From the NCBI GenBank assembly GCA_050633305.1, contig JBOEGF010000001.1, positions 1 to 64,000 on the forward strand: DNA of 64,000 nucleotides, given 5' to 3'. Made by a program: the position numbers and the translations under genes. Under the pieces are notes generated by a model, which searched no databases, was not told where the DNA came from, and worked only from the letters and a program-made list of their open reading frames with translations. Shown here piece by piece: positions 1 through 64,000 of this stretch; within the stretch, counting starts at the first letter, position 1, and the number at the start of each line of letters is the position of its first letter. The stretch comes from Nannocystales bacterium. GTDB lineage: Bacteria > Myxococcota_A > Polyangia > Nannocystales > Nannocystaceae.

Positions 1-695
1 CTGTCCATCCACTGCTGCATCGTGGCCGCCGCGGTGCTGTTCCCAGCCGCGATGTTCTCCCCGGCGGTGCTGTACTGGTATCCCGCTTCGACCATCCGCT
101 GAAAGGGAGACTCTCCCGAGGGATTGGTGTGGTCGAAGAAGTTGCGGTCGACCATGTCTTGGCTGTGAACCCGGGCGGCGCACCGCAGGGCCGGGTTCGC
201 GGTCACGGGACCGGCCGGACCAAACGAACCCGCGCTGCCGCAGTTGGCTCCCTCGGCCCGGCGCTGGTTGACGATCGCGAGAATCTCGTTCTCGAGTTCG
301 GTCCAAGCAGGGGTCCAGTCGGCAACACCGTTGCAGTAGGCGTTGTCCGGAACTTCGTCGCTCGGGGGTGGGGGGTCCTCGCCTGTGTCGTCGCCCGTGT
401 CGTCGCCCGCTGAATCGTCACCGCTGGGGTCGTCCGGCGGGTCCGCGGAATCGTCACCGCTGGGCCCGGTGTCGGAGTCTCCCCCCGAGGAGGTTCCAGG
501 TTCCGGTTCGCCTGCGCTGTCACTGTCCCCGCCTTCGTCGACGTTCCCGTCATCGTCGCCCGGCTCATCGTCGACCGCCTCCTCATCCCCGTCCCACGGG
601 GTGCCTTCGATCTCCGGCGGTCCCTCGTAACAGCCTGGAAGCGCAAGCATCAGAGCGAGCACAGTCGAGGCGGAGGTCCAGCGCAGCGATGCCAT
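1..695 (-). CDS. CAP/SCP-domain lipoprotein, 3' end runs off the left edge
   Basis: Not in the ORF track; translated by hand from ATG at 695: MASLRWTSASTVLALMLALPGC (lipobox), acidic linker, then ALRCAARVHSQDM..FFDHTNPSGESPFQRM..AGENIAAG..TMQQWMDS, a CAP signature. Confidence 0.85.
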   Translation of the reverse strand, partial: MASLRWTSASTVLALMLALPGCYEGPPEIEGTPWDGDEEAVDDEPGDDDGNVDEGGDSDSAGEPEPGTSSGGDSDTGPSGDDSADPPDDPSGDDSAGDDTGDDTGEDPPPPSDEVPDNAYCNGVADWTPAWTELENEILAIVNQRRAEGANCGSAGSFGPAGPVTANPALRCAARVHSQDMVDRNFFDHTNPSGESPFQRMVEAGYQYSTAGENIAAGNSTAAATMQQWMD

Positions 696-836
696 GCTGG
701 CAGTATGCGGGCTTCGCTCCTTCGCGGGAAGGTCAATCGAGGTCGTCGCACGAGCGACTGTCGTGGGCGTGAGCGCGATGACGGGGGATGCAGTCCTTCG
801 TCACTTCGTGCCCATCTCGGGGCCGCGGAGGCCAGA

Positions 837-1430
837 TTACGGACGCGGCTTCGCGAGCACAATCGCCCATCGCAGACCGGTGAGCGGGTCGTCAGGGTCG
901 AAGGGGAGGGCGGCGCCGACACCCACCTCGGTGTACGAGGATGCCGACAGCGCCGCGCAACTGCCCTCGCGAGGAATCCAAACGGTGTCGAGGATGTCCT
1001 CGGGAGTCATGTCCGTCGAGACGATGACTTCGTCGGCGGTCGCGAACGGGTACTGCGCCGCAGTCAGACGGCCCCAAGGCGTGGTGTCGTCCGAACCTTG
1101 GTGGTCGACGAAGCCTTGTTCTGCCATGTCGAGGGCGTGCAGTCGTGCAGCACAACGCAGTGCTCCGTTCATCCTCAGCGTTGGTGCTGGGGGAAAAGAA
1201 CCGCGAGGGCCGCAGTGCTGCCCCTGTGCGCGACGGGCATCGAGGGCCTCGAGCATCTGTTGTTCGAGCTCGATGAGCTGGGGATTCCACGCTCGGATCG
1301 GGTCGCACAGTTCAAGCTCGGGCAGCGCCGCGCGAGTCGAGTCCGACGCCGTGTTGGGCTGCGGATCATCGCAGGAGACCAGGGCGAGGGTGAGGGCCGG
1401 CGCCAAGGCGAATGGGGTCCGGGCTGTCAT
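837..1430 (-). CDS. CAP/SCP-domain lipoprotein, paralog of 1-695
   Basis: Start moved to MTARTPFALAPALTLALVSC (lipobox); ALRCAARLHALDM..FVDH..PWGRL..YTEVGVG CAP-like motifs. Confidence 0.8.
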   Translation of the reverse strand: MTARTPFALAPALTLALVSCDDPQPNTASDSTRAALPELELCDPIRAWNPQLIELEQQMLEALDARRAQGQHCGPRGSFPPAPTLRMNGALRCAARLHALDMAEQGFVDHQGSDDTTPWGRLTAAQYPFATADEVIVSTDMTPEDILDTVWIPREGSCAALSASSYTEVGVGAALPFDPDDPLTGLRWAIVLAKPRP

Positions 1431-1533
1431 GAGCGACGCCGAGTCGTCGGAGTTGCGAACGCAGCGATGCTCATCACACCCGCGCGCCCGAGCTTCCGCC
1501 ACGACATGCCTTACGCTACCACGTGCGGCCGGC

Positions 1534-2367
1534 TCAGCAGGCTGCGTTCGCTGCACCTGGAGAGCCCAGGTCGCCATCTCCGTAGGGGACTGTCGCCTCA
1601 CACCACTGCCCTGGGTCGTCGTTGCTCGGGCCCGCGCCTGGGGTGAGCTGGGCCGAAGCCCCGGCGCCAAAGGGCCAGCTGTTGCTGTAGATGAGCTCGT
1701 CGATCACGGCCCCGCCGCATCGAAGTCCGATCTCGTCGTCCCCGTTGGCGAGACTGATTTCGTTGCCGTAGGCGTAGTCCAACGTCACTCCACCGTTCGC
1801 TGCTTCCGCGCGACCGAGGACCGCGAACCCACCGGGTTCGATCTGGACGCTCCCCGCGATGGTGTGGCTGTCGCTGCCCTGATCGTAGAGTTCGCAGCCG
1901 TCGAGTTCGAGGGTGACCGCCGAGGTGTTGTGGAACTCGAGCCACTCGCCTTGCTCGTCGCTCACGATGTCGGGGTTGGGCTGGAGTTCGTTGAAGACGA
2001 CCTCGCCGGGCATCGGGGCCGCCGCTCCGGTGCACACGCCTGCGACACAGATCTCCGGGGCGGTGCAGGGGTCGGGGACGCAGGGGTCGGCCCCGGTGCT
2101 CTCGGCCGCGGTGGGGTCGGTCGTGGGGGCGCCGGTGCTCGAGACAGCGTCTGTCGTCACGCCCTCGGATGATTCGGCCGAGCTGGTCGTCCCAGGCGAA
2201 CCCGATGAGCTTCCGGTCGTGGTCTCGCCTCCTGTCTCAGGAGGAAAGGTGCCGGTTCCGCCAGCCGAGACTGCGGTGAACGGAGAGTCGACGTCGGTGT
2301 CGCATCCGAAAGGGCCCATCGCGCCGAGCAGTCCGACGAGCATCACCACGCAGGTTCGCCTCCGCAT
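1534..2367 (-). CDS. Lamin-tail-domain (LTD) lipoprotein
   Basis: Start moved to MRRRTCVVMLVGLLGAMGPFGC; Thr/Ser linker; VVFNELQPNP..GEWLEFHN..LANGDDEI..GSPGAAN typical of LTD. Confidence 0.8.
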   Translation of the reverse strand: MRRRTCVVMLVGLLGAMGPFGCDTDVDSPFTAVSAGGTGTFPPETGGETTTGSSSGSPGTTSSAESSEGVTTDAVSSTGAPTTDPTAAESTGADPCVPDPCTAPEICVAGVCTGAAAPMPGEVVFNELQPNPDIVSDEQGEWLEFHNTSAVTLELDGCELYDQGSDSHTIAGSVQIEPGGFAVLGRAEAANGGVTLDYAYGNEISLANGDDEIGLRCGGAVIDELIYSNSWPFGAGASAQLTPGAGPSNDDPGQWCEATVPYGDGDLGSPGAANAAC

Positions 2368-2549
2368 GCAGGTCAAGCCGACCACAGGGAGCAGCTCGAT
2401 GCAAACGTGGCAACGCCGCACAGAACGAGCGATGCGCGCGCTCGTGGCCCCGGTGCGCAGAGGCGCTCTGACACCGGATCTCGAGCGGCCGAGGCGTGGA
2501 GGGCGACAGCAGCGCCGGCAGCCAACGCGCTCGCGGTACCATCGCAGGG

Positions 2550-3041
2550 ATGCGACTGAAGCCATGTTCCTCCTGCGAGCGACTCCTTCGTGCCGGCGAT
2601 GCGTGTCCCTTCTGCGGAGAGACTGGCGTCCCGGCGACGTTCGCACCCACCGCCGCGGCGATGCTCCTGAGCCTTCCGCTGCTTGTGGCCTCCGGGTGCA
2701 CGCGTCCCGCGGAGAGCATCTATGGCGGCCCGGAGATGCTGGAGCCTGAGCCTGCGCCTTCGGCCACCGACTCCACGACGCCCGAGCCGGAGAAGCCCGT
2801 CGAGGCGGACCCTCCAGAGCCCAGCGAGCCTCAAGGCGAGATTTACGGCTCCCCGCAGACGATGGATTCCAACGCCGATGAGCCGAAGCTCGCGCCCGGC
2901 CCGGAGTCCGGGGGAAATCCATCCGACCCGGACGACTCCGACGAGGCCGACCCCAAGGAGGGCTCTCGGCCTGATGAACCCATCTACGGCGGCCCCGAAA
3001 TGATGGATCCGCAGCCCGGCCCGATTCCGAAGAAAGAGTAG
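2550..3041 (+). CDS. Small protein with N-terminal Zn-ribbon, hydrophobic segment/lipobox-like Cys and three IYGxP repeats
   Basis: MRLKPCSSC..CPFC, LLSLPLLVASGC, then IYGGP, IYGSP, IYGGP within an acidic Pro-rich tail. Confidence 0.7.
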   Translation: MRLKPCSSCERLLRAGDACPFCGETGVPATFAPTAAAMLLSLPLLVASGCTRPAESIYGGPEMLEPEPAPSATDSTTPEPEKPVEADPPEPSEPQGEIYGSPQTMDSNADEPKLAPGPESGGNPSDPDDSDEADPKEGSRPDEPIYGGPEMMDPQPGPIPKKE

Positions 3042-3059
3042 GGGCCCCACCAGCTTCGC

Positions 3060-4265
3060 TCAGATCGCGTTCGCGGCCCTCAGCGCGGCGAGCTTCTCAG
3101 GCGGGTACCCCAGCCGGTCCTCGTACACTTCGGCGTTGTGTTGGCCCAGCTCGGGTCCGAGCCAACGGCTTCCCGCCGGGGTCCTCGACAACTTCGGAAC
3201 GACGGCGGGGACTTTGAGCATGTCCCCCGAAGGCAGGGGGAACTCGGGCATCATCTCGCGCGCTTGCACGTGGGGGTCGGCGGCGATGTCGGCGATCGTG
3301 TTGATCGGTCCGCTCGGGACTTCGGCGGCCCGCAGTCCTTCCAACGCGTCGGCGCAGCTGCGCGGGCGGGTCCACGCTTCGATGGCATCGTCGAGCTCTC
3401 CCGCACGGTCGCTGCGCCCGTCGTTGGTGGCGAGCTGGAGGTCCTGTGCCAGGTCGTCGCGGCCAATGAGTCGCATCAGGGCGCCGAACAACCGCTCGCT
3501 GTTGGCCCCGATCACGATGCGTCCGTCACTGCACGCATACGTGTTGCTTGGGACGATACCGGGGAGGGCACCACCGGTCGGTTGCCGGACCACGCCTTTG
3601 CGGTCGTACTCCGGGAGCAAGCTCTCCATCATGTTGAACATCGACTCGTACAGCGCGACATCGATCACCTGGCCCTTGCCCGAACCCCCGACGTCACGTT
3701 CGTAGATCGCAGCGAGGGTCGCGTAGGCGGCATGCAGCCCGGCGTTGGTGTCTCCGAGGCTGACACCACCGCGGACCGGCGGGCGCCCGGGCTCGGCGGT
3801 GAGGTGACGAAATCCGGCGAACGCTTCGGCGATGTTCGCGAACCCCGGCCTCGCCGCGTAGGGTCCATCCTGCCCGTAGCCGGAGATTCGCACCATCACC
3901 ACCCGGGGATCGATGGCGTGCAGAGCCTCGGGCCCAAGTCCCCAAGCTTCCATGCGGCCAGGTCTGAAGTTCTCGATCACCACGTCGACACCCGAGCGGA
4001 TCAGGTCGCGCACAATCTCTTGGCCCGCCTCCTGTCGGAGGTCCGCGGTCACGCTGTACTTGTCGCGGGCCAAGGAGCGCCACCACAGCGAGGTGCCGTC
4101 GTCGTCGAGGACTCGCCAGCTGCGGATCGCGTCGCCCGTGCCCGGAGGCTCGACCTTGATGACGTTCGCGCCGAATCCGGCCAGCATGAATCCACAGAAC
4201 GGGCCCGCGAGAAGCTGCCCAAGCTCCAACACGGTGAGGCCTTCGAGAGGACGCGCGCTGCTCAT
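3060..4265 (-). CDS. CaiB/BaiF family (class III) CoA-transferase
   Basis: Start at MSSARPLEGLTVLELGQLLAGPF; GANVIKVE, DVVIENFRPG, ISGYGQDGPY, SLGD, GPELGQHN motifs. Confidence 0.92.
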   Translation of the reverse strand: MSSARPLEGLTVLELGQLLAGPFCGFMLAGFGANVIKVEPPGTGDAIRSWRVLDDDGTSLWWRSLARDKYSVTADLRQEAGQEIVRDLIRSGVDVVIENFRPGRMEAWGLGPEALHAIDPRVVMVRISGYGQDGPYAARPGFANIAEAFAGFRHLTAEPGRPPVRGGVSLGDTNAGLHAAYATLAAIYERDVGGSGKGQVIDVALYESMFNMMESLLPEYDRKGVVRQPTGGALPGIVPSNTYACSDGRIVIGANSERLFGALMRLIGRDDLAQDLQLATNDGRSDRAGELDDAIEAWTRPRSCADALEGLRAAEVPSGPINTIADIAADPHVQAREMMPEFPLPSGDMLKVPAVVPKLSRTPAGSRWLGPELGQHNAEVYEDRLGYPPEKLAALRAANAI

Positions 4266-4338
4266 CGCGTCGCAGGGTCTCAGACCCGACCCGTTCGTGC
4301 TCACCACCGGGTGTTCGACGTCGACGTGCAGACCGTGA

Positions 4339-4914
4339 GTGAAGCGGTACACTAGGGTGCGGAAGGATGAGAGTCTGGAGTTACTGACAGCGGCGCTGAC
4401 AGCGACGGCTGCCTCGTGGGCGGTCGTACGGGGGGCACAGAACGTGTTTCGCCGTCGCGCGGTCGGTGCCCGATTGGCCCAGCTCGAGGTCACGCTACCC
4501 CTTGAGGTCGATCACCTCCCGCCGCGCTTGCAGGGGCTGGTCCGCGGTGCCCGGGCCACCCGGCGGGTCCTCGAAACCCCGCTGTCTAGGCTGCTCAGCG
4601 CGGGGTCTTGGCGCTTCGCCGACTTCGACATGGCCGTGACCGAGGCCCGGCGCACGCTTTGGGACTGGATGTGCGGTCTGCAAGGACTTGGCGCGGCGGA
4701 CTACGCCCTGCTGCGCGAGCTTCGGCTCGACCCCAGACCGCTGCGTGGCCTGCTGTACGCCCCGGGGGTGTTCGAGCGCGGGGAGGACGTGTTTGCCACC
4801 GCCCTCCCGGCTCCCAACGTCGAACACGTCGTGGAGAGCTTGTGTTCCGCAATCGAACACCTTCGCCGCTTCGAGGTCGCGCTGCTGTCGTATCGGCCTG
4901 ACCCGTACCGGTAG
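4339..4914 (+). CDS. Hypothetical protein with N-terminal hydrophobic anchor (start uncertain)
   Basis: Protein-like ORF filling the gap between recognisable genes; LLTAALTATAASWAVV hydrophobic stretch. Confidence 0.55.
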   Translation: MKRYTRVRKDESLELLTAALTATAASWAVVRGAQNVFRRRAVGARLAQLEVTLPLEVDHLPPRLQGLVRGARATRRVLETPLSRLLSAGSWRFADFDMAVTEARRTLWDWMCGLQGLGAADYALLRELRLDPRPLRGLLYAPGVFERGEDVFATALPAPNVEHVVESLCSAIEHLRRFEVALLSYRPDPYR

Positions 4915-4996
4915 CCCCGGTCTGGAGTCTGCTTGGAGCCGGCCCGGTACCGGCCCCGTATCGGTCGCCCCCGGGCTCGGCTACATTGCCGCGGCC

Positions 4997-6055
4997 ATGC
5001 AGGTGGTCGTCATTCCCAAGAGCGGTGGTTACGAGCAGCTGATGCTTCACGAGCGTCCCTCGCCCGCGCTCGCTTCGGGGCAGGTCCGGATCGACGTGGA
5101 GGCGATCGGGGTCAACTACGCGGACTGCATCGTCCGGATGGGCTTGTACAAATCGGCGAAGGAATTCGTCGGGTGGCCGGTCACACCGGGGTTCGAGGTC
5201 GCCGGGGTGGTGCGCGAAGTCGCCCCGGACATCGAGGACGTGGAAGTCGGGGACGAGGTCATGGCCGTGACGCGCTTCGGCGGATACACCTCGGAGCTCT
5301 GCGTCCCGCGAGGCCAGGTGTTTCCTCGTCCCAAGGGATTCGATGGTGCAGAGTCGGCGGCGTTCAGCGCAGTCCACCTGACCGCGGACTACGCGATGGC
5401 CGAGTTGGCCTCGGTCCGACCCGGGAACCCGATCTTGGTGCACTCGGCCGCTGGTGGCGTCGGAGGAGTGCTCGTGCAGCTCGGTCGTCACCGGGGCTGC
5501 CATGTCGTGGGGGTGGTCGGGGCGTCACACAAGGTCGACCTCGTGCGCGAGCTTGGGGCGGACGCGGTCATCGACAAGTCGCGCGAAGACCTCTGGCCAG
5601 CCGCGCAGGCCCACGCTCCAACCGGCTACCTCGCGGTGTTCGATGCCAACGGCGTTGCGACCCTGCGCCAGAGCTACGAACACACCGCCCCAACCGGTCG
5701 CGTCGTGGTCTACGGCTTCGCGACGATGCTCCCCCGGGCAGGCCAGCGCATGAACTACTTGAAACTGGCCTGGGACTGGTTGAGGACCCCGCGGTTCAAC
5801 CCGCTGGACCTCACAACCCGCAACCGTAGCGTGATGGGCTTCAACCTCAGCTACATGTTCGAGCAGACCCACATCCTGGAGCAGTCCATGGCGCGTCTGC
5901 TCGAGCTGGCCGATGCCGGGGTGCTGCGCCCGCCCCCGGTGGCCCGATACCCCCTGAGCAGGGTCGCACAGGCACATCGGGACCTTGAGTCGGGACAAAC
6001 GGTCGGCAAGCTGGTGCTCATCCCCGATGCGCGCTACGAAGCGGGTTCCGCATGA
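4997..6055 (+). CDS. Medium-chain dehydrogenase/reductase, quinone oxidoreductase/VAT-1-like
   Basis: Start at MQVVVIP; GVNYAD, PGFEVAGVV, LVHSAAGGVG, GQTVGKLVL. Confidence 0.9.
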   Translation: MQVVVIPKSGGYEQLMLHERPSPALASGQVRIDVEAIGVNYADCIVRMGLYKSAKEFVGWPVTPGFEVAGVVREVAPDIEDVEVGDEVMAVTRFGGYTSELCVPRGQVFPRPKGFDGAESAAFSAVHLTADYAMAELASVRPGNPILVHSAAGGVGGVLVQLGRHRGCHVVGVVGASHKVDLVRELGADAVIDKSREDLWPAAQAHAPTGYLAVFDANGVATLRQSYEHTAPTGRVVVYGFATMLPRAGQRMNYLKLAWDWLRTPRFNPLDLTTRNRSVMGFNLSYMFEQTHILEQSMARLLELADAGVLRPPPVARYPLSRVAQAHRDLESGQTVGKLVLIPDARYEAGSA

Positions 6056-7062
6056 GTGACGATCGCATCGAGCCCCAGTCCTTCGAGATCGACGACGAAG
6101 GCGACGGCAAGACGCTGGCCGCGGTCGTCCGGGGTCAAATGCCTGGCCGCAGCTGGAACCAGGTCCGAGGAATCATCAGCCGCGGCCATGTCCGCACCGA
6201 TGGTGTCGTCACGACCGACCACGCAGCGCGGGTGACGTGCGGGCAGAACATCGACGTCACGGTCCGGACCGAGAAGGCCAAGACACACGTCATCGAGCTG
6301 CTGCATGTCGACCGTGATGTGGTGGTGGTGGACAAGCCTGCAGGGCTGATCTCCGTACCGTACGCGGGCGAGCGCGACACCCTGCTGCATCTCGCGACCA
6401 CGGCGTTGCGCCGACGCACGCGCAAGCCCACACCGATGTTACGGGTCGTCCAGCGACTCGATATCGACACCACGGGCGTTCTCGTATTCGCGCGCACCAA
6501 GAGTGCCGAGCGACATCTTCAGCAGCAGTTTCGGGTGCACTCCGTCGACCGTCGTTACCGCGCCCTTGTGCTGGGCCGAGCCGAAGACGCGACGATCTCG
6601 ACGTCGATCGTTCGCAACCGCGGCGACGGGCTGCGAGGACGCGCGCGTCGTGGGTCTCCGACCGGACAGGCGGCAAAGGAAGCCACCACGCATGTGCAAG
6701 TGCTCGATGTGCTCGATGTGCCGTCCGAACTCGTCGTGGGCGGCGGCTCGCTGCAGGTCAGCTACGTCGAGTGTCGCCTCGAAACAGGCCGCCAACATCA
6801 AATCCGGATCCACCTTTCGGAGTCCGGTCATCCGCTCGTCGGGGAGAAGGTCTACATCCGCGACTACCAGGGGCCGATGGTTCGAGGCTTCAGTGACGGG
6901 CAGGGTCGGCCCCTGCTGCACGCCCAGCGTTTGGGGTTCGAGCATCCGTCGAATGCGGGGACCCAGGCCTATGTACGCCCCCTTACAAGCGACTTCGTCG
7001 AGCTGCTCGATCAGCTCGATCGGGCGGCGCCCCAGGCCGATCTCCCGCCCGAGGTGGAGTAG
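6052..7062 (+). CDS. RluA/RluD family pseudouridine synthase with S4-like N-terminus
   Basis: VVDKPAGL, QRLDIDTTG (catalytic Asp), LETGRQHQIRIHL, GHPLVGE, LLHA..LGFEHP; ATGA overlap with the upstream gene. Confidence 0.92.
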   Translation: MSDDRIEPQSFEIDDEGDGKTLAAVVRGQMPGRSWNQVRGIISRGHVRTDGVVTTDHAARVTCGQNIDVTVRTEKAKTHVIELLHVDRDVVVVDKPAGLISVPYAGERDTLLHLATTALRRRTRKPTPMLRVVQRLDIDTTGVLVFARTKSAERHLQQQFRVHSVDRRYRALVLGRAEDATISTSIVRNRGDGLRGRARRGSPTGQAAKEATTHVQVLDVLDVPSELVVGGGSLQVSYVECRLETGRQHQIRIHLSESGHPLVGEKVYIRDYQGPMVRGFSDGQGRPLLHAQRLGFEHPSNAGTQAYVRPLTSDFVELLDQLDRAAPQADLPPEVE

Positions 7063-7164
7063 CGGGTGGCGCGCAGCCTCGGGCCGCGCAGTCCCCGGGG
7101 GACAGGGTGGCCCGGCCCGCGGGCCTGCGTTCCGAGAGAGCGGCCAGTCGATCGCCGTTTCCAA

Positions 7165-7215
7165 ACAAGTTGACCAACGTTCTGAACGTATGGTACCGCT
7201 GTTTTTGCGTTCAGT
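7165..7215 (+). promoter_or_regulatory. Putative promoter/operator region upstream of the helicase operon
   Basis: AT-rich patch with TTGACC (7170-7175), CTGAAC (7182-7187) and its reverse complement GTTCAG (7209-7214). Confidence 0.35.
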
Positions 7216-9999
7216 GTGAGCGCACCTTGGCGTTCAATGCTACGACCAAGACCAAGCTCCTCCCGCGCTTCGGCACTCCTTCAATCTGCAGGCGACGGTA
7301 CATCTCCTGCTACGTCTGGCGCGGGGGGAGTGTTGCCTTCGGGCAACCCGCCCGATTCTGGTGACGCTTCTGTCGGGGGCCCTCGTGGTGACGCTGGTGC
7401 AGCGTTCGGCGACGGGCCCAAATCTGTTGGTGGTTCTGGCGGTGGGTCTGGCGGTGAATCCAAGAGTGGATCCAACGCTGACGACAGCACCATCGAACGT
7501 GTCCTGGAGAAGCTGCAGAGGCTTCCAGAGGTCGATGTTGTCGCGATTCATCGCGAATCGGCCCGAGCCGGTGCGTTCGGAACGTGGCCGCAGCAACTCG
7601 ATCCAAGGCTGATCGCAGCACTGAAGTCGCACGGCCTCGAGCGTCCGTACACGCACCAGTCTCGTGCTATCGAGGCGGCGCTTGCGGGTCGAGACGTCGT
7701 GCTCAGCACGTCGACCGCCTCGGGCAAGTCTCTCGCGTACCAGGTCCCGATCCTTCAGTCGGTGTTGTCCGACCCCAAGGCGAGGGCTCTGATGATGTTC
7801 CCCACCAAGGCGCTGGGTCGAGACCAGGTCGAGGCTCTCCGCACGATGGCCTCGGGCATCGATGGCGCGCCGGTGGGCGTTGCGGTCTACGACGGAGACA
7901 CGCCGCCGGACGAGCGCCGGGCTGCGCGTCGCAAGGCGCACGTCATCGCGACAAACCCCGACATGCTGCACCGCGGCATGCTTCCACATCACGAGGGGTG
8001 GGCCAGCGTGCTTGCGGGGTTGCGGACCATCGTCCTGGACGAGCTGCACACCTACCGCGGCGTGTTCGGTGCGCACGTCGCCAACGTGTTGCGACGGCTA
8101 TTGCGACTGTGCGCCCACTACGGGTCCTCGCCCACGTTTGTCGCCAGCTCCGCCACGATCGCCAACCCCGATGAGCTGTTCATGCGGTTGACCGGTCGCC
8201 CTGCGTCGCAGCCCCCCGAGTTGCTCGATGCCTCGGGCGCCCCGTCGGGCACGCGCACGATCATCGTGCTCAACCCCAAGGTCGTCGATCCCCTCACCGG
8301 AGTGCGACGTGACGCGGTCAAAGTGACCCGCGCAGTCTCGACGGTGTTGCGCGAGGCGTCAGTACCCACGCTGGTGTTTTGTCGGACGCGGAAGGCGGTC
8401 GAGCTGCTCACGCGCTACATGCAAGACGACGCTCGGGCGGATCGTCGGGCCGGCAAGGCGGGCAAAGGGTCGTCTCCCGATGCGATTCGGGGGTATCGAG
8501 GGGGCTACTTGCCGGATCGCAGACGTGAGGTCGAGTCCGCACTCCGTACGGGGGAGGCCACGCTCGTGGCGGCCACTAACGCGCTCGAACTCGGAATCGA
8601 CATCGGCGGCATCGATGCCGTGGTGCTCTCTGGGTATCCCGGCACTCGTGCTGCCACCGTGCAGCGTTTGGGGCGAGCGGGTCGCCGTCAGAGTCCGGCG
8701 CTGGGCGTGGTCTGCCTCAACTCGTCGCCGCTCGACCAGTTCGTGGCTGCGGATGCCTCGTTTCTGTGGGGCAAACCGCCCGAGCATGCGCGGGTCGACC
8801 CTGACAACCCCGACGTACTGCTTCCGCATCTACGGTGTGCCGCACACGAACAAGCCTTCGTCGGAAGCGACCTGGCCAACGCTTGGTCCGGCCTCCCCGG
8901 CGAGGACCTTCGCGACGGTCTCGAGTACCTGGTCGAACACGGTGCTCTGGTGCGTGCCGGACAGGAAGACACCGCGGTTTACACGGCGCAAGGGGGCGAG
9001 GACCCGAGCGCGTCCGTCGAGATCCGCGGTCCGATCGAGGAGAACTTCACGGTCATCGACCAGCCCACCGGCGATGTCTTGGCCGAGGTCGACTTCGAAG
9101 ACGCTCCGCTCTACCTCCACCCCGGCGCGATCTACACCGTCGAAGGCCGAACCCACGAGGTCGTCGACCTCCAGTGGGAGCCCCGCAAGGCCTACGTCCG
9201 CCACGTCGAGGCCGACTACTACACCGAGGCCATTTCCAACATGAACGTCCGGGTCATCGATCCCGAGGTTCCGGAGGTTCCAGCACCCGGTGCGGCTGGT
9301 TCTGCCGCGGGCACGGCGGTGGTCCCGGCTCCGCGGGCAGGGCAGGGCTTGGCCCACTTGATGCGGCAGGTCCCCGGATTCAAGAAGATCCGCTTCGGCA
9401 CCCACGAAAACATCGGCTTCGGCCCCATTGCGCTGCCCGACCTCGAGCTGCACACGGTCGCAGCCTACTGGGCTGTTCCCGACCCTCCGGTTGTGGAGGG
9501 CCCGCACGGTGATGACACCCCCGGGGCTCACGACCCGGTTCAACGAGCGGCGACAGCTCTAGCGGTCGCGCACGCGTTGCGGCACGTTGCAGCGATGGTG
9601 CTGATGTGTGACACCGGGGACCTTGGCCATGTGCTCACAGCTGGACATCCTGGAAGTTGGGGGCCGGTGATCAAGCTCAGCCGCAAGCCTTCACCCGACG
9701 CGGTCCTGCACGCTGCATCGCAGCCGTACATCGTGCTCTACGATCGCAACCCGGGCGGCGCAGGCTTGGCCAGTGCTGCGCATGATCTCGGGCTGTCGCT
9801 GTTGGAGCGAGCGCAATCGGTGGTGTCCTCGTGCGGGTGCGAACAGGGCTGCCCCACCTGCATGGGCGCAAGCTCGGACGAAGCGTGGGAGGTCTCGCGC
9901 GGGCAGGTCGTGTCGGTGTTCGAGGCGATGAGAGCTCGACTGACGGGTGCTGGTGCCGGTCTCGACTCCCGCCGGGTCGATGGAGCTTCGGCGTCATGA
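7216..9999 (+). CDS. DEAD/DEAH-box helicase with DUF1998 Zn domain (MrfA/YprA/Hrq1-like); start uncertain
   Basis: STASGKS, PTKAL, TNPDMLH, DELH, SAT, TNALELGIDIG, QRLGRAGR; C-terminal YD..PGGAG and CGCEQGCPTC. Confidence 0.92.
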   Translation: MSAPWRSMLRPRPSSSRASALLQSAGDGTSPATSGAGGVLPSGNPPDSGDASVGGPRGDAGAAFGDGPKSVGGSGGGSGGESKSGSNADDSTIERVLEKLQRLPEVDVVAIHRESARAGAFGTWPQQLDPRLIAALKSHGLERPYTHQSRAIEAALAGRDVVLSTSTASGKSLAYQVPILQSVLSDPKARALMMFPTKALGRDQVEALRTMASGIDGAPVGVAVYDGDTPPDERRAARRKAHVIATNPDMLHRGMLPHHEGWASVLAGLRTIVLDELHTYRGVFGAHVANVLRRLLRLCAHYGSSPTFVASSATIANPDELFMRLTGRPASQPPELLDASGAPSGTRTIIVLNPKVVDPLTGVRRDAVKVTRAVSTVLREASVPTLVFCRTRKAVELLTRYMQDDARADRRAGKAGKGSSPDAIRGYRGGYLPDRRREVESALRTGEATLVAATNALELGIDIGGIDAVVLSGYPGTRAATVQRLGRAGRRQSPALGVVCLNSSPLDQFVAADASFLWGKPPEHARVDPDNPDVLLPHLRCAAHEQAFVGSDLANAWSGLPGEDLRDGLEYLVEHGALVRAGQEDTAVYTAQGGEDPSASVEIRGPIEENFTVIDQPTGDVLAEVDFEDAPLYLHPGAIYTVEGRTHEVVDLQWEPRKAYVRHVEADYYTEAISNMNVRVIDPEVPEVPAPGAAGSAAGTAVVPAPRAGQGLAHLMRQVPGFKKIRFGTHENIGFGPIALPDLELHTVAAYWAVPDPPVVEGPHGDDTPGAHDPVQRAATALAVAHALRHVAAMVLMCDTGDLGHVLTAGHPGSWGPVIKLSRKPSPDAVLHAASQPYIVLYDRNPGGAGLASAAHDLGLSLLERAQSVVSSCGCEQGCPTCMGASSDEAWEVSRGQVVSVFEAMRARLTGAGAGLDSRRVDGASAS

Positions 10000-11288
10000 G
10001 GTTGCGCGATCGTCTGGGCGCCCGGGGGCCGTCGAAACCGGGTCTTGGATCGGGTGCAGCGGGCTCACGGGTGGGCGGCGGCCAAGGTTGGGAGCAAACG
10101 CGATGGACGGCTCCGGTCGAGACACCGCTGATGGGCGCTCTGGGAGCCCACGCCGTGCCGCGGGGCATGGAGACGCTCTCCGTGCCCGATGCTGCCTCGG
10201 TCGCTGCTGCTGTACGCGCACTCGAGGGCCCCGCCGCGGAGGCGGTCCATGCCTCGCGCCCGGTGGTTGTCCTGGACATCGAGACCAGTGGACTGGGGGC
10301 GTCGCTTGTCCCCTACATGGCGGCGCTTGCATGGCACGAGCGGGGCAGGATGCACCTCATGCAGTGGACGCTGCACTCGCCGGGGGCTGAGCGCGTGTTC
10401 TTGAACGACGTGTTTTCGTGTCTCGATCGGGTGCTACAGCCCGGGACGCGGTTGCTTTCGTACAACGGCAAGTCGTTCGATCTGCCACGCTTGCGTACCC
10501 GCGCGCAGCGTCTCGCGTTGGGCGATCGGGCAAGTCGGGGACAGGTGCCCTCACTCGGCGCGGCGCACCTGGACCTGGTGCTTGCGACGCGGAGGGTCTT
10601 CAAGACCGCGCTCCCCAACTGCCGGCTGGGGACCATCGAGTCCGAGGTGTTGGGGCATCGCCGTCGCGGGGACATGAGCGGCATGGAAATCGCGGAGCTG
10701 TGGGAGCGCATGGTTGCGACCCCCGGTCTGGCCGAAGCATTGTCCGACCCGGATTCGGTGGACACATCGGCGCAGGACGCCCTCGACCCATTCCTGCGAG
10801 ATGACCTCGCGGCCGCACAGCTTCACAACCGCGGAGACGTGTTCGGCCTGTGCTCGGTCGCGACCGCGGTCGCCAAGCGGCTCGAGCAGCCGGCCTCCCT
10901 GTCCGAGGCCATGGGGGCTGCGACCCACCTTCGGCAGATCGAGGCTCCAGACGCGGCGACCGAAGTCCTTCTGTCCCATCTGGATGCCTCCGGTCCGCCC
11001 CCCGGCCGAGGACAAGGCCGAGGACAAGGCACCAAGCAGGTCTGGGTCGACGCGGCCCTGTTGCTGGCCGATCTTCATCGGACCGCTGATCGGCATGAGG
11101 ACGCTGCGGGGCTGTGGCGCCGGGTCTGCGAGGCATCGGTGGGCCATGTCCGTGCTCACGAGGCGCTCGCCAAGCACCTGGAGCACCGGGTGCGTCGTCC
11201 CGACCTCGCGCTCGAGGTCGCGAGAGCCTCGTTGGCGCCGTGTCCGCGTCGTCTGGCTCGGCTCGAGAAGAAGACAGCCGCTCTGTAG
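9996..11288 (+). CDS. RNase H-like (DEDD) exonuclease with C-terminal helical/TPR-like region (MrfB/YprB-like)
   Basis: ATG at 9996 overlaps the helicase stop; LDIETSGL, SYNGKSFDLP, HLDL, CRLGTIE, HNRGDV, LAKHLEH. Confidence 0.85.
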   Translation: MRLRDRLGARGPSKPGLGSGAAGSRVGGGQGWEQTRWTAPVETPLMGALGAHAVPRGMETLSVPDAASVAAAVRALEGPAAEAVHASRPVVVLDIETSGLGASLVPYMAALAWHERGRMHLMQWTLHSPGAERVFLNDVFSCLDRVLQPGTRLLSYNGKSFDLPRLRTRAQRLALGDRASRGQVPSLGAAHLDLVLATRRVFKTALPNCRLGTIESEVLGHRRRGDMSGMEIAELWERMVATPGLAEALSDPDSVDTSAQDALDPFLRDDLAAAQLHNRGDVFGLCSVATAVAKRLEQPASLSEAMGAATHLRQIEAPDAATEVLLSHLDASGPPPGRGQGRGQGTKQVWVDAALLLADLHRTADRHEDAAGLWRRVCEASVGHVRAHEALAKHLEHRVRRPDLALEVARASLAPCPRRLARLEKKTAAL

Positions 11289-11432
11289 CGTTGCGAGTGC
11301 TTGCCTCGCTGGTCGTCGAGCAGATCCTGCGCGGCAGGTCATTTGCCGAGCCGGCGCGTTACATCCCCCGCGAGGCTGCTGTCCGACTGCTGCGATCACG
11401 CGCAGAGGGGACAGGACGCCCGTAGCATCGTC

Positions 11433-12944
11433 ATGTCCTCGGGCGTCTTCCGTCTCCTCCCTGCCGTCGTGGCCAGTTTGGGCTTCGCCAGCCTCTGCGG
11501 CGCCTGCAAGCCGGCACTGCTTTCAGCTCCGGCGGCACCCGCTGGCGTGGCACTCGCCCCAGCCGTCACCCCCGACCCGGGCGTCCAGGAGGCGATACCC
11601 AACCTCGTGTCGCTCGAGGTCGCGCTCGCGAATCGCTATGTGATGCCGGAGGTTCCCAGCGAGGTGTTCGCACGGCTGACTGTGCGCAGTGGCGCGCTTT
11701 CGGGGCAGCCGCGGCCTCCGGCGAACATCGCCCTGGTGGTCGATACCTCAGCGTCCATGAGAGGAAAGGCCATCGGTCGAGCCCGTGAGGCTGCCAAGGC
11801 GCTGGTTCAGGACCTCGAGGCCGGGGACCGGGTCAGCGTGGTTGCGTTCCACTCCCGCGGGGACGTGCTGCTGGAATCGGTCGAAATCCATGGTTCGAAT
11901 CGTCGGGAGGTGCTCGAGGCGCTTGAAGGCCTCGATGCCACCGGCACAACGGCCTTGGCCGAAGGTCTTTCCCTCGGGATGCAGCAGCTGCAACGGGAAC
12001 GCCGAAGTGATGTGGTCTCGCGGATGGTGTTGCTCAGTGACGGGGTTCCCAATGACAACGCCGCGGCTCGGCAGGCGGGGGCAACCTTGGCCTCGGCTTC
12101 GGTGAGCTTGACCGCGCTGGGGCTTGGCGTCGACTTCGATGAGGTGCTCCTCGCAGACCTCGCCTCGGGGTCCGGCGGGCGGTATCACTACGTCGACGAT
12201 GGGCAGCATCTCGCGAAGATCTTCAGGGAGGAGATCCTGGACATCGAGCAGCTCGTCGCCCAGGGAGCCACCCTCGACCTGCGGGCAGGACCCGGTGTGT
12301 CGATCCTCGAGGTGATGGGGCGAACACGGGGGCAGTTCGGGATGCGGACGGCGTCCGTGGCGGTTGGAGACCTGGAGGAGAACGATACGACCGAAGTGGT
12401 CGTGCGGCTTGGCGTCTCTGCGCACCGCGACGGAGCGAGCGTTGAGCTGTTGGATGCATCCCTGCGCTACTCCGACGCCACGGCTGGGGCGGGCACGCTC
12501 GAAGACAACGTCTTTGTCGCCGCCGAGGTCACCGGGGACGAAGAGCGGCGTCGGGCCGGCCGAGATGAAGAGACCGAGTTGGTCGTCGTTCGGGCGATGA
12601 CCGCATCGGCGGCATTGGAGGCTGTTGCGCTCGCGCGTGCGGGCCAGGTCACACGCGCCGACGTGCTGATCGAGACCTCTGAGAAGAGGGCCCGCACCCT
12701 CGCGGTTTCACAGAGGGACCCCGGCCTCACGGCCCTCGCCGACGATCTTGTCAAGATCCGAGGGACGCTCCCGAGTCTCGCCCCCAAGCCGGCGAGCAGC
12801 GCCAGCGGCGGCCCCGGAGTCGGCTCGCGGGCGCCGCGGAAGCCGAAGGTCTCCGTGCCGATGAAGGGTTCCGCGCGGGGGGGCCTGGTGGAGGCGCAAG
12901 GCATGAGAGGGGCTCACAGTCGGGCGTTCGAGGCCCTTCACTAG
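11433..12944 (+). CDS. VWA-domain lipoprotein (YfbK/Ca-activated chloride channel-like)
   Basis: Start at MSSGVFRLL..LCGAC; MIDAS DTSASM, GTTAL, LLSDG, GLGVDFDEVLL, GGRYHY. Confidence 0.85.
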   Translation: MSSGVFRLLPAVVASLGFASLCGACKPALLSAPAAPAGVALAPAVTPDPGVQEAIPNLVSLEVALANRYVMPEVPSEVFARLTVRSGALSGQPRPPANIALVVDTSASMRGKAIGRAREAAKALVQDLEAGDRVSVVAFHSRGDVLLESVEIHGSNRREVLEALEGLDATGTTALAEGLSLGMQQLQRERRSDVVSRMVLLSDGVPNDNAAARQAGATLASASVSLTALGLGVDFDEVLLADLASGSGGRYHYVDDGQHLAKIFREEILDIEQLVAQGATLDLRAGPGVSILEVMGRTRGQFGMRTASVAVGDLEENDTTEVVVRLGVSAHRDGASVELLDASLRYSDATAGAGTLEDNVFVAAEVTGDEERRRAGRDEETELVVVRAMTASAALEAVALARAGQVTRADVLIETSEKRARTLAVSQRDPGLTALADDLVKIRGTLPSLAPKPASSASGGPGVGSRAPRKPKVSVPMKGSARGGLVEAQGMRGAHSRAFEALH

Positions 12945-13012
12945 CCCTCGTCGGAGTCTGCCCACAGGCGGGTGTAAGCCGTCGTGGCGTCGCGCGTTGG
13001 GGGCGTGGTGGC

Positions 13013-14089
13013 ATGCGGGTCTCGCGGCGTTTGTGCAATCGGGCAGGAGGGCGAGGCCGCTTCCGGAGCAAGGTGGACGTGATACCGTCGAGCGCGAACG
13101 TGAGGGACTCTCTTGGATCTTCGGTGAGTTCCGTGGCCCTTCCGCCGCGGACTCGGACCATCTTGGGTGGTCGATGGTCGGCGGGCCTCTCGAGCCTCGC
13201 GCTCGTCGCTTCCGTGGGACCGGGGTGCATGACCCTGACACCACAGCTGCCGCCCACCGACTTCGCGGAACTCGAGAAGATCGAGGATCGCGACGAGCGA
13301 GAACAGCAGTACGCCGAGCAGCAAATCTATACGGAGCACATGCCGCAAGGCACCCGGTTCACGAAAGGGACCGACCCGAGCACGCCGCGGAGCTGGCAGT
13401 CGCTCGATGTGGTGCTGCACTCCGACGCCAGCTCGGCTGCGGCGCTTCCCACTCGCCAGCTTCGGAGGAGCCGGCTGTTCGCGGCGCTCACGGTTGCGGC
13501 GGGAATCCTGACGATCGCGGGTGCAGCTGCATCGGCACGGGAGGGCCTCAATCTGGGCGATATCGATCCCGCGGGCGGCGTGCTGCTGGGCGGCGGCCTG
13601 GCCACGGTTGGATTCGCGATCACCTCCGGCGTCTTCTTCGGCAAGAGCCGACAGGGGTACGAGCGTGCCGTGGACGTCTACAACGACAGCTTGGGGATGC
13701 GGCTTGGGTTGCTGGACGGCGAGGGGAACTACCTGCCGCCCCGCGGCGCGCTGGTGGACGCGGATGGCAACGTCGTCCTCGATCCCGGGGTCGACGAGAG
13801 GCCGGTCACCATCCCGACCCCCGTAGAGTCGGCTCCAGTGCCGGCAGCTCAACCGCCGGTCGCGGAGCCTGCCGCTGTAGCTCCCGCAGAGCCCGCTGAA
13901 GATCCGGCTGCCGACACCACTGCCGCGCCCACACCCGAAGCCGAGTTGGGGACGGAAGCCCCCGCTGAGCCCACACCCGAAGTGCCCGCGGCTGAGGCGG
14001 CCCCGGCGGATCCTGGCTCCGAACCCACGGTCGCGACTCCGGAGCCCGGGCCGAGCACGGCAGCTCTGCAGCTTCAGCCCCGAATCTGA
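13013..14089 (+). CDS. Hypothetical membrane protein/lipoprotein with Pro/Ala/Glu-rich tail (true start probably near 13130)
   Basis: LSSLALVASVGPGC lipobox-like segment, two hydrophobic helices, RAVDVYND, low-complexity C-terminus. Confidence 0.65.
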   Translation: MRVSRRLCNRAGGRGRFRSKVDVIPSSANVRDSLGSSVSSVALPPRTRTILGGRWSAGLSSLALVASVGPGCMTLTPQLPPTDFAELEKIEDRDEREQQYAEQQIYTEHMPQGTRFTKGTDPSTPRSWQSLDVVLHSDASSAAALPTRQLRRSRLFAALTVAAGILTIAGAAASAREGLNLGDIDPAGGVLLGGGLATVGFAITSGVFFGKSRQGYERAVDVYNDSLGMRLGLLDGEGNYLPPRGALVDADGNVVLDPGVDERPVTIPTPVESAPVPAAQPPVAEPAAVAPAEPAEDPAADTTAAPTPEAELGTEAPAEPTPEVPAAEAAPADPGSEPTVATPEPGPSTAALQLQPRI

Positions 14090-14193
14090 GTCGTTCGGAC
14101 GCGATCCCGACGTCTGAGGACCTTCGTCATCCCCGCGTCTTTGGGCCGCGGGGCCTGGCCACTGTGGCCTCACGCATGCTAGGTCTGCTGCGC

Positions 14194-14565
14194 ATGAAGC
14201 TGGTCTTGCCTCTAGCGCTCGGTTTGGGCGCTCTCGCGTGCGGCGACCCGACGGGGCCCACCACGCCGATCGATGGGAAGCAGATCTACGACCAGTACTG
14301 CGCACGGTGCCATGGCGTCGATGGGGCAGGCGTCGAAGAACAGCCTGCAGCGTTGGGGCGACTCAACAACCTGCCGTTGATGTCGTCGAAGAACGATCAG
14401 CAGATCATGGGTGTCATTCGGGCAGGCAAGCCGCCCAACATGCCTGGCTTCGCGGGTGAGTTCACCGAAGCCAAACTCATGGTGTTGACGGCCTACGTTC
14501 GCTCGCTGTCCCTGCCGGGCGTGGGTGCCACCCCCACTGAAGCCAAGCCGGCGGCGCCCGAGTGA
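14194..14565 (+). CDS. Monoheme class I cytochrome c lipoprotein
   Basis: MKLVLPLALGLGALAC lipobox; GKQIYDQYCARCHG heme motif; MPGF candidate axial Met. Confidence 0.9.
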   Translation: MKLVLPLALGLGALACGDPTGPTTPIDGKQIYDQYCARCHGVDGAGVEEQPAALGRLNNLPLMSSKNDQQIMGVIRAGKPPNMPGFAGEFTEAKLMVLTAYVRSLSLPGVGATPTEAKPAAPE

Positions 14566-16250
14566 GCTCGCAGCCCGGGCCTGAGCTCGTCTGGCCCGGC
14601 AAGTACGCCGAGGACGGCTCGCTCTTTGAGCCCGAACGCTCCGGTGCGGTCGCGAAAACGGTGCAGCAGATCGGTCGTGGATCCGAACCCGATCGCGTTT
14701 TGCACGGCGACAACCTCGATGCGCTCGACGCTCTGGTCCAGACCCATGCGCAGCAGGTCGACCTCATCTACATCGATCCGCCGTTCTCCACCGGGGGACA
14801 GTTCCAGGTCGCGACCCGGGTAGGAAAAGGAGAGTCCCGCAAGGCACCACCGGAGATCCGCGCGCCTGCGTACAGCGACCGCTTTGATGGGGGCCCGACC
14901 GGTTTCCTTCAGATGATGGCGCCCCGCCTCCGCCGGATGCACGCCTTGCTCGCGCCGCACGGGAGCTTCTACTTGCACGTCGATCCGACGATCGGGCACA
15001 TGGCCAAGCTCCTGCTCGACGAGGTCTTCGGGCCCGAATGCTTCCAGCGCGAGATCGTTTGGCGCATCGGATGGATCTCGGGGTTCAAGTCCAAGGCCAA
15101 GAACTGGATTCGCAACCACGACCTCATCTACTTCTACGTGAAGGACCCCCAGACCTTCACGTTCAACAAGATGTACGTGCCGTACCCGGACGGCTACGTC
15201 CGGCGTGACGGGAAGCGACCCACCGGCAAGGGCGTCCCGATCGACGATGTGTGGAACGCAAACACGTCCGAGTTCGCCCTGCGAGGCAAGGACTCGCTCG
15301 ACTCGATCCAGATCAAGAGCTTCTCGGGCGAGAAGTGCGGCTACGCCACGCAGAAGAACGAGAGCCTGGCACGGCGGGTGATCGAGGCGTCTTCCAACCC
15401 CGGCGACCTCGTCCTCGACGCGTTTTGCGGGTCGGGTACGCTTGGGGTGGCAGCGCGAGGCTTGGGTCGACGTTTTGTCGGCATCGACTGCTCGGCATCG
15501 GCGGTGCATATCGCGACCAAGCGGCTGTTGGACGTCGACGTTGAAGACGCTCCGCCGGTTCGCGTCGAGCGGGTTGTTCAGCCCGATCGCAGTGAGCGGT
15601 TCGCCGCGCGGGTCCGCGACCACCTGGGTATCGAGGGGGACACCCTGGATGGGACGAGGGTGGTCATCGCTGGGTACGACGAGGCGGTCACGTCCGAGCG
15701 TATCGAGGCGTGGGCGCAAGGAGTCGGGGATGCGTTGGTCGTCGTCGGGCGTCGCTTCGACCTCCCCTTGCGCGGGGTTGAGGTCTCAGGCGTCGACCTC
15801 ACCGTGCTGCGGGTCTCCGAGGACCTGTGGAACGACGCGGTCGCGGCCGCCCGCGGTGCCGCCGTCCATGAGCTCCCGACCGTCGGGCTCGACGTGATGC
15901 GTGAGGGGGACACCTGGTCGCTGGTACTCGACGACTACGGGGTGCCGCACCCTCAGCGTCTGGACCCGGAACTCGTCGCAGCGGTGCAGGATCCGCTCGA
16001 CTTCGTCGACGCTTGGTCGATTACGTGGAACGCGTCGCCTTTGCTCGCACTGCAAACCGACGTTGCGTACGCACGGTCCCACCAGCGCCGGACGTTGCCG
16101 AACCGGTCGGAGCCTCAGCCGCTGCCCACCGCTGCGCAGTCGATCCGTGTGCGCCTCGTCGATGTGCTGTTTCAACACAGCACGATCTCGGCCAAGGTCG
16201 TGCCGTGCCCCGAGGCAGGGGTTCGACTCGAAGACGTTCGCCTACGGTGA
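14562..16250 (+). CDS. Site-specific DNA methyltransferase (N6A/N4C, beta class, Mod-like)
   Basis: GDNL, YIDPPF (motif IV) precedes DAFCGSGT (motif I); REIVW, DDVW, TQKNE; extra C-terminal domain. Confidence 0.9.
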   Translation: MSSQPGPELVWPGKYAEDGSLFEPERSGAVAKTVQQIGRGSEPDRVLHGDNLDALDALVQTHAQQVDLIYIDPPFSTGGQFQVATRVGKGESRKAPPEIRAPAYSDRFDGGPTGFLQMMAPRLRRMHALLAPHGSFYLHVDPTIGHMAKLLLDEVFGPECFQREIVWRIGWISGFKSKAKNWIRNHDLIYFYVKDPQTFTFNKMYVPYPDGYVRRDGKRPTGKGVPIDDVWNANTSEFALRGKDSLDSIQIKSFSGEKCGYATQKNESLARRVIEASSNPGDLVLDAFCGSGTLGVAARGLGRRFVGIDCSASAVHIATKRLLDVDVEDAPPVRVERVVQPDRSERFAARVRDHLGIEGDTLDGTRVVIAGYDEAVTSERIEAWAQGVGDALVVVGRRFDLPLRGVEVSGVDLTVLRVSEDLWNDAVAAARGAAVHELPTVGLDVMREGDTWSLVLDDYGVPHPQRLDPELVAAVQDPLDFVDAWSITWNASPLLALQTDVAYARSHQRRTLPNRSEPQPLPTAAQSIRVRLVDVLFQHSTISAKVVPCPEAGVRLEDVRLR

Positions 16251-16739
16251 GGTGGCGCCGATGGTGTGGCGTACCCCGCCCACCTCGAGGACCGCCGCGT
16301 CGTGCTCGTCGAAATGAATCCACTCCGAGAGCTGCATACTGGCCGCGTTGGTGAAACGCACGGCGATCGGTCGCCCGCTGTGTGCGGCCGGAACGGACGC
16401 CCGGAGGCCCAGCTCGGGCTCCTCCCAGAGGGTTTCGGCGGTCAAGGGCAGCGTCCGACCGTCGTCGAGCCGTAGCTGGACGTGGCTGTCACACAGCGAC
16501 ACCGCGGTCGCCCGCAGAGGGCAGTCCTCGACCGTCACGTAGCACCACTGAGCGCCCAGATGGACGATCGGCTCGCCCTCCGCCGTGACGTCGAGCCCGG
16601 CGCGCAGGGCCGATTCGACCCGTGCGTGGGTGACGTCGGCCCCATCGAACCGAAAACGCCCCGTGCGGCTGAGGACGAGCGGAACCCCGCGGCGTAGCCG
16701 CTCCAGCATCTGTGGATCAATGCCCGGGACATCGCTCAT
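16242..16739 (-). CDS. DUF1285-like protein
   Basis: Start at MSDVPG; GRFRFDGADVTH..CYVTVEDCP..VRF pattern resembles DUF1285. Confidence 0.65.
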   Translation of the reverse strand: MSDVPGIDPQMLERLRRGVPLVLSRTGRFRFDGADVTHARVESALRAGLDVTAEGEPIVHLGAQWCYVTVEDCPLRATAVSLCDSHVQLRLDDGRTLPLTAETLWEEPELGLRASVPAAHSGRPIAVRFTNAASMQLSEWIHFDEHDAAVLEVGGVRHTIGATSP

Positions 16740-16797
16740 CGGGGCAGTGTAGCGCCCCGCGTTGCTCCGGGCGCGCAGGTCGTGATAGGGCGACCTC

Positions 16798-18825
16798 GTG
16801 AGCGTCGTCGTGCTCGACAAGGTGTCGCTGGGCTTCGGCAAGAAGCAGTTGGTGGAGGACCTCGATCTGCGGATTGCGCCGGGCGATCGTATCGGGCTGA
16901 TCGGTCCGAACGGGTCGGGGAAGTCCAGCATCATGCGGATGTTCGCCGGGGAGATGGCGCCCGACGGCGGCTCCGTGCGGCTGCAGAAGAACGCCCGCGT
17001 CGGGTACCTGTCCCAGGACCTCGACGAGACCAGCGACCTCACGGTCTTGCAGACGGTGTTGGGCGGGGTGCCTGGCCGTCCTGCCCTCGAAGAGGCGGTC
17101 ACCTCGGCCGAGACGGCGATGGCTGCGGCGCAAGCGTCGGGCGACGAGACGGCGATGATGGACGTGTCGGCCGACCTCGCCGAGGCCCACGAACGTCTCG
17201 CCAATTTCGACCTGCACTATGCCGAGCACGAGGCGCACCGGATCCTCGCAGGCCTCGGGTTCGAGTCCGAAGAGCATGCGCGCCCGATGTCGGAGCTCTC
17301 CGGGGGCTGGCGGATGCGGGCGGTGCTCGCCTCGCTGTTGTTCTCGCGTCCCGACGTGTTGCTGCTCGATGAGCCGACCAACCACCTCGACCTGCCGACG
17401 GTCGCGTGGTTCGGAGGCTTTCTTCGCCAGTACTCCGGGGCGTTCGTCCTGATCTGCCACGACCGGGACTTCCTGGCCGATCAGGCCGGCCGCATCGTCA
17501 GTCTCGAGCCCGAAGGTGTTCGTCAGTTTCGCGGCCCCTACGACCAGTACGTCAAGCACCGCGCGGAGGAAGAGATCGTGCTCGAAAACCAGGCCCGCAA
17601 CCTGGCGCGCGAGCGGGAGAAGACCGAGCAGTTCATCGAACGGTTTCGAGCTCAGGCCAACAAGGCGAAGGCGGTGCAGAGCCGCGTCAAGGCGCTCGCG
17701 AAGATGGACGAGGTCCAGACCTTCGTCCGCCGAAAGGTCATGGGGTTCTCGTTCCCGCCGTGTCCTCGCAGCGGGGATGTCTCGCTGAAGGTGAACAAAC
17801 TTGACCAGGGCTTTGGCGAACGCAAGGTCCTCGATGGTGTGGACCTCACCGTCATGCGCGGGGAGAAGATCGGCATCATCGGCGTGAACGGGGCCGGCAA
17901 GACGACGCTCTTGCGCACGATCGCCGGGGAGATCGAAGCCAAGGGAGGCTCGATCGAGCTCGGTCACAACGTGAAGCTCGGCTACTACGCCCAGCACCAT
18001 GCCGACGTGCTCACCGGCTCCGAGACCGTGCTCGAGACCGTCTCGCAGCGCAACACGGGCGCGTCCGAGACCGCGGTGCGGAACATGCTGGGCTCGTTCC
18101 TCTTCAGTGATGAAGATGTGGACAAGCCGATCAAGGTCCTCTCGGGTGGGGAGCGGGCTCGGGTCGCGTTGGCGCGCCTGCTCATCGCGCCGGGCAACCT
18201 GGTGATGATGGACGAGCCAACCAACCACCTCGACCTCGAGTCGAGCGAGAGCCTGGCGAAGTCGCTCTCGACGTACGACGGCACGCTGATCTTCGTCAGT
18301 CACAACCGAAGCTTCGTGCGCCAGCTTGCGACCAAGATCTGGAATGTCGAGAGCGGCAAGGTCGAGCTCTACCCGGGCACCCTCGACGAGTACATCGAGC
18401 GAACCGGGGGCGAGAAGCCCGATGCGAAGAAGCCCACCGCATCGGCCGAGCTTGGTGTGGAGCCCGGCAAGGGCAACAACCCGGCCAGCGGGACAAAGGG
18501 CGATGCTGCCGCTCCCGGGGAATCTCGGGCAGCCAAGAAGGCCCGCAAGCGCGAGGAAGCCCAGCGGCGGTCCAACGCCGGCAAGAAGCTGGGGCCGATC
18601 AAAAAGCGGGTCGCGGAGCTCGAAGCCAAGATCGAGGTCCTCGAGACCGACCAGCGAGCACGAAACCTCGCTCTCGCGGATCCGGCGACGTACAACGACG
18701 CGACCAAGCGCAACGAGCTGCTCACGGCCTATCAGCGAGACGAGGATGCGCTCGCAGAGGTCAACGAGCAGTGGGAGATGGCGACGGTTCAGCTCGAAGA
18801 GCTCGAGGCCGAGTCCGCAGACTGA
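16798..18825 (+). CDS. ABC-F family ATPase (YheS/Uup-like)
   Basis: Two NBDs (GPNGSGKS/LSGGW/DEPTNHLD and GVNGAGKT/LSGGE/DEPTNHLD), no TM segments, C-terminal coiled coil. Confidence 0.95.
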   Translation: MSVVVLDKVSLGFGKKQLVEDLDLRIAPGDRIGLIGPNGSGKSSIMRMFAGEMAPDGGSVRLQKNARVGYLSQDLDETSDLTVLQTVLGGVPGRPALEEAVTSAETAMAAAQASGDETAMMDVSADLAEAHERLANFDLHYAEHEAHRILAGLGFESEEHARPMSELSGGWRMRAVLASLLFSRPDVLLLDEPTNHLDLPTVAWFGGFLRQYSGAFVLICHDRDFLADQAGRIVSLEPEGVRQFRGPYDQYVKHRAEEEIVLENQARNLAREREKTEQFIERFRAQANKAKAVQSRVKALAKMDEVQTFVRRKVMGFSFPPCPRSGDVSLKVNKLDQGFGERKVLDGVDLTVMRGEKIGIIGVNGAGKTTLLRTIAGEIEAKGGSIELGHNVKLGYYAQHHADVLTGSETVLETVSQRNTGASETAVRNMLGSFLFSDEDVDKPIKVLSGGERARVALARLLIAPGNLVMMDEPTNHLDLESSESLAKSLSTYDGTLIFVSHNRSFVRQLATKIWNVESGKVELYPGTLDEYIERTGGEKPDAKKPTASAELGVEPGKGNNPASGTKGDAAAPGESRAAKKARKREEAQRRSNAGKKLGPIKKRVAELEAKIEVLETDQRARNLALADPATYNDATKRNELLTAYQRDEDALAEVNEQWEMATVQLEELEAESAD

Positions 18826-18957
18826 CCCCCCCGCTTGGACCCTTCGTGGCGTTGGGACCCCGCCTGGACCTGAGCGCCAGCGGCCTCTCGTCACGCGTGC
18901 ACCGGGCTCGGGACGCAGTGCCGGGACACCTGGGGGTCTCGCCAGCCCGTCGGGCCC

Positions 18958-18989
18958 AAAGAAAAGGGCCGCCGTGTGAACGACGGCCC
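18958..18989 (-). terminator. Intrinsic terminator for the 19015-20802 gene
   Basis: Minus strand GGGCCGTCGT-TCAC-ACGGCGGCCC hairpin followed by TTTTCTTT, about 25 nt past the stop. Confidence 0.75.
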
Positions 18990-19014
18990 CTGCGACGCCT
19001 TCGCGTCGGCGCTC

Positions 19015-20802
<1,788 letters not shown>

Positions 20803-20955
20803 AGCTCGCAGAAGGTAGCACAATAGGCGCGAAACCCCGCTTGGCGGGATGGGTCCACACGGCCCCGCCCCTGGTCATGCGTGCCGCCCCGATGCTGCTG
20901 AACTGTGTGACAGGGGCGGTTGGCCAATGGTGGGCGGCCAGGATATAGCGGCTCG

Positions 20956-22065
20956 GTGAACGGACGCTCTGCGCACGAACCGAGCGAAGGTGGCCCGGTG
21001 CGGTCCGGCTCGGCGCTGTCGGCTCGATTGAGCCGTCCGCCCCCGCGATTGGAGCTGGCTGAGCTGCCCACGCCCGTGGAGCGCGCGCCTTGGCTCGACA
21101 CGACCCGGGCCAAGGTTTGGATCAAGCGGGACGACCTCAGCAGCCCGATCTACGGCGGAGGCAAGGTCCGCAAGCTGGAGTGGATTCTTGCCAACGCTCC
21201 CTTCGACACCGACGCCCCGATCTTGAGTCTCGGCGGCATCGGTAGTCACCACCTATTGTCGCTGGCGTTGTTCCTGCGGACCCAAGGACGGACCCTGCAT
21301 GGCCTCACGTTCACGCAGGCGAAGACCGCCCACGTGAAGAAAAACCTGGCCGTGTTGCTGTCCTGCGGGGCGCGGCTGTGGAACGTGCCGACGCGGGCTG
21401 AGCTACCCAGAGCGTGGCTGGCCTATCACCTCTGGGATCGCCCCGAGCGCAAGGGGGTTTCGATGTCGGCGGGGGCCAGCACACCGCTGGGGTGTTTCGG
21501 CTTCGTCGACGCAGCATTCGAAGTCGCGGCCCAGGTGGGCGCGGGTCTGTTGGCCAAGCCGGATGTGCTGTACGTGACCGCGGGCTCCGCGGGGACGGCA
21601 GCCGGGCTCGCACTCGGGTTTGCGCTGGTCGGGATGCCCCTGCACATGCACTTGGTCTCGTCCGTCGAGCCCTGGGCGTTCAACCCGTTGATGATGGAGC
21701 TCAAGATGCGCGGCGCTCTCAAGGCGCTTCGTCGTGCGGGGCTCGAGGTCGCGGGGAGCCCTCGTTCGCTGCTCCGCGCTGCGGGCGTGACCTACCAGGT
21801 CGACTATGACGAGGTCGGCGCCGGGTACGGAGAGCCGACTCAGGCGGGGCTCGATGCGGTCGCGGTCGCACAAGCCCACGGGATCGGCCTCGAACCGACC
21901 TACACCGCCAAGTGTGTTGCGGCGTTGCTCCGGACCGAGGCGCACGACCGTGGGCGGCCCCACAACGTGTTGTTTTGGCACACCCACGCGGGCAACGACC
22001 TCACCTCGCAGATCGAGCCGGGTTGGGAAACGCGCAGCCCGGTATCCTTCGACGGCATCGACTGA
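20956..22065 (+). CDS. PLP-dependent D-cysteine desulfhydrase/ACC deaminase family protein
   Basis: PTPVE, IKRDD, GGGKVRKLE, GSAGTAAGL, LEPTYTAK, LFWHT; GTG start at 20956 preferred. Confidence 0.88.
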   Translation: MNGRSAHEPSEGGPVRSGSALSARLSRPPPRLELAELPTPVERAPWLDTTRAKVWIKRDDLSSPIYGGGKVRKLEWILANAPFDTDAPILSLGGIGSHHLLSLALFLRTQGRTLHGLTFTQAKTAHVKKNLAVLLSCGARLWNVPTRAELPRAWLAYHLWDRPERKGVSMSAGASTPLGCFGFVDAAFEVAAQVGAGLLAKPDVLYVTAGSAGTAAGLALGFALVGMPLHMHLVSSVEPWAFNPLMMELKMRGALKALRRAGLEVAGSPRSLLRAAGVTYQVDYDEVGAGYGEPTQAGLDAVAVAQAHGIGLEPTYTAKCVAALLRTEAHDRGRPHNVLFWHTHAGNDLTSQIEPGWETRSPVSFDGID

Positions 22066-22103
22066 CTTGCCGCGCGCAGTCGGAAAGCCGATAGTCCGCG
22101 ACT

Positions 22104-24185
22104 GTGGCGGAAACGGTGCACGAGCCGCTGTCCGACGGACGGCGCCTGGCTTGGTTGACCCTGCCGACCGACGGCGATGGTCGCTTCGGCGCCGTCCAGC
22201 TCGATGGGCTGGAGAACGCGCTCGACGCTGCGTTGGGCGACAGCGAGGTGGCGGCGGTCGTCCTACGGAGCGGGGAGGCCGGTTTCTGCGGCGGACTTGC
22301 TCTCGAAGCGTTTGCCCAGCCAGGTGACCGGCGCTCGGTTGCGGCGACCGCCAAACGACTCCACCGCCTGCAGGCGAGGATGGCGGGCGGCCGTGTCCCC
22401 TGTATCGCTGCGGTCGCGGGAGCCTGTCTCGACGTGGGCCTCGACCTTGCGCTCGCGTGTGGCCACCGGATCGCAGCCGACCATCCCGATGTCCGGATGG
22501 GACTTCCGCAGATCGAGTTGGGCCTGTTGCCGATCGGCGATGCGCTCGCCCGGCTTCCAGGCGTCGTCGGGTTCGAAGCTTCGCTCGATCTGTTGCTCGA
22601 GGGCGAGACGATCGGTGCGGCCCATGCTCGTCGGTTGGGACTCGTGGACGCCGTCGTCCATCCTGCGGGGCTCGAAGCGGCGGCACGCGAGGCCGCGCGG
22701 AGTGCTGCTGCTGCAGGTGCGCCGCCCAAGAACCGCCGTGCGTGGCGACCTGTGTTGCCCGGAGCAGCGCTTCGCAACCGACGCTCCCTGCAGCGCTGGC
22801 AGGAGACGCGGCCCCATGACGACGCACTGGGGGGGGCACGGCTGTCCGCGCTCGAACTCTTGGGCCGCGGCCGCATTCAGGACACGGCCGAGCTGACGAC
22901 CATCTTCAGCGAAGCGGCGGTCTCCGATGCCACCGCCACTCGGCTGCATACGTGGCGATGCGCCCGGGCGCTCGAGCGATGGACTCCGCAGGCGGATGTG
23001 GCTGTGCCCACGCTGACCCGTCTGGGGATCGTTGGCGGCGGCGCTGTCGGGGCTGATCTGGCTGTCGTGGCAGCCCGGGCTGGGGTTTCGGTCCGCATCC
23101 GCGAGAAGTCTCCGCCCGCGCTCGGACGAGCGTTGGCACGGGTCGAGGCCAAGGTCGCCGGCGATCGGGACCATGAACGGCGGACCCGGGCCCGGGCGCG
23201 GCTGAGCGGCGGCCTGGAGCTCGACGGCTTTTCCACGATGGACCTGGTGCTGGAGTCGGTGCCCGAGGAAGTGGCGGTCAAGCGTCGGGTGTTCGCCGAA
23301 CTCGAAGATCGCGTTCGGCCACAGACCATCCTCGCGACCCACCCTCGTGCGACGCCGGTCTCGGAGATCGGGGCTCGAATGCAGCACCCGGAGCGCCTCG
23401 TCGGTATCCGGGTGTTCCGCCCGCTGTCGCGCCGCCCGCTGTGTGAGATCATCGCGACGCCCCAGACCTCCGCTCGGGCCCTCGCGGCGGCGGTGGGCTT
23501 CGCACGTCGAATCAACAAGACGCCGGTCGTCGTTCAGGATGGCCCGGGGTTCTTCACCACACGCGTGCTCGCGGCATACCTGTCTCATGCCGGGGAGTTG
23601 GTCGCGGACGGGTTCTCGATCGACGACATCGATCGCGGTTGCCGTCGCGCAGGGTGGCCGGTTGGACCACTGCAGTTGCTCGACTTCGTCGGGCTGTCCA
23701 CCGCTGTCCGCGTGGGCCACGTGTTGACCGCGGCTCTGGGGGATCGGTTCGACGTGCCCATGCCTCTGGAGGCGATGGCTGCGACCGGACGCGCGTTCTA
23801 CCGTCCCTCGCGTACGGGACCAGACAAGGAGCCCGACCCGCGCGTGCACGACTTCCTCGGGGTGACGACATCCCGCGTCGGCGATGCCGATGAACTTGGC
23901 GAGCGGCTCACGTTGGTGGCGGCGATCGAGGCGGTCCGCTGTCTGCAAGACGGGGTGTTGGCGCGTCCTTCCGACGGGGACGTCGCCGCCGTGCTTGGCC
24001 TGGGCTACCCCGCCACCCGCGGGGGCCCGTTTCGCCACTTGGCGGCACGCGGGTTGGCGGCGGCTCGAAGCCGACTCTCGGCGCTCGAAGATCGCTTCGG
24101 CAGTCGCTATCGTGCGCCCCAGCTGCTCGTCGAACTCGCCGAGCGGGGCAGCGACTTTTCAGCCATGGAGGACGCCTCGTCATGA
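22104..24185 (+). CDS. FadJ/FadB-like fatty-acid oxidation complex alpha-subunit homolog, catalytic residues substituted
   Basis: Crotonase domain (GACLDVGLDLALAC, GLPQIELGLLP), Rossmann GIVGGGAVG, KTPVVVQDGPGF, GWPVGPLQLLD, GLGYP..GGPF. Confidence 0.85.
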   Translation: MAETVHEPLSDGRRLAWLTLPTDGDGRFGAVQLDGLENALDAALGDSEVAAVVLRSGEAGFCGGLALEAFAQPGDRRSVAATAKRLHRLQARMAGGRVPCIAAVAGACLDVGLDLALACGHRIAADHPDVRMGLPQIELGLLPIGDALARLPGVVGFEASLDLLLEGETIGAAHARRLGLVDAVVHPAGLEAAAREAARSAAAAGAPPKNRRAWRPVLPGAALRNRRSLQRWQETRPHDDALGGARLSALELLGRGRIQDTAELTTIFSEAAVSDATATRLHTWRCARALERWTPQADVAVPTLTRLGIVGGGAVGADLAVVAARAGVSVRIREKSPPALGRALARVEAKVAGDRDHERRTRARARLSGGLELDGFSTMDLVLESVPEEVAVKRRVFAELEDRVRPQTILATHPRATPVSEIGARMQHPERLVGIRVFRPLSRRPLCEIIATPQTSARALAAAVGFARRINKTPVVVQDGPGFFTTRVLAAYLSHAGELVADGFSIDDIDRGCRRAGWPVGPLQLLDFVGLSTAVRVGHVLTAALGDRFDVPMPLEAMAATGRAFYRPSRTGPDKEPDPRVHDFLGVTTSRVGDADELGERLTLVAAIEAVRCLQDGVLARPSDGDVAAVLGLGYPATRGGPFRHLAARGLAAARSRLSALEDRFGSRYRAPQLLVELAERGSDFSAMEDASS

Positions 24186-25429
24186 TGGGAGGACGCATTG
24201 CGGTCGTGGACGCGGTCCGCACGCCGTGGAGCCCACGCGGAGGCGGCCTGTCGGGCATGTCGGCCGCAGCACTGGGGGCGGTCGTCGTCCGGGACCTGTT
24301 ACTACGCGCCGCAGTACTGCCCGAGGTTGTCGACCTGGTCGTGGTCGGCTCGGCCCGCAGCGGAGTCTCCGGCTCGCTCGGAGCCGAGGTTGCGTTCCAC
24401 GCCGGGGTCGATGCGGTCGCACCGAGTGTGTCCATGGGCTCGGTCTCGGGCGAACGCGCCATCGCGGAAGCGTCCCGAGCCATCCTCGTCGGCGACATCG
24501 ATACCGCCGTCGCGGTGGGTGTTGAGACGCCCAGCGACCTGCAGGTGGGCCTGTCCGCGCCGCTGCGCGAGGCGGTGATGGGAACCAGGCGAGGGGAGAC
24601 CGCCGGGGACAAGCTGCGTGCATGGGCGGGGGTGAAAGCCACCGACCTCCGACCGACCGCCGCGGTTCTGCGAGATCCGATCTCAGAGCAACCGCTCGCG
24701 GCGGCGGCCGAATCCGTCGCGCTGCGATTCGGACTCGATCGCGCCGCGCAGGATGCCTACGCCGTCCGCTCCCATGCTCGAGCGTTCCGGCGGGTCCGCG
24801 AAGGCGCTGCGGAGGTCGTTCCTGTGCCAGCCCCCGCGGGCGCGGGGGTGATGGTCGTGGAGCATGACGAGGGTCCTCGGGCCGAAGTCACCGCGCAGAG
24901 TTTGGCCCGCCGCGCCTCGTTGGCGAAGGCAGGCGCCGCGCTCTCCGTGCCTGCATCCATCGCCACCGTCACCGGCGGAAACCTCTCCGTGCCCGCCGAT
25001 GGTGCCGCCGCGGTGCTGCTCACCCGGCCGGACCTGGCCCGCAGTCGAGGCTGGCCCATCCTCGGGGAGATTGACGGTGCCCGATTCGCCGCCGCCAACC
25101 CGTTCACCTCCCCGAGATTCGGCGGATCGCAGGCCCTCGACCGGCTGCTCGAAGAGAAGAACGAGCGGCTTGCAGACTTCGCCGTCGTTGAAGCGTCCGA
25201 GTCTGCCGCTGCGTTTGCCCTCGCGTTGCTCGCATCGCAACCCGAGCTCGACCCCGATGTCCTCAATCGGTGGGGCGGCTCGATCGCGCTGGGCCGCTGT
25301 AGTGGGGCGTGCGGCGTGCGTCTGTTGGGAACCGCGGTGCGCCGAATGGCGGCGGCGGGCGTGGACAAGTCGCTGGTGGTCGGAAGCGGCGCCGCGGGTC
25401 ACGGCGCTGCGCTTCTGATTCGGCGCTGA
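24182..25429 (+). CDS. FadI-like thiolase homolog, catalytic residues substituted
   Basis: IAVVDAVRTP, QDAYAVRSHARA, VTGGN..ADGAAAVLL, LNRWGGSIALG; ATGA overlap with the fadJ-like gene. Confidence 0.85.
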   Translation: MMGGRIAVVDAVRTPWSPRGGGLSGMSAAALGAVVVRDLLLRAAVLPEVVDLVVVGSARSGVSGSLGAEVAFHAGVDAVAPSVSMGSVSGERAIAEASRAILVGDIDTAVAVGVETPSDLQVGLSAPLREAVMGTRRGETAGDKLRAWAGVKATDLRPTAAVLRDPISEQPLAAAAESVALRFGLDRAAQDAYAVRSHARAFRRVREGAAEVVPVPAPAGAGVMVVEHDEGPRAEVTAQSLARRASLAKAGAALSVPASIATVTGGNLSVPADGAAAVLLTRPDLARSRGWPILGEIDGARFAAANPFTSPRFGGSQALDRLLEEKNERLADFAVVEASESAAAFALALLASQPELDPDVLNRWGGSIALGRCSGACGVRLLGTAVRRMAAAGVDKSLVVGSGAAGHGAALLIRR

Positions 25430-25433
25430 CGCG

Positions 25434-25898
25434 TCAGCCTGCGGATTCGGCGAGGATCTTGGAGCCGAGCTGACGGGCGAGTGCGCCGTCGATCTCGTCC
25501 TTGTGGTCCTTCATCAGCGCACCCATGAGCTTGCCCATCTCCTTGGGGCCCGAGATGCCCACCTTTGCGATCACGTCGCGGACGAGCGCTTCGGTGGCAG
25601 CTTCGTCGAGCTTCTTCGGCAAGAACTGCTCGCAGAACGCCAGCTCAAAGCGTGTCTCTTCCATGGCATCGGCAGCGCGGTCGCCAGCCTTGTCGAGCTC
25701 GACCATCGTCTTGCCCAATTGCTTTGCGTAGGCGGCGATCGTCTCCTGCCACAGGGCGTCGTCTTCTTCCCGATCGGCACCCGACTTCACAACGTTCAGA
25801 ACCTTCGCGCGGAGCATGGCGATCACGTTCTTCGTGGGCTCGTCGCGGTCACGTCGAGCCTGCTTGAACTTCTCTTGGATCTTCTCGCGGACGGACAT
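25434..25898 (-). CDS. GatB/YqeY domain protein
   Basis: Start at MSVREKIQ; FLPKKLDE, KEMGKLMGALM, IDG. Confidence 0.88.
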   Translation of the reverse strand: MSVREKIQEKFKQARRDRDEPTKNVIAMLRAKVLNVVKSGADREEDDALWQETIAAYAKQLGKTMVELDKAGDRAADAMEETRFELAFCEQFLPKKLDEAATEALVRDVIAKVGISGPKEMGKLMGALMKDHKDEIDGALARQLGSKILAESAG

Positions 25899-25957
25899 TC
25901 GGCGAAGACTACTACGACCAGGACAGACGGACGTCTCTGCGTCCATCTCGCCCCAAC

Positions 25958-26695
25958 CTACCTCCCACGGTCGGTGTCGCGAGTCTCGCGGATGCGGGCG
26001 TAGGCTTCGCTGCGGGCCCCTCGGTGCGCCTCGAGCAGCTCGGTGGAGACGGCCCCACGTTGCAATGCGCGAAGAAACCGTCGGTGCGCGCCTTGGCTCA
26101 TCGGGTCGCCCCGGCCGAGCGCTGCGATGGTCGTCTCGATCGTGGCCGGGAGCGCGGTCCGGGCTACGAGGTGGGTCAGGGCGCCGGCTTCGGCCAGCGC
26201 GTCCGCATGGACACGTTCGCCCAACAACAGGAGCCGCCGAAGGATGGCTTGGCCCAGGACAGCGTGCAGCCGCTGCAGGCCTGCCGCGTGATAGACGACG
26301 CCCAGCTTTGCCGCGGGGATTGCGAACCATGCGTCGTCGCAGGCGATGCGGAGGTCACAGGCGCAGGCCAGCTCTAGGCCGGCCCCGATTGCGAAGCCGT
26401 TGATCGCCGCGATGAAGGTCGCGTCCGCGGACTCGATCGCAGCGGTCGCCTCGGCCAGCGGGTGGTCGGGCGGCGGGCCGTCGGCGCTGGGTTGCAACGC
26501 GGTCAGGTCGAACCCGGCACAGAACGCGCTGTCGCCAGCGCCACGCAGGACGACGGTCTCTCCGCGAAGTGTCGCGGACCGTCGCGAGATCCAGCGAAGG
26601 GCTTCGGGTCCAATCGCGTTGCGACGCTCGGGTTTGTCGAGGGTCCACCACAGTGCGCCGTCCCGGCTCTCCTCGTGCAGGCCGACCGGGCTCAC
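25958..26695 (-). CDS. Enoyl-CoA hydratase/isomerase (crotonase) family protein
   Basis: LDKPERRNAI, AFCAGFDL, IAAINGFAIGAGLELACACDLRIA, PAAKLG. Confidence 0.9.
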   Translation of the reverse strand: MSPVGLHEESRDGALWWTLDKPERRNAIGPEALRWISRRSATLRGETVVLRGAGDSAFCAGFDLTALQPSADGPPPDHPLAEATAAIESADATFIAAINGFAIGAGLELACACDLRIACDDAWFAIPAAKLGVVYHAAGLQRLHAVLGQAILRRLLLLGERVHADALAEAGALTHLVARTALPATIETTIAALGRGDPMSQGAHRRFLRALQRGAVSTELLEAHRGARSEAYARIRETRDTDRGR

Positions 26696-27120
26696 TGCGG
26701 GTCAGCCCTCACGCCTGCAGGGCCCTTCCGGGTGCCGGCGGGCCCTTTGCCCCCGGTCGGAGGTTTACCGTCCACGGTGAAGGTGGGCATGGCGGAACCG
26801 TTGGGATCGATCTCGCCGTTGAGGGAGGCCTTCTGCAGGTCGTCCAGCGTGCGGGCGAGCGGCGAGTCGGGGTTTTGCATCGCCTTTCGGCGCAGCGCGT
26901 ACGCACGCTTCCGCCGGAGCTCGGGCGTGAGCTCCGCGGGGTCGAGCGCGATGAGCCGCTTGTCTTCCTCGCTCAGCGGGGGAGGCTTGGGTTTGGAGTC
27001 GTCCGCCTTGGAGTCCGTGGCCTTGGACTCCGCGGATTGACCCGCATCGGCATCTGGGGGTGATGCCTTCGGACACGCTGTGAGCAGGCCGGCCATCGTC
27101 GCGATCACGAGCACGCGCAT
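26692..27120 (-). CDS. Hypothetical lipoprotein
   Basis: MRVLVIATMAGLLTAC lipobox; stop overlaps the crotonase start. Confidence 0.7.
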   Translation of the reverse strand: MRVLVIATMAGLLTACPKASPPDADAGQSAESKATDSKADDSKPKPPPLSEEDKRLIALDPAELTPELRRKRAYALRRKAMQNPDSPLARTLDDLQKASLNGEIDPNGSAMPTFTVDGKPPTGGKGPAGTRKGPAGVRADPQ

Positions 27121-27139
27121 GGGCCCCACGGTACCAGTC

Positions 27140-28999
27140 TCAGGCGACGCTGGCTGAGCCCTTGCGGAGCGCCCGGACGAGCGCGAGCGGGATGGCGAGG
27201 GTGAGTACGAGCTGGAGCACGCCGAGGACGGGGCTGGCCTCAAACAAGACGAACGGATGCGGGGTGTACCCGTGGTCGGCCGCTGCGGTGACCGCGGCGC
27301 AGACCATCTCGAAGCAAATGGCGCTGTAGCAGATCATGGCGAACAGGCTGCCCAGGATGTTGGTGGGGAGTGCGACGAGCCGAACCGCCAACAAGGCCAG
27401 CACGACCAGGGCCCAGAGCAGGTGGAATGCTCCCATGGGCACCAAGGGGACGGCTCCGGGTCCGAACACGAGGACCAGCAGTCCGGCGTGCATGCCGACG
27501 AACGCCGCGAACTCGACCATGATGCCGCGAAGCGGAAGCGTTCGAAGCGTTGAGGGCCCGTCGCCGACTGGCACCCGGCCCGCGACGATGAGCTGCCATG
27601 CGAAGGCAACGAGGCCGAGGGAGACGAAGTACGCGGGGATCGCATCGTTCGCGTCGAACTCCGGGACCACGGCGAGTGCGAGAACCATGGACACGGCAGC
27701 TGCGAGCAGCCCTTCCGTGCGAGTGAGCGAGGGCTGCGTCCGTCCCTCGATGCGCCGGGTCAGCGCCCGGCTCATGACGTAGGCGAGGACGGAGAGGCCG
27801 ACGACCGACACCGAGATGATGACGAGTGCGTGTTGGGTTTCGGCGACGGACAGCCGCGCGTGTGGGACGAACAGCTCGCGCAGCCCATGCACGAGGCCGA
27901 CCGGAGGCATCATGGCAATCAGACCGACCATGTCGTCTTCGAGGCCCATGCCGATACCGGTGGAGAAGAGCATCAACATGCACAGCGCGCCTGTGAGCAG
28001 TGTTGCGACGATTCCGGACGACCAACGACGCCCCAGTCCGAACCCGATCAGCTGCGTGAACAACACCAAGAACAGCGACGCCGCTGGGAGCAGCAGCAGG
28101 AATGGAACGAGGTTCTCGGTGTGACCGGCGGACAAGCCGGCGAGCAACATCACCAGAAACGACGGAGCGGCCAGGACCGATGCCAGTGCCACGCCCGCCG
28201 CGGTAAAGCCTGTGACGATGTCGACGGGGCGCAACCGCGTGCCGAGTACGGGCTGCAATGTGTTTTCGTGGACCTCCTGGGCGACGGTCGCTCCGGAGGC
28301 CAACGGCGCCACGATCAGCATGAGCAGGACGACGAATCCTCCTGCGACTGCGCCGGTCAGTCGTACGCCGTCCGCGAAACTCAGCGGCGAGGTGTACAGC
28401 TCGACGTTGGGCACGAGTTGCTGGTCGATGATCGCCCGCACGCGCTGGCGCTCGGCGGGCGCGTGCCAATCGAACTGCCAGTCGCGGGCTTCTTGGCCGT
28501 ATTGCCACGTCGCGTCGTCGACGCTGTAGCGCGTGGAGGGGTGCCTCTCGAGGAGGGCTCGAATGTCGGCTTCGAGGCCAACGTACTGCGGCGGCGCAGG
28601 CGTGGTGAGTGCGGTGTGCAGCGTCGCGTAGCCTTGCTCTCGGGCGTCGGCGAGGCGGGAGTAGCCCGACGCAGTGGCGTGGCCCGCGAGCGTGCGCGCC
28701 CGTTCGGCGGTGAGCATTTCGTAGACGTACCCGTCGCGCACGGTCAACGTGAACTCGGCTCTCTCCCGCTCCCCGCTCCATTGCTCGAGGTCCAACTGCC
28801 GGCGCACGTCTTGCTCAAACCCGCCGCTTCCAAAGGAGAGCCATGCGCCCACGAGTACGCTGAGCACACCCAGAAGGAGGGACACCGCCATGTACCGACG
28901 GAGCCGGTGGCCGCGAAACATCCGGGTCACGAAGGGAAGGCTGGCGTCGCGAAGCTGGTCGAGGCGCGCGCGAGTGGACGAGGTGGTGGGGATGGGCAT
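27140..28999 (-). CDS. ABC-2-type permease-like multi-pass membrane protein
   Basis: Many TM helices, extracytoplasmic loop, APLASGATVAQEVHENTLQPVLGT coupling-like motif; directly downstream of an ABC ATPase. Confidence 0.75.
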   Translation of the reverse strand: MPIPTTSSTRARLDQLRDASLPFVTRMFRGHRLRRYMAVSLLLGVLSVLVGAWLSFGSGGFEQDVRRQLDLEQWSGERERAEFTLTVRDGYVYEMLTAERARTLAGHATASGYSRLADAREQGYATLHTALTTPAPPQYVGLEADIRALLERHPSTRYSVDDATWQYGQEARDWQFDWHAPAERQRVRAIIDQQLVPNVELYTSPLSFADGVRLTGAVAGGFVVLLMLIVAPLASGATVAQEVHENTLQPVLGTRLRPVDIVTGFTAAGVALASVLAAPSFLVMLLAGLSAGHTENLVPFLLLLPAASLFLVLFTQLIGFGLGRRWSSGIVATLLTGALCMLMLFSTGIGMGLEDDMVGLIAMMPPVGLVHGLRELFVPHARLSVAETQHALVIISVSVVGLSVLAYVMSRALTRRIEGRTQPSLTRTEGLLAAAVSMVLALAVVPEFDANDAIPAYFVSLGLVAFAWQLIVAGRVPVGDGPSTLRTLPLRGIMVEFAAFVGMHAGLLVLVFGPGAVPLVPMGAFHLLWALVVLALLAVRLVALPTNILGSLFAMICYSAICFEMVCAAVTAAADHGYTPHPFVLFEASPVLGVLQLVLTLAIPLALVRALRKGSASVA

Positions 29000-29007
29000 G
29001 GCGGACC

Positions 29008-29958
29008 TCAGTTGACCTGGTCTTCGGAGAGGCGGTTGTAGACGTCTTCGAGGCGGCTGCGGACGCGGCTGCAGGTCACGACCCGCACCCCTGCGCCGCA
29101 GAGCTCGGCGAGCATGTCGGCGACCGCTGCGTCGTCGCCTTGGACTTGGAGCGACAGCGCGGTGAGGCCGTCGGCCTCGGCCTCACCCTCGATGAGCACT
29201 CGCCGTCGGGCGAGAATCTCCCGCGCTTGCGAGAGCCCGCTGAGGATGCGGAGTTCGTAGACGAGCCGGCTGACCTCGTAGCGCTCGATGATGTTGTTGA
29301 CCTCGCCGCTGACGACGATCGTGCCCTGCTGCAGGATTGCGACTTGGTCGCAGAGGTCGTCGAGCTCGCGGAGGATGTGCGAGGAGATGATCACCGTGAC
29401 GCCGCGGTCGCGAATCTGTCCGACGATGGTGCGGAGGTCGCTGCGGCCGCGCGGGTCGAGCCCATCGGCGGGCTCGTCGAGGATGAGCAGCGACGGGTCA
29501 TGCAGCAGGCAGCGCGCAACGAGCAGCCGCTGCCGCATTCCCTTGGACAGTGCCTTACACAGCGCGTCGGCTTTGTTGCCGAGGCTGAAGGTGGCCAGGA
29601 CCTCATCGACCTTGGAGCGCAGCGAGGGTCCGCGCAGCCCGAAACACTGACCGAAGAAGGTCAGGTACTCGGCCGCGGTCATGTCCTTGTACAGAGGGTT
29701 GCCATCGCCGAGGAATCCGATCTGGCTGCGCAGCGCCTGATGGCTGGCAGCATCGGTGGCCACCTCGCCGTCGTAGGCGATCGTGCCTCCCGTCGGCTCC
29801 ATGACGGTGGCGACCATACGCAGCGCAGTCGACTTTCCGGCGCCGTTGGGCCCGATCAGGCCCAGGATCGATCCACTGGGGATCGTCAAATCTACGTCGC
29901 GCACCGCATAGGTGCTGCCGTCATAGGTCTTGCTGATCGCGTTGAGTTCGACGCGCAT
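29008..29958 (-). CDS. ABC transporter ATP-binding protein (exporter type)
   Basis: GPNGAGKST, LSKGMRQR, LILDEP, SSHIL. Confidence 0.95.
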   Translation of the reverse strand: MRVELNAISKTYDGSTYAVRDVDLTIPSGSILGLIGPNGAGKSTALRMVATVMEPTGGTIAYDGEVATDAASHQALRSQIGFLGDGNPLYKDMTAAEYLTFFGQCFGLRGPSLRSKVDEVLATFSLGNKADALCKALSKGMRQRLLVARCLLHDPSLLILDEPADGLDPRGRSDLRTIVGQIRDRGVTVIISSHILRELDDLCDQVAILQQGTIVVSGEVNNIIERYEVSRLVYELRILSGLSQAREILARRRVLIEGEAEADGLTALSLQVQGDDAAVADMLAELCGAGVRVVTCSRVRSRLEDVYNRLSEDQVN

Positions 29959-30148
29959 GCCGATTACGAACGTTCCATGGGACGAACTGATTGCATCACA
30001 GATGCATTCGGGCCGGCAGAGGTCGAACTGGGCCTTTCAACGGCGCGTCTATCGTCCCAGGCGTGGAGCTGGCTCACGTCTCGCACTCGGCTACTCTGTA
30101 AAAAGCGGGTGGGCGACAACATTTTCAGAGTGGGCAAAGGCGGTGGGC

Positions 30149-31588
30149 GTGGTGAAGAGTAGGTTTTGTAAGTTTTTGACGGCGAGTGGGCTTGCGGCTG
30201 CGATGGCGCTGCCGCTCGGGTGCGCCAGTCGGCCCAAAGCGTACGCGGAAGTGTCTGTGGTCTCCGCGGCCCGCAGTCGCTCCTCGTCCAACGAAGTGCT
30301 GGTGCAGCACGCCGAGGCCGCCGTGGCGGTTGTCGAGACCCCATCGGGGCGCGGTTTGGGATTCGTTGTCGACCCACGCGGCTATCTCGTCACGAACCGT
30401 CACGTGGTCGAGGACGCCAGCCATGTCGAATCGGTGTCGTTCCCTGCGCATGACCCGCCCATGACGTACCACTCCGTGGAGGTCGTCTATACCGATCCCG
30501 AGCGCGACCTCGCGCTGATCCGCGTGCACACGGACGACGAGCTACCCAGGCTCCCGCTCGCGACCCGGAAGCCACTCCCGCTCGCGCGCTACCTCGGTCC
30601 CGGCGATCCGGTCGTGCTCGTCGAATACGATCACCCCACCGAAGATGATCGCGTTCCGGACCTTTCGACGGCGCACTTCGTGTCACACAACGCCGCCGTG
30701 ACGACGCTCGGCGCGGTCAATCCGGCGGCAGGCCCTGGCGAGTTTCTCGGCATCGATGCCGACGTCAAGCGAGGGCAAAGCGGCGGCCCCGTGCTCGACC
30801 GACACGGCCGCGTCGTCGGTGTGGTCACCTGGACATGGCGTGACCGGGTGGGCGGCTTCGCGATCCCGGTTGCGGACGTCCTGGACATGCTCGGGGAGCG
30901 GCCCGCACTGGATTCGGCCGATCAGCATCGGGACCGAATCGCCACGCGCTCGCGCGAGTTCCTCTCGGCGCTGGGTCGAGGCGACGTGGACGATGCCCGG
31001 CGCATTACCTCGCCGTCCCATGCGCGCCAGGTTCGGTCTGACGCCGTCGAAAAAATTACGGCGCAACTCGACCGCGACGGAGCGCCGGTCATCCAAGGGT
31101 TCTTCGCCGCGGTCGAGTCACTCGTCGGCGAGGAAGAGGCGTTCTCGATGTTGCGCGACGCGGTCGCTCGCACCGCGACCCCCGAGTTTCGTGAAGCGCT
31201 CGCGCTCCCCGACGACCTCGAGGATGCGCAGATCGTCAGCTTCTTCTTCGAGCTCGGACAGGCCTATTTGATCGCACGTGTCGCGGGCGACATGTCTCCG
31301 GACGAAGCCCTACGCCGCGCGTTGGTGCGATTGGACACTGTCGACGCGGCGCGCACGTTCGCAATCGCCGACGTGTTGACCGAGTTGGCAGGCAGCGCGG
31401 TGGAGATTCAGAAGGTCGAGGTCGTGCCTGGTGCGTACTCCCCGACTGCGGTGGTCTCCCTAGCCCGGACGCCCGGAGCCGATGAAGTGGGTCGTGGCCG
31501 GCAGCTGACGCTCCACATGAAGCTGGAGTGGGGCGACTGGTACGTCACCTCGGTCGGTCCCACGCCACTGTCGGACCGCGTTGACTGA
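30149..31588 (+). CDS. Trypsin-like serine protease lipoprotein with unidentified C-terminal domain (start approximate)
   Basis: LPLGC lipobox; triad TNRHV, DLALI, GQSGGP; helical C-terminus ending LEWGDWYV. Confidence 0.85.
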   Translation: MVKSRFCKFLTASGLAAAMALPLGCASRPKAYAEVSVVSAARSRSSSNEVLVQHAEAAVAVVETPSGRGLGFVVDPRGYLVTNRHVVEDASHVESVSFPAHDPPMTYHSVEVVYTDPERDLALIRVHTDDELPRLPLATRKPLPLARYLGPGDPVVLVEYDHPTEDDRVPDLSTAHFVSHNAAVTTLGAVNPAAGPGEFLGIDADVKRGQSGGPVLDRHGRVVGVVTWTWRDRVGGFAIPVADVLDMLGERPALDSADQHRDRIATRSREFLSALGRGDVDDARRITSPSHARQVRSDAVEKITAQLDRDGAPVIQGFFAAVESLVGEEEAFSMLRDAVARTATPEFREALALPDDLEDAQIVSFFFELGQAYLIARVAGDMSPDEALRRALVRLDTVDAARTFAIADVLTELAGSAVEIQKVEVVPGAYSPTAVVSLARTPGADEVGRGRQLTLHMKLEWGDWYVTSVGPTPLSDRVD

Positions 31589-31623
31589 CGCCGCCGGGCC
31601 AATTGCCAGACCTGCGGCAAGCT

Positions 31624-33069
31624 CTACTGGGCGTTACGGCGCCGCGGCGCGCGACGGCGGTCGGGCGGGGCCTTGTCGCCTTTGCGGACCCGGACCATGG
31701 AGCCGGGCGCATCCGCGTGCTCGTACACGTTGATCCACCCGTTGGGCAGCACCGGATCGAGGGCGTCGAACACACGCTTGGCGTCCTTGGGGGCGAGGTT
31801 GATGCACCCGTGACTGACGCGGTTCCCGAATCGGTTGTGCCAGTAGGCACCGTGCAGGGCGAAACGACCGTCGAAGTACATGGCCCAAGGGACAGCTTCG
31901 ACGTGATACGCGTCGTCGTCCCCTGCGCGCGAGCGCATGTCGGTGAGCGCCAGCTTGCTCTCCATCCGGTACAGGCCCAACGGGGTGGGGTTCTTGCCGG
32001 TGCCCGAGGAGATGACGGTCGTGAAGATGGGCGTGGTTCCCCGCATCAACACCAGCGTCTGTTGCGTGACCTCGACATCGACCCACAGGGCGGTGTCCGC
32101 GATGCCCTTGGGCGGGGCTGCGGGGATGAAGCGGCGGATCGCCCGTGCTTCGACCCACCCACTTCCGTCGTGGAGTGGATAAAACACCGTGCCCCGCTTT
32201 CGGACAGAGGCGTCGTCCACAACCACCGTGGTTTGAAACGCGAGGGCACCCGATGTCTTGGCGTCGGGGTGAGGGGTGCTCAGCTTCGACGCTTTGGGCC
32301 AGGCGACGACCCAGGCCAACGTTCCCTCTGTGGGCAGGGGATCGTTGAGGAGGTCGCGGCCTTCGAAAGCGCTCGGCTTGAACCGTCGCACGTCGGCCTC
32401 TTTCACGACGCGTCGTGTGTCGTCCTCAAGTACCCGCTCGCCGTTGGCCCACCGCCTTCGCACGAAGGCGTAGTCATGATCTGCGGCGAGTTCTCCAACG
32501 GGCGCATCGCCTCGGCGCAGCGCGGCGCGGGACCGCCAGAGTGGAGCCGCGTTTTCGCCCTTGCGTCGTTTGGCATATCGAAACGGCGTCAGTCCGTTTC
32601 CCCCGATGCGCGGCAGCGGGAACGGCTCGGGCCCATCGACGACCGTGCTGCGGCCCAGGCACACGTATGCAGCGACGCCGACTCGGGCCCATCCCGCCTT
32701 GCATTCCGGATCCCCTTCGACGAACTCGAGCACGTGAAACGTTTCGCCCCGTGCAATCTTGCCGCGGAAGGCTGCGGAAAAATCCGCCGCGTCGTAGAGC
32801 ATCGTCGCCCGCTGTGCCTTGCGGAGCTCAAGCGTTGGGACCGGCTCTGGCGCGCGCGGCTGGGGCTCCTGCTTCGTTGTGCTCGGCGGTGCCGGGGAGG
32901 CAGGATCCTCGGATGGGGGGGGCGCATCGGCAGGCGTTGGCTCCGCTTCTGACTGCACGAGTGCCGGCACATCCGGCAACACGTCCGGCGCCGGCGAGGG
33001 CGCCGGGTCGCGGTCACAAGCACTGGCCCACAACAAGGCCAAGCACGCGTAGGTGCGCGATGCTGGCAT
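31624..33069 (-). CDS. L,D-transpeptidase (YkuD family) lipoprotein
   Basis: LWASAC lipobox; ISSG..TPLG, VPWAMYF, ALHGAYWH..SHGCINL catalytic motif. Confidence 0.92.
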   Translation of the reverse strand: MPASRTYACLALLWASACDRDPAPSPAPDVLPDVPALVQSEAEPTPADAPPPSEDPASPAPPSTTKQEPQPRAPEPVPTLELRKAQRATMLYDAADFSAAFRGKIARGETFHVLEFVEGDPECKAGWARVGVAAYVCLGRSTVVDGPEPFPLPRIGGNGLTPFRYAKRRKGENAAPLWRSRAALRRGDAPVGELAADHDYAFVRRRWANGERVLEDDTRRVVKEADVRRFKPSAFEGRDLLNDPLPTEGTLAWVVAWPKASKLSTPHPDAKTSGALAFQTTVVVDDASVRKRGTVFYPLHDGSGWVEARAIRRFIPAAPPKGIADTALWVDVEVTQQTLVLMRGTTPIFTTVISSGTGKNPTPLGLYRMESKLALTDMRSRAGDDDAYHVEAVPWAMYFDGRFALHGAYWHNRFGNRVSHGCINLAPKDAKRVFDALDPVLPNGWINVYEHADAPGSMVRVRKGDKAPPDRRRAPRRRNAQ

Positions 33070-33100
33070 GCGATCGCGTATGCCATACTCGGCCGCGTTC

Positions 33101-33922
33101 ATGGCGACGAATTTCCGCGGCACAGACGACTACATCGTTTCCGAAGAGTTGGCCCGATCGGTCGATGTGGCGATGCACTTGGGACGGCCTCTCCTGCTCA
33201 AGGGAGAGCCTGGTACCGGCAAGACCCTTCTGGCGGTCAACCTCGCGAAGGCCATGAACATGGCGCTCGAGCGTTGGCAGGTCAAGTCCACGACCAAGGC
33301 CGCCGAGGGGCTGTACGTCTACGACACGGTCCGTCGCTTGCACGACAGCCGCTTTGGGGACGGCGAAGTTTCCGACATCCGCCAGTACATCGACATGGGC
33401 CCACTGGGGCGCGCGTTCAAGAGCGAGACGAAGAACGTGGTGCTCATCGATGAGGTCGACAAGGCGGACCTCGAGTTCCCCAACGACCTCCTGCACGAGA
33501 TCGATACGATGAGCTTCACGATCCCCGAGACCGGGGAGACCGTGACGGCCAAGCATCGGCCTGTGGTCATCATCACCAGCAACAACGAGAAGGAGCTGCC
33601 CGACGCGTTCCTTCGCCGCTGCGTGTTCCACTTCATCGAGTTCCCGCAACGCGAGCTGATGGAGCGGATCGTGGCGGTCCACCATCCGGACGTCGAAGAG
33701 AAGCTCCTCGCAAACGCGCTGGAGGCGTTCTACCGGTTGCGCGCGGTCGATGGGCTGCGCAAGCCTCCATCGACGAGCGAGCTGATCGACTGGATCAGCG
33801 CGCTTCGACACGGTGGCATCAGCGAGGCGAAGTTGCTCGGGGCAGGGTTGCCGTTCTTGGGCACACTGCTCAAGAAGGAGCAAGACGTCGACATGCTGTC
33901 CCGTCGTCGGGGCCGGGCGTAG
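33101..33922 (+). CDS. MoxR family AAA+ ATPase
   Basis: Start at MATNFRG; GEPGTGKT, LIDEVDKA..FPNDLL, TSNNEKELPDAFLRRC. Confidence 0.93.
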   Translation: MATNFRGTDDYIVSEELARSVDVAMHLGRPLLLKGEPGTGKTLLAVNLAKAMNMALERWQVKSTTKAAEGLYVYDTVRRLHDSRFGDGEVSDIRQYIDMGPLGRAFKSETKNVVLIDEVDKADLEFPNDLLHEIDTMSFTIPETGETVTAKHRPVVIITSNNEKELPDAFLRRCVFHFIEFPQRELMERIVAVHHPDVEEKLLANALEAFYRLRAVDGLRKPPSTSELIDWISALRHGGISEAKLLGAGLPFLGTLLKKEQDVDMLSRRRGRA

Positions 33923-33939
33923 CCGACCTGGGAGCCGCG

Positions 33940-35154
33940 ATGTTCCTCGACTTCTTCTACAACCTTCGTACCGCAGGGGTACCGGTCAGTGCCCACAACT
34001 GGCTGGCGCTCATGCGAGCCATCGCCGACGGGTTGCACGAGAACTCGCTCGACGGCTTTTACCAGGTCGCCCGTTGTCTACTTGTCCCCACCGAGACGCA
34101 CTACGACGCGTTCGACCAGGCGTTCGGGGTCACGTTTCGTGGGGTGGAGGCTGACCTCTCCGCGCTCGTTGAGAATCTCGACGAGTGGCTCAAGGACCCG
34201 AAACAGCTCGCCTACCTCGACCCGAAGCTGCGGGCCGAGCTCGAGGCGATGGACATGGACACGTTGCGACGCGAGCTGCTCGAACGGCTGGAGCAGCAGA
34301 AGAAGCGACACGAGGGGGGGAACCGCTGGGTCGGAACTGGCGGAACATCACCGTTTGGGCAAGGGGGAGCGAACCCCGCTGGCATTCGTATCGGCGGGAA
34401 GGGGGGCTCCCGTAGCGCGCTGGCGGTGGCGGACTCGCGTCGCTTTCGGGCGTATCGCAAGGACTTGGTGTTGGACACCCGTCAGATCGCCGCTGCGCTC
34501 CGCAAGCTCCGGACGATGGGTCGCAACAGCGTCGACGACGAACTCGACCTGGACGAGACGGTCAACGCCACCGCGCGCAATTGCGGTGACCTCGAAATCG
34601 TGATGCGCCCGCCTCGGAAGAACGACGTGCGGGTGTTGTTGATGATGGACGTCGGCGGAAGCATGGATCCGTTCGCACGTTTGGTGGGTCGCTTGTTCTC
34701 GGCCGCCCACAACACGGGCGGGTTCCGAGAGCTGAAGCCCTACTACTTTCACAACTGCGTCTACGCCCAAGTCTACGAAGACGCGGCGTTTACCAAGCCG
34801 GTGCAGACCGATGAGCTCCTCCGCAAGTACGACGCGAGCTGGCGGATCATCATGGTCGGGGACGCGTACATGCACCCGGGCGAGCTGATGATGAGCACGT
34901 CCAACTGGTGGGATGGTCGCGGCGGCCCGGTGGGCATCACGTGGCTTGCCCGATTGGCCGACCGGTTTTCGCATGCGGCGTGGCTCAACCCGGAGCCCCC
35001 ACACGTTTGGGACGCCCCCACGATCTCGGAGATTCGCAACGTCTTCGACATGTTTCCGCTGACGCTCGCGGGGCTCTCCGACATGGTGCAGGCGCTGCGT
35101 CATCCGCCGCATCCGGCACGTCGGCACCGCGTTCACACCATTGCGCGCGGGTAG
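33940..35154 (+). CDS. VWA-domain protein (CoxE-like), MoxR partner
   Basis: GGNRWVGTGGTSPFG, MDVGGSM, YFHNC, VGDAYMHP, WLNP. Confidence 0.9.
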   Translation: MFLDFFYNLRTAGVPVSAHNWLALMRAIADGLHENSLDGFYQVARCLLVPTETHYDAFDQAFGVTFRGVEADLSALVENLDEWLKDPKQLAYLDPKLRAELEAMDMDTLRRELLERLEQQKKRHEGGNRWVGTGGTSPFGQGGANPAGIRIGGKGGSRSALAVADSRRFRAYRKDLVLDTRQIAAALRKLRTMGRNSVDDELDLDETVNATARNCGDLEIVMRPPRKNDVRVLLMMDVGGSMDPFARLVGRLFSAAHNTGGFRELKPYYFHNCVYAQVYEDAAFTKPVQTDELLRKYDASWRIIMVGDAYMHPGELMMSTSNWWDGRGGPVGITWLARLADRFSHAAWLNPEPPHVWDAPTISEIRNVFDMFPLTLAGLSDMVQALRHPPHPARRHRVHTIARG

Positions 35155-35187
35155 CGGGTCGCACGCAGACGTGATATCGCCACAGGC

Positions 35188-36120
35188 ATGCGACGCCTGC
35201 TTTGGACCTCGTCTTTGTGCGCTGTGGCGCTCTCGTTGGCCGGCTGTCCCTCTGAGGAGGAGCCCGCCAAAGACGACAAGAAAGAGACCAAAAAGGAAAA
35301 GAAGGAGGAGGGCGAGCAGGATGATGCTGGTTCGCTGATGGTGGCTGAGGGCGATGGCGGGGTCGATGGTCCGGTGCCGCCCGAGGTCTCGATGGTGTTC
35401 TTCTCGGTCGAGGGCGCCCTGTATCCGCTGGCCTGCTTCGACAAAGACGCCAAGGCGATCAAGACGGGTTCGGCTTGCCTGAAGATGGTCAAGCCCGGTG
35501 ACGCCGTCCGGGTCGCCTCGCACGACTCGCAGTACAACAAGAAAGCCGGCGAACCCGTCGAGCCACAGTGTCTTGCCGGTTCGGGCAAGAAGGTCGCGAT
35601 CGGCGTGGAGGGCATCACCGAAGGTGCGGACTTCCTCTACGGAACCTGGCCGCCCGCGGGCATCAAGGTGATCAAGGAGGTCTCCGAGGACTCGACCGGC
35701 CCCGGCGCGGTGCAGATCGGAGATGAGGAAGCCTCGAAGCTCAAGGCGGCGATCTCGGCCGCTGGCGGCAAGGTCGGCGACGAGCTCAAGGTGCACCAAG
35801 TCGCGGAGATTCAGGGGCGGACGGCCAAGGATAAGGTCTACTCGGTCTACGTGCCGGACCCGAAGGTCCTCGAGCAATACAAGTGGAGTGGGGCGTTCCT
35901 CGCCGAGGGCGGGAATCTCGACAACCTCACGCTCATCGCGAAGTCGAAGAGCAAGAAGGACGTCTTCGAAGTCCGCGGCTCGATGGACCTCGACGGAGAC
36001 AAAGTGAACGAACTCTGGATGCGGATTGTCTTCGCGGAAGGTTCGGGCGACCAGATCTTCACGCTCAATGGAGGCAAGGTCAGCGGCGTCGGCAAGTGGA
36101 GCTGCGGCGCGGTCCGCTGA
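35188..36120 (+). CDS. Hypothetical lipoprotein
   Basis: MRRLLW..LSLAGC lipobox; Lys-rich; DLDGDKVNEL possible Ca-binding loop; strongly GC3-biased codons. Confidence 0.8.
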   Translation: MRRLLWTSSLCAVALSLAGCPSEEEPAKDDKKETKKEKKEEGEQDDAGSLMVAEGDGGVDGPVPPEVSMVFFSVEGALYPLACFDKDAKAIKTGSACLKMVKPGDAVRVASHDSQYNKKAGEPVEPQCLAGSGKKVAIGVEGITEGADFLYGTWPPAGIKVIKEVSEDSTGPGAVQIGDEEASKLKAAISAAGGKVGDELKVHQVAEIQGRTAKDKVYSVYVPDPKVLEQYKWSGAFLAEGGNLDNLTLIAKSKSKKDVFEVRGSMDLDGDKVNELWMRIVFAEGSGDQIFTLNGGKVSGVGKWSCGAVR

Positions 36121-36138
36121 GCACACGCCGTTCACGAA

Positions 36139-36186
36139 GAAACCCCGCCGTGACCACCAGGTCCGGGCGGGGTTTCGGTCGTTTTT
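36139..36186. terminator. Intrinsic terminator between convergent lipoprotein genes
   Basis: GAAACCCCGCC (36139-36149) pairs with GGCGGGGTTTC (36166-36176); a T-run follows on the plus strand. Confidence 0.7.
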
Positions 36187-36254
36187 GACGACTGTCTCGG
36201 GACCCGGCGTCCACCTGAAGTGAACGCCAACACCGTGGCCGCCTTCACTTCGAC

Positions 36255-36989
36255 TCAGCGGGCCTTCGGCACCAAGCCCTGACGTTTTGCGCCCTTGGGC
36301 GGAGCCTTGGCGGTGGCCATTTGCGACACGACGGCCTCCAGGCCCTCGGGCGTGCAGGTGGACTCGTTCCATGCCAATCGGCGGACGTTGGGCCACGCGG
36401 GGTCTCCGGCAACCCAGGCGTAGCTAATGCCACTGTACGTGAGCGTGTACGCGCCGGGCGTGTTCTTCATCTGCTTGACCTCGATGTCCGCTCCGAAGCG
36501 GAGCTTGAGCCGGTTCGCCTCGGTGTCGGCTGCCTCCTTGGGCGAGGGGGCATCGACGAACGAAGCGCGGAACCACACCGGCTTCCCCGATTCGCCGTCG
36601 TGGAAGTAGTAGCCGCAGCTGCGCTGGAACGACTCCCCAAGATACAGAGGTTTGCCGCAAGACTTGGCGGCGGCCTCGGCATCGAAACCAGCCTCGTTCA
36701 AGCAACAGTGCGGCTCGGGGAGTTTCGGGGCGTACAGTCGACAGAAGCCATTCGACTCATCGGGTTTTCCCGATCCCTTGCCCTTGATGTCTTCTACGCT
36801 CGTCTGCGGGAGAGCGTCGGCGGCGTAGAGGTCGTCGCCGATCTTCACGACACGGGGGTCGGACTCGTCGACCTGGGGTTGTGCCTTGGGTGCCGGTGCC
36901 GGGCTGGTGTCTTTGACCTCGGCGGGGCAGCCGAGCGTAGCCACCAGGCCCGCTCCGAGAAATCCCAGGGAGGCGATGCGTACGCGCAT
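36255..36989 (-). CDS. Hypothetical Cys-containing lipoprotein
   Basis: MRVRIASLGFLGAGLVATLGC lipobox; several further Cys. Confidence 0.78.
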   Translation of the reverse strand: MRVRIASLGFLGAGLVATLGCPAEVKDTSPAPAPKAQPQVDESDPRVVKIGDDLYAADALPQTSVEDIKGKGSGKPDESNGFCRLYAPKLPEPHCCLNEAGFDAEAAAKSCGKPLYLGESFQRSCGYYFHDGESGKPVWFRASFVDAPSPKEAADTEANRLKLRFGADIEVKQMKNTPGAYTLTYSGISYAWVAGDPAWPNVRRLAWNESTCTPEGLEAVVSQMATAKAPPKGAKRQGLVPKAR

Positions 36990-36999
36990 GGGGGGCGGT

Positions 37000-38193
37000 T
37001 TACCGTCTCGGGCGGCGTCTCGCCAAGGCCACCGGGACGCAAATCCACCAGGCCCATGCGCTGCCGCCGGGACCGCCGGGACTGCGACAACCGCAGCCGT
37101 CGTCAGCGGGCACCGGGTCTGGAGGCGGGTCCTCGCCGACCTCGACGGTGAAATCGACGCGGCTCTCGTTGCCGGCCTCGTCGGCGACGACCACGTGGAA
37201 GTCCCAGGTGCCGATCGGGAGGTCGGTCACGGAGAAGCCGGGGTCGACGCGGATGCTTTCGTTGTCGGGTCGTGCGTCCTCACCGAGCCACGCCCACACC
37301 GAGTATGCCTGCGGGTGTTGGTCGTCGCTGGTCTCGAACACGACATCGAAGTTGGCCGGAGCCTGGAAGTATTGCCCGTCCGAGGGCTCGAGCAGCTCGA
37401 CCACCGGCGCCTCGATGTCGACGTAGGCCGGACCGAACAAGCGCGTGAGCCGGGCGGCGGCGTTCTGGCGGTTGGAGTCGCCGCACTGCGCCATGTTGAG
37501 CTCGGGACACGCGGCTTGGCCGGGGTTGAGTTCGGTGTCCTCCACCATGCCGTCGCACTCGTCACGGAAGTACGTCGGAGCGTTGTCCCCGCTGGGGAAC
37601 ATGACCGAGCCTTCGAAGTCGATGTGGTCGAGACCCCAGGAGTGCGCTGCCTCGTGCAGTGAAGTTGTGGCGCCGCCATTGACCCATTCATTGAGGTCGC
37701 CGTCGAGGTGAGCGAAGGCGATCTGGTTGGGAACGTCGTCGTCGCAGTCCCCCGCTGGCGCGCTGCCGAGTGCTCCGTACTCCGACTCGGTGCCGCCGTA
37801 CACGACCATCGTGTAGTTCCCGCTTTCAGGACGCTGTGCGGTGACACGCACGCCGAACTCGGCCACGTCGCTGCGCATGGCCTGGAGCACTCCGACCTGG
37901 GTTTGCACGGTCCCCGAGAACGGAGGGAACGGCGCTTCGTAGTTGTACCAACTGCAATCACGGCGCGAGTCCGACGGGTTGCACTCTTCGAGCTGCACGC
38001 CGCCAAAGTTCACAAACAGCGTCGTGTTTTCGCCCAGGGCGTGCGGAGCAGGTGGAGTGGTGAACTCGTCAAGGGCAGGGCGAGGAGGCAGGGGGGCGTC
38101 GAGCCTGTGGGACGGCGCGGCGACCGTGGGTCCCGCAGCGAGCCACAGCACGAACCCGAGCACGAGGGAGCCGCTCAACGACGGCGCCTCCAT
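37000..38193 (-). CDS. Secreted metzincin-like protease with Ig-like domain and MYXO-CTERM-like tail (paralog 3)
   Basis: Signal peptide; LFVNFGG; HEAAHSWGLDH; SVMFP Met-turn; GCGCRS..WWICVPVALARRR. Confidence 0.8.
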   Translation of the reverse strand: MEAPSLSGSLVLGFVLWLAAGPTVAAPSHRLDAPLPPRPALDEFTTPPAPHALGENTTLFVNFGGVQLEECNPSDSRRDCSWYNYEAPFPPFSGTVQTQVGVLQAMRSDVAEFGVRVTAQRPESGNYTMVVYGGTESEYGALGSAPAGDCDDDVPNQIAFAHLDGDLNEWVNGGATTSLHEAAHSWGLDHIDFEGSVMFPSGDNAPTYFRDECDGMVEDTELNPGQAACPELNMAQCGDSNRQNAAARLTRLFGPAYVDIEAPVVELLEPSDGQYFQAPANFDVVFETSDDQHPQAYSVWAWLGEDARPDNESIRVDPGFSVTDLPIGTWDFHVVVADEAGNESRVDFTVEVGEDPPPDPVPADDGCGCRSPGGPGGSAWAWWICVPVALARRRPRR

Positions 38194-39338
38194 CCTGCGA
38201 GCAGGAGCGTGGTCCACACAAGGCTCGAAGGTCCTCGCCCAGAGCCCTGTTTGCGGACTGAGCAGGTGGTCGCGCCTTCGGGAGAGCCACCATCGGCGTC
38301 TTGGTCTGGAACCTCGCTGCCCTCAGGGAGGATCGTGAAGCGGACCGTATCCTCGCTGGCGTTGCCGCCCTCATCCGTGAGCACGACCCGTAGCTCGTAG
38401 TCCCCGGGCTCGGGGTTGGTGATCGCCAGCTCGAGGTCGCCTTCGAGTCCGACGTCGGTGCGCCGGTCACCGACCGACTGCCCGTTGTTGAAGACGTCGA
38501 TGTCGTAGAACTGCGGGTGCAGTTCATCTTCGATCGCCCCGCGCAGGATGAACGTGGTGGGGAGGACGAATGTGGACCCGTCGGGTGGGTACACCAGCTC
38601 GAAATCGGGAGGCTCCACGTCGGGCACGTGAGGGCCGAACAGGAGCAGCATCTCGCGATAGCTGTTTTGAAAGCCGGCATCGCAGAACTGCGTATGGATC
38701 TGGTTGCAGCTGCCAGGGGTGGGCTCGAGTGAGGTGTTGGCGACGATCGGTAAGCACGCATCGACGAAGCTCTGGGTCAGACCCGCCGCCTTGAACGGGT
38801 TCATGACGTCGACCTCCGAGTCGACGTGTTCGAGTCCCCAGGTGTGTGCCGCCTCTTGCAGAATCACGGTGGATCCCGTGTTCGAAGCTGTGAACGCCTG
38901 GGTGAAGCTTGTGTCGCCCAGGTTGAGATCCTCGCAGTCGATGTAGGGGGCGACACCTGCGAAGTCCTGCTCTCCGAGGTCGCCGTAGATCACCATCGTG
39001 TAGTCAACATCCTCCGGTGGACGTTGCGTGACGACGCGGACACCGAAGTCGGCCACCGTCTTGCGAGTGGCTTGGAGGATCGACATGCGCTGGGTGACGT
39101 TGCCGGCATACGGGCCGACGTAGCCGTCAAAGGTCTCCGCCAGAGAACTGCAGTCGTAGTGCGGGTCGTTTCCGCAGCCACGCTGGAGAACCGCGCCCTC
39201 GAAGTTGATGTAGAGCAGCTCAGGCGTCGTCTGCCGCGGAGAGGCTCCAACGGGCGTCGGCGCGGCACCGAGCGGTGGCGTACCCGTGGGACCGACGAGG
39301 ACGGTGGAGAGCCACAGCATCGAGGTTCCTCCGAGCAT
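38175..39338 (-). CDS. Secreted metzincin-like protein with Ig-like domain and MYXO-CTERM-like tail (paralog 2)
   Basis: LYINFEG; QEAAHTWGLEH; DVMNP; TCSV..LLLAGWRRRR. Confidence 0.8.
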   Translation of the reverse strand: MLGGTSMLWLSTVLVGPTGTPPLGAAPTPVGASPRQTTPELLYINFEGAVLQRGCGNDPHYDCSSLAETFDGYVGPYAGNVTQRMSILQATRKTVADFGVRVVTQRPPEDVDYTMVIYGDLGEQDFAGVAPYIDCEDLNLGDTSFTQAFTASNTGSTVILQEAAHTWGLEHVDSEVDVMNPFKAAGLTQSFVDACLPIVANTSLEPTPGSCNQIHTQFCDAGFQNSYREMLLLFGPHVPDVEPPDFELVYPPDGSTFVLPTTFILRGAIEDELHPQFYDIDVFNNGQSVGDRRTDVGLEGDLELAITNPEPGDYELRVVLTDEGGNASEDTVRFTILPEGSEVPDQDADGGSPEGATTCSVRKQGSGRGPSSLVWTTLLLAGWRRRR

Positions 39339-39444
39339 GAGGCCAAGGCTAGCAGGCTGGCGTCATGTTCGGGACCAGCATGTGCACCCCAGCGTCAGCG
39401 GTGACGGCGCAACTGAGCTGCGTCCTCGAGGGGGCAGGGCTCCG

Positions 39445-40827
39445 TCAGTCTCGACGCCGGAACGCAACGAGCCCGAGCAGGGAGACCGCCGCCCATCCAA
39501 CACCGGAGGTGGGGTTCTCGACCGCGCAACCTCCTCCGTCGCCATTGGCACCCGCACCTGCGCCGTCGGTCTCGACGCCGCTGTCGTCGCCACCGTCGTC
39601 GTCGCTGCCCCCCTCACCAGCCTCGCCGCCGCCGGCTTCTCCTTCGCCACCCCCGCCACCTCCGGAGGATTCAGCACCTCCGTCCGTGCCACCGCTTCCT
39701 CCACTCCCGCTGCCCGTGGGGGGGTCGCCGATGACCGTGAACGTGACAGAGTCCGATGCCGGGTTGTCGTCCTCGTCCTCGGCGGTGATCGTGATCGTGT
39801 ACTCCCCGCTCTCGAGCCCCTGAATGGGAAAATCGAGCTCGGACGGTCCCGCGTAGGCCCCGTCGCTTTCCACGGGAGCTTCGAGAGTCCCGCCGTCGAT
39901 CGTGAGCGTCGCATTGATGATGACCGGCGACTGGTTGTCCTCGAAAGACACCCTGAGGTTCACCTCGCCCTCGAGCATGTCCCCCTCCGCCGGCTCGAGG
40001 ATCTGAACGGTGGGCGCTGTGGTATCGGGGATGCTGGGGCCGAACAATGCGAGCAACTCGCGGTAGCTGTTTTGAGAGTTGCTACTGCAGAAGTTGGTGT
40101 GCATTTGGTTGCAGTTCGCGCCTGTGGGGGAGGTCGAGCCGTCGTCGTTGAGGGTCACGATGGTGAGGCACTCGTCCTTGAAGATCTTGTTTTGCCCCTC
40201 CGTGGTTGGGTAGAGCAGGTCGCCTTGGTCATCGATGTGTTCCAGACCCCAGGTATGCGCGAGCTCTTGCAGAATGATCTCGGACATGCCGTCGGAGTTG
40301 CCGGACGCTTCGAGGGTGAAGGAGACCTCACCGCCCCGGTTGTCGAAACAGTCGATACTCGGTGCGACGCCTGCGAAGCCAGGATTGTCCAACCCTACCC
40401 AGTCGCCCACCATCTCCATGTCGTAGTCGCCGCTGCCAGGGCGGGTGTCGGTGACGGTGATGCCAAAGTCGTTGAGCCGGGTGCGGACGATCTGGATGAT
40501 CGAAGCTCGTTGGGCGGCGTCACCCGTGTAGGCCAGGACGGTGCCGAAGAAGAGGTTCGAGCAGTTGTTCTGGGGCCCGGAGTTGCAGGCGTTCATGTTT
40601 GCGCCGTCGAAGTTGACGAACAGAATCTTGTCGCCGAGCGCCATCGTGTGATCCGGGCCATCCAGCGCATCGGAGCCGGGGAGCTGCTGCGGAAAGGTGC
40701 CGGGCGAGGGCTGCATCGGGAGCGCCCCGTCGGCTGTGTCAGTCGGGTCCGGGGCGAAGTCGCTGCCCGGCGGAGTTGCGAGAAGCAGGAGCGTGGGCAA
40801 TGACAGGATGGAACCGACAAACAACAT
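39445..40827 (-). CDS. Secreted metzincin-like protein with Ig-like domain and MYXO-CTERM-like tail (paralog 1)
   Basis: Start at MLFVGSIL after GGAGG; LFVNFDG; QELAHTWGLEH; Gly/Asp linker; GGCAV..LLGLVAFRRRD. Confidence 0.82.
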   Translation of the reverse strand: MLFVGSILSLPTLLLLATPPGSDFAPDPTDTADGALPMQPSPGTFPQQLPGSDALDGPDHTMALGDKILFVNFDGANMNACNSGPQNNCSNLFFGTVLAYTGDAAQRASIIQIVRTRLNDFGITVTDTRPGSGDYDMEMVGDWVGLDNPGFAGVAPSIDCFDNRGGEVSFTLEASGNSDGMSEIILQELAHTWGLEHIDDQGDLLYPTTEGQNKIFKDECLTIVTLNDDGSTSPTGANCNQMHTNFCSSNSQNSYRELLALFGPSIPDTTAPTVQILEPAEGDMLEGEVNLRVSFEDNQSPVIINATLTIDGGTLEAPVESDGAYAGPSELDFPIQGLESGEYTITITAEDEDDNPASDSVTFTVIGDPPTGSGSGGSGGTDGGAESSGGGGGGEGEAGGGEAGEGGSDDDGGDDSGVETDGAGAGANGDGGGCAVENPTSGVGWAAVSLLGLVAFRRRD

Positions 40828-41003
40828 CACAAACCTCCGAGAATGCGACCGTTCGTCGCATGCCCGGAGCGTAAGACACCTGCGTGCAGCCCGGGGGGTG
40901 GAATCGCGGAAAAAACAGGGGCTGATTGATTTGTACCCAGGCGCGCACGAAAAACGCCGACCCCAGGATGGGGCCGGCGTTCGGAGTCGGTCAGCGCGTC
41001 GCC

Positions 41004-43484
41004 CTAGTGGAGCCAGCGGCGGCCCTGCTCGTCGTCCTCGACCACGTTGCTGTCGGCGTCGTCCGAGCCGGAGCGATCCCGCTCTCGGAGGACAGCGGCG
41101 AGGATGAGGCCGAGCCCAGCAGCCCATAGCAACACCAGGAACGCCGTCAGGTACGGACTCGCGCCCATGCCGAGCAAGAACGGGTTGGCCGCGGCACGGG
41201 TCACTGCGACGTGGTTGACCTCCATGCCGTAGATGGCGCCTGCAGCGATGAGCTGAAGGATGACCACCGACGCGCCCATCATCAGAGAACGATGGCGCCC
41301 GTGGCGGCGGCGGCTGGTCCACAGCAACGTGGCGACGATCGTCTGCCCGATCATCAGACCGTGGGCGAGGGTCGCCCACATGACCTCGGACTGCTCGCTC
41401 GCGAGGCCGGTCCGCTCGAGGACCAGCTGATACGCGATGGCGAGGGCGCCCGCGGTCAGCATCACGAACAGCTGGAACCGCAAGAACCCGCGCCGTGCCT
41501 CGGAGACGCTCGCGACCGAAGAGGCCCGAGCGGGTCGGACGAGACTGGTGACGAGCAGCCAGCCGAGCACGGGTACGAGGAAGCCGACGGCGACGAAGGT
41601 GATGAGGTTGACGTCGTCGTAGGTCTGGACGTGGACGCGCTCGCTCAAGTCGAGGACGGCCAGGGCGCTGCAGCCGACCGAGGCCAGCGCCAGCAAGGCG
41701 CCTTCGAACGGACGGAACAAGGGTGCCCAGGGCTGCTCGACGCGGCGTCGCCAGCTCATCAGGCACATCAGGCCAAACAACGCCTGGATGACCAGCGCGT
41801 AGCCGGCGATCGTGGGGCCGAGGTCCGAGCTTCCACCGGTCGCAGCGTCGGCTGCGAATGGCATGCCCGACAGGCCGAGGCCCGAGGCGATCGTCAGGGG
41901 CAGCGGGCCGAGCAGGAACCCGGTCGCTGCCATGTCGCCCACGACCATCGTCGCGCCGACGAGGCCTGGTCCGAGCAAGCCCAGCGCCAGCAGTCCGCCG
42001 ACGACCATCGCGTTGACCCGCTGGCCGAGCGCATCGCCCAGGCCGATCGCGGTGAGGTGAGTTGCTGCGGCCAGGGTCAGCAGAGCACCGACGGGCATGA
42101 CGAGCGCGCCAGGTCCCACGGTGAGCAGCAGCATCGGCAGGGCGAAGGTCAGAAGGCCCGCGCCCGCGATGAGGGCGAATACGTTGGGCCCAACGGTCAT
42201 CGCAAGGGCTAGGTCACCCGCGCTCATCCCCGTCATACGAAGGACGGGCAGCGTGCCGGCTTCTCGCTCTCGCGCGGTGGTGGTCGCGGTGACGACGGGA
42301 CCGACCACGACCAGCATGATGCCGGAGAGGAGGAACAGAACCGTTCCGATGATCTGCCACTGCTGCGACCCCGACAACGGCGAGCGGTAGCGTTCGGTGG
42401 CCTTCGTGATGCGCCCCGTCGCGTAGGGGTCGGTCCAGGCGCCGTGCCATGACTCGTGCCCGGGCTGAAAGACCAGCTCCCGAAGTTCGTCTGCGTGCAC
42501 GACCGCGGCCGTGGCGAGCGTGTCGTCGACCGTGCGCAGACCGGAGGCCGCAGCGGCATGGTGCACGCTACTGCTCATCAGGTCGGCGCCCTGCTCGGCG
42601 TCAAAGAGGTCCCAGCCTTGAAGGGCGGAGGCCGGCGGTCGGACCGCGAGCCATGCGGCGAGTTCGAGGCCTTCTGAGAAACTCTCGGCATCGCCACCCT
42701 CGGGGAGAACGGAGGCGGTGAGTTCGGAGCGGCTGACCCGCTTGGCGGCTTCCTGTTCCCGCTGCTCGTTCTTGGGCACGTCCCGAGCCAGCAGCCGCTG
42801 GAGGTTGTCGCTGAGTTCGGCGAGCGTGACGCGCTCGAGTTCGAGCTGCTTGCGAAGCGCGGTCCGCATGTCGGGAGCGGCGCCGCCCTGACGCCACTTG
42901 TCGGACGCGGTGGTGCAGCCCAACCATCCGGTTTCGTCGAAGTCTGTGGTTTGGCACTCCTCCATGACCTGCAGCGGCCACAGGATTCGGGCGCGTCGGA
43001 TCTCGACGGACGCCACCTGCGCGGGACGGAGATCGACGACCGACTGGAGCAGCGCGACCTTCAAGGCGACGGTGTCTCCTTGGAGCACACCCGTGGACTT
43101 GGAGGACTTGGCCGCCTCGACCAGCGCCGTGGCTTCTTCGAGCCGATCCTGGGCGAGGTCCACACGCTCGACGAGCTCGCTCAGCACGGCGCGACGCATC
43201 ATCTGGGCGTGGGCAAACTCGCGGTCGACTTTGGCCTGCGCCCGATCGTCGTAGCTACACGACGGCTGGTCGACGTCTCCGCAGACGGCGAAGGGCGCCT
43301 CGAGCCCCAAGTCGACGCGAAGCTGGTGCGCTTCGGAGCTGTCGATACGTCCCAGCGCCGAGACGCCAAGCCACGTGAGGCCAAACAGGACCGAGACCGC
43401 CACGACCGCGCTGGTAAGGCGCGCGCGAAGGTCTCGACGAAGGAAAGGACGCAGTCGTTGCGTCAGCTGCAGTGGAAGGCGCAT
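41004..43484 (-). CDS. ABC-2-type permease-like multi-pass membrane protein with large extracytoplasmic domain
   Basis: Start at MRLPLQLT after AAGGAG; VGPVVTATTTAREREAGTLPVLRMTGMS motif; many TMs; resembles 27140-28999. Confidence 0.75.
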   Translation of the reverse strand: MRLPLQLTQRLRPFLRRDLRARLTSAVVAVSVLFGLTWLGVSALGRIDSSEAHQLRVDLGLEAPFAVCGDVDQPSCSYDDRAQAKVDREFAHAQMMRRAVLSELVERVDLAQDRLEEATALVEAAKSSKSTGVLQGDTVALKVALLQSVVDLRPAQVASVEIRRARILWPLQVMEECQTTDFDETGWLGCTTASDKWRQGGAAPDMRTALRKQLELERVTLAELSDNLQRLLARDVPKNEQREQEAAKRVSRSELTASVLPEGGDAESFSEGLELAAWLAVRPPASALQGWDLFDAEQGADLMSSSVHHAAAASGLRTVDDTLATAAVVHADELRELVFQPGHESWHGAWTDPYATGRITKATERYRSPLSGSQQWQIIGTVLFLLSGIMLVVVGPVVTATTTAREREAGTLPVLRMTGMSAGDLALAMTVGPNVFALIAGAGLLTFALPMLLLTVGPGALVMPVGALLTLAAATHLTAIGLGDALGQRVNAMVVGGLLALGLLGPGLVGATMVVGDMAATGFLLGPLPLTIASGLGLSGMPFAADAATGGSSDLGPTIAGYALVIQALFGLMCLMSWRRRVEQPWAPLFRPFEGALLALASVGCSALAVLDLSERVHVQTYDDVNLITFVAVGFLVPVLGWLLVTSLVRPARASSVASVSEARRGFLRFQLFVMLTAGALAIAYQLVLERTGLASEQSEVMWATLAHGLMIGQTIVATLLWTSRRRHGRHRSLMMGASVVILQLIAAGAIYGMEVNHVAVTRAAANPFLLGMGASPYLTAFLVLLWAAGLGLILAAVLRERDRSGSDDADSNVVEDDEQGRRWLH

Positions 43485-43831
43485 CACGCACTCCTTGTGG
43501 CGGTGGGAGAGGAAGCGGAGCCGGAACACCGGTCCACGGAAACAGGCACAGACACCAGGCCGGCGGACGATCCGCGGACAGGGCATACGACACCAGGCTC
43601 TTTGTATTGTTCCATAAAAGTAGGCCCGGTGCTGGGCGAATGGTCGCCCGAGTTGGTCCGCTTCTCGGCGAACCCGACGAACCCAACACAAGCTGGGGCG
43701 CCGCGAGCGTGACAACGGTCGAGCTCGCGTGAAGATTTCCCCCAGGGGAAAAAACTCCGTCGCACTGGGGACAACGCCGATTCGCAGCGCGGCATATCGC
43801 GCCGTCGCTCCCGCAGATAGACTCCTGCGCC

Positions 43832-45637
43832 ATGGAAGCGCTCACCCAGCTTGAGAGCCTCGACCTCGACTCCACCCGCCACGAAGCGGTGAAGCGTTGG
43901 CTGACCGAAGACCGCTTCGAAGCCGACCGAGCCGACCTGCAAGCGTTGGTGAGTGGGGCGTCGAGCGGTGACGCCGATGCTCGCGCCCGACTGCTCGATG
44001 CCTTCGATGGACCGCTGCCGATCGGGACCGGCGGACGTCGAGGCGAGGTTGGACCTGGGACGAACCGGATGAACGCGGCCGTCATGCGGGAGACGGCCGA
44101 AGGGCTCGCCAATGCGATGCGGGCCGAGGGGGTGCCAATGGAGGCGGCGGTCGTGTTTGACACCCGTCGAGACTCGAAGCTGTTTGCGCGGGCCGTCTCC
44201 GACCAACTCGCCGCCTGTGGCGTGAACGTGTTGCTCGTCAACGAGCCGCGGCCGACGCCGTTGCTGTCGCATATCGTGCGTGCACGTGGGTGCGGTGCCG
44301 GGGTTGTGATCTCTGCGAGCCACAACCCGCCTGGGGACAACGGCATCAAGATCTACGGACCGGATGGTGCGCAGGTTCTCGGCAAACGCGACAAGGCGCT
44401 GATGACGGCGATCATGGCGGCGATGGCTGCGCCGCTGACACCCATCGATGTGCCCGTCGGCCGGGTCACGGTGCTCGACGGAGATCGTGTGGCCGAAGTC
44501 GACGATCCGTATCTCGAATACGTGCGTGCCCAGGCGACGGTCGGAGACCTCTCCGATGCCGCACTTCGGGTCGTCTACTCACCGCTACACGGGGTGGGGG
44601 AATCGTCCGTGGTGCCCGTACTGGGGTCGATGGGCGTCGACGTCCACACCGTACTCGCCCAACAGCCCGACGGCGGGGAGTTCGGCACGGTGGCGTCGGC
44701 GAACCCCGAGTCGCCCGCCGCGTTGGATCTCGGCAAGGCACTGGCGGACGAGGTCGATGCTGATCTCGTGATCGCGAACGACCCGGATGCGGACCGCGTC
44801 GGGGCACTCGCGAAAGACGGCGGCGCCTGGACGTTCATCGACGGCAACAGGCTCGCGGTGATCATGCTCGACCACGTGTTGCGCCATGTGACCCCCACAC
44901 CCCGGAGTTGGGTCCTGACCACGCTTTGCACCTCGCCGCTCATCGGATCGCTGGCACGCGAGCGCGGTGTGGAAGCGGTCGATGACCTGCTCGTGGGCTT
45001 CAAGCACCACGCGGGCATGATGGAGGAGCAGCCGAGCAGGCACTTGGAGTTCGCGACCGAAGAAGCCCACGGCTATCTGCGCGGGGACGACGTGCACGAC
45101 AAGGATGGCGCTGTCGCTTCGGTGATGCTGGCGGAGGCCGAAGCGGTCGCGAAGCGAAAAGGGCAAACCGTCTTCGATCAGCTTCGCGAGGTGTGGTCGC
45201 GGTTGGGCTATCACAAGGAGACGACTGCCAACATCTACGCGCTGGGTGCGGTGGGGCGTGAGGCGATCGCCGGGCTCGTGGCGGCGTGGCGCAAGGACCC
45301 TCCGACGCAGTTCGGTGGACTGGCGGTGACGTCCGTCGAGGACCGGACCCACGCACGCGGAACCGGCAGCGTGACCCGAGACTTGCTCGGCAACGTTTTG
45401 GTGTTCGAACTCGCGGCACAGGGGGCTGCGGCATGTCGGCTGGTCGTCCGGCCCAGCGGGACGGAGCCCAAGGCCAAGCTCTACGCGTTGGCGCGCAGCA
45501 CCGAGCCGACGCCCATCGGCGCGCTCGAGGCCGTGCAAACCGAGATCGACGCCATCGTCCAGGCCGTCTTGGTGGATGCGCAGGCTCGGGCGGAGACGAT
45601 CATGAAGCCGATTCTCGAAGGCAACGCTGCGGGGTGA
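43832..45637 (+). CDS. Phosphoglucomutase/phosphomannomutase family
   Basis: GTGGRRG, ISASHNP (phospho-Ser), DPDADR, EEAHGY, DKDG, RPSGTEPK. Confidence 0.95.
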   Translation: MEALTQLESLDLDSTRHEAVKRWLTEDRFEADRADLQALVSGASSGDADARARLLDAFDGPLPIGTGGRRGEVGPGTNRMNAAVMRETAEGLANAMRAEGVPMEAAVVFDTRRDSKLFARAVSDQLAACGVNVLLVNEPRPTPLLSHIVRARGCGAGVVISASHNPPGDNGIKIYGPDGAQVLGKRDKALMTAIMAAMAAPLTPIDVPVGRVTVLDGDRVAEVDDPYLEYVRAQATVGDLSDAALRVVYSPLHGVGESSVVPVLGSMGVDVHTVLAQQPDGGEFGTVASANPESPAALDLGKALADEVDADLVIANDPDADRVGALAKDGGAWTFIDGNRLAVIMLDHVLRHVTPTPRSWVLTTLCTSPLIGSLARERGVEAVDDLLVGFKHHAGMMEEQPSRHLEFATEEAHGYLRGDDVHDKDGAVASVMLAEAEAVAKRKGQTVFDQLREVWSRLGYHKETTANIYALGAVGREAIAGLVAAWRKDPPTQFGGLAVTSVEDRTHARGTGSVTRDLLGNVLVFELAAQGAAACRLVVRPSGTEPKAKLYALARSTEPTPIGALEAVQTEIDAIVQAVLVDAQARAETIMKPILEGNAAG

Positions 45638-46965
45638 GCCGGCGCGCATGGCTGGGGCTGCTCGCCACCGCGGCGCTCCTCGGGGTCGCCTTGTGGACAC
45701 TCCGCCCTACGATCCGTGGCGGGTCCACCGGCTTCTCGTTGGCGGATGATGACGCGGGCGAGGGCAGTCTGGGGTCCCGCGGCGGCGGTGGGGTGCGTGC
45801 GGCGGAGGTCGACCTCGATGCGTCCCATGTCGTGCGGGGGGAGGTTGTCGATGCCGATGGTCGACCGCTGACAGAAGGAGCCCTGTTGCTGCGTTGTCTG
45901 CAGGGGGACGCCGTGCGGGTGCTCGGAACCGTCAAGGTCGATGAGGAAGGGCAGTTTGAAGGCCCTGGCTGCCGAGGACAGGTCTGCGCGACGCTGCAGC
46001 ACGCCTCGCAGTCGCCGGCCGAACCTTGGGTTTTACGTCCTGGAAGTCGATCCGTGTTGCGGACCGAGGGGCTCGAGCGGTTGTGGGGGGAGGTCGTGAC
46101 ACCCACTGGAGACTCGGTCGAGGCCGCGCGGATCGTGTTCTTGCCCGCCGGACCGGCGGACGAACGCGACCCGCTGGCGCTGTTGCCGTTGGTCACACGC
46201 AGCACGACGAGCGACGCGGATGGGCGGTTCAGCGTCGCCTGGATTCAGCGCGCTCCGTGTGGGCCGTGCGAGGAGGCCACGGGCGGCTGTGCCGAGCTCC
46301 CGGACTTCGTCGAGGGCCTGGAGGTTCTTGCCACAGCGCCCGGGTTCGCGGCTGGCCGGGCCGCGTTCGACCGGGACAGCGTGAGCGACCCGGATGCACC
46401 GCTGCGCGTCGTCCTCACGAAGGCGGAGGATCTCCTCACCGGACAACTCCTCGACAGTCAGGGGAACGCGTACGCGCGGGCGTATGTCCTGGCCCAATCC
46501 GTGGATCGGCCTCGTGAGCAACGACGGGCGGAGGTCGATGCGGAGGGCAACTTCGAGATGGACGGGCTTGGGCCTGGCTCCCATCGAGTACGGGCGCTCC
46601 AAGACGGCGTCGAGTTGGCGACCGGCGAGGCTGACGCGGGGGCAGATGTGGAGCTCGCAGGTACGGTCGAGGCTCGGGGGCCGGACCTCGAAGTCTCCGT
46701 TCTCCTTGAAAATGGGCGGTTCGCGGTCGGCGCGACCGTGGATGGGGGGCCATTTCATGGAGAGAAGACCGACATGAAGGGCAAGGTGCGTGCGGAGTCT
46801 GTCTTGCCCGGCACGATGGCCCTGCGGGTGCGACAGGGCGGGCGCAGCCAGCGTACGCGCGTGGAGATCCCGGGCGCGGACGAGGCCGGGACTGCACACC
46901 CGCATCGCGTGGAGATTCGTCTTGGAGAAGAGCCGGCGCACCCGGGGCCGCGGCCCGGGCTATGA
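45634..46965 (+). CDS. Membrane-anchored protein with carboxypeptidase-regulatory-like repeats
   Basis: GTG overlaps the upstream stop; N-terminal TM; repeated VRGEVVDADGRP / SDADGRF / GNFEMDGLGPG. Confidence 0.75.
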   Translation: MSRRAWLGLLATAALLGVALWTLRPTIRGGSTGFSLADDDAGEGSLGSRGGGGVRAAEVDLDASHVVRGEVVDADGRPLTEGALLLRCLQGDAVRVLGTVKVDEEGQFEGPGCRGQVCATLQHASQSPAEPWVLRPGSRSVLRTEGLERLWGEVVTPTGDSVEAARIVFLPAGPADERDPLALLPLVTRSTTSDADGRFSVAWIQRAPCGPCEEATGGCAELPDFVEGLEVLATAPGFAAGRAAFDRDSVSDPDAPLRVVLTKAEDLLTGQLLDSQGNAYARAYVLAQSVDRPREQRRAEVDAEGNFEMDGLGPGSHRVRALQDGVELATGEADAGADVELAGTVEARGPDLEVSVLLENGRFAVGATVDGGPFHGEKTDMKGKVRAESVLPGTMALRVRQGGRSQRTRVEIPGADEAGTAHPHRVEIRLGEEPAHPGPRPGL

Positions 46966-46975
46966 TGCGGCTCGC

Positions 46976-49900
46976 GTGCCGAGCAGTTCACCCCACGCTG
47001 CCGACGAGACCGTGTCGGACCGATTGGGTCGCGTTGATCTCCCCGAAGGCTACCCAGAGGTCTTCGGCAAGTACGTTCTCGTGCGGCCGATGGCACGAGG
47101 CGGAATGGGAGAGCTTTTCATCGCCGCCTCTGGTGAGACCGGTGGGTTCGAGAAGCTCTGCGTCGTCAAGAAGGTGCTCCATAGCCTCGAGGACGGCGCG
47201 GTCCACCGACGGTTCTTGGATGAGGCCAAGGTCGTGGTGCGGCTCAACCACGCCAACCTCGTGCAGGTGTTCGACGCCGGCAAAGTCAACGAGGAGTACT
47301 ACCTCGCGATGGAGCTGGTGGAGGGCAAGGACCTTCGTGCGGTCTGGAACCGTTGCGCCCAGCTCCACCGTCGCATCCCGGTCGACATCGCGATCTTCGT
47401 CGTCCGCGAGGTGCTTCGCGGTCTGCACTATGTGCACGACGCGATGGGGCTCGATCTCGTTCACCGCGACATCTCCCCGCCCAACGTCTTGGTTGGCTAC
47501 CGCGGCGACGTCAAGCTCACCGACTTCGGGCTCGCCAAGAGCTCGATCAAACGGGAGATGACAAGCCCCGGGGTTGTCTTCGGCCGCTACAGCTATCTCT
47601 CGCCGGAACAGGCCAAGGGCCTCCCCGCAGATCGCCGGACCGACATCTATGCCTGCGCCATCGTGCTGTGGGAGCTGCTGACCGGGCGGCAGTTGTTCCC
47701 GTCCGGGGGCCGCTCGCACACGGAGGCGTTGGACGCGGTTCGCAATCCCAAAGCGGAAGCCCCGTCGTCCTTGGTGCCCGGCATCCCCGACGGGCTCGAC
47801 GAGATTGTGCTTCGCGGTCTGACGCGCGACCGCGAGGACCGCTACCAAGCCGCTGGCGATTTCCGAGCCGCGCTGTCGGACATTCTCGCGAAGAACTTCC
47901 CGGCCGCGGATGCAGACCGCGTGGCCGAGTTCATGCGCGACATCTTTGCCCGCGAGGCGAAGATGGAGCAGCGGGACTACCTCGAGCTGTCGTCCCATGA
48001 CTTCTCCGATCTTCGCGCGCAGGGCGAGGAGAGTGAGCTGATCAGCATCAGCGACGTGGTCGCGAGCCTGCACCAAAAGCCGCGCTCCACCATGGAACTC
48101 GGCGAATCGGACATCGTTGAACTCGAGGGGCGGGGTGGTCGTCGCTGGGACGAACGACCCGATGCGGCGTCCCTGGCCGAGGCTGCGGGGACATGGGTCG
48201 GCCGTGTCATTTCGCAGCGCTATCGCGTCGAGTCTCTGATCGGCGTCGGCGGCATGGGAGCGGTCTTCCGGGTCAAACACCTCGTGTTGGGCAAGACCTT
48301 CGCGCTCAAGGTGTTGCACAGCCACTACACGCGGGATGCCGACGTCATCACCCGCTTCATGCGGGAGGCCCGAGCTGCGTCGCAGACCGGCCACCCACAC
48401 ATCATCGACGTGCTCGATGTCGGCACCAACGACGAAGGCGACGTCTACTTCGTGATGGAGCTGCTCGAGGGGCAAAACCTCGGGGAAGCGATCAAGCGCG
48501 AGGGGCCGTTGGCCGTCCGCCGAGCGGTGCACATCGCTCGTCAGGTGTGCCAGGCGCTCTCTGCCGCCCACGCGGCGGGCATCATCCACCGCGACCTCAA
48601 GTCCGAGAACATCATCCTCACCCCCCGGGGCAAGGATCCGGACTTCGTGAAGGTGCTCGACTTCGGCATCTGCAAACAGATGGACGGGGAGTCGGAGACG
48701 ACCTCTCCGGGGCTCATCATGGGTTCGCCCGACTACATGGCCCCCGAGCAAGGGGCGGGACTCGATGCGACCATTGCCAGCGACATCTATGCGCTAGGGT
48801 GCATTCTGTTCGAGATGTTGACCGGCCGGATGCCGTTCCAGGGGCGGAACGCGGTCGATGTGCTCATGCAAAAGGGCGCTCGGGAGGCCGACACGGTCAC
48901 CGTGTATCGACCCGAGGTCCCCAACCCGGTCGCCTCGGCGATCGGGCGCTGCCTCAAGCGCCAACCCGGCGATCGACCTCCTTCGATGCGTTCGCTCGAG
49001 TACGAGTTGACGCGCGCCATTGACGGGCGTGCTTCGGCGGTCGCGAACGTTCTGGGGATGGAGGCGAGTGATGAGCGTCCCGACGATGCTGGCGCGAGCC
49101 TGAGCATGAACCGGGCTGCAATCGCGACCATGGGCGAGGGCGTCTACGGACGCGACTACGAGCAACAGGACTTCACGCAGATCGCTCCCCCGCCTCGCGA
49201 CCCGGCTGCGCTGACGAACTCACAACCCGTGGTGCCTCCGCCGGGCACCCCCCAGGCTGCGCTTTCGGCCAGCTCTGATCCCGTTGAGGTGGCCCCTGCG
49301 GAGTCGCGCTCCCCGGTTCGTGGCATCTTGCTCGTCGCGCTCGGAGGAGCGTTGGCGTTGGGTGTGCTCGCGGTTGCGATGCCCGGTGGGCTGGGACGGC
49401 TCTTCGGGGACGGATCCGGCGACCGGAAGGGAGATGACCGTGGCACGCAGGAACCCACGGCATCGAAGAAAGCAGACCCGGCCGTGGTGCCAGCTCCGAC
49501 CCCACCGCAGCGGCCCGCCGCCGTTGCGCCCGCCAAGACCGACGTCGGCACCGCCGGAGGGCAGGCCGAAGACACGGCGGCGGCACAACCCGGTGGCGAA
49601 GAGGTGCCGCCCGGTGAGCCGAGCGACGTCCCCGCGGAGGTCCCCGCAGGAGAGCCTCCTGTGGCGCCGGCTGCCCCGGTCGCGGACGATGACGACGAGG
49701 ACCCGCAGGCTATTGTTGCGCTGGCCGAGGCGGCGCTCGAGGCCCAGCGCTGGACGACGCCCTCGAAAGACAGCCTCGCCTCCCACCTGTCCCGCCTCCA
49801 ACTCCTCGCGCCCGGGGACGAGTCCCTCGCGCGGCTTAGGAAGGCGGCGGCCGAGACCCTGCTTCCCGAGGGAGACAAAGCGCTCAAGAAGAAGCGCTGG

Positions 49901-50233
49901 GCGGATGCGGTTGTCGCCTACCGCAACCTTCGCTCGATCTGGCCAGACCACGCGGAGGCTCGCGAGGGCCTGCTCCAGGCGTTGGCCGGCCAGGCTCGGG
50001 TGTTGCGAAAGCTCGACGACCACGAAGGCGGTTTGGCCTCGGCGGACGAGTGGCTCAACGTGCAGCCCAACAGCTTCGATGCCTTGATGCTTCGCGGCGA
50101 CATGCTCTACGCGCTATCGCGGTGGGCCGAGGCGAAGGAAGCCTATCGTCTGGCCCGGAAAGAGAAGCCGCGCTCGAAGGCCGCCAAGGAGAAGTTCTTC
50201 AAGGCGTCCCGGCGAGCGCGTAAGGCCAAGTAG
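46976..50233 (+). CDS. Ser/Thr protein kinase with two tandem kinase domains, TM and C-terminal TPR
   Basis: Domain 1: RGGMG, VVKK, HRDISPPN, DFG, YLSPE. Domain 2: GVGGMG, ALK, HRDLKSEN, DFG, YMAPE. TM ILLVALGGALALGVLAV; TPR-like tail. Confidence 0.92.
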   Translation: MPSSSPHAADETVSDRLGRVDLPEGYPEVFGKYVLVRPMARGGMGELFIAASGETGGFEKLCVVKKVLHSLEDGAVHRRFLDEAKVVVRLNHANLVQVFDAGKVNEEYYLAMELVEGKDLRAVWNRCAQLHRRIPVDIAIFVVREVLRGLHYVHDAMGLDLVHRDISPPNVLVGYRGDVKLTDFGLAKSSIKREMTSPGVVFGRYSYLSPEQAKGLPADRRTDIYACAIVLWELLTGRQLFPSGGRSHTEALDAVRNPKAEAPSSLVPGIPDGLDEIVLRGLTRDREDRYQAAGDFRAALSDILAKNFPAADADRVAEFMRDIFAREAKMEQRDYLELSSHDFSDLRAQGEESELISISDVVASLHQKPRSTMELGESDIVELEGRGGRRWDERPDAASLAEAAGTWVGRVISQRYRVESLIGVGGMGAVFRVKHLVLGKTFALKVLHSHYTRDADVITRFMREARAASQTGHPHIIDVLDVGTNDEGDVYFVMELLEGQNLGEAIKREGPLAVRRAVHIARQVCQALSAAHAAGIIHRDLKSENIILTPRGKDPDFVKVLDFGICKQMDGESETTSPGLIMGSPDYMAPEQGAGLDATIASDIYALGCILFEMLTGRMPFQGRNAVDVLMQKGAREADTVTVYRPEVPNPVASAIGRCLKRQPGDRPPSMRSLEYELTRAIDGRASAVANVLGMEASDERPDDAGASLSMNRAAIATMGEGVYGRDYEQQDFTQIAPPPRDPAALTNSQPVVPPPGTPQAALSASSDPVEVAPAESRSPVRGILLVALGGALALGVLAVAMPGGLGRLFGDGSGDRKGDDRGTQEPTASKKADPAVVPAPTPPQRPAAVAPAKTDVGTAGGQAEDTAAAQPGGEEVPPGEPSDVPAEVPAGEPPVAPAAPVADDDDEDPQAIVALAEAALEAQRWTTPSKDSLASHLSRLQLLAPGDESLARLRKAAAETLLPEGDKALKKKRWADAVVAYRNLRSIWPDHAEAREGLLQALAGQARVLRKLDDHEGGLASADEWLNVQPNSFDALMLRGDMLYALSRWAEAKEAYRLARKEKPRSKAAKEKFFKASRRARKAK

Positions 50234-50255
50234 CCTTGAGGGTCGGCTCGTCGCT

Positions 50256-51662
50256 CTAGCCGCCCCGGAAGAACAGGAGACTCACCAGCAAGAAGCACGG
50301 CATGAGGACGAGGCCGGACCACTTCATGTAGCCGAAGAAGCTGGGCATCTCGATCTTCTGCTCCTCTGCGATCGCCTTGACCATGAAGTTGGGGCCGTTG
50401 CCGATGTACGTGTTTGCGCCCATGAACACCGCACCCACCGAGATCGCCTGCAGGACGATGACCGGAATGCGGATGACATCGCTGACCAACTCGCCACTAA
50501 GCTGGCCGTGTTCCACCATGCCTTTGGCGGTCTCGAAGAACACGACGTAGGTCGGGGCGTTGTCGAGCACGCTCGACAGCAGGCCCGTGATCCAGAAGAA
50601 CTTCGCCGGGGTGTCGACGCCAAGCTCTCCGCCGCGGGCCGAGAGCAGCATCTGCGCCGGAATCATCGTGAGGAAGATGCCGATGAACAGGGCCGCGACC
50701 TCGAGGATCGGGAACCACGAGAACCGGTTCTTCTCTCGAATGTCGGCCTTGGTCATGAACTTTGATGCGACAGCGCAGCCGATCATGGCGGCTTCCCGGA
50801 GGAACAGCCCGTACTCCGGCTTGATCAGCGCGACGCACAAGACGATGCCGAGCAGCCAGACCACATTGGAGGTGCCCTCGATGCTCAGGGGTTCGACGGT
50901 GTTCGCGTCAAAGGCCTTGACCTTGTCGCTCTCCCGTTTCCAGAAGTGGCGGTCCAGCAGATAGAACGAGGTCAGGAGGATGACGCAGACCACCGCCATC
51001 TCTCGCCACAGGTTGAGCGTCCACAGGAAGGGGACCCCGCGCAGGTAGCCGAGGAACAGCGGCGGGTCGCCGATCGGGAGCAGGGAGCCACCGATGTTGG
51101 AGACCAGGAAGATGAAGAAAATGACGATGTGAACTTTGTAGCGGCGCTCGTGGTTGGTACGCAGCAGCGGCCGGATCAACAGCATCGAAGCACCGGTCGT
51201 TCCGATGATCGAGGCGATCGATGTGCCGAACAGCAGGAACTTGAAGTTGGTCCCTGGCGTCGCCCGGAGATCGCCTTTGAGCAAGATGCCGCCCGAGACG
51301 TAGAAGAGCGTCCCCAGCAGGACGATGAAGCTGACGTACTCCTCGATGACGTGCCACAGCGCTGTGTAGTTGTGGCTGATGAACGTCACCCAGATGAGCG
51401 GGTAGGCGGCGAGCACCGCCCCGACCTTCAGCTTGTTCTCGTTCTTGTGCCACCAGTGCTCCAGCCGGGTCAGCGGAAGCACCGCGATCGACAACAGCAT
51501 GATCACGAAGAACGAGAGCATCCACAGCGGTGGGAGCTCTCCGCCGCCTCCGCCCGACGCGAGTGCCGGCGCCGGCGCGAGGCCTGCGGTGAGAGCCAGC
51601 GCGGGGGCCAGGAGCCGACGAGTGAAGTTCGGTCGATGGGCAAGCGACGAGCGGCTGAGCAT
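50256..51662 (-). CDS. Ion-transporter superfamily membrane protein (putative Na+:H+ antiporter, CitMHS_2-like)
   Basis: Start at MLSRSS after GGAGG; IGTTGASMLLIRP, SNIGG..IGDPPLFLG, LDNAPTY, GANTYIGNGPNFM. Confidence 0.85.
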   Translation of the reverse strand: MLSRSSLAHRPNFTRRLLAPALALTAGLAPAPALASGGGGGELPPLWMLSFFVIMLLSIAVLPLTRLEHWWHKNENKLKVGAVLAAYPLIWVTFISHNYTALWHVIEEYVSFIVLLGTLFYVSGGILLKGDLRATPGTNFKFLLFGTSIASIIGTTGASMLLIRPLLRTNHERRYKVHIVIFFIFLVSNIGGSLLPIGDPPLFLGYLRGVPFLWTLNLWREMAVVCVILLTSFYLLDRHFWKRESDKVKAFDANTVEPLSIEGTSNVVWLLGIVLCVALIKPEYGLFLREAAMIGCAVASKFMTKADIREKNRFSWFPILEVAALFIGIFLTMIPAQMLLSARGGELGVDTPAKFFWITGLLSSVLDNAPTYVVFFETAKGMVEHGQLSGELVSDVIRIPVIVLQAISVGAVFMGANTYIGNGPNFMVKAIAEEQKIEMPSFFGYMKWSGLVLMPCFLLVSLLFFRGG

Positions 51663-51776
51663 GGGGTCCTCCGAGACCGTCTGATGCCTACCAGAGCGTA
51701 GACACGTCGATGGTAGTCCTTCGTGTAGCTCCGCCGCCACCCCGGGAGGCGTCCCTTTTTTGGTGCATACTGCCGT

Positions 51777-54338
51777 GTGTCCGCGTCTTCGACGGAAGCT
51801 TCGGCCCTCGAGCATCTCGAATGGAGTCGTCTCGCGCAGCGGGTATTCGATTCCCTTGCCTCGGTCGCCGCGACCCATCGCTTGGCCGAGGACGACGACG
51901 AGCAGTCGGTGATCGATGCCGCTGTGCTGCCGCGTCATCAGGACGTGGGGGCCGTACGGCGTTCGTTCGACGAGCTTCGGGGGCTTGAGGTGACCCTCGA
52001 AGCTGCCCGCGAGTGTCCCGACGTGCCGCACCGGATCGGTCCGCTGCTGTCGGTCGTGCTCGACGTCGTTCCGCTCTTGGAGCGGGCCCAGCGATCGTCT
52101 CCGCTGGATGTTGAGGAGCTGTGCATGGTCGCCGACCTGGTGGTGGCGGCGGACGACATCGCAGCCGTGTTTCGGGCCGCGACCTCTCGGCTCGACGACA
52201 CCATCGAGGCTCAGGAGGGCGACCGCGACAAGGTAGCGGCGCTGCAGGCCCGTTTGGGTCCTCTGGCCCCTCCGGGAACGCTACGGCCCGAGCTCGACCG
52301 GTCCCTCGAGCGGGGGTCCGAGCCCCGACTCTCCGACGCCGCCAGTCCCCAGTTGGGCGGGCTCCGTCGGAAGGTGCACGGCACGAGGCAGGGCTTGACG
52401 ACCGCTGCAGACCGGCTCGTCCGCAAGCCGGAGATCGCTCGCGCGCTTGCAGACTCCTACTGGACCGACCGCGAGGGGCGCGTGGTCCTGCCGGTCCGCA
52501 CGGATGCGTTCTCCCGGGCCGGGTCCCACGGGACCGTGTCCGGGATCATCCACGGTTCGTCGAAGACCGGGGCGACGCTCTTCGTCGAGCCTCAAGCGCT
52601 CGTCGAAGCGGGAAATGCGTGGCGTGAAGCCACCGTGGCCGTCCGGGCGGAAGAACGACGCATTCTCGCAGAGCTCTCCGGTCGAGTGGGGGAGGCCTCT
52701 GAGGCCCTGGCGGCTAGCCTGGAACAGCTGGTTTGGCTCGACCAACTCCACGCGCGACTGGAGGTCTCGCGGATCCTTGGCGGGCTCGAGCCGGACGTGT
52801 TCGAGCCTGAGGCGGGTCGACGGCTCGAGGTCGAGGCCGCCCGACACCCCGTGATGAGTCTGGCGGAGTTGGATGTCGTTCCCAACGACCTGCACGTCGA
52901 CCACGGCGGTGCGCTGATCATCTCGGGACCCAATGCGGGCGGGAAGACGGTGGCGCTCAAGACGTTGGGGCTGTGCGTGCTGATGGCGCAGGCTGGGCTC
53001 CGCATTCCAACGTCGTCGCCCGCGTCGGTCCCGCTGTTTCGGAATGTGGTCACGGACGTGGGAGATGACCAGTCGATCGTCGGGGGTCTGTCGACGTTCT
53101 CGGCACACATGGGACACGTCCGTGATGCCCTCGAGCATGCGGCAGCAGACGGGCCAGGGACCCTGGTCCTGCTCGACGAAGTGGCAGTCGGGACCGACCC
53201 CGAGCAAGGGGCCGCGCTCGCGGAAGCCCTGCTGCGGGAACTGGTCGAGCGTGGGGCGACCTTGGTGATCACGACGCACTACGAACGTCTCAAGCTGCTC
53301 GCCTCCGAGGACTCCACCCGTTTCTCGAATGCGGCTGTCGGGTTCGACTTCGACGCGATGCGTCCGACGTTCACGGTTCGCATGGGGGCGCCCGGGGCGA
53401 GTTCGGCGCTGACGGTCGCTCGGCGGCTTGGCCTGCCCGACGTGGTGCTGGATCGTGCGCGCGCGATGCTCGACGACAGCCGGCTCCAAGTCGACGCTCT
53501 GTTGCGCGACGTCGAAGCCCACCGGGAACGGCTTGCTTCGGAGCTTCGCGAGGTGGGACGGGAACGACGAGCCCTCGATGCGCAGCGGGCCAGCCTCGAG
53601 CAACGGGAACGCCGCGAAGAGGAGACCGCGGCCAGCAAACGTGCCAAGGCCCACGCCGCTGCGACCTCAGAGCTACGCAGTCTGGAGAACGAGATCAAGC
53701 GTCGCCGAAAGGCGTTGCGGAAGTCGGAGACCAGCCGGGACAAAGGTGGGGTCTCTGATGGGGAGACGCGGGAGTTCGCACGCGACGCCAAGGAGTCCGT
53801 TCGACGCGGAAAGCTCCCCGTTGAAGCTCCCAAGGCCGAGGCCGTGGCGTCGATCTCGGTCGGGGACCGAGTTTTCGTTGCCGCGTTGGGGCTGGAGGGA
53901 CAGGTGCTCGACGTCAAAGGCGACAAGGTTCGGGTTCAACTGCCGCTGGCCAAGGTGACGGTTCGCCGAGACGAGTTGGGCCGGGGCACGAAGAAGGCGA
54001 AGAGCAAGCCGAAGCCGGCCAAGGTGTCGCTGCCACGCAGCAGCGGCGTCGCCAAGTACTTTGGGACCGATGCCATGAGGGTTGAAGCGCGGCACGACAA
54101 CGTGATCGACGTGCGCGGCAACCGAGCGGATGAAGCGGTCGTCATGCTGGAGGTGTTCTGCGACCGCGCCATCGCCGAGGACGTCGACGTGGTGATCGTG
54201 AGGCACGGGTATGGGACGGGAGCGCTGCGAAAAGCGGTGCGGGAGCACTTGGCCTACCTGCCCCACATCAAGCAGCACCGCAGTGGCCTGCGCGACGAAG
54301 GGGGCGAGGCTGTGACCGTGGTATGGATCAATCCGTGA
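51777..54338 (+). CDS. mutS2: Endonuclease MutS2
   Basis: LEHLEW, GATLFVEP, GPNAGGKT, LSTFSAH, LLDE..GTDP, TTHY, KOW-like segment, Smr domain (DVRG..HGYGTGAL). Confidence 0.93.
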   Translation: MSASSTEASALEHLEWSRLAQRVFDSLASVAATHRLAEDDDEQSVIDAAVLPRHQDVGAVRRSFDELRGLEVTLEAARECPDVPHRIGPLLSVVLDVVPLLERAQRSSPLDVEELCMVADLVVAADDIAAVFRAATSRLDDTIEAQEGDRDKVAALQARLGPLAPPGTLRPELDRSLERGSEPRLSDAASPQLGGLRRKVHGTRQGLTTAADRLVRKPEIARALADSYWTDREGRVVLPVRTDAFSRAGSHGTVSGIIHGSSKTGATLFVEPQALVEAGNAWREATVAVRAEERRILAELSGRVGEASEALAASLEQLVWLDQLHARLEVSRILGGLEPDVFEPEAGRRLEVEAARHPVMSLAELDVVPNDLHVDHGGALIISGPNAGGKTVALKTLGLCVLMAQAGLRIPTSSPASVPLFRNVVTDVGDDQSIVGGLSTFSAHMGHVRDALEHAAADGPGTLVLLDEVAVGTDPEQGAALAEALLRELVERGATLVITTHYERLKLLASEDSTRFSNAAVGFDFDAMRPTFTVRMGAPGASSALTVARRLGLPDVVLDRARAMLDDSRLQVDALLRDVEAHRERLASELREVGRERRALDAQRASLEQRERREEETAASKRAKAHAAATSELRSLENEIKRRRKALRKSETSRDKGGVSDGETREFARDAKESVRRGKLPVEAPKAEAVASISVGDRVFVAALGLEGQVLDVKGDKVRVQLPLAKVTVRRDELGRGTKKAKSKPKPAKVSLPRSSGVAKYFGTDAMRVEARHDNVIDVRGNRADEAVVMLEVFCDRAIAEDVDVVIVRHGYGTGALRKAVREHLAYLPHIKQHRSGLRDEGGEAVTVVWINP

Positions 54339-57076
54339 GTCGTCGTCGCTCCGCGGTCTTTACGTTGGGGTGGGTCGCGTTGGGGTGGGTCGCTTTGGTC
54401 GGGTCTGCAGCGCAGGCCAACCCAAGCGAAGGCGCGACACGCTCGATCTCACGAGACGCGGAGCGGCCGTACACGGCGGTTGCGGGGGAAGGAGACGGTT
54501 CGTCCACCGTCGTAAACCCGGCGAACCTCGGCTACCTCAACGCGGTCAACGGCGTGTTGGATCTTGGCTGGACCGTTCAGAACGCCCGCCGGCGCGGCAG
54601 CGGTGTGGGGGCGTTCGTGGGCATTCCGCTGCCCTCCGCACGCCGGTCCCGCCGACTCACCTTGCGAGGTCCGCTGTTCGCGCTCGGGTTCGGGTACCAG
54701 TACCTCTCGCCGCTGCAGCCAGACGCACAAGTCAGCGAGGCCGAGTTTCCGAGCCAGTCCGACAACCCCTACAGCAAGGTCACCGTCGCGGCGTCTTTGC
54801 CGATGATGCGCTGGGCCCCGGGTCTTTCGATCGGTCTGGGGTATTCGCGCCTCGTTTCGGTGGGGAACTTTCACGCGAACGCGAACTTCCTCGACCTTGG
54901 AATCTCGTATCACGCGTCTCGTTTTTTGGCGCTCGGGTTGGTCGCGCACACGGTCAACGTTCCGCGTACCGGGCCAGAGACGGCGTTCGAGATCGATGTT
55001 GTCGAAGACGTCGATGGTACGGACCAGCCCCGGGCCTCTGTTTCGAGCAATCGCTACGCGCAGCCGCTTGTTCTCGAGCCCGAGGTCGCAGTGCGCCCGT
55101 TGGGGACCCCCCAGGTGGAGGTCGCTGGCGCCGTTCGATGGTCGCCCGTCCTGCCCGACGACGGTCCCGCGCGTTTCAAGACCTTTGCGGCCGAGCCAAG
55201 GGTTCGCGCGTCGATACAGTTCGGGCCCGTCAAGGTCTTCGCGCAGGCCGATGTGATGCGATATCTGCCGCCAACGAACGACGCCGTCGATCCGCGGGCG
55301 GCCGCTCGCATCACGGCGGGCCTCGAGTTCGTCGACGGCAATTTCGGAGTTGCCGCTGGGCTGCTGACCTCGGCCTCGGGGCGCCAGCCTTTCTCCGTCG
55401 ATGGTGGTGTGGCGCGCATCCGGCTCTCGGCGGAGCGATACGACGGCCTCGACGCGGCGCCCAGACGGGTGACGCGGCTGCAGCTGAGTCGTTACCGCGG
55501 AGAGCGTGGGCTGTGGGCGGTCGTGCAGGAACTGCAGCGAGCAGGCGAGCAGGGGGGCATGGTGCTGGTGGAGACGCGCGGTGCCAGATTCGGGTGGGCC
55601 CAGGCCGAGGAGTTGCGGGAAGCGATGCGACGGGCCCGCCTGAACGGCGCGCGCGTTCTGGCGTATGTCGAAGGCGGGGGGCTGCGAAGCTATTTCATGG
55701 CGTCGGCCGCTGAGACGATCATCGCGCACCCCAACACCGACCTGTCCATCGTGGGCATGAGGGTGGAGACGTTCTTCTTCGCGGATCTGTTGGCGAAACT
55801 GGGCGCGAAAGCCGAGTTCGTTCGCATCGCCGAATACAAGTCTGTACCCGAAACGTACGAGCGCACCGGACCGACGCCGCCGAGCGATCGGCAGCGCCGC
55901 CTGATGCACACAGACGTGTGGAACCACGTGCTCCGGGTCATCGCCCAGGACCGCGGTCAGGACCCCCGGTCGGTCAAGCGCTGGATCGACGACGCGCCGC
56001 TTCGGCCCGAACGGGCGCAGCGCGATGGCGTGGTCGATCGACTGGCGTTCCCCGACGAACTCGACAGCACACTGGAGAACCTGTTGGGGCGCAGGGTGCG
56101 AATCGCTGCACCACCGCAGCAGTCGTTCCACAAGCACGACTATGGGCCTCGCGCGCGGGTCGCCGTGCTGGTCATCGAAGGTGACATCTCGGACTCGAAG
56201 AGCTTCGAGGTGCCCTATCTCAAGCGGAAGGTCGCGGGCTCGATCACGTTGACGAAAGAGATCGAGCGGCTGCGGGAGGACAAGAACGTCAAGGCCGTGG
56301 TCGTCCGGTGCAACACGCCCGGCGGATCGGTCAAGGCGTCCGATGACATCGCCCGCGAGCTCGACCTGACCGACGCGGTGAAGCCGGTCATCATCTCGAT
56401 GAGCGACGCGTGTGCCAGCGGCGGCTACTACATCGCAACCGGCGGCCGCTTCATCTTTGCGGATGCCACGACCAAGACCGGAAGCATCGGCATCTTCTAT
56501 CCCAAACTCGATGTCTCGGGGACGCTCGACAAGCTTGGAATCGAGGTCGATCGCGTCAACTACGGCCGGCATGCCGCGATGCGATCCTGGCTGAAGCCGT
56601 ACACCGACGAGGAGCGCGGGGCGGTCTTGCAGTCGCTGCAGGACGGCTACGCGTTGTTCACCCGCCGGGTGGGGAAGGCACGACAGATGTCGCTGTCGCG
56701 GGTCAATGACGTCGCACGCGGCCGGGTGTGGTCGGGTGTCCGTGCCCAGCGGGTCGGGCTGGTCGACCGCTACGGCGGGTTGACCGACGCAATCGACCGG
56801 GCGCTGGCCATCACGTCCCTCGACCCCGCGACCGTCGACGTGGCGTTTTACCCGGAGGAACCAAACAGCGTCGAGAACCTGCGGCGCGTGTTCTCGTTCG
56901 AGCTTCCCCTGATACGCTCTGGAGGGACTGCGTTCTCCGAGATGGCGGAGTCGGGCGGATTTGGGTTGTCGGGCACGTTTGTGTCGGCGCTGCGTCGCCT
57001 GCCCGTTGGACTGTGGCTCGCGGATGGTCCAGCCCCCTTGGCGATCGACGACTCCATCATGGTCATCGACGACTGA
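54335..57076 (+). CDS. sppA: Signal peptide peptidase SppA (S49) with long N-terminal beta-rich extension
   Basis: EYKS (Lys), NTPGGS, CASGGYY (Ser), TGSIG, ARGRVWSG, GLVDRYGG; signal peptide plus about 370 aa extra N-terminal region. Confidence 0.88.
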   Translation: MSRRRSAVFTLGWVALGWVALVGSAAQANPSEGATRSISRDAERPYTAVAGEGDGSSTVVNPANLGYLNAVNGVLDLGWTVQNARRRGSGVGAFVGIPLPSARRSRRLTLRGPLFALGFGYQYLSPLQPDAQVSEAEFPSQSDNPYSKVTVAASLPMMRWAPGLSIGLGYSRLVSVGNFHANANFLDLGISYHASRFLALGLVAHTVNVPRTGPETAFEIDVVEDVDGTDQPRASVSSNRYAQPLVLEPEVAVRPLGTPQVEVAGAVRWSPVLPDDGPARFKTFAAEPRVRASIQFGPVKVFAQADVMRYLPPTNDAVDPRAAARITAGLEFVDGNFGVAAGLLTSASGRQPFSVDGGVARIRLSAERYDGLDAAPRRVTRLQLSRYRGERGLWAVVQELQRAGEQGGMVLVETRGARFGWAQAEELREAMRRARLNGARVLAYVEGGGLRSYFMASAAETIIAHPNTDLSIVGMRVETFFFADLLAKLGAKAEFVRIAEYKSVPETYERTGPTPPSDRQRRLMHTDVWNHVLRVIAQDRGQDPRSVKRWIDDAPLRPERAQRDGVVDRLAFPDELDSTLENLLGRRVRIAAPPQQSFHKHDYGPRARVAVLVIEGDISDSKSFEVPYLKRKVAGSITLTKEIERLREDKNVKAVVVRCNTPGGSVKASDDIARELDLTDAVKPVIISMSDACASGGYYIATGGRFIFADATTKTGSIGIFYPKLDVSGTLDKLGIEVDRVNYGRHAAMRSWLKPYTDEERGAVLQSLQDGYALFTRRVGKARQMSLSRVNDVARGRVWSGVRAQRVGLVDRYGGLTDAIDRALAITSLDPATVDVAFYPEEPNSVENLRRVFSFELPLIRSGGTAFSEMAESGGFGLSGTFVSALRRLPVGLWLADGPAPLAIDDSIMVIDD

Positions 57077-57089
57077 GCAGCGGGGCGAC

Positions 57090-59999
57090 TCAACTGTCGC
57101 CGAGGAGTTGCCGGATACGCAGTGCGTGTTCGGTCGGGCTCTCGCGTAGCAGATTCCCGAGCGTGGCGGAGTCGGAGGGGTCGGGCCGCGGCTGTGACTG
57201 GACGATGCGGGCGAGGGCCTCCGCTCGTACGGAGGCGGGGAACTCGTCGTTGTCGGCGACCGAACGCCAGGTGGCAGTCGCTGCCTCCGGATCGTCCAGG
57301 AACGCGGCAGCCGAGAGCGCGAGTCGAGTCCGGGCGACCCACTTGGGAGAGGCCGCGGCTTCGAAGGAGGCCTTGGCTCGTTGGAACTGAAGCTTGGCCG
57401 CCTCGCGCTCGCCCCGGTCCAGCGCCAGCCAGCCGAGCGAGACACGGGCCCGGCCACGCCGGCTGTCGTCGGACGCCTTTGTGCCCGAAGACGCCGCCAG
57501 TGCGGTCTCGAACTGGGTCGCCGCGTGCTCGGCTTGTCCTTGCAGGGCGAGCAGCGTTCCCAGATTGAGCGCAGCTTCAGCGACGTCACGTGACACCCGG
57601 TGGGCATCTCCGTCGGCCGGGACCGCGCCGCGGATTCGAAGGGTCTCGCGGGCGTGGGCCTCGGCCTCCTTCAGTTTGCCTTGGGCGAGCGCCGTCGCTC
57701 GCATGCTGCCGTACACATCTCCGACGTCGGGGTGGTCGGGACCCAGACGCGCGCGCCAGTTCTCGAGCACGATGACGTACAAGGCTTCCGCTTCCTCGTA
57801 GCGGTCTTGTGCGCGGTACAGGCCCCCGAGGTTGTGGAGGACGTGCGCGGTGGTTGGATTGTCCGGGCCGAAGGCGTTTTCGAAGATCGAGCGAGAGCGA
57901 AGCAACGCGCGCTCCGCCTCGTGGAGCTTGCCCTGGTTCTGCAGGACGCCTGCGAGGTTCGCCAATCCATAGCCGATGCTCTGATGCGTGGGGGGAACGA
58001 GTGACTCCCGCAATGCGAGCGAGCGCCGATGCAATGCGACGGATTCGTCGTACCTGCCCTTGTCCTCGGTGAGGACTGCGAGGGTATCGAGCCGCCGGGC
58101 TTCGTCGAGCGTGTTGGTTTTGCCGAGGCGCTCGATCAAGATGCCGGCGAACTCTGACCACCGAATCCCGGCGTCCGTCCTGCCTTGCTGCACGCCTTCA
58201 GCAAACGCCAGGGCCCCTGCGGCGTGGGCCGCGAGGTCGTCGTCCCCACACAGCGAGGCCTCCCGAAACGAGGCCGCCCAGTGACCCACCGCGGCTTCGT
58301 ACCGACCGAGCTTCTCCTCGAAAACAGCGACGCGATACAGCGCCACGGCGATGACCGGTTGGTGCTCGGTGCCCTGCGCTGCTTCGAGCGACGCTTCGCT
58401 GCGCCGCAGGCCCTCCTCGTAGTGGCCGAGGTGCTCATGCACGAGGGTCTGCGAGAGCTCTCGGTCGATCTGTCGGACAGCGGTTCGAGCCTCGGGGTCC
58501 TCTGGCAGCGGTGGCATCCGCTTGAGGCGGGGGAGGTCGCTGCAGCGTTCGAGGTCCATCAGACCCTCCGCCGTGTTGCGTGACCGAGTGATGGTGATGT
58601 CGTCGGCGTCGCTGAACGTGTCGATGAGTGCGCCCAGGGTGTCGAGGCCGTCGTCGAGGCAGTCGAGCCTTCGCTCGAGCATCGGAGGGAGGGGCTCCTC
58701 GAGGGCGGCACGGCAGACCTCGCCACGCTCTTGAGACCATGATGCCGCAAAGGTGTCGAACACCGACTCCACGCTGGCCTCGATACCCATCGCATCGTCG
58801 ATCGTGGTCCGGCGATAGGCCGCTCGAAGTCTGGCGCGGGCATCGGGCGTCCAGACCTGCTCGACCTGGCTCGCATCGTGGTCGCAGGTGGCCTCCGCCG
58901 CGAGCCGCTCTTGCGACTGCTGCCACTGGGCGCCTGCAGTGAGACTCCCCGCGACGGCGAGCGTCGCGACCCCGATCCACCACCGTCGCCTGACTCGCTG
59001 TGGGTCTCCGGCCTTGAGAGCATCCGCGAGCGCTCGCATGCTCGGCCAGCGAGCGTGAGGATCGGGCGAGAGCCCTCGCTCGACAATCCGGCGAAGCCAG
59101 GTGGGGACGGGTCGCCCGGAGGGGGGGGTGGGGGGCTCGCGAATCTGGCCCTCGGTCACCGCGACCACCAGCGAGACCCAGCTTCCGCCGGAGAAGGGGC
59201 GCTCCCCGTAAAGCGTCTCCCACAGAGTGACGCAGAAGGCGAACTGGTCGCTTTGCGCCGTGGCGTCATCGCCATTGAGCTGCTCGCAGGCCATGTATGC
59301 CGGGGTGCCCAGTCGCGCGCCGGTCTGGGTGAGCTGCAGTCGTTCGACGGCGATGTCGGATTCGACGAGCTGCTGTTCTTTTCTGCGGAGTGACTCGGGC
59401 GCGTCTTGGTCGGGGCGGGCGAGTCCGAAGTCCGTGACCTTCGGCCGATCGGCTCCGTCGATCAGGATGTTGTCCGGCTTGACGTCGCGGTGGACCAGCG
59501 AGGCGTCGTGAACCGCGATGAGCCCCGACGCGATCTCGACAAACATCGCCGTGACCTCGGCCCAGGACCGTACTTGGGCCTTCCGCCACTGCCCGAGCGT
59601 GGTGCCCTCGACGAGTTCCATCGAGACATAGACCTCTTCCTCGATGGTACCCACGTCGTAGACGGCGACGACGTTGGGGTGGGAGACGCGGGCCAGCGCT
59701 CGCCCTTCGGAGACCAACCGGAGCCGAGCGACGCTGGCGGTCTCGTCCTGTCCCGCCGACCGCAGGACCTTGAGCGCGACTTTGCGGTCGAGCTTCGGGT
59801 CATACGCGGCATACACCACGCCCATGCCGCCCAGGCCAAGCTGGTCGAGCACGATGTAGTGCGAGACTCGACTCCCCGGGGCCCGGACGACGTCGCGTGG
59901 CCGTCCGGTGGTGGCCGCCCAGTTGTCGGACCGGGTCGCAGGGGTCAGCGATGCCATCTCCGAATCGGAGCGGTGGTCGCTGTCCGGTGACCCTGCCAT
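57090..59999 (-). CDS. Ser/Thr protein kinase with TM and TPR repeats
   Basis: GLGGMGVVY, VALK, HRDVKPDN, DFG, GTPAYM, DQFAFC; TM; FGPDNP and LGPDHPDV TPR repeats. Confidence 0.93.
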   Translation of the reverse strand: MAGSPDSDHRSDSEMASLTPATRSDNWAATTGRPRDVVRAPGSRVSHYIVLDQLGLGGMGVVYAAYDPKLDRKVALKVLRSAGQDETASVARLRLVSEGRALARVSHPNVVAVYDVGTIEEEVYVSMELVEGTTLGQWRKAQVRSWAEVTAMFVEIASGLIAVHDASLVHRDVKPDNILIDGADRPKVTDFGLARPDQDAPESLRRKEQQLVESDIAVERLQLTQTGARLGTPAYMACEQLNGDDATAQSDQFAFCVTLWETLYGERPFSGGSWVSLVVAVTEGQIREPPTPPSGRPVPTWLRRIVERGLSPDPHARWPSMRALADALKAGDPQRVRRRWWIGVATLAVAGSLTAGAQWQQSQERLAAEATCDHDASQVEQVWTPDARARLRAAYRRTTIDDAMGIEASVESVFDTFAASWSQERGEVCRAALEEPLPPMLERRLDCLDDGLDTLGALIDTFSDADDITITRSRNTAEGLMDLERCSDLPRLKRMPPLPEDPEARTAVRQIDRELSQTLVHEHLGHYEEGLRRSEASLEAAQGTEHQPVIAVALYRVAVFEEKLGRYEAAVGHWAASFREASLCGDDDLAAHAAGALAFAEGVQQGRTDAGIRWSEFAGILIERLGKTNTLDEARRLDTLAVLTEDKGRYDESVALHRRSLALRESLVPPTHQSIGYGLANLAGVLQNQGKLHEAERALLRSRSIFENAFGPDNPTTAHVLHNLGGLYRAQDRYEEAEALYVIVLENWRARLGPDHPDVGDVYGSMRATALAQGKLKEAEAHARETLRIRGAVPADGDAHRVSRDVAEAALNLGTLLALQGQAEHAATQFETALAASSGTKASDDSRRGRARVSLGWLALDRGEREAAKLQFQRAKASFEAAASPKWVARTRLALSAAAFLDDPEAATATWRSVADNDEFPASVRAEALARIVQSQPRPDPSDSATLGNLLRESPTEHALRIRQLLGDS

Positions 60000-60093
60000 C
60001 CTATGAGCATAGCAAAGCCCCGCGCATCCATCGGACGGGCGGGGCCGGTTCGTGTGCGACCTGAAATCGCGCTGAGACCGTAGGCCGGTCGGC

Positions 60094-60672
60094 CTACTTG
60101 AAGTTGGCCGCTGCGAAGTCCCAGTTCACGAGGCTGTCGAGGTAAGCCGCGATGAACTTGGGGCGCGCATTTCGGTAGTCGACGTAGTAGGCGTGCTCCC
60201 ACACGTCGAGGGTCAAGATCGGGGTCTTGCCGTCGGTCATGGGGTTGCCGGCGTTGGTGGTCGAGGTGACGGAGAGCTTGCCGCCGTCGTTGACGAGCCA
60301 AGCCCAGCCGGAGCCGAACTGGCCAGCTGCGGTTTTGGCGAACGCTTCTTTGAACGCGTCGAAGCTGCCGAAGTCGCGGTTGATCGCGTCGGCGAGGTCG
60401 CCGCTGGGAGCGCCGCCTCCGTTGGGCTTCATCGAGTTCCAGAAGAAGGTGTGGTTCCAGACCTGTGCGGCCTGGTTGAACAGTCCGCCCTCGGTGGACT
60501 TGATCAGCTCTTCGAGGCTCTTGTTCGCCTCGGGCTTGCCGTCGGTCAGAGCGTTGAGCTTGTTGACGTAGGCCTGGTGGTGCTTGCCGTGGTGGTAGTC
60601 GAACGTCTCGGCGCTGATGTGCGGTGCGAGAGCGTCTTTGGCGTAGGGGAGATTGGGCAGTTCGAAGCTCAC
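60094..60672 (-). CDS. sodB: Superoxide dismutase, Fe-type
   Basis: GTG start after AAGGAG; HHGKHH, FNQAAQVWNH, FGSGWAW, DVWEHAYY. Confidence 0.93.
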   Translation of the reverse strand: MSFELPNLPYAKDALAPHISAETFDYHHGKHHQAYVNKLNALTDGKPEANKSLEELIKSTEGGLFNQAAQVWNHTFFWNSMKPNGGGAPSGDLADAINRDFGSFDAFKEAFAKTAAGQFGSGWAWLVNDGGKLSVTSTTNAGNPMTDGKTPILTLDVWEHAYYVDYRNARPKFIAAYLDSLVNWDFAAANFK

Positions 60673-60919
60673 GTTTGACTCCTTGCGGTCCCGCGTGCAG
60701 CGGGGAGGCCCGGACCATGTCATGCGCGTTCGAGGACTGTCAAACCCCGAATATAACGACGTTTTTTCGGTGCTCCTCAACTCGGCGGCCCCAACGCTGC
60801 AACGGCGTGCGCGGCTCGTGCCGCGCGATGCCGAGCCCAGCGTGCTATCAAGCTCTTTGTACGAAGGCGTGGACTGAGATTGACTCGGCCGCGACCTCCC
60901 GGACAAGCGAGACAAACAG

Positions 60920-61849
60920 ATGACTCAAGAGACGGCTTCGGCCCCGTACGGACAGCCACGCCCCGCAACCCCACCTGCTCCAGATGCTTCCAATGGTGCT
61001 CCGGCCACCCCGGCACGGAAGCCGATGACTGTGCCCAAGGTCCGGGGGCGCAAAGGCAAGGAGCCGTTGGTCATGGTCACGGCATACGACGCTACGTTCG
61101 CGCGAATGCTCGATGAAGGCGGCGCGGATCTGCTGCTCGTGGGCGACTCCTTGGGCATGGTTGTCCAGGGGAATGACGACACGCTGTCGGTGACGGTCGA
61201 CGACATCGTCTATCACTGCCGGGCGGTCGCTCGAGGCACCCACTACGCGCACATCGTCGGGGACATGCCGTTCCTGAGCTACAACGTCACCCCTGAGGAG
61301 GCTGTCCGCAACGCGGGACGGATCCTTGCTGAAGGCCGAGCACATTCGGTCAAGCTCGAGGGAGGCCGGGCAGTGGTCCCGGTCATCGAGCGACTCGTGG
61401 CGGCCGGTATCCCGGTCATGGCCCACGTCGGTCTCACCCCACAGTCGGTCCACGCGATGGGCGGCTTCCGGGTTCAAGGGCGCGATGAGGAGAGTGCCGA
61501 GCGGATTCTGGACGAGGCGAAAGCTGTCGCTGAGGCAGGTGCGTACGCACTGGTGCTCGAGGGAATCCCGGCGGAACTTGCCAGCCGGATCACCGCGGCG
61601 ATCGACATCCCGACGATCGGGATCGGGGCGGGCGTCGGCTGCGACGGCCAGGTACTGGTCTGCTACGACATGCTGGGGCTCACCCCGGACCTGCGCCCCA
61701 AGTTCGTTCGTCGGTTCGACGAACTGTTCGACCGTGGCAAGGCCGCGATGGAGCAGTACGCCTCCGCGGTCCGCAGCGGGGAGTTCCCCGGGCCCGAGCA
61801 CACATTTGGCCCCGCCAAAGGTCCCCGCGCGGTCGCGTCGGGTTCCTGA
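60920..61849 (+). CDS. panB: 3-methyl-2-oxobutanoate hydroxymethyltransferase
   Basis: TAYDA, LVGDSLG, DMPF, VKLEG, HVGLTPQ, TIGIGAG, DGQVLV. Confidence 0.96.
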
Positions 61850-61940
61850 GGACTGGCGCTCCGCGGTCCACATGCCCCTGAGGTTGCCTTGGGGGTCGGC
61901 CCCTGGAGGCGGCCGCCATGGGGCCTGGTAAGCTGGCGGT

Positions 61941-62654
61941 ATGCCGCTTTCCCCGGAACAAGAATGGACGCTGCTCGCGTGCGGTCTGATGGCGCACGCG
62001 GACGGCATCCTGGACGCCGAGGAGTGGGACCAGGTTCTGTGGATGCTGGATGAGCGTATCGATGCCGAGGACGCCAAGGCCTGGGTCGCTCGCCTCCGGG
62101 ATGCCGATGCGCTACGCAGTCATGCGAAGCTCACCCCGGTCCCACCGCCGTTCCTGACCGAAGACATCTTGTCGAAGGCTTGGCGCATGGCGTTGACCGA
62201 CGGTCGGGGGAGCGACCGGGAGGTGGTCGTACACGACGAGCTCGTCGGGATGCTGGGTGCGGATGCCACCGAGACCGCCCAGTTGCGACAGACCTGGACC
62301 GAGAAGGCAGCGGCGCGTGCCGAACTCATCGCTGGGTTTGCCGCGATCATCGCTCGGGCAGATGGGGACGTCACGCAAGCCGAGCGAACCAGCTTCGAGA
62401 CGCTGTTGGCCCGACTTCCCCTCGCCGAAGGGACTCGGGGCGCGATGACCAACCTGCTCGATGAACCGCCGGAGATGATGATGTTGGTCGGGGGCTTTGC
62501 TGCGCTCCCGCCCGAGGAGCGCCGGATCGCCATGCTCGACCTGGTGCCGGTGGTCAAGGCGGATGACCACGACGAGGGGCCCAAGGCGTTTGTCGAGCTA
62601 GCCGAAGCCATCGCGGTCGACCCGGCCGAAGCTCAGCGCATGCTCGAGCGATGA
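61941..62654 (+). CDS. Tandem TerB-like domain protein
   Basis: Two halves: MAHADGILDAEE..ALTDG..E and IARADGDVTQAE..VKADD..E. Confidence 0.7.
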   Translation: MPLSPEQEWTLLACGLMAHADGILDAEEWDQVLWMLDERIDAEDAKAWVARLRDADALRSHAKLTPVPPPFLTEDILSKAWRMALTDGRGSDREVVVHDELVGMLGADATETAQLRQTWTEKAAARAELIAGFAAIIARADGDVTQAERTSFETLLARLPLAEGTRGAMTNLLDEPPEMMMLVGGFAALPPEERRIAMLDLVPVVKADDHDEGPKAFVELAEAIAVDPAEAQRMLER

Positions 62655-63490
62655 GCGGGGGACACGACCGAATCGGCCCCACGGCGCACTACACCGCGTA
62701 CGTGTGGCGGGTCGCTGGGTTCGAGCGCGCAGAGTTGTTCTCGACCTGGCAGGGCGCGGCTCTGTACTGGGGCTTCTTTGCGGCAGGCGAGTGGACGAGC
62801 CGGCTCTCGGCGAGCACGCCTTCGATGCGTGTCTACCTCGAGTATCGGCATCGACTCATCGACGCGGTGGTGAAGCAGCATCGCCCCGACGTGGTGGTGG
62901 AGCTTGGTTCGGGGCTGACCCGGCGCGCGGTCTCCTGGGTTCTGGATGACGGGATTCGTGGCCTGGAATTCGACTTGCCTGACATGGCTGCGCGCAAGCG
63001 TGCCGCTGTGTCCTCGGCTCCGGCTCAGGTTCGACGCGCCCTCGAGGGGCGACACCGGGTCGAGGCGGCCAACGTGGTCGAGCCCGGGTTCGCGAAGACG
63101 CTTCTCGACGCGTTGCATGATGCCAAGCGGCCCGTGGTGGTCGCTGAGGGGTTGCTCAGCTATCTCGCCGGGCACGAGCGCGCGCAGCTGTACGCGTCCG
63201 TCGCGGGTGCACTCGGTCCCGACGGTTTGTTCGTCAGCGACCTCCACACACGCGCAGGACAGGCGTCGGTGGGCACGGCGGCCTCCGTTCTGCGGACCGC
63301 GATTCGGGCGGTCACTCGCCGCCGCAACGCACTCGACCCGTACGAGGACGAAGCCGATGTCCGGCGGGTGATGGAGAGCGCAGGCTTGGCGCGCGTGTCG
63401 TTTGTCGACCCGCGCGAGCACTACGCTGCCCAGCCGCAGCTTCGTCGCCTGCACTCGCCAACCCATGTCGTGACGGCCGGCGCGGCGTAG
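62651..63490 (+). CDS. Class I SAM-dependent methyltransferase (LCM family)
   Basis: RHRLID, VVELGSGL, EFDLPDM, VVAEGLLSYL; ATGA overlap with the upstream gene. Confidence 0.85.
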   Translation: MSGGHDRIGPTAHYTAYVWRVAGFERAELFSTWQGAALYWGFFAAGEWTSRLSASTPSMRVYLEYRHRLIDAVVKQHRPDVVVELGSGLTRRAVSWVLDDGIRGLEFDLPDMAARKRAAVSSAPAQVRRALEGRHRVEAANVVEPGFAKTLLDALHDAKRPVVVAEGLLSYLAGHERAQLYASVAGALGPDGLFVSDLHTRAGQASVGTAASVLRTAIRAVTRRRNALDPYEDEADVRRVMESAGLARVSFVDPREHYAAQPQLRRLHSPTHVVTAGAA

Positions 63491-63519
63491 CCGTAGGCGT
63501 TGGTGGCCGGGTTCGTACG

Positions 63520-64000
63520 CTAGGACGCGTGCAGTTGCACGATACGGTTGTGCGCCACGAAGCCGGCTCGGCGGATCGCGGTTTGGGCGGCTGCGTTGGT
63601 GACCTCGGTCGAGCAGATCGAGCGAACCCCTCGGTGCTCGTTGGTACGAACGAGATCGCGCAAGACCTGGGTCGCCAAGCCTTGCCCACGGTGCTTCTGG
63701 CCAACGATGACGCCGAGGTCGGCGTAGCCGGGTTGCAGTCCTGCGAAGCCGCGGCTCTCGCCCAGTCCCACGAGGACATCTTGGATGCGCAATGCGAACA
63801 GCTCCTGTCGTGAGATCAAGCCCTCGTAGTACCCGTGAAGCCACGCTTTGGGCGCGCCGATGGCTTCGGAGGCGAAGTCGACGGCCTCGCCGAGTTCGGT
63901 GGCGCCCAGCCGAATCAGGCCCAATGGCGGACTCGCGGGGGGCGGGCCGTGGTGTTGATACAGGAGCGCATTGACCTCGACGCGCGGGAAGTGATCCATG
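63520..64000 (-). CDS. GNAT family N-acetyltransferase, 5' end probably beyond the window
   Basis: DLGVIV..HRGQGLAT (acetyl-CoA motif A), NAAAQ..RAGF. Confidence 0.8.
   Translation of the reverse strand, partial: MDHFPRVEVNALLYQHHGPPPASPPLGLIRLGATELGEAVDFASEAIGAPKAWLHGYYEGLISRQELFALRIQDVLVGLGESRGFAGLQPGYADLGVIVGQKHRGQGLATQVLRDLVRTNEHRGVRSICSTEVTNAAAQTAIRRAGFVAHNRIVQLHAS

Follow-up and report, generated by a model that had tools for sequence, protein, structure and literature searches.

A FadJ/FadI-derived gene pair in Nannocystaceae with all three catalytic sites replaced and both genes under purifying selection

A window of 64,000 nucleotides from a Nannocystales bacterium (assembly GCA_050633305.1, contig JBOEGF010000001.1, positions 1 to 64,000) carries a gene pair for the two chains of a FadJ/FadI-type beta-oxidation complex (Table 1). 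The residues of canonical catalysis are gone at all three active sites, and purifying selection maintains both genes, which remain intact and coupled. Because both genes are intact and strongly selected with three active sites replaced, the complex very probably acquired a new job. The explanation that we favor, at about even confidence, is the stepwise conversion of an ancestral FadJ/FadI complex into a non-catalytic ligand-binding complex. With catalytic residues lost, fold kept and purifying selection acting, the pair is a candidate pseudoenzyme; frame breaks and dN/dS near 1, the marks of a pseudogene, do not describe it.

Table 1. Coordinates of the gene pair, its parts and its neighbors in the window
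Feature	Position	Strand	Remarks
PLP-dependent enzyme, D-cysteine desulfhydrase/ACC deaminase family	20920..22065	+	Pfam PALP; start codon uncertain
Alpha subunit, FadJ-derived, 693 aa	22104..24185	+	Solved-relative matches, Pfam, AlphaFold fold
Crotonase (hydratase) domain of alpha, aa 1-205	22104..22718	+	G>D110, second Glu>Q136; relaxed constraint
Dehydrogenase half of alpha, aa 300-693	23001..24182	+	Most constrained part of alpha
GGAGGA Shine-Dalgarno-like sequence in the alpha end, with ATGA stop/start overlap	24166..24185	+	
Beta subunit, FadI-derived thiolase fold, 415 aa	24182..25429	+	FadI-type inserted helices kept
YqeY-like gene, convergent downstream neighbor	25434..25898	-	Pfam YqeY; landmark for the empty site of sister genera

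The earlier note on this DNA had described two stop-free, ATGA-coupled frames of 693 and 415 amino acids, and both are found where it placed them, in a window sequence with zero N. The alpha/beta overlap recurs in all seven genomes of the genus (ATGA in six, GTGA in one), with GGAGG in 7/7. The PLP gene, whose NCBIfam scores lie under the cut-offs, is the conserved upstream neighbor of intact and of rewired fadJ alike. It is retained where fadJI has been deleted and is therefore probably no dedicated partner; coupling of the pair to the PLP enzyme was rejected on this ground. Among the neighbors, no regulator or output gene adjoining the pair was found; no sigma-70-type promoter matched at the locus, and the single terminator-like match scores below the shuffle mean.

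The FadJ/FadI architecture holds: a crotonase plus HAD alpha chain and a thiolase beta chain, both with full folds. The best solved relative of alpha is E. coli FadJ (8bnu, E 4.5e-96), and those of beta, among thiolases, are TFE-beta/FadI. AlphaFold gives the full fold for alpha (pLDDT 88; TM 0.91 to FadJ 6ysv) and for beta (pLDDT 90; TM 0.85 to thiolases). The pair descends from the FadJ/FadI clade: alpha is nested within the intact Nannocystaceae FadJ clade (UFBoot 100), and synteny agrees. Domain order and fold are shared with E. coli FadJ/FadI (6ysv, 8bnu, 8bnr) and human HADHA/HADHB (6dv2, 5zqz), and the FadI/HADHB-type inserted helices are common to beta and these trifunctional enzymes. 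Unlike in them, the catalytic residues of all three sites are replaced, the genes run in alpha-beta order with an overlap, and beta lacks a 16-residue loop. The best NCBIfam model of alpha is FadJ, but at 424 bits against an equivalog cut-off of 869, which the intact Nannocystis FadJ orthologue likewise misses (766 bits). ESM Atlas returned generic 3HCDH clusters only.

Replacement of the catalytic residues in hydratase, dehydrogenase and thiolase is confirmed at codon level. The AlphaFold models are full-fold, so the residues are replaced rather than shifted. In the hydratase, the two glutamates of FadJ/FadI enzymes have become D114 and Q136 (CAG 22509). Q136 occurs in 7/7 genomes and is fixed in the genus together with G>D110; loss of the second Glu inactivates the hydratase (PMC10988713, in excerpt). 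The reported change of GGGLE to DVGLD thus stands for D110, but its last residue, D114, is private to this genome, the six others keeping Glu. The change of AGAD to GGLA is seen here but is not fixed (GLD/GLR/GLA).

In the dehydrogenase, the changes are N>H413, T>P414, S>R415 (CGT 23346), H>R436 (CGG 23409), S>R439 and L>C447. In the canonical enzyme the His is a proton acceptor anchored by Glu (excerpt of PMC10988713); here the Glu (E448) is kept, and His and the Ser are arginines (R436, R415). H413/P414/R415/R436 stand in all 18 rewired rows of the alignment against N/T/S/H in all 20 canonical rows, and the His is retained in 117/117 alpha homologues outside the lineage. GxGxxG (G311-G316), E334, E384, K393 and E448 are kept, with E384, K393 and E448 invariant in 17/17. 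By sequence, the marks of NAD binding (GxGxxG, acidic residue, E..K) are therefore present; the earlier note was right on GxGxxG and E..K, as on the FadI-type inserted helices. It missed a Met>Val change in the GxGxxG loop; the nicotinamide-stacking Met is Val or Ile in 16 of 18 rewired rows. VNR>TTR, which it had counted as a loss, is a lineage trait, since FYTTR also occurs in the family's intact FadJ and in the genome's own intact FadB. The outcome is a site in which invariant His, Arg and Arg surround the kept Glu and the kept NAD-ribose residues.

In the thiolase, C>S87 (TCG 24440), H>R372 (CGC 25295), P>C373 and C>S402 (AGC 25385) leave S87, SESA, GRC and S402 where Cys, N/HEAF, GHP and Cys belong; HEAF>SESA and the 16-residue C-terminal loop deletion had been overlooked. 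The change read earlier as SRAC to SMGS is a true loss of Cys, but the nucleophile position is Ser in 3/7 genomes and Asp in 4/7. The normally conserved pocket positions M/G, F248, F342 and P315 and the three catalytic positions are altered in 9/9 members or nearly so. R415, R436, R439, P414 and beta R372 are each constant in 7/7 genomes and written with multiple synonymous codons.

The pair is conserved in all seven genomes of the genus, at 67-90% identity for alpha and 78-95% for beta. dN/dS is 0.049-0.207 for alpha and 0.034-0.148 for beta (seven pairs each), against 0.078-0.256 for intact FadB and 0.057-0.154 for intact FadA, values that are rough since dS is near saturation (pS 0.51-0.63). 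The range of the pair (0.03-0.21) is similar to that of neighboring genes. Frames are open in 6/7 genomes, the alpha of genome G001 shifting frame where 10 N interrupt its sequence, and full-length database members reach down to 48% identity. Constraint falls mainly on alpha's dehydrogenase half and beta residues 1-160. Across five genomes, 286/391 sites (73%) of the dehydrogenase half are invariant against 230/392 (59%) in active FadB, and 80/200 (40%) of the hydratase domain against 125/200 (62%). In beta, invariant sites number 131/160 in residues 1-160 against 137/240 in residues 161-400, and 60/66 in the segment 85-150 leading into the inserted helices. All three sites are altered, but constraint is uneven: it bears on the dehydrogenase half and the N-terminal half of beta and has slackened in the hydratase.

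Other intact genes provide for beta-oxidation, among them those of a second complex, FadA/FadB, on another contig (C9), of the M. tuberculosis type and 31% identical; this subfamily assembles unlike FadJ/FadI (PMC11301753, in excerpt). Intact orthologues, dN/dS far below 1, fixed new residues and a complex elsewhere together bear out the proposal of a repurposed rather than decaying pair. Redundancy alone is weakened as the cause of the change, as a second alpha (intact in 2/2 inspected) is carried by 10 of the 19 genomes whose FadJ is intact.

In Nannocystis and two further genera of the Nannocystaceae the same locus is catalytically intact; sister genera have lost it by clean deletion. The intact pairs are orthologous to the rewired one, sharing its clade (UFBoot 100) and its place: 12 of the 13 loci compared follow the PLP gene (two of the loci come from duplicate genomes). 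They differ in identity (about 40% for alpha, 33% for beta) and in having the catalytic residues: His/Ser and the thiolase nucleophile Cys in 19/19 genomes, the second hydratase Glu in 18/19. Rewired members lie on long branches in both trees. Loss is stepwise, the thiolase first. In two intermediates, P0017 and P0208 (SHTRA/THTRA), H413 and R415 are fixed with the catalytic His still present. The proposed order begins with the thiolase cysteines, continues with the dehydrogenase Asn/Ser and ends with His>Arg in both chains together with the hydratase Glu.

In the explanation that we favor, alpha and beta would still assemble as a beta dimer core with two alpha chains, possibly membrane-bound like FadJ/FadI. 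The Rossmann domain probably still binds NAD(H), given the kept GxGxxG, E334, E384 and K393. R415, R436 and mostly R439, at the former Ser/His positions, would block hydride transfer and form an anion-binding cleft. Its ligand would most simply be a CoA ester, or else some other metabolite with a phosphate or carboxylate group. Against this reading stand the Val or Ile at the nicotinamide-stacking position and the two arginines next to the nicotinamide, with which NAD+ might bind less tightly. Opening and closing of the cleft with ligand may be read by a partner, presumably encoded elsewhere since the operon holds no output domain. Beta, whose site an Arg would plug and whose CoA-pocket residues are gone, would be structural, as would the hydratase domain. 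EchA6 of M. tuberculosis offers a precedent, likewise an inactive beta-oxidation fold, a dead crotonase, kept as an acyl-CoA binder (PMC7688586, in excerpt); EchA6 is a single crotonase, whereas here the crotonase is relaxed and a two-subunit complex is rewired.

The earlier wording "non-catalytic" is the likeliest reading, but the dehydrogenase site has been rebuilt and also fits new chemistry. The dehydrogenase domain may catalyze novel NAD(H)-dependent chemistry on a substrate that is anionic and probably carries no CoA (a free hydroxy or oxo acid, a sulfonate or a phosphate ester), its arginines binding and polarizing the substrate, H413 serving as the new acid/base, and beta and the hydratase domain as scaffold. 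Lactate and malate dehydrogenases, which use His plus arginines, are a loose analogy. We hold this, the main rival, rather unlikely, even though the domain is the most strongly constrained, the NAD site and the invariant E384, K393 and E448 are kept with new invariant His/Arg/Arg beside the kept Glu, and H413 and R415 were fixed before His was lost, as for a retuned site. In place of the His, Arg makes a poor base, and H413 takes the place of an Asn that presumably binds ribose in the canonical enzyme. Moreover, a complex of about 1100 residues is uneconomical for a small-acid reaction, and no pathway gene accompanies the pair, the PLP neighbor staying when the pair is deleted. Rewired sites do have thiolase-family precedents in Sal aldolase (PMC12329534, in excerpt) and a repurposed thiolase complex (excerpt of PMC12960953).

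Other readings account for less of the pattern. An improbable one is a structural or membrane scaffold that has no small-molecule ligand and organizes or anchors proteins or lipids, the arginines binding an anionic lipid or protein partner. The nearly invariant beta 85-150 fits it, as does the net charge of the NAD-binding domain, +5 to +13 in rewired members vs -8 in the genome's own FadB; yet some intact orthologues are also at +3 to +7, the fixed residues cluster where the active-site cleft used to be, and the nucleotide-binding residues remain. In favor of a scaffold, FadJ/FadI-type complexes are themselves membrane-associated (PMC11301753, in excerpt). A residual beta-oxidation role, or that of an inhibitory subunit of the active complex, is very improbable. 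A thiolase with Ser as its nucleophile can show weak activity, and the first hydratase Glu is retained in 24/24 aligned lineage clusters; against this, the present genome has Asp instead of that Glu, no domain is less conserved than the hydratase, and the nucleophile position holds Asp in most genomes of the genus. The inhibitory role put forward earlier has little support, because the genome's active complex belongs to the M. tuberculosis type (31% identity), which assembles differently (excerpt of PMC11301753). Young pseudogenes decaying after redundancy would explain the long branches, the loss in sister genera and the G001 frame change, but this is hardly credible with such dN/dS at dS about 1, invariant new residues, open frames in six genomes and full-length members at 48% identity.

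Sal/Ltp2 aldolases, TbSLP and HMGS/ACAT/DUF35 acylases, thiolase-fold proteins whose sites are rewired, have likewise lost the canonical cysteines and kept the fold (PMC12329534 and PMC12960953, in excerpt). These are SCP2-type or DUF35-associated, whereas the operon here has no DUF35 gene, and the YDCY/YDHF-type motif of Sal/Ltp2/SLP aldolases (PMC12329534, in excerpt) is absent, its position reading ASESA/ASEPA. An open-licence literature search found no earlier report of a selected, fully rewired trifunctional complex. Somewhat tentatively, we propose that a whole trifunctional complex was converted, by steps that can be recovered from intermediates and with parallel His>Arg changes in both subunits, into a novel type of metabolite sensor or a new NAD-dependent enzyme. 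One locus offers intact, half-converted, fully converted and deleted forms, so the order of losses is testable protein by protein, and a non-catalytic or second role that trifunctional enzymes normally conceal becomes experimentally accessible.

The rewired pair is known so far from one uncultured genus and a few metagenomic relatives. A motif pattern run over 72 family genomes found the rewired gene in 7/7 genomes of the genus, plus eight extra matches in eight genomes that were judged chance by eye. None of 400 other genomes in a phylum sample (four family members, none from the genus; two candidates scored per genome) matched at E<=1e-170. Scans of metagenome contigs gave no match, though one scan's pattern lacked Ile codons, so a blank from it means little. 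As a possible active partner, a lone FadI-like thiolase with intact motifs on another contig (C18) was weighed and set aside, since it groups with other thiolases and lies in its own gene cluster. Databases annotate the rewired proteins as ordinary beta-oxidation enzymes.

The alpha/beta pair belongs to the FadJ/FadI system by descent and fold, but not by catalytic features. Both reading frames match the earlier note in coordinates, lengths and coupling. In a sequence search of the structure database, the nearest solved structure to alpha is E. coli FadJ (E 4.5e-96), and the beta alignment to trifunctional-enzyme beta chains extends through the inserted helices. Confident models (pLDDT 88 for alpha, 90 for beta) superpose on FadJ (TM 0.91) and on thiolases (TM 0.85), respectively.

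Features discussed and their positions
Feature	Location	Strand	Remarks
alpha ORF	window 22104-24185	+	693 aa, no stops
beta ORF	window 24182-25429	+	415 aa, no stops; ATGA overlap with alpha
crotonase-family gene	window 25958-26695	-	
TPR protein gene	window 19015-20823	-	
DNA methyltransferase gene	window 14562-16250	+	N6/N4 type
half-converted pair (L053)	G012:C215:3585-7024		
long-branch alpha (L057)	G017:C212:5857-7992		
G048 FadJ (L124)	G048:C32:566927-569086		
C18 thiolase cluster	G000:C18:812106-818458		

Gap-free alignment places Q136 at the second hydratase Glu of alpha and R415 and R436 at its dehydrogenase Ser and His; in beta, S87 replaces the thiolase Cys, S339 the HEAF His, R372 the GHP His and S402 the second Cys. 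The dehydrogenase His is a Glu-anchored proton acceptor, and loss of the second Glu inactivates the hydratase (PMC10988713, available text). The pair is very probably no working beta-oxidation enzyme. Not every reported change counts towards this. GGGLE to DVGLD stands for the source genome, where the first Glu is Asp; it is Glu in the other six genomes of the genus, and most of the intact orthologues in the family have Ala in place of the middle Gly of GGG. AGAD to GGLA and VNR to TTR had been taken as losses, but the GGLA position is variable and TTR is common to intact orthologues and the genome's own intact FadB. In the M. tuberculosis enzyme a Ser reaches into the active site from this side (PMC11301753, available text); it seems to match the TTR position.

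The six remaining genomes of the genus each have the pair, its surroundings matching to the extent that the contigs cover them, and the stop/start overlap is kept in 7/7; the G001 alpha changes frame at a run of 10 N, an ambiguous assembly stretch. By the Nei-Gojobori method, with seven pairs each, alpha has a dN/dS of 0.049-0.207 and beta one of 0.034-0.148. For comparison, intact FadB gives 0.078-0.256 and the PLP neighbour 0.064-0.192; all these values are rough because dS is near saturation. Within the genus, R415, R436, R439, P414 and beta R372 are encoded by two to four synonymous codons with the amino acid never altered; on this codon evidence the new residues themselves are under selection. 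H413, P414, R415 and R436 occur in 18/18 rewired rows and N, T, S and H in 20/20 canonical rows, counts that describe a contrast and are not a test, because the rows were picked from the tree. Among 142 database alpha clusters unselected by motif, the 25 top-ranked have Arg at the His position in 16 and His in 9; the other 117 keep His in 117/117 and Ser in 116/117. Decay, which the earlier note had argued against, is thus highly improbable, with orthologues carried across the genus, dN/dS of 0.034-0.207 for the pair and the new residues fixed; a selected function is close to certain.

Invariant sites in five genomes number 286/391 in the dehydrogenase half of alpha versus 230/392 in active FadB, and the hydratase has the reverse pattern (80/200 versus 125/200), in a comparison of non-independent sites between chains that may differ in history. 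GxGxxG, E334, E384, K393 and E448 are unchanged in 17/17 aligned alpha sequences. The most likely reading, to which we give an even chance, is a non-catalytic complex in which alpha would bind NAD(H) and an anionic ligand: a beta dimer would form the putative core, the Rossmann domain and an arginine-lined cleft of alpha are predicted to bind NAD(H) and the anion, respectively, and a putative partner would be encoded elsewhere. EchA6 is the nearest functional precedent for such a binder (PMC7688586, in the part available). A novel NAD-dependent reaction of an anionic substrate at the dehydrogenase site is less probable and still a serious rival, because the site has been rebuilt rather than emptied; Sal (PMC12329534) and the streptococcal acylase complex (PMC12960953), each from partial text, are precedents for rewired chemistry. 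In beta, 131/160 sites are invariant in the first part and 137/240 in the remainder; all three catalytic and several conserved pocket positions are altered in 9/9 or 8/9 rows, and core residues are kept. That the complex as a whole is a pure scaffold is rather unlikely, and a residual or inhibitory role very much so. The thiolase covering loop shapes the acyl tunnel (PMC7337054, available text), and beta 121-160 is apparently its equivalent by position, so beta may bind acyl tails. No rewired trifunctional complex was found reported in the literature searched, mostly outside subscription papers.

In the Nannocystaceae, 28/72 genomes have the FadJ-type alpha. It is fully rewired in 7 of them and intact in 19, which belong to Nannocystis and two further genera; G012 and G017 make up the rest. 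The G012 pair, at the same locus, is half-converted, with a dead thiolase lacking Cys/His/Cys and Ser>Leu in the dehydrogenase; its hydratase Glu pair and dehydrogenase His are retained. The G017 alpha has intact motifs, a long branch and no thiolase beside or downstream on its contig (genome 78% complete). Rewired alphas form one clade (UFBoot 100), nested successively with P0017 (99), G012 (100), G017 (79) and intact orthologues (100), and the beta ladder matches. The database alpha/beta clusters P0013/P0204, P0015/P0205, P0017/P0207 and P0018/P0045, whose two members agree in the length of their longest contig, are probably neighbouring genes. Read along the ladder, loss would have begun with the thiolase cysteines. 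The dehydrogenase would next have acquired N>H and S>R while its His was still present (P0017, P0208), and the last step would have combined His>Arg in alpha and beta with E>Q in the hydratase. The otherwise intact G048 FadJ has independently changed its second hydratase Glu to Gln. Of 143 distant beta matches (thiolase-fold representatives, P0062-P0181), 15 lack the GHP His, several reading GNP or GDP and lacking the cysteines; by their motifs, dead thiolases alone are not rare, and other such groups exist.

In genomes without alpha, YqeY directly follows the PLP gene, an empty site, in 9/14 PLP-gene loci, and in the flanking-gene tree two genera with the empty site adjoin the rewired genus by topology. 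The crotonase-family gene, with its first Glu motif kept and Ala by eye at the second Glu position, stays in the neighbourhood even where fadJI is deleted.

An M. tuberculosis-type FadB orthologue (identity of 58% or more to the copy on C9, the contig with the genome's intact FadA/FadB) is found in 46/72 family genomes. All 9 genomes with rewired or partial pairs carry it and 0/19 with intact FadJ do, which suggests that a second complex freed the first to change, in a pattern amounting to one or two events. The suggestion is weakened by another second alpha in 10/19 intact-FadJ genomes, intact in the 2 checked. The lone C18 thiolase is FadI-like, with intact motifs and very low dN/dS (0.03-0.12); by eye, its cluster looks like a reductase/dehydratase/acyl-CoA dehydrogenase/TetR unit.

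The methyltransferase gene is kept in the genus neighbourhood; a cytochrome c gene overlaps its start, and no nuclease gene was seen beside it. Divergent from the PLP gene, and conserved as its neighbour, is a gene whose product has a CxxC..CxxC stretch at the N-terminus and TPRs at the C-terminus; between them lie a long linker rich in acidic residues and Pro and a hydrophobic segment.
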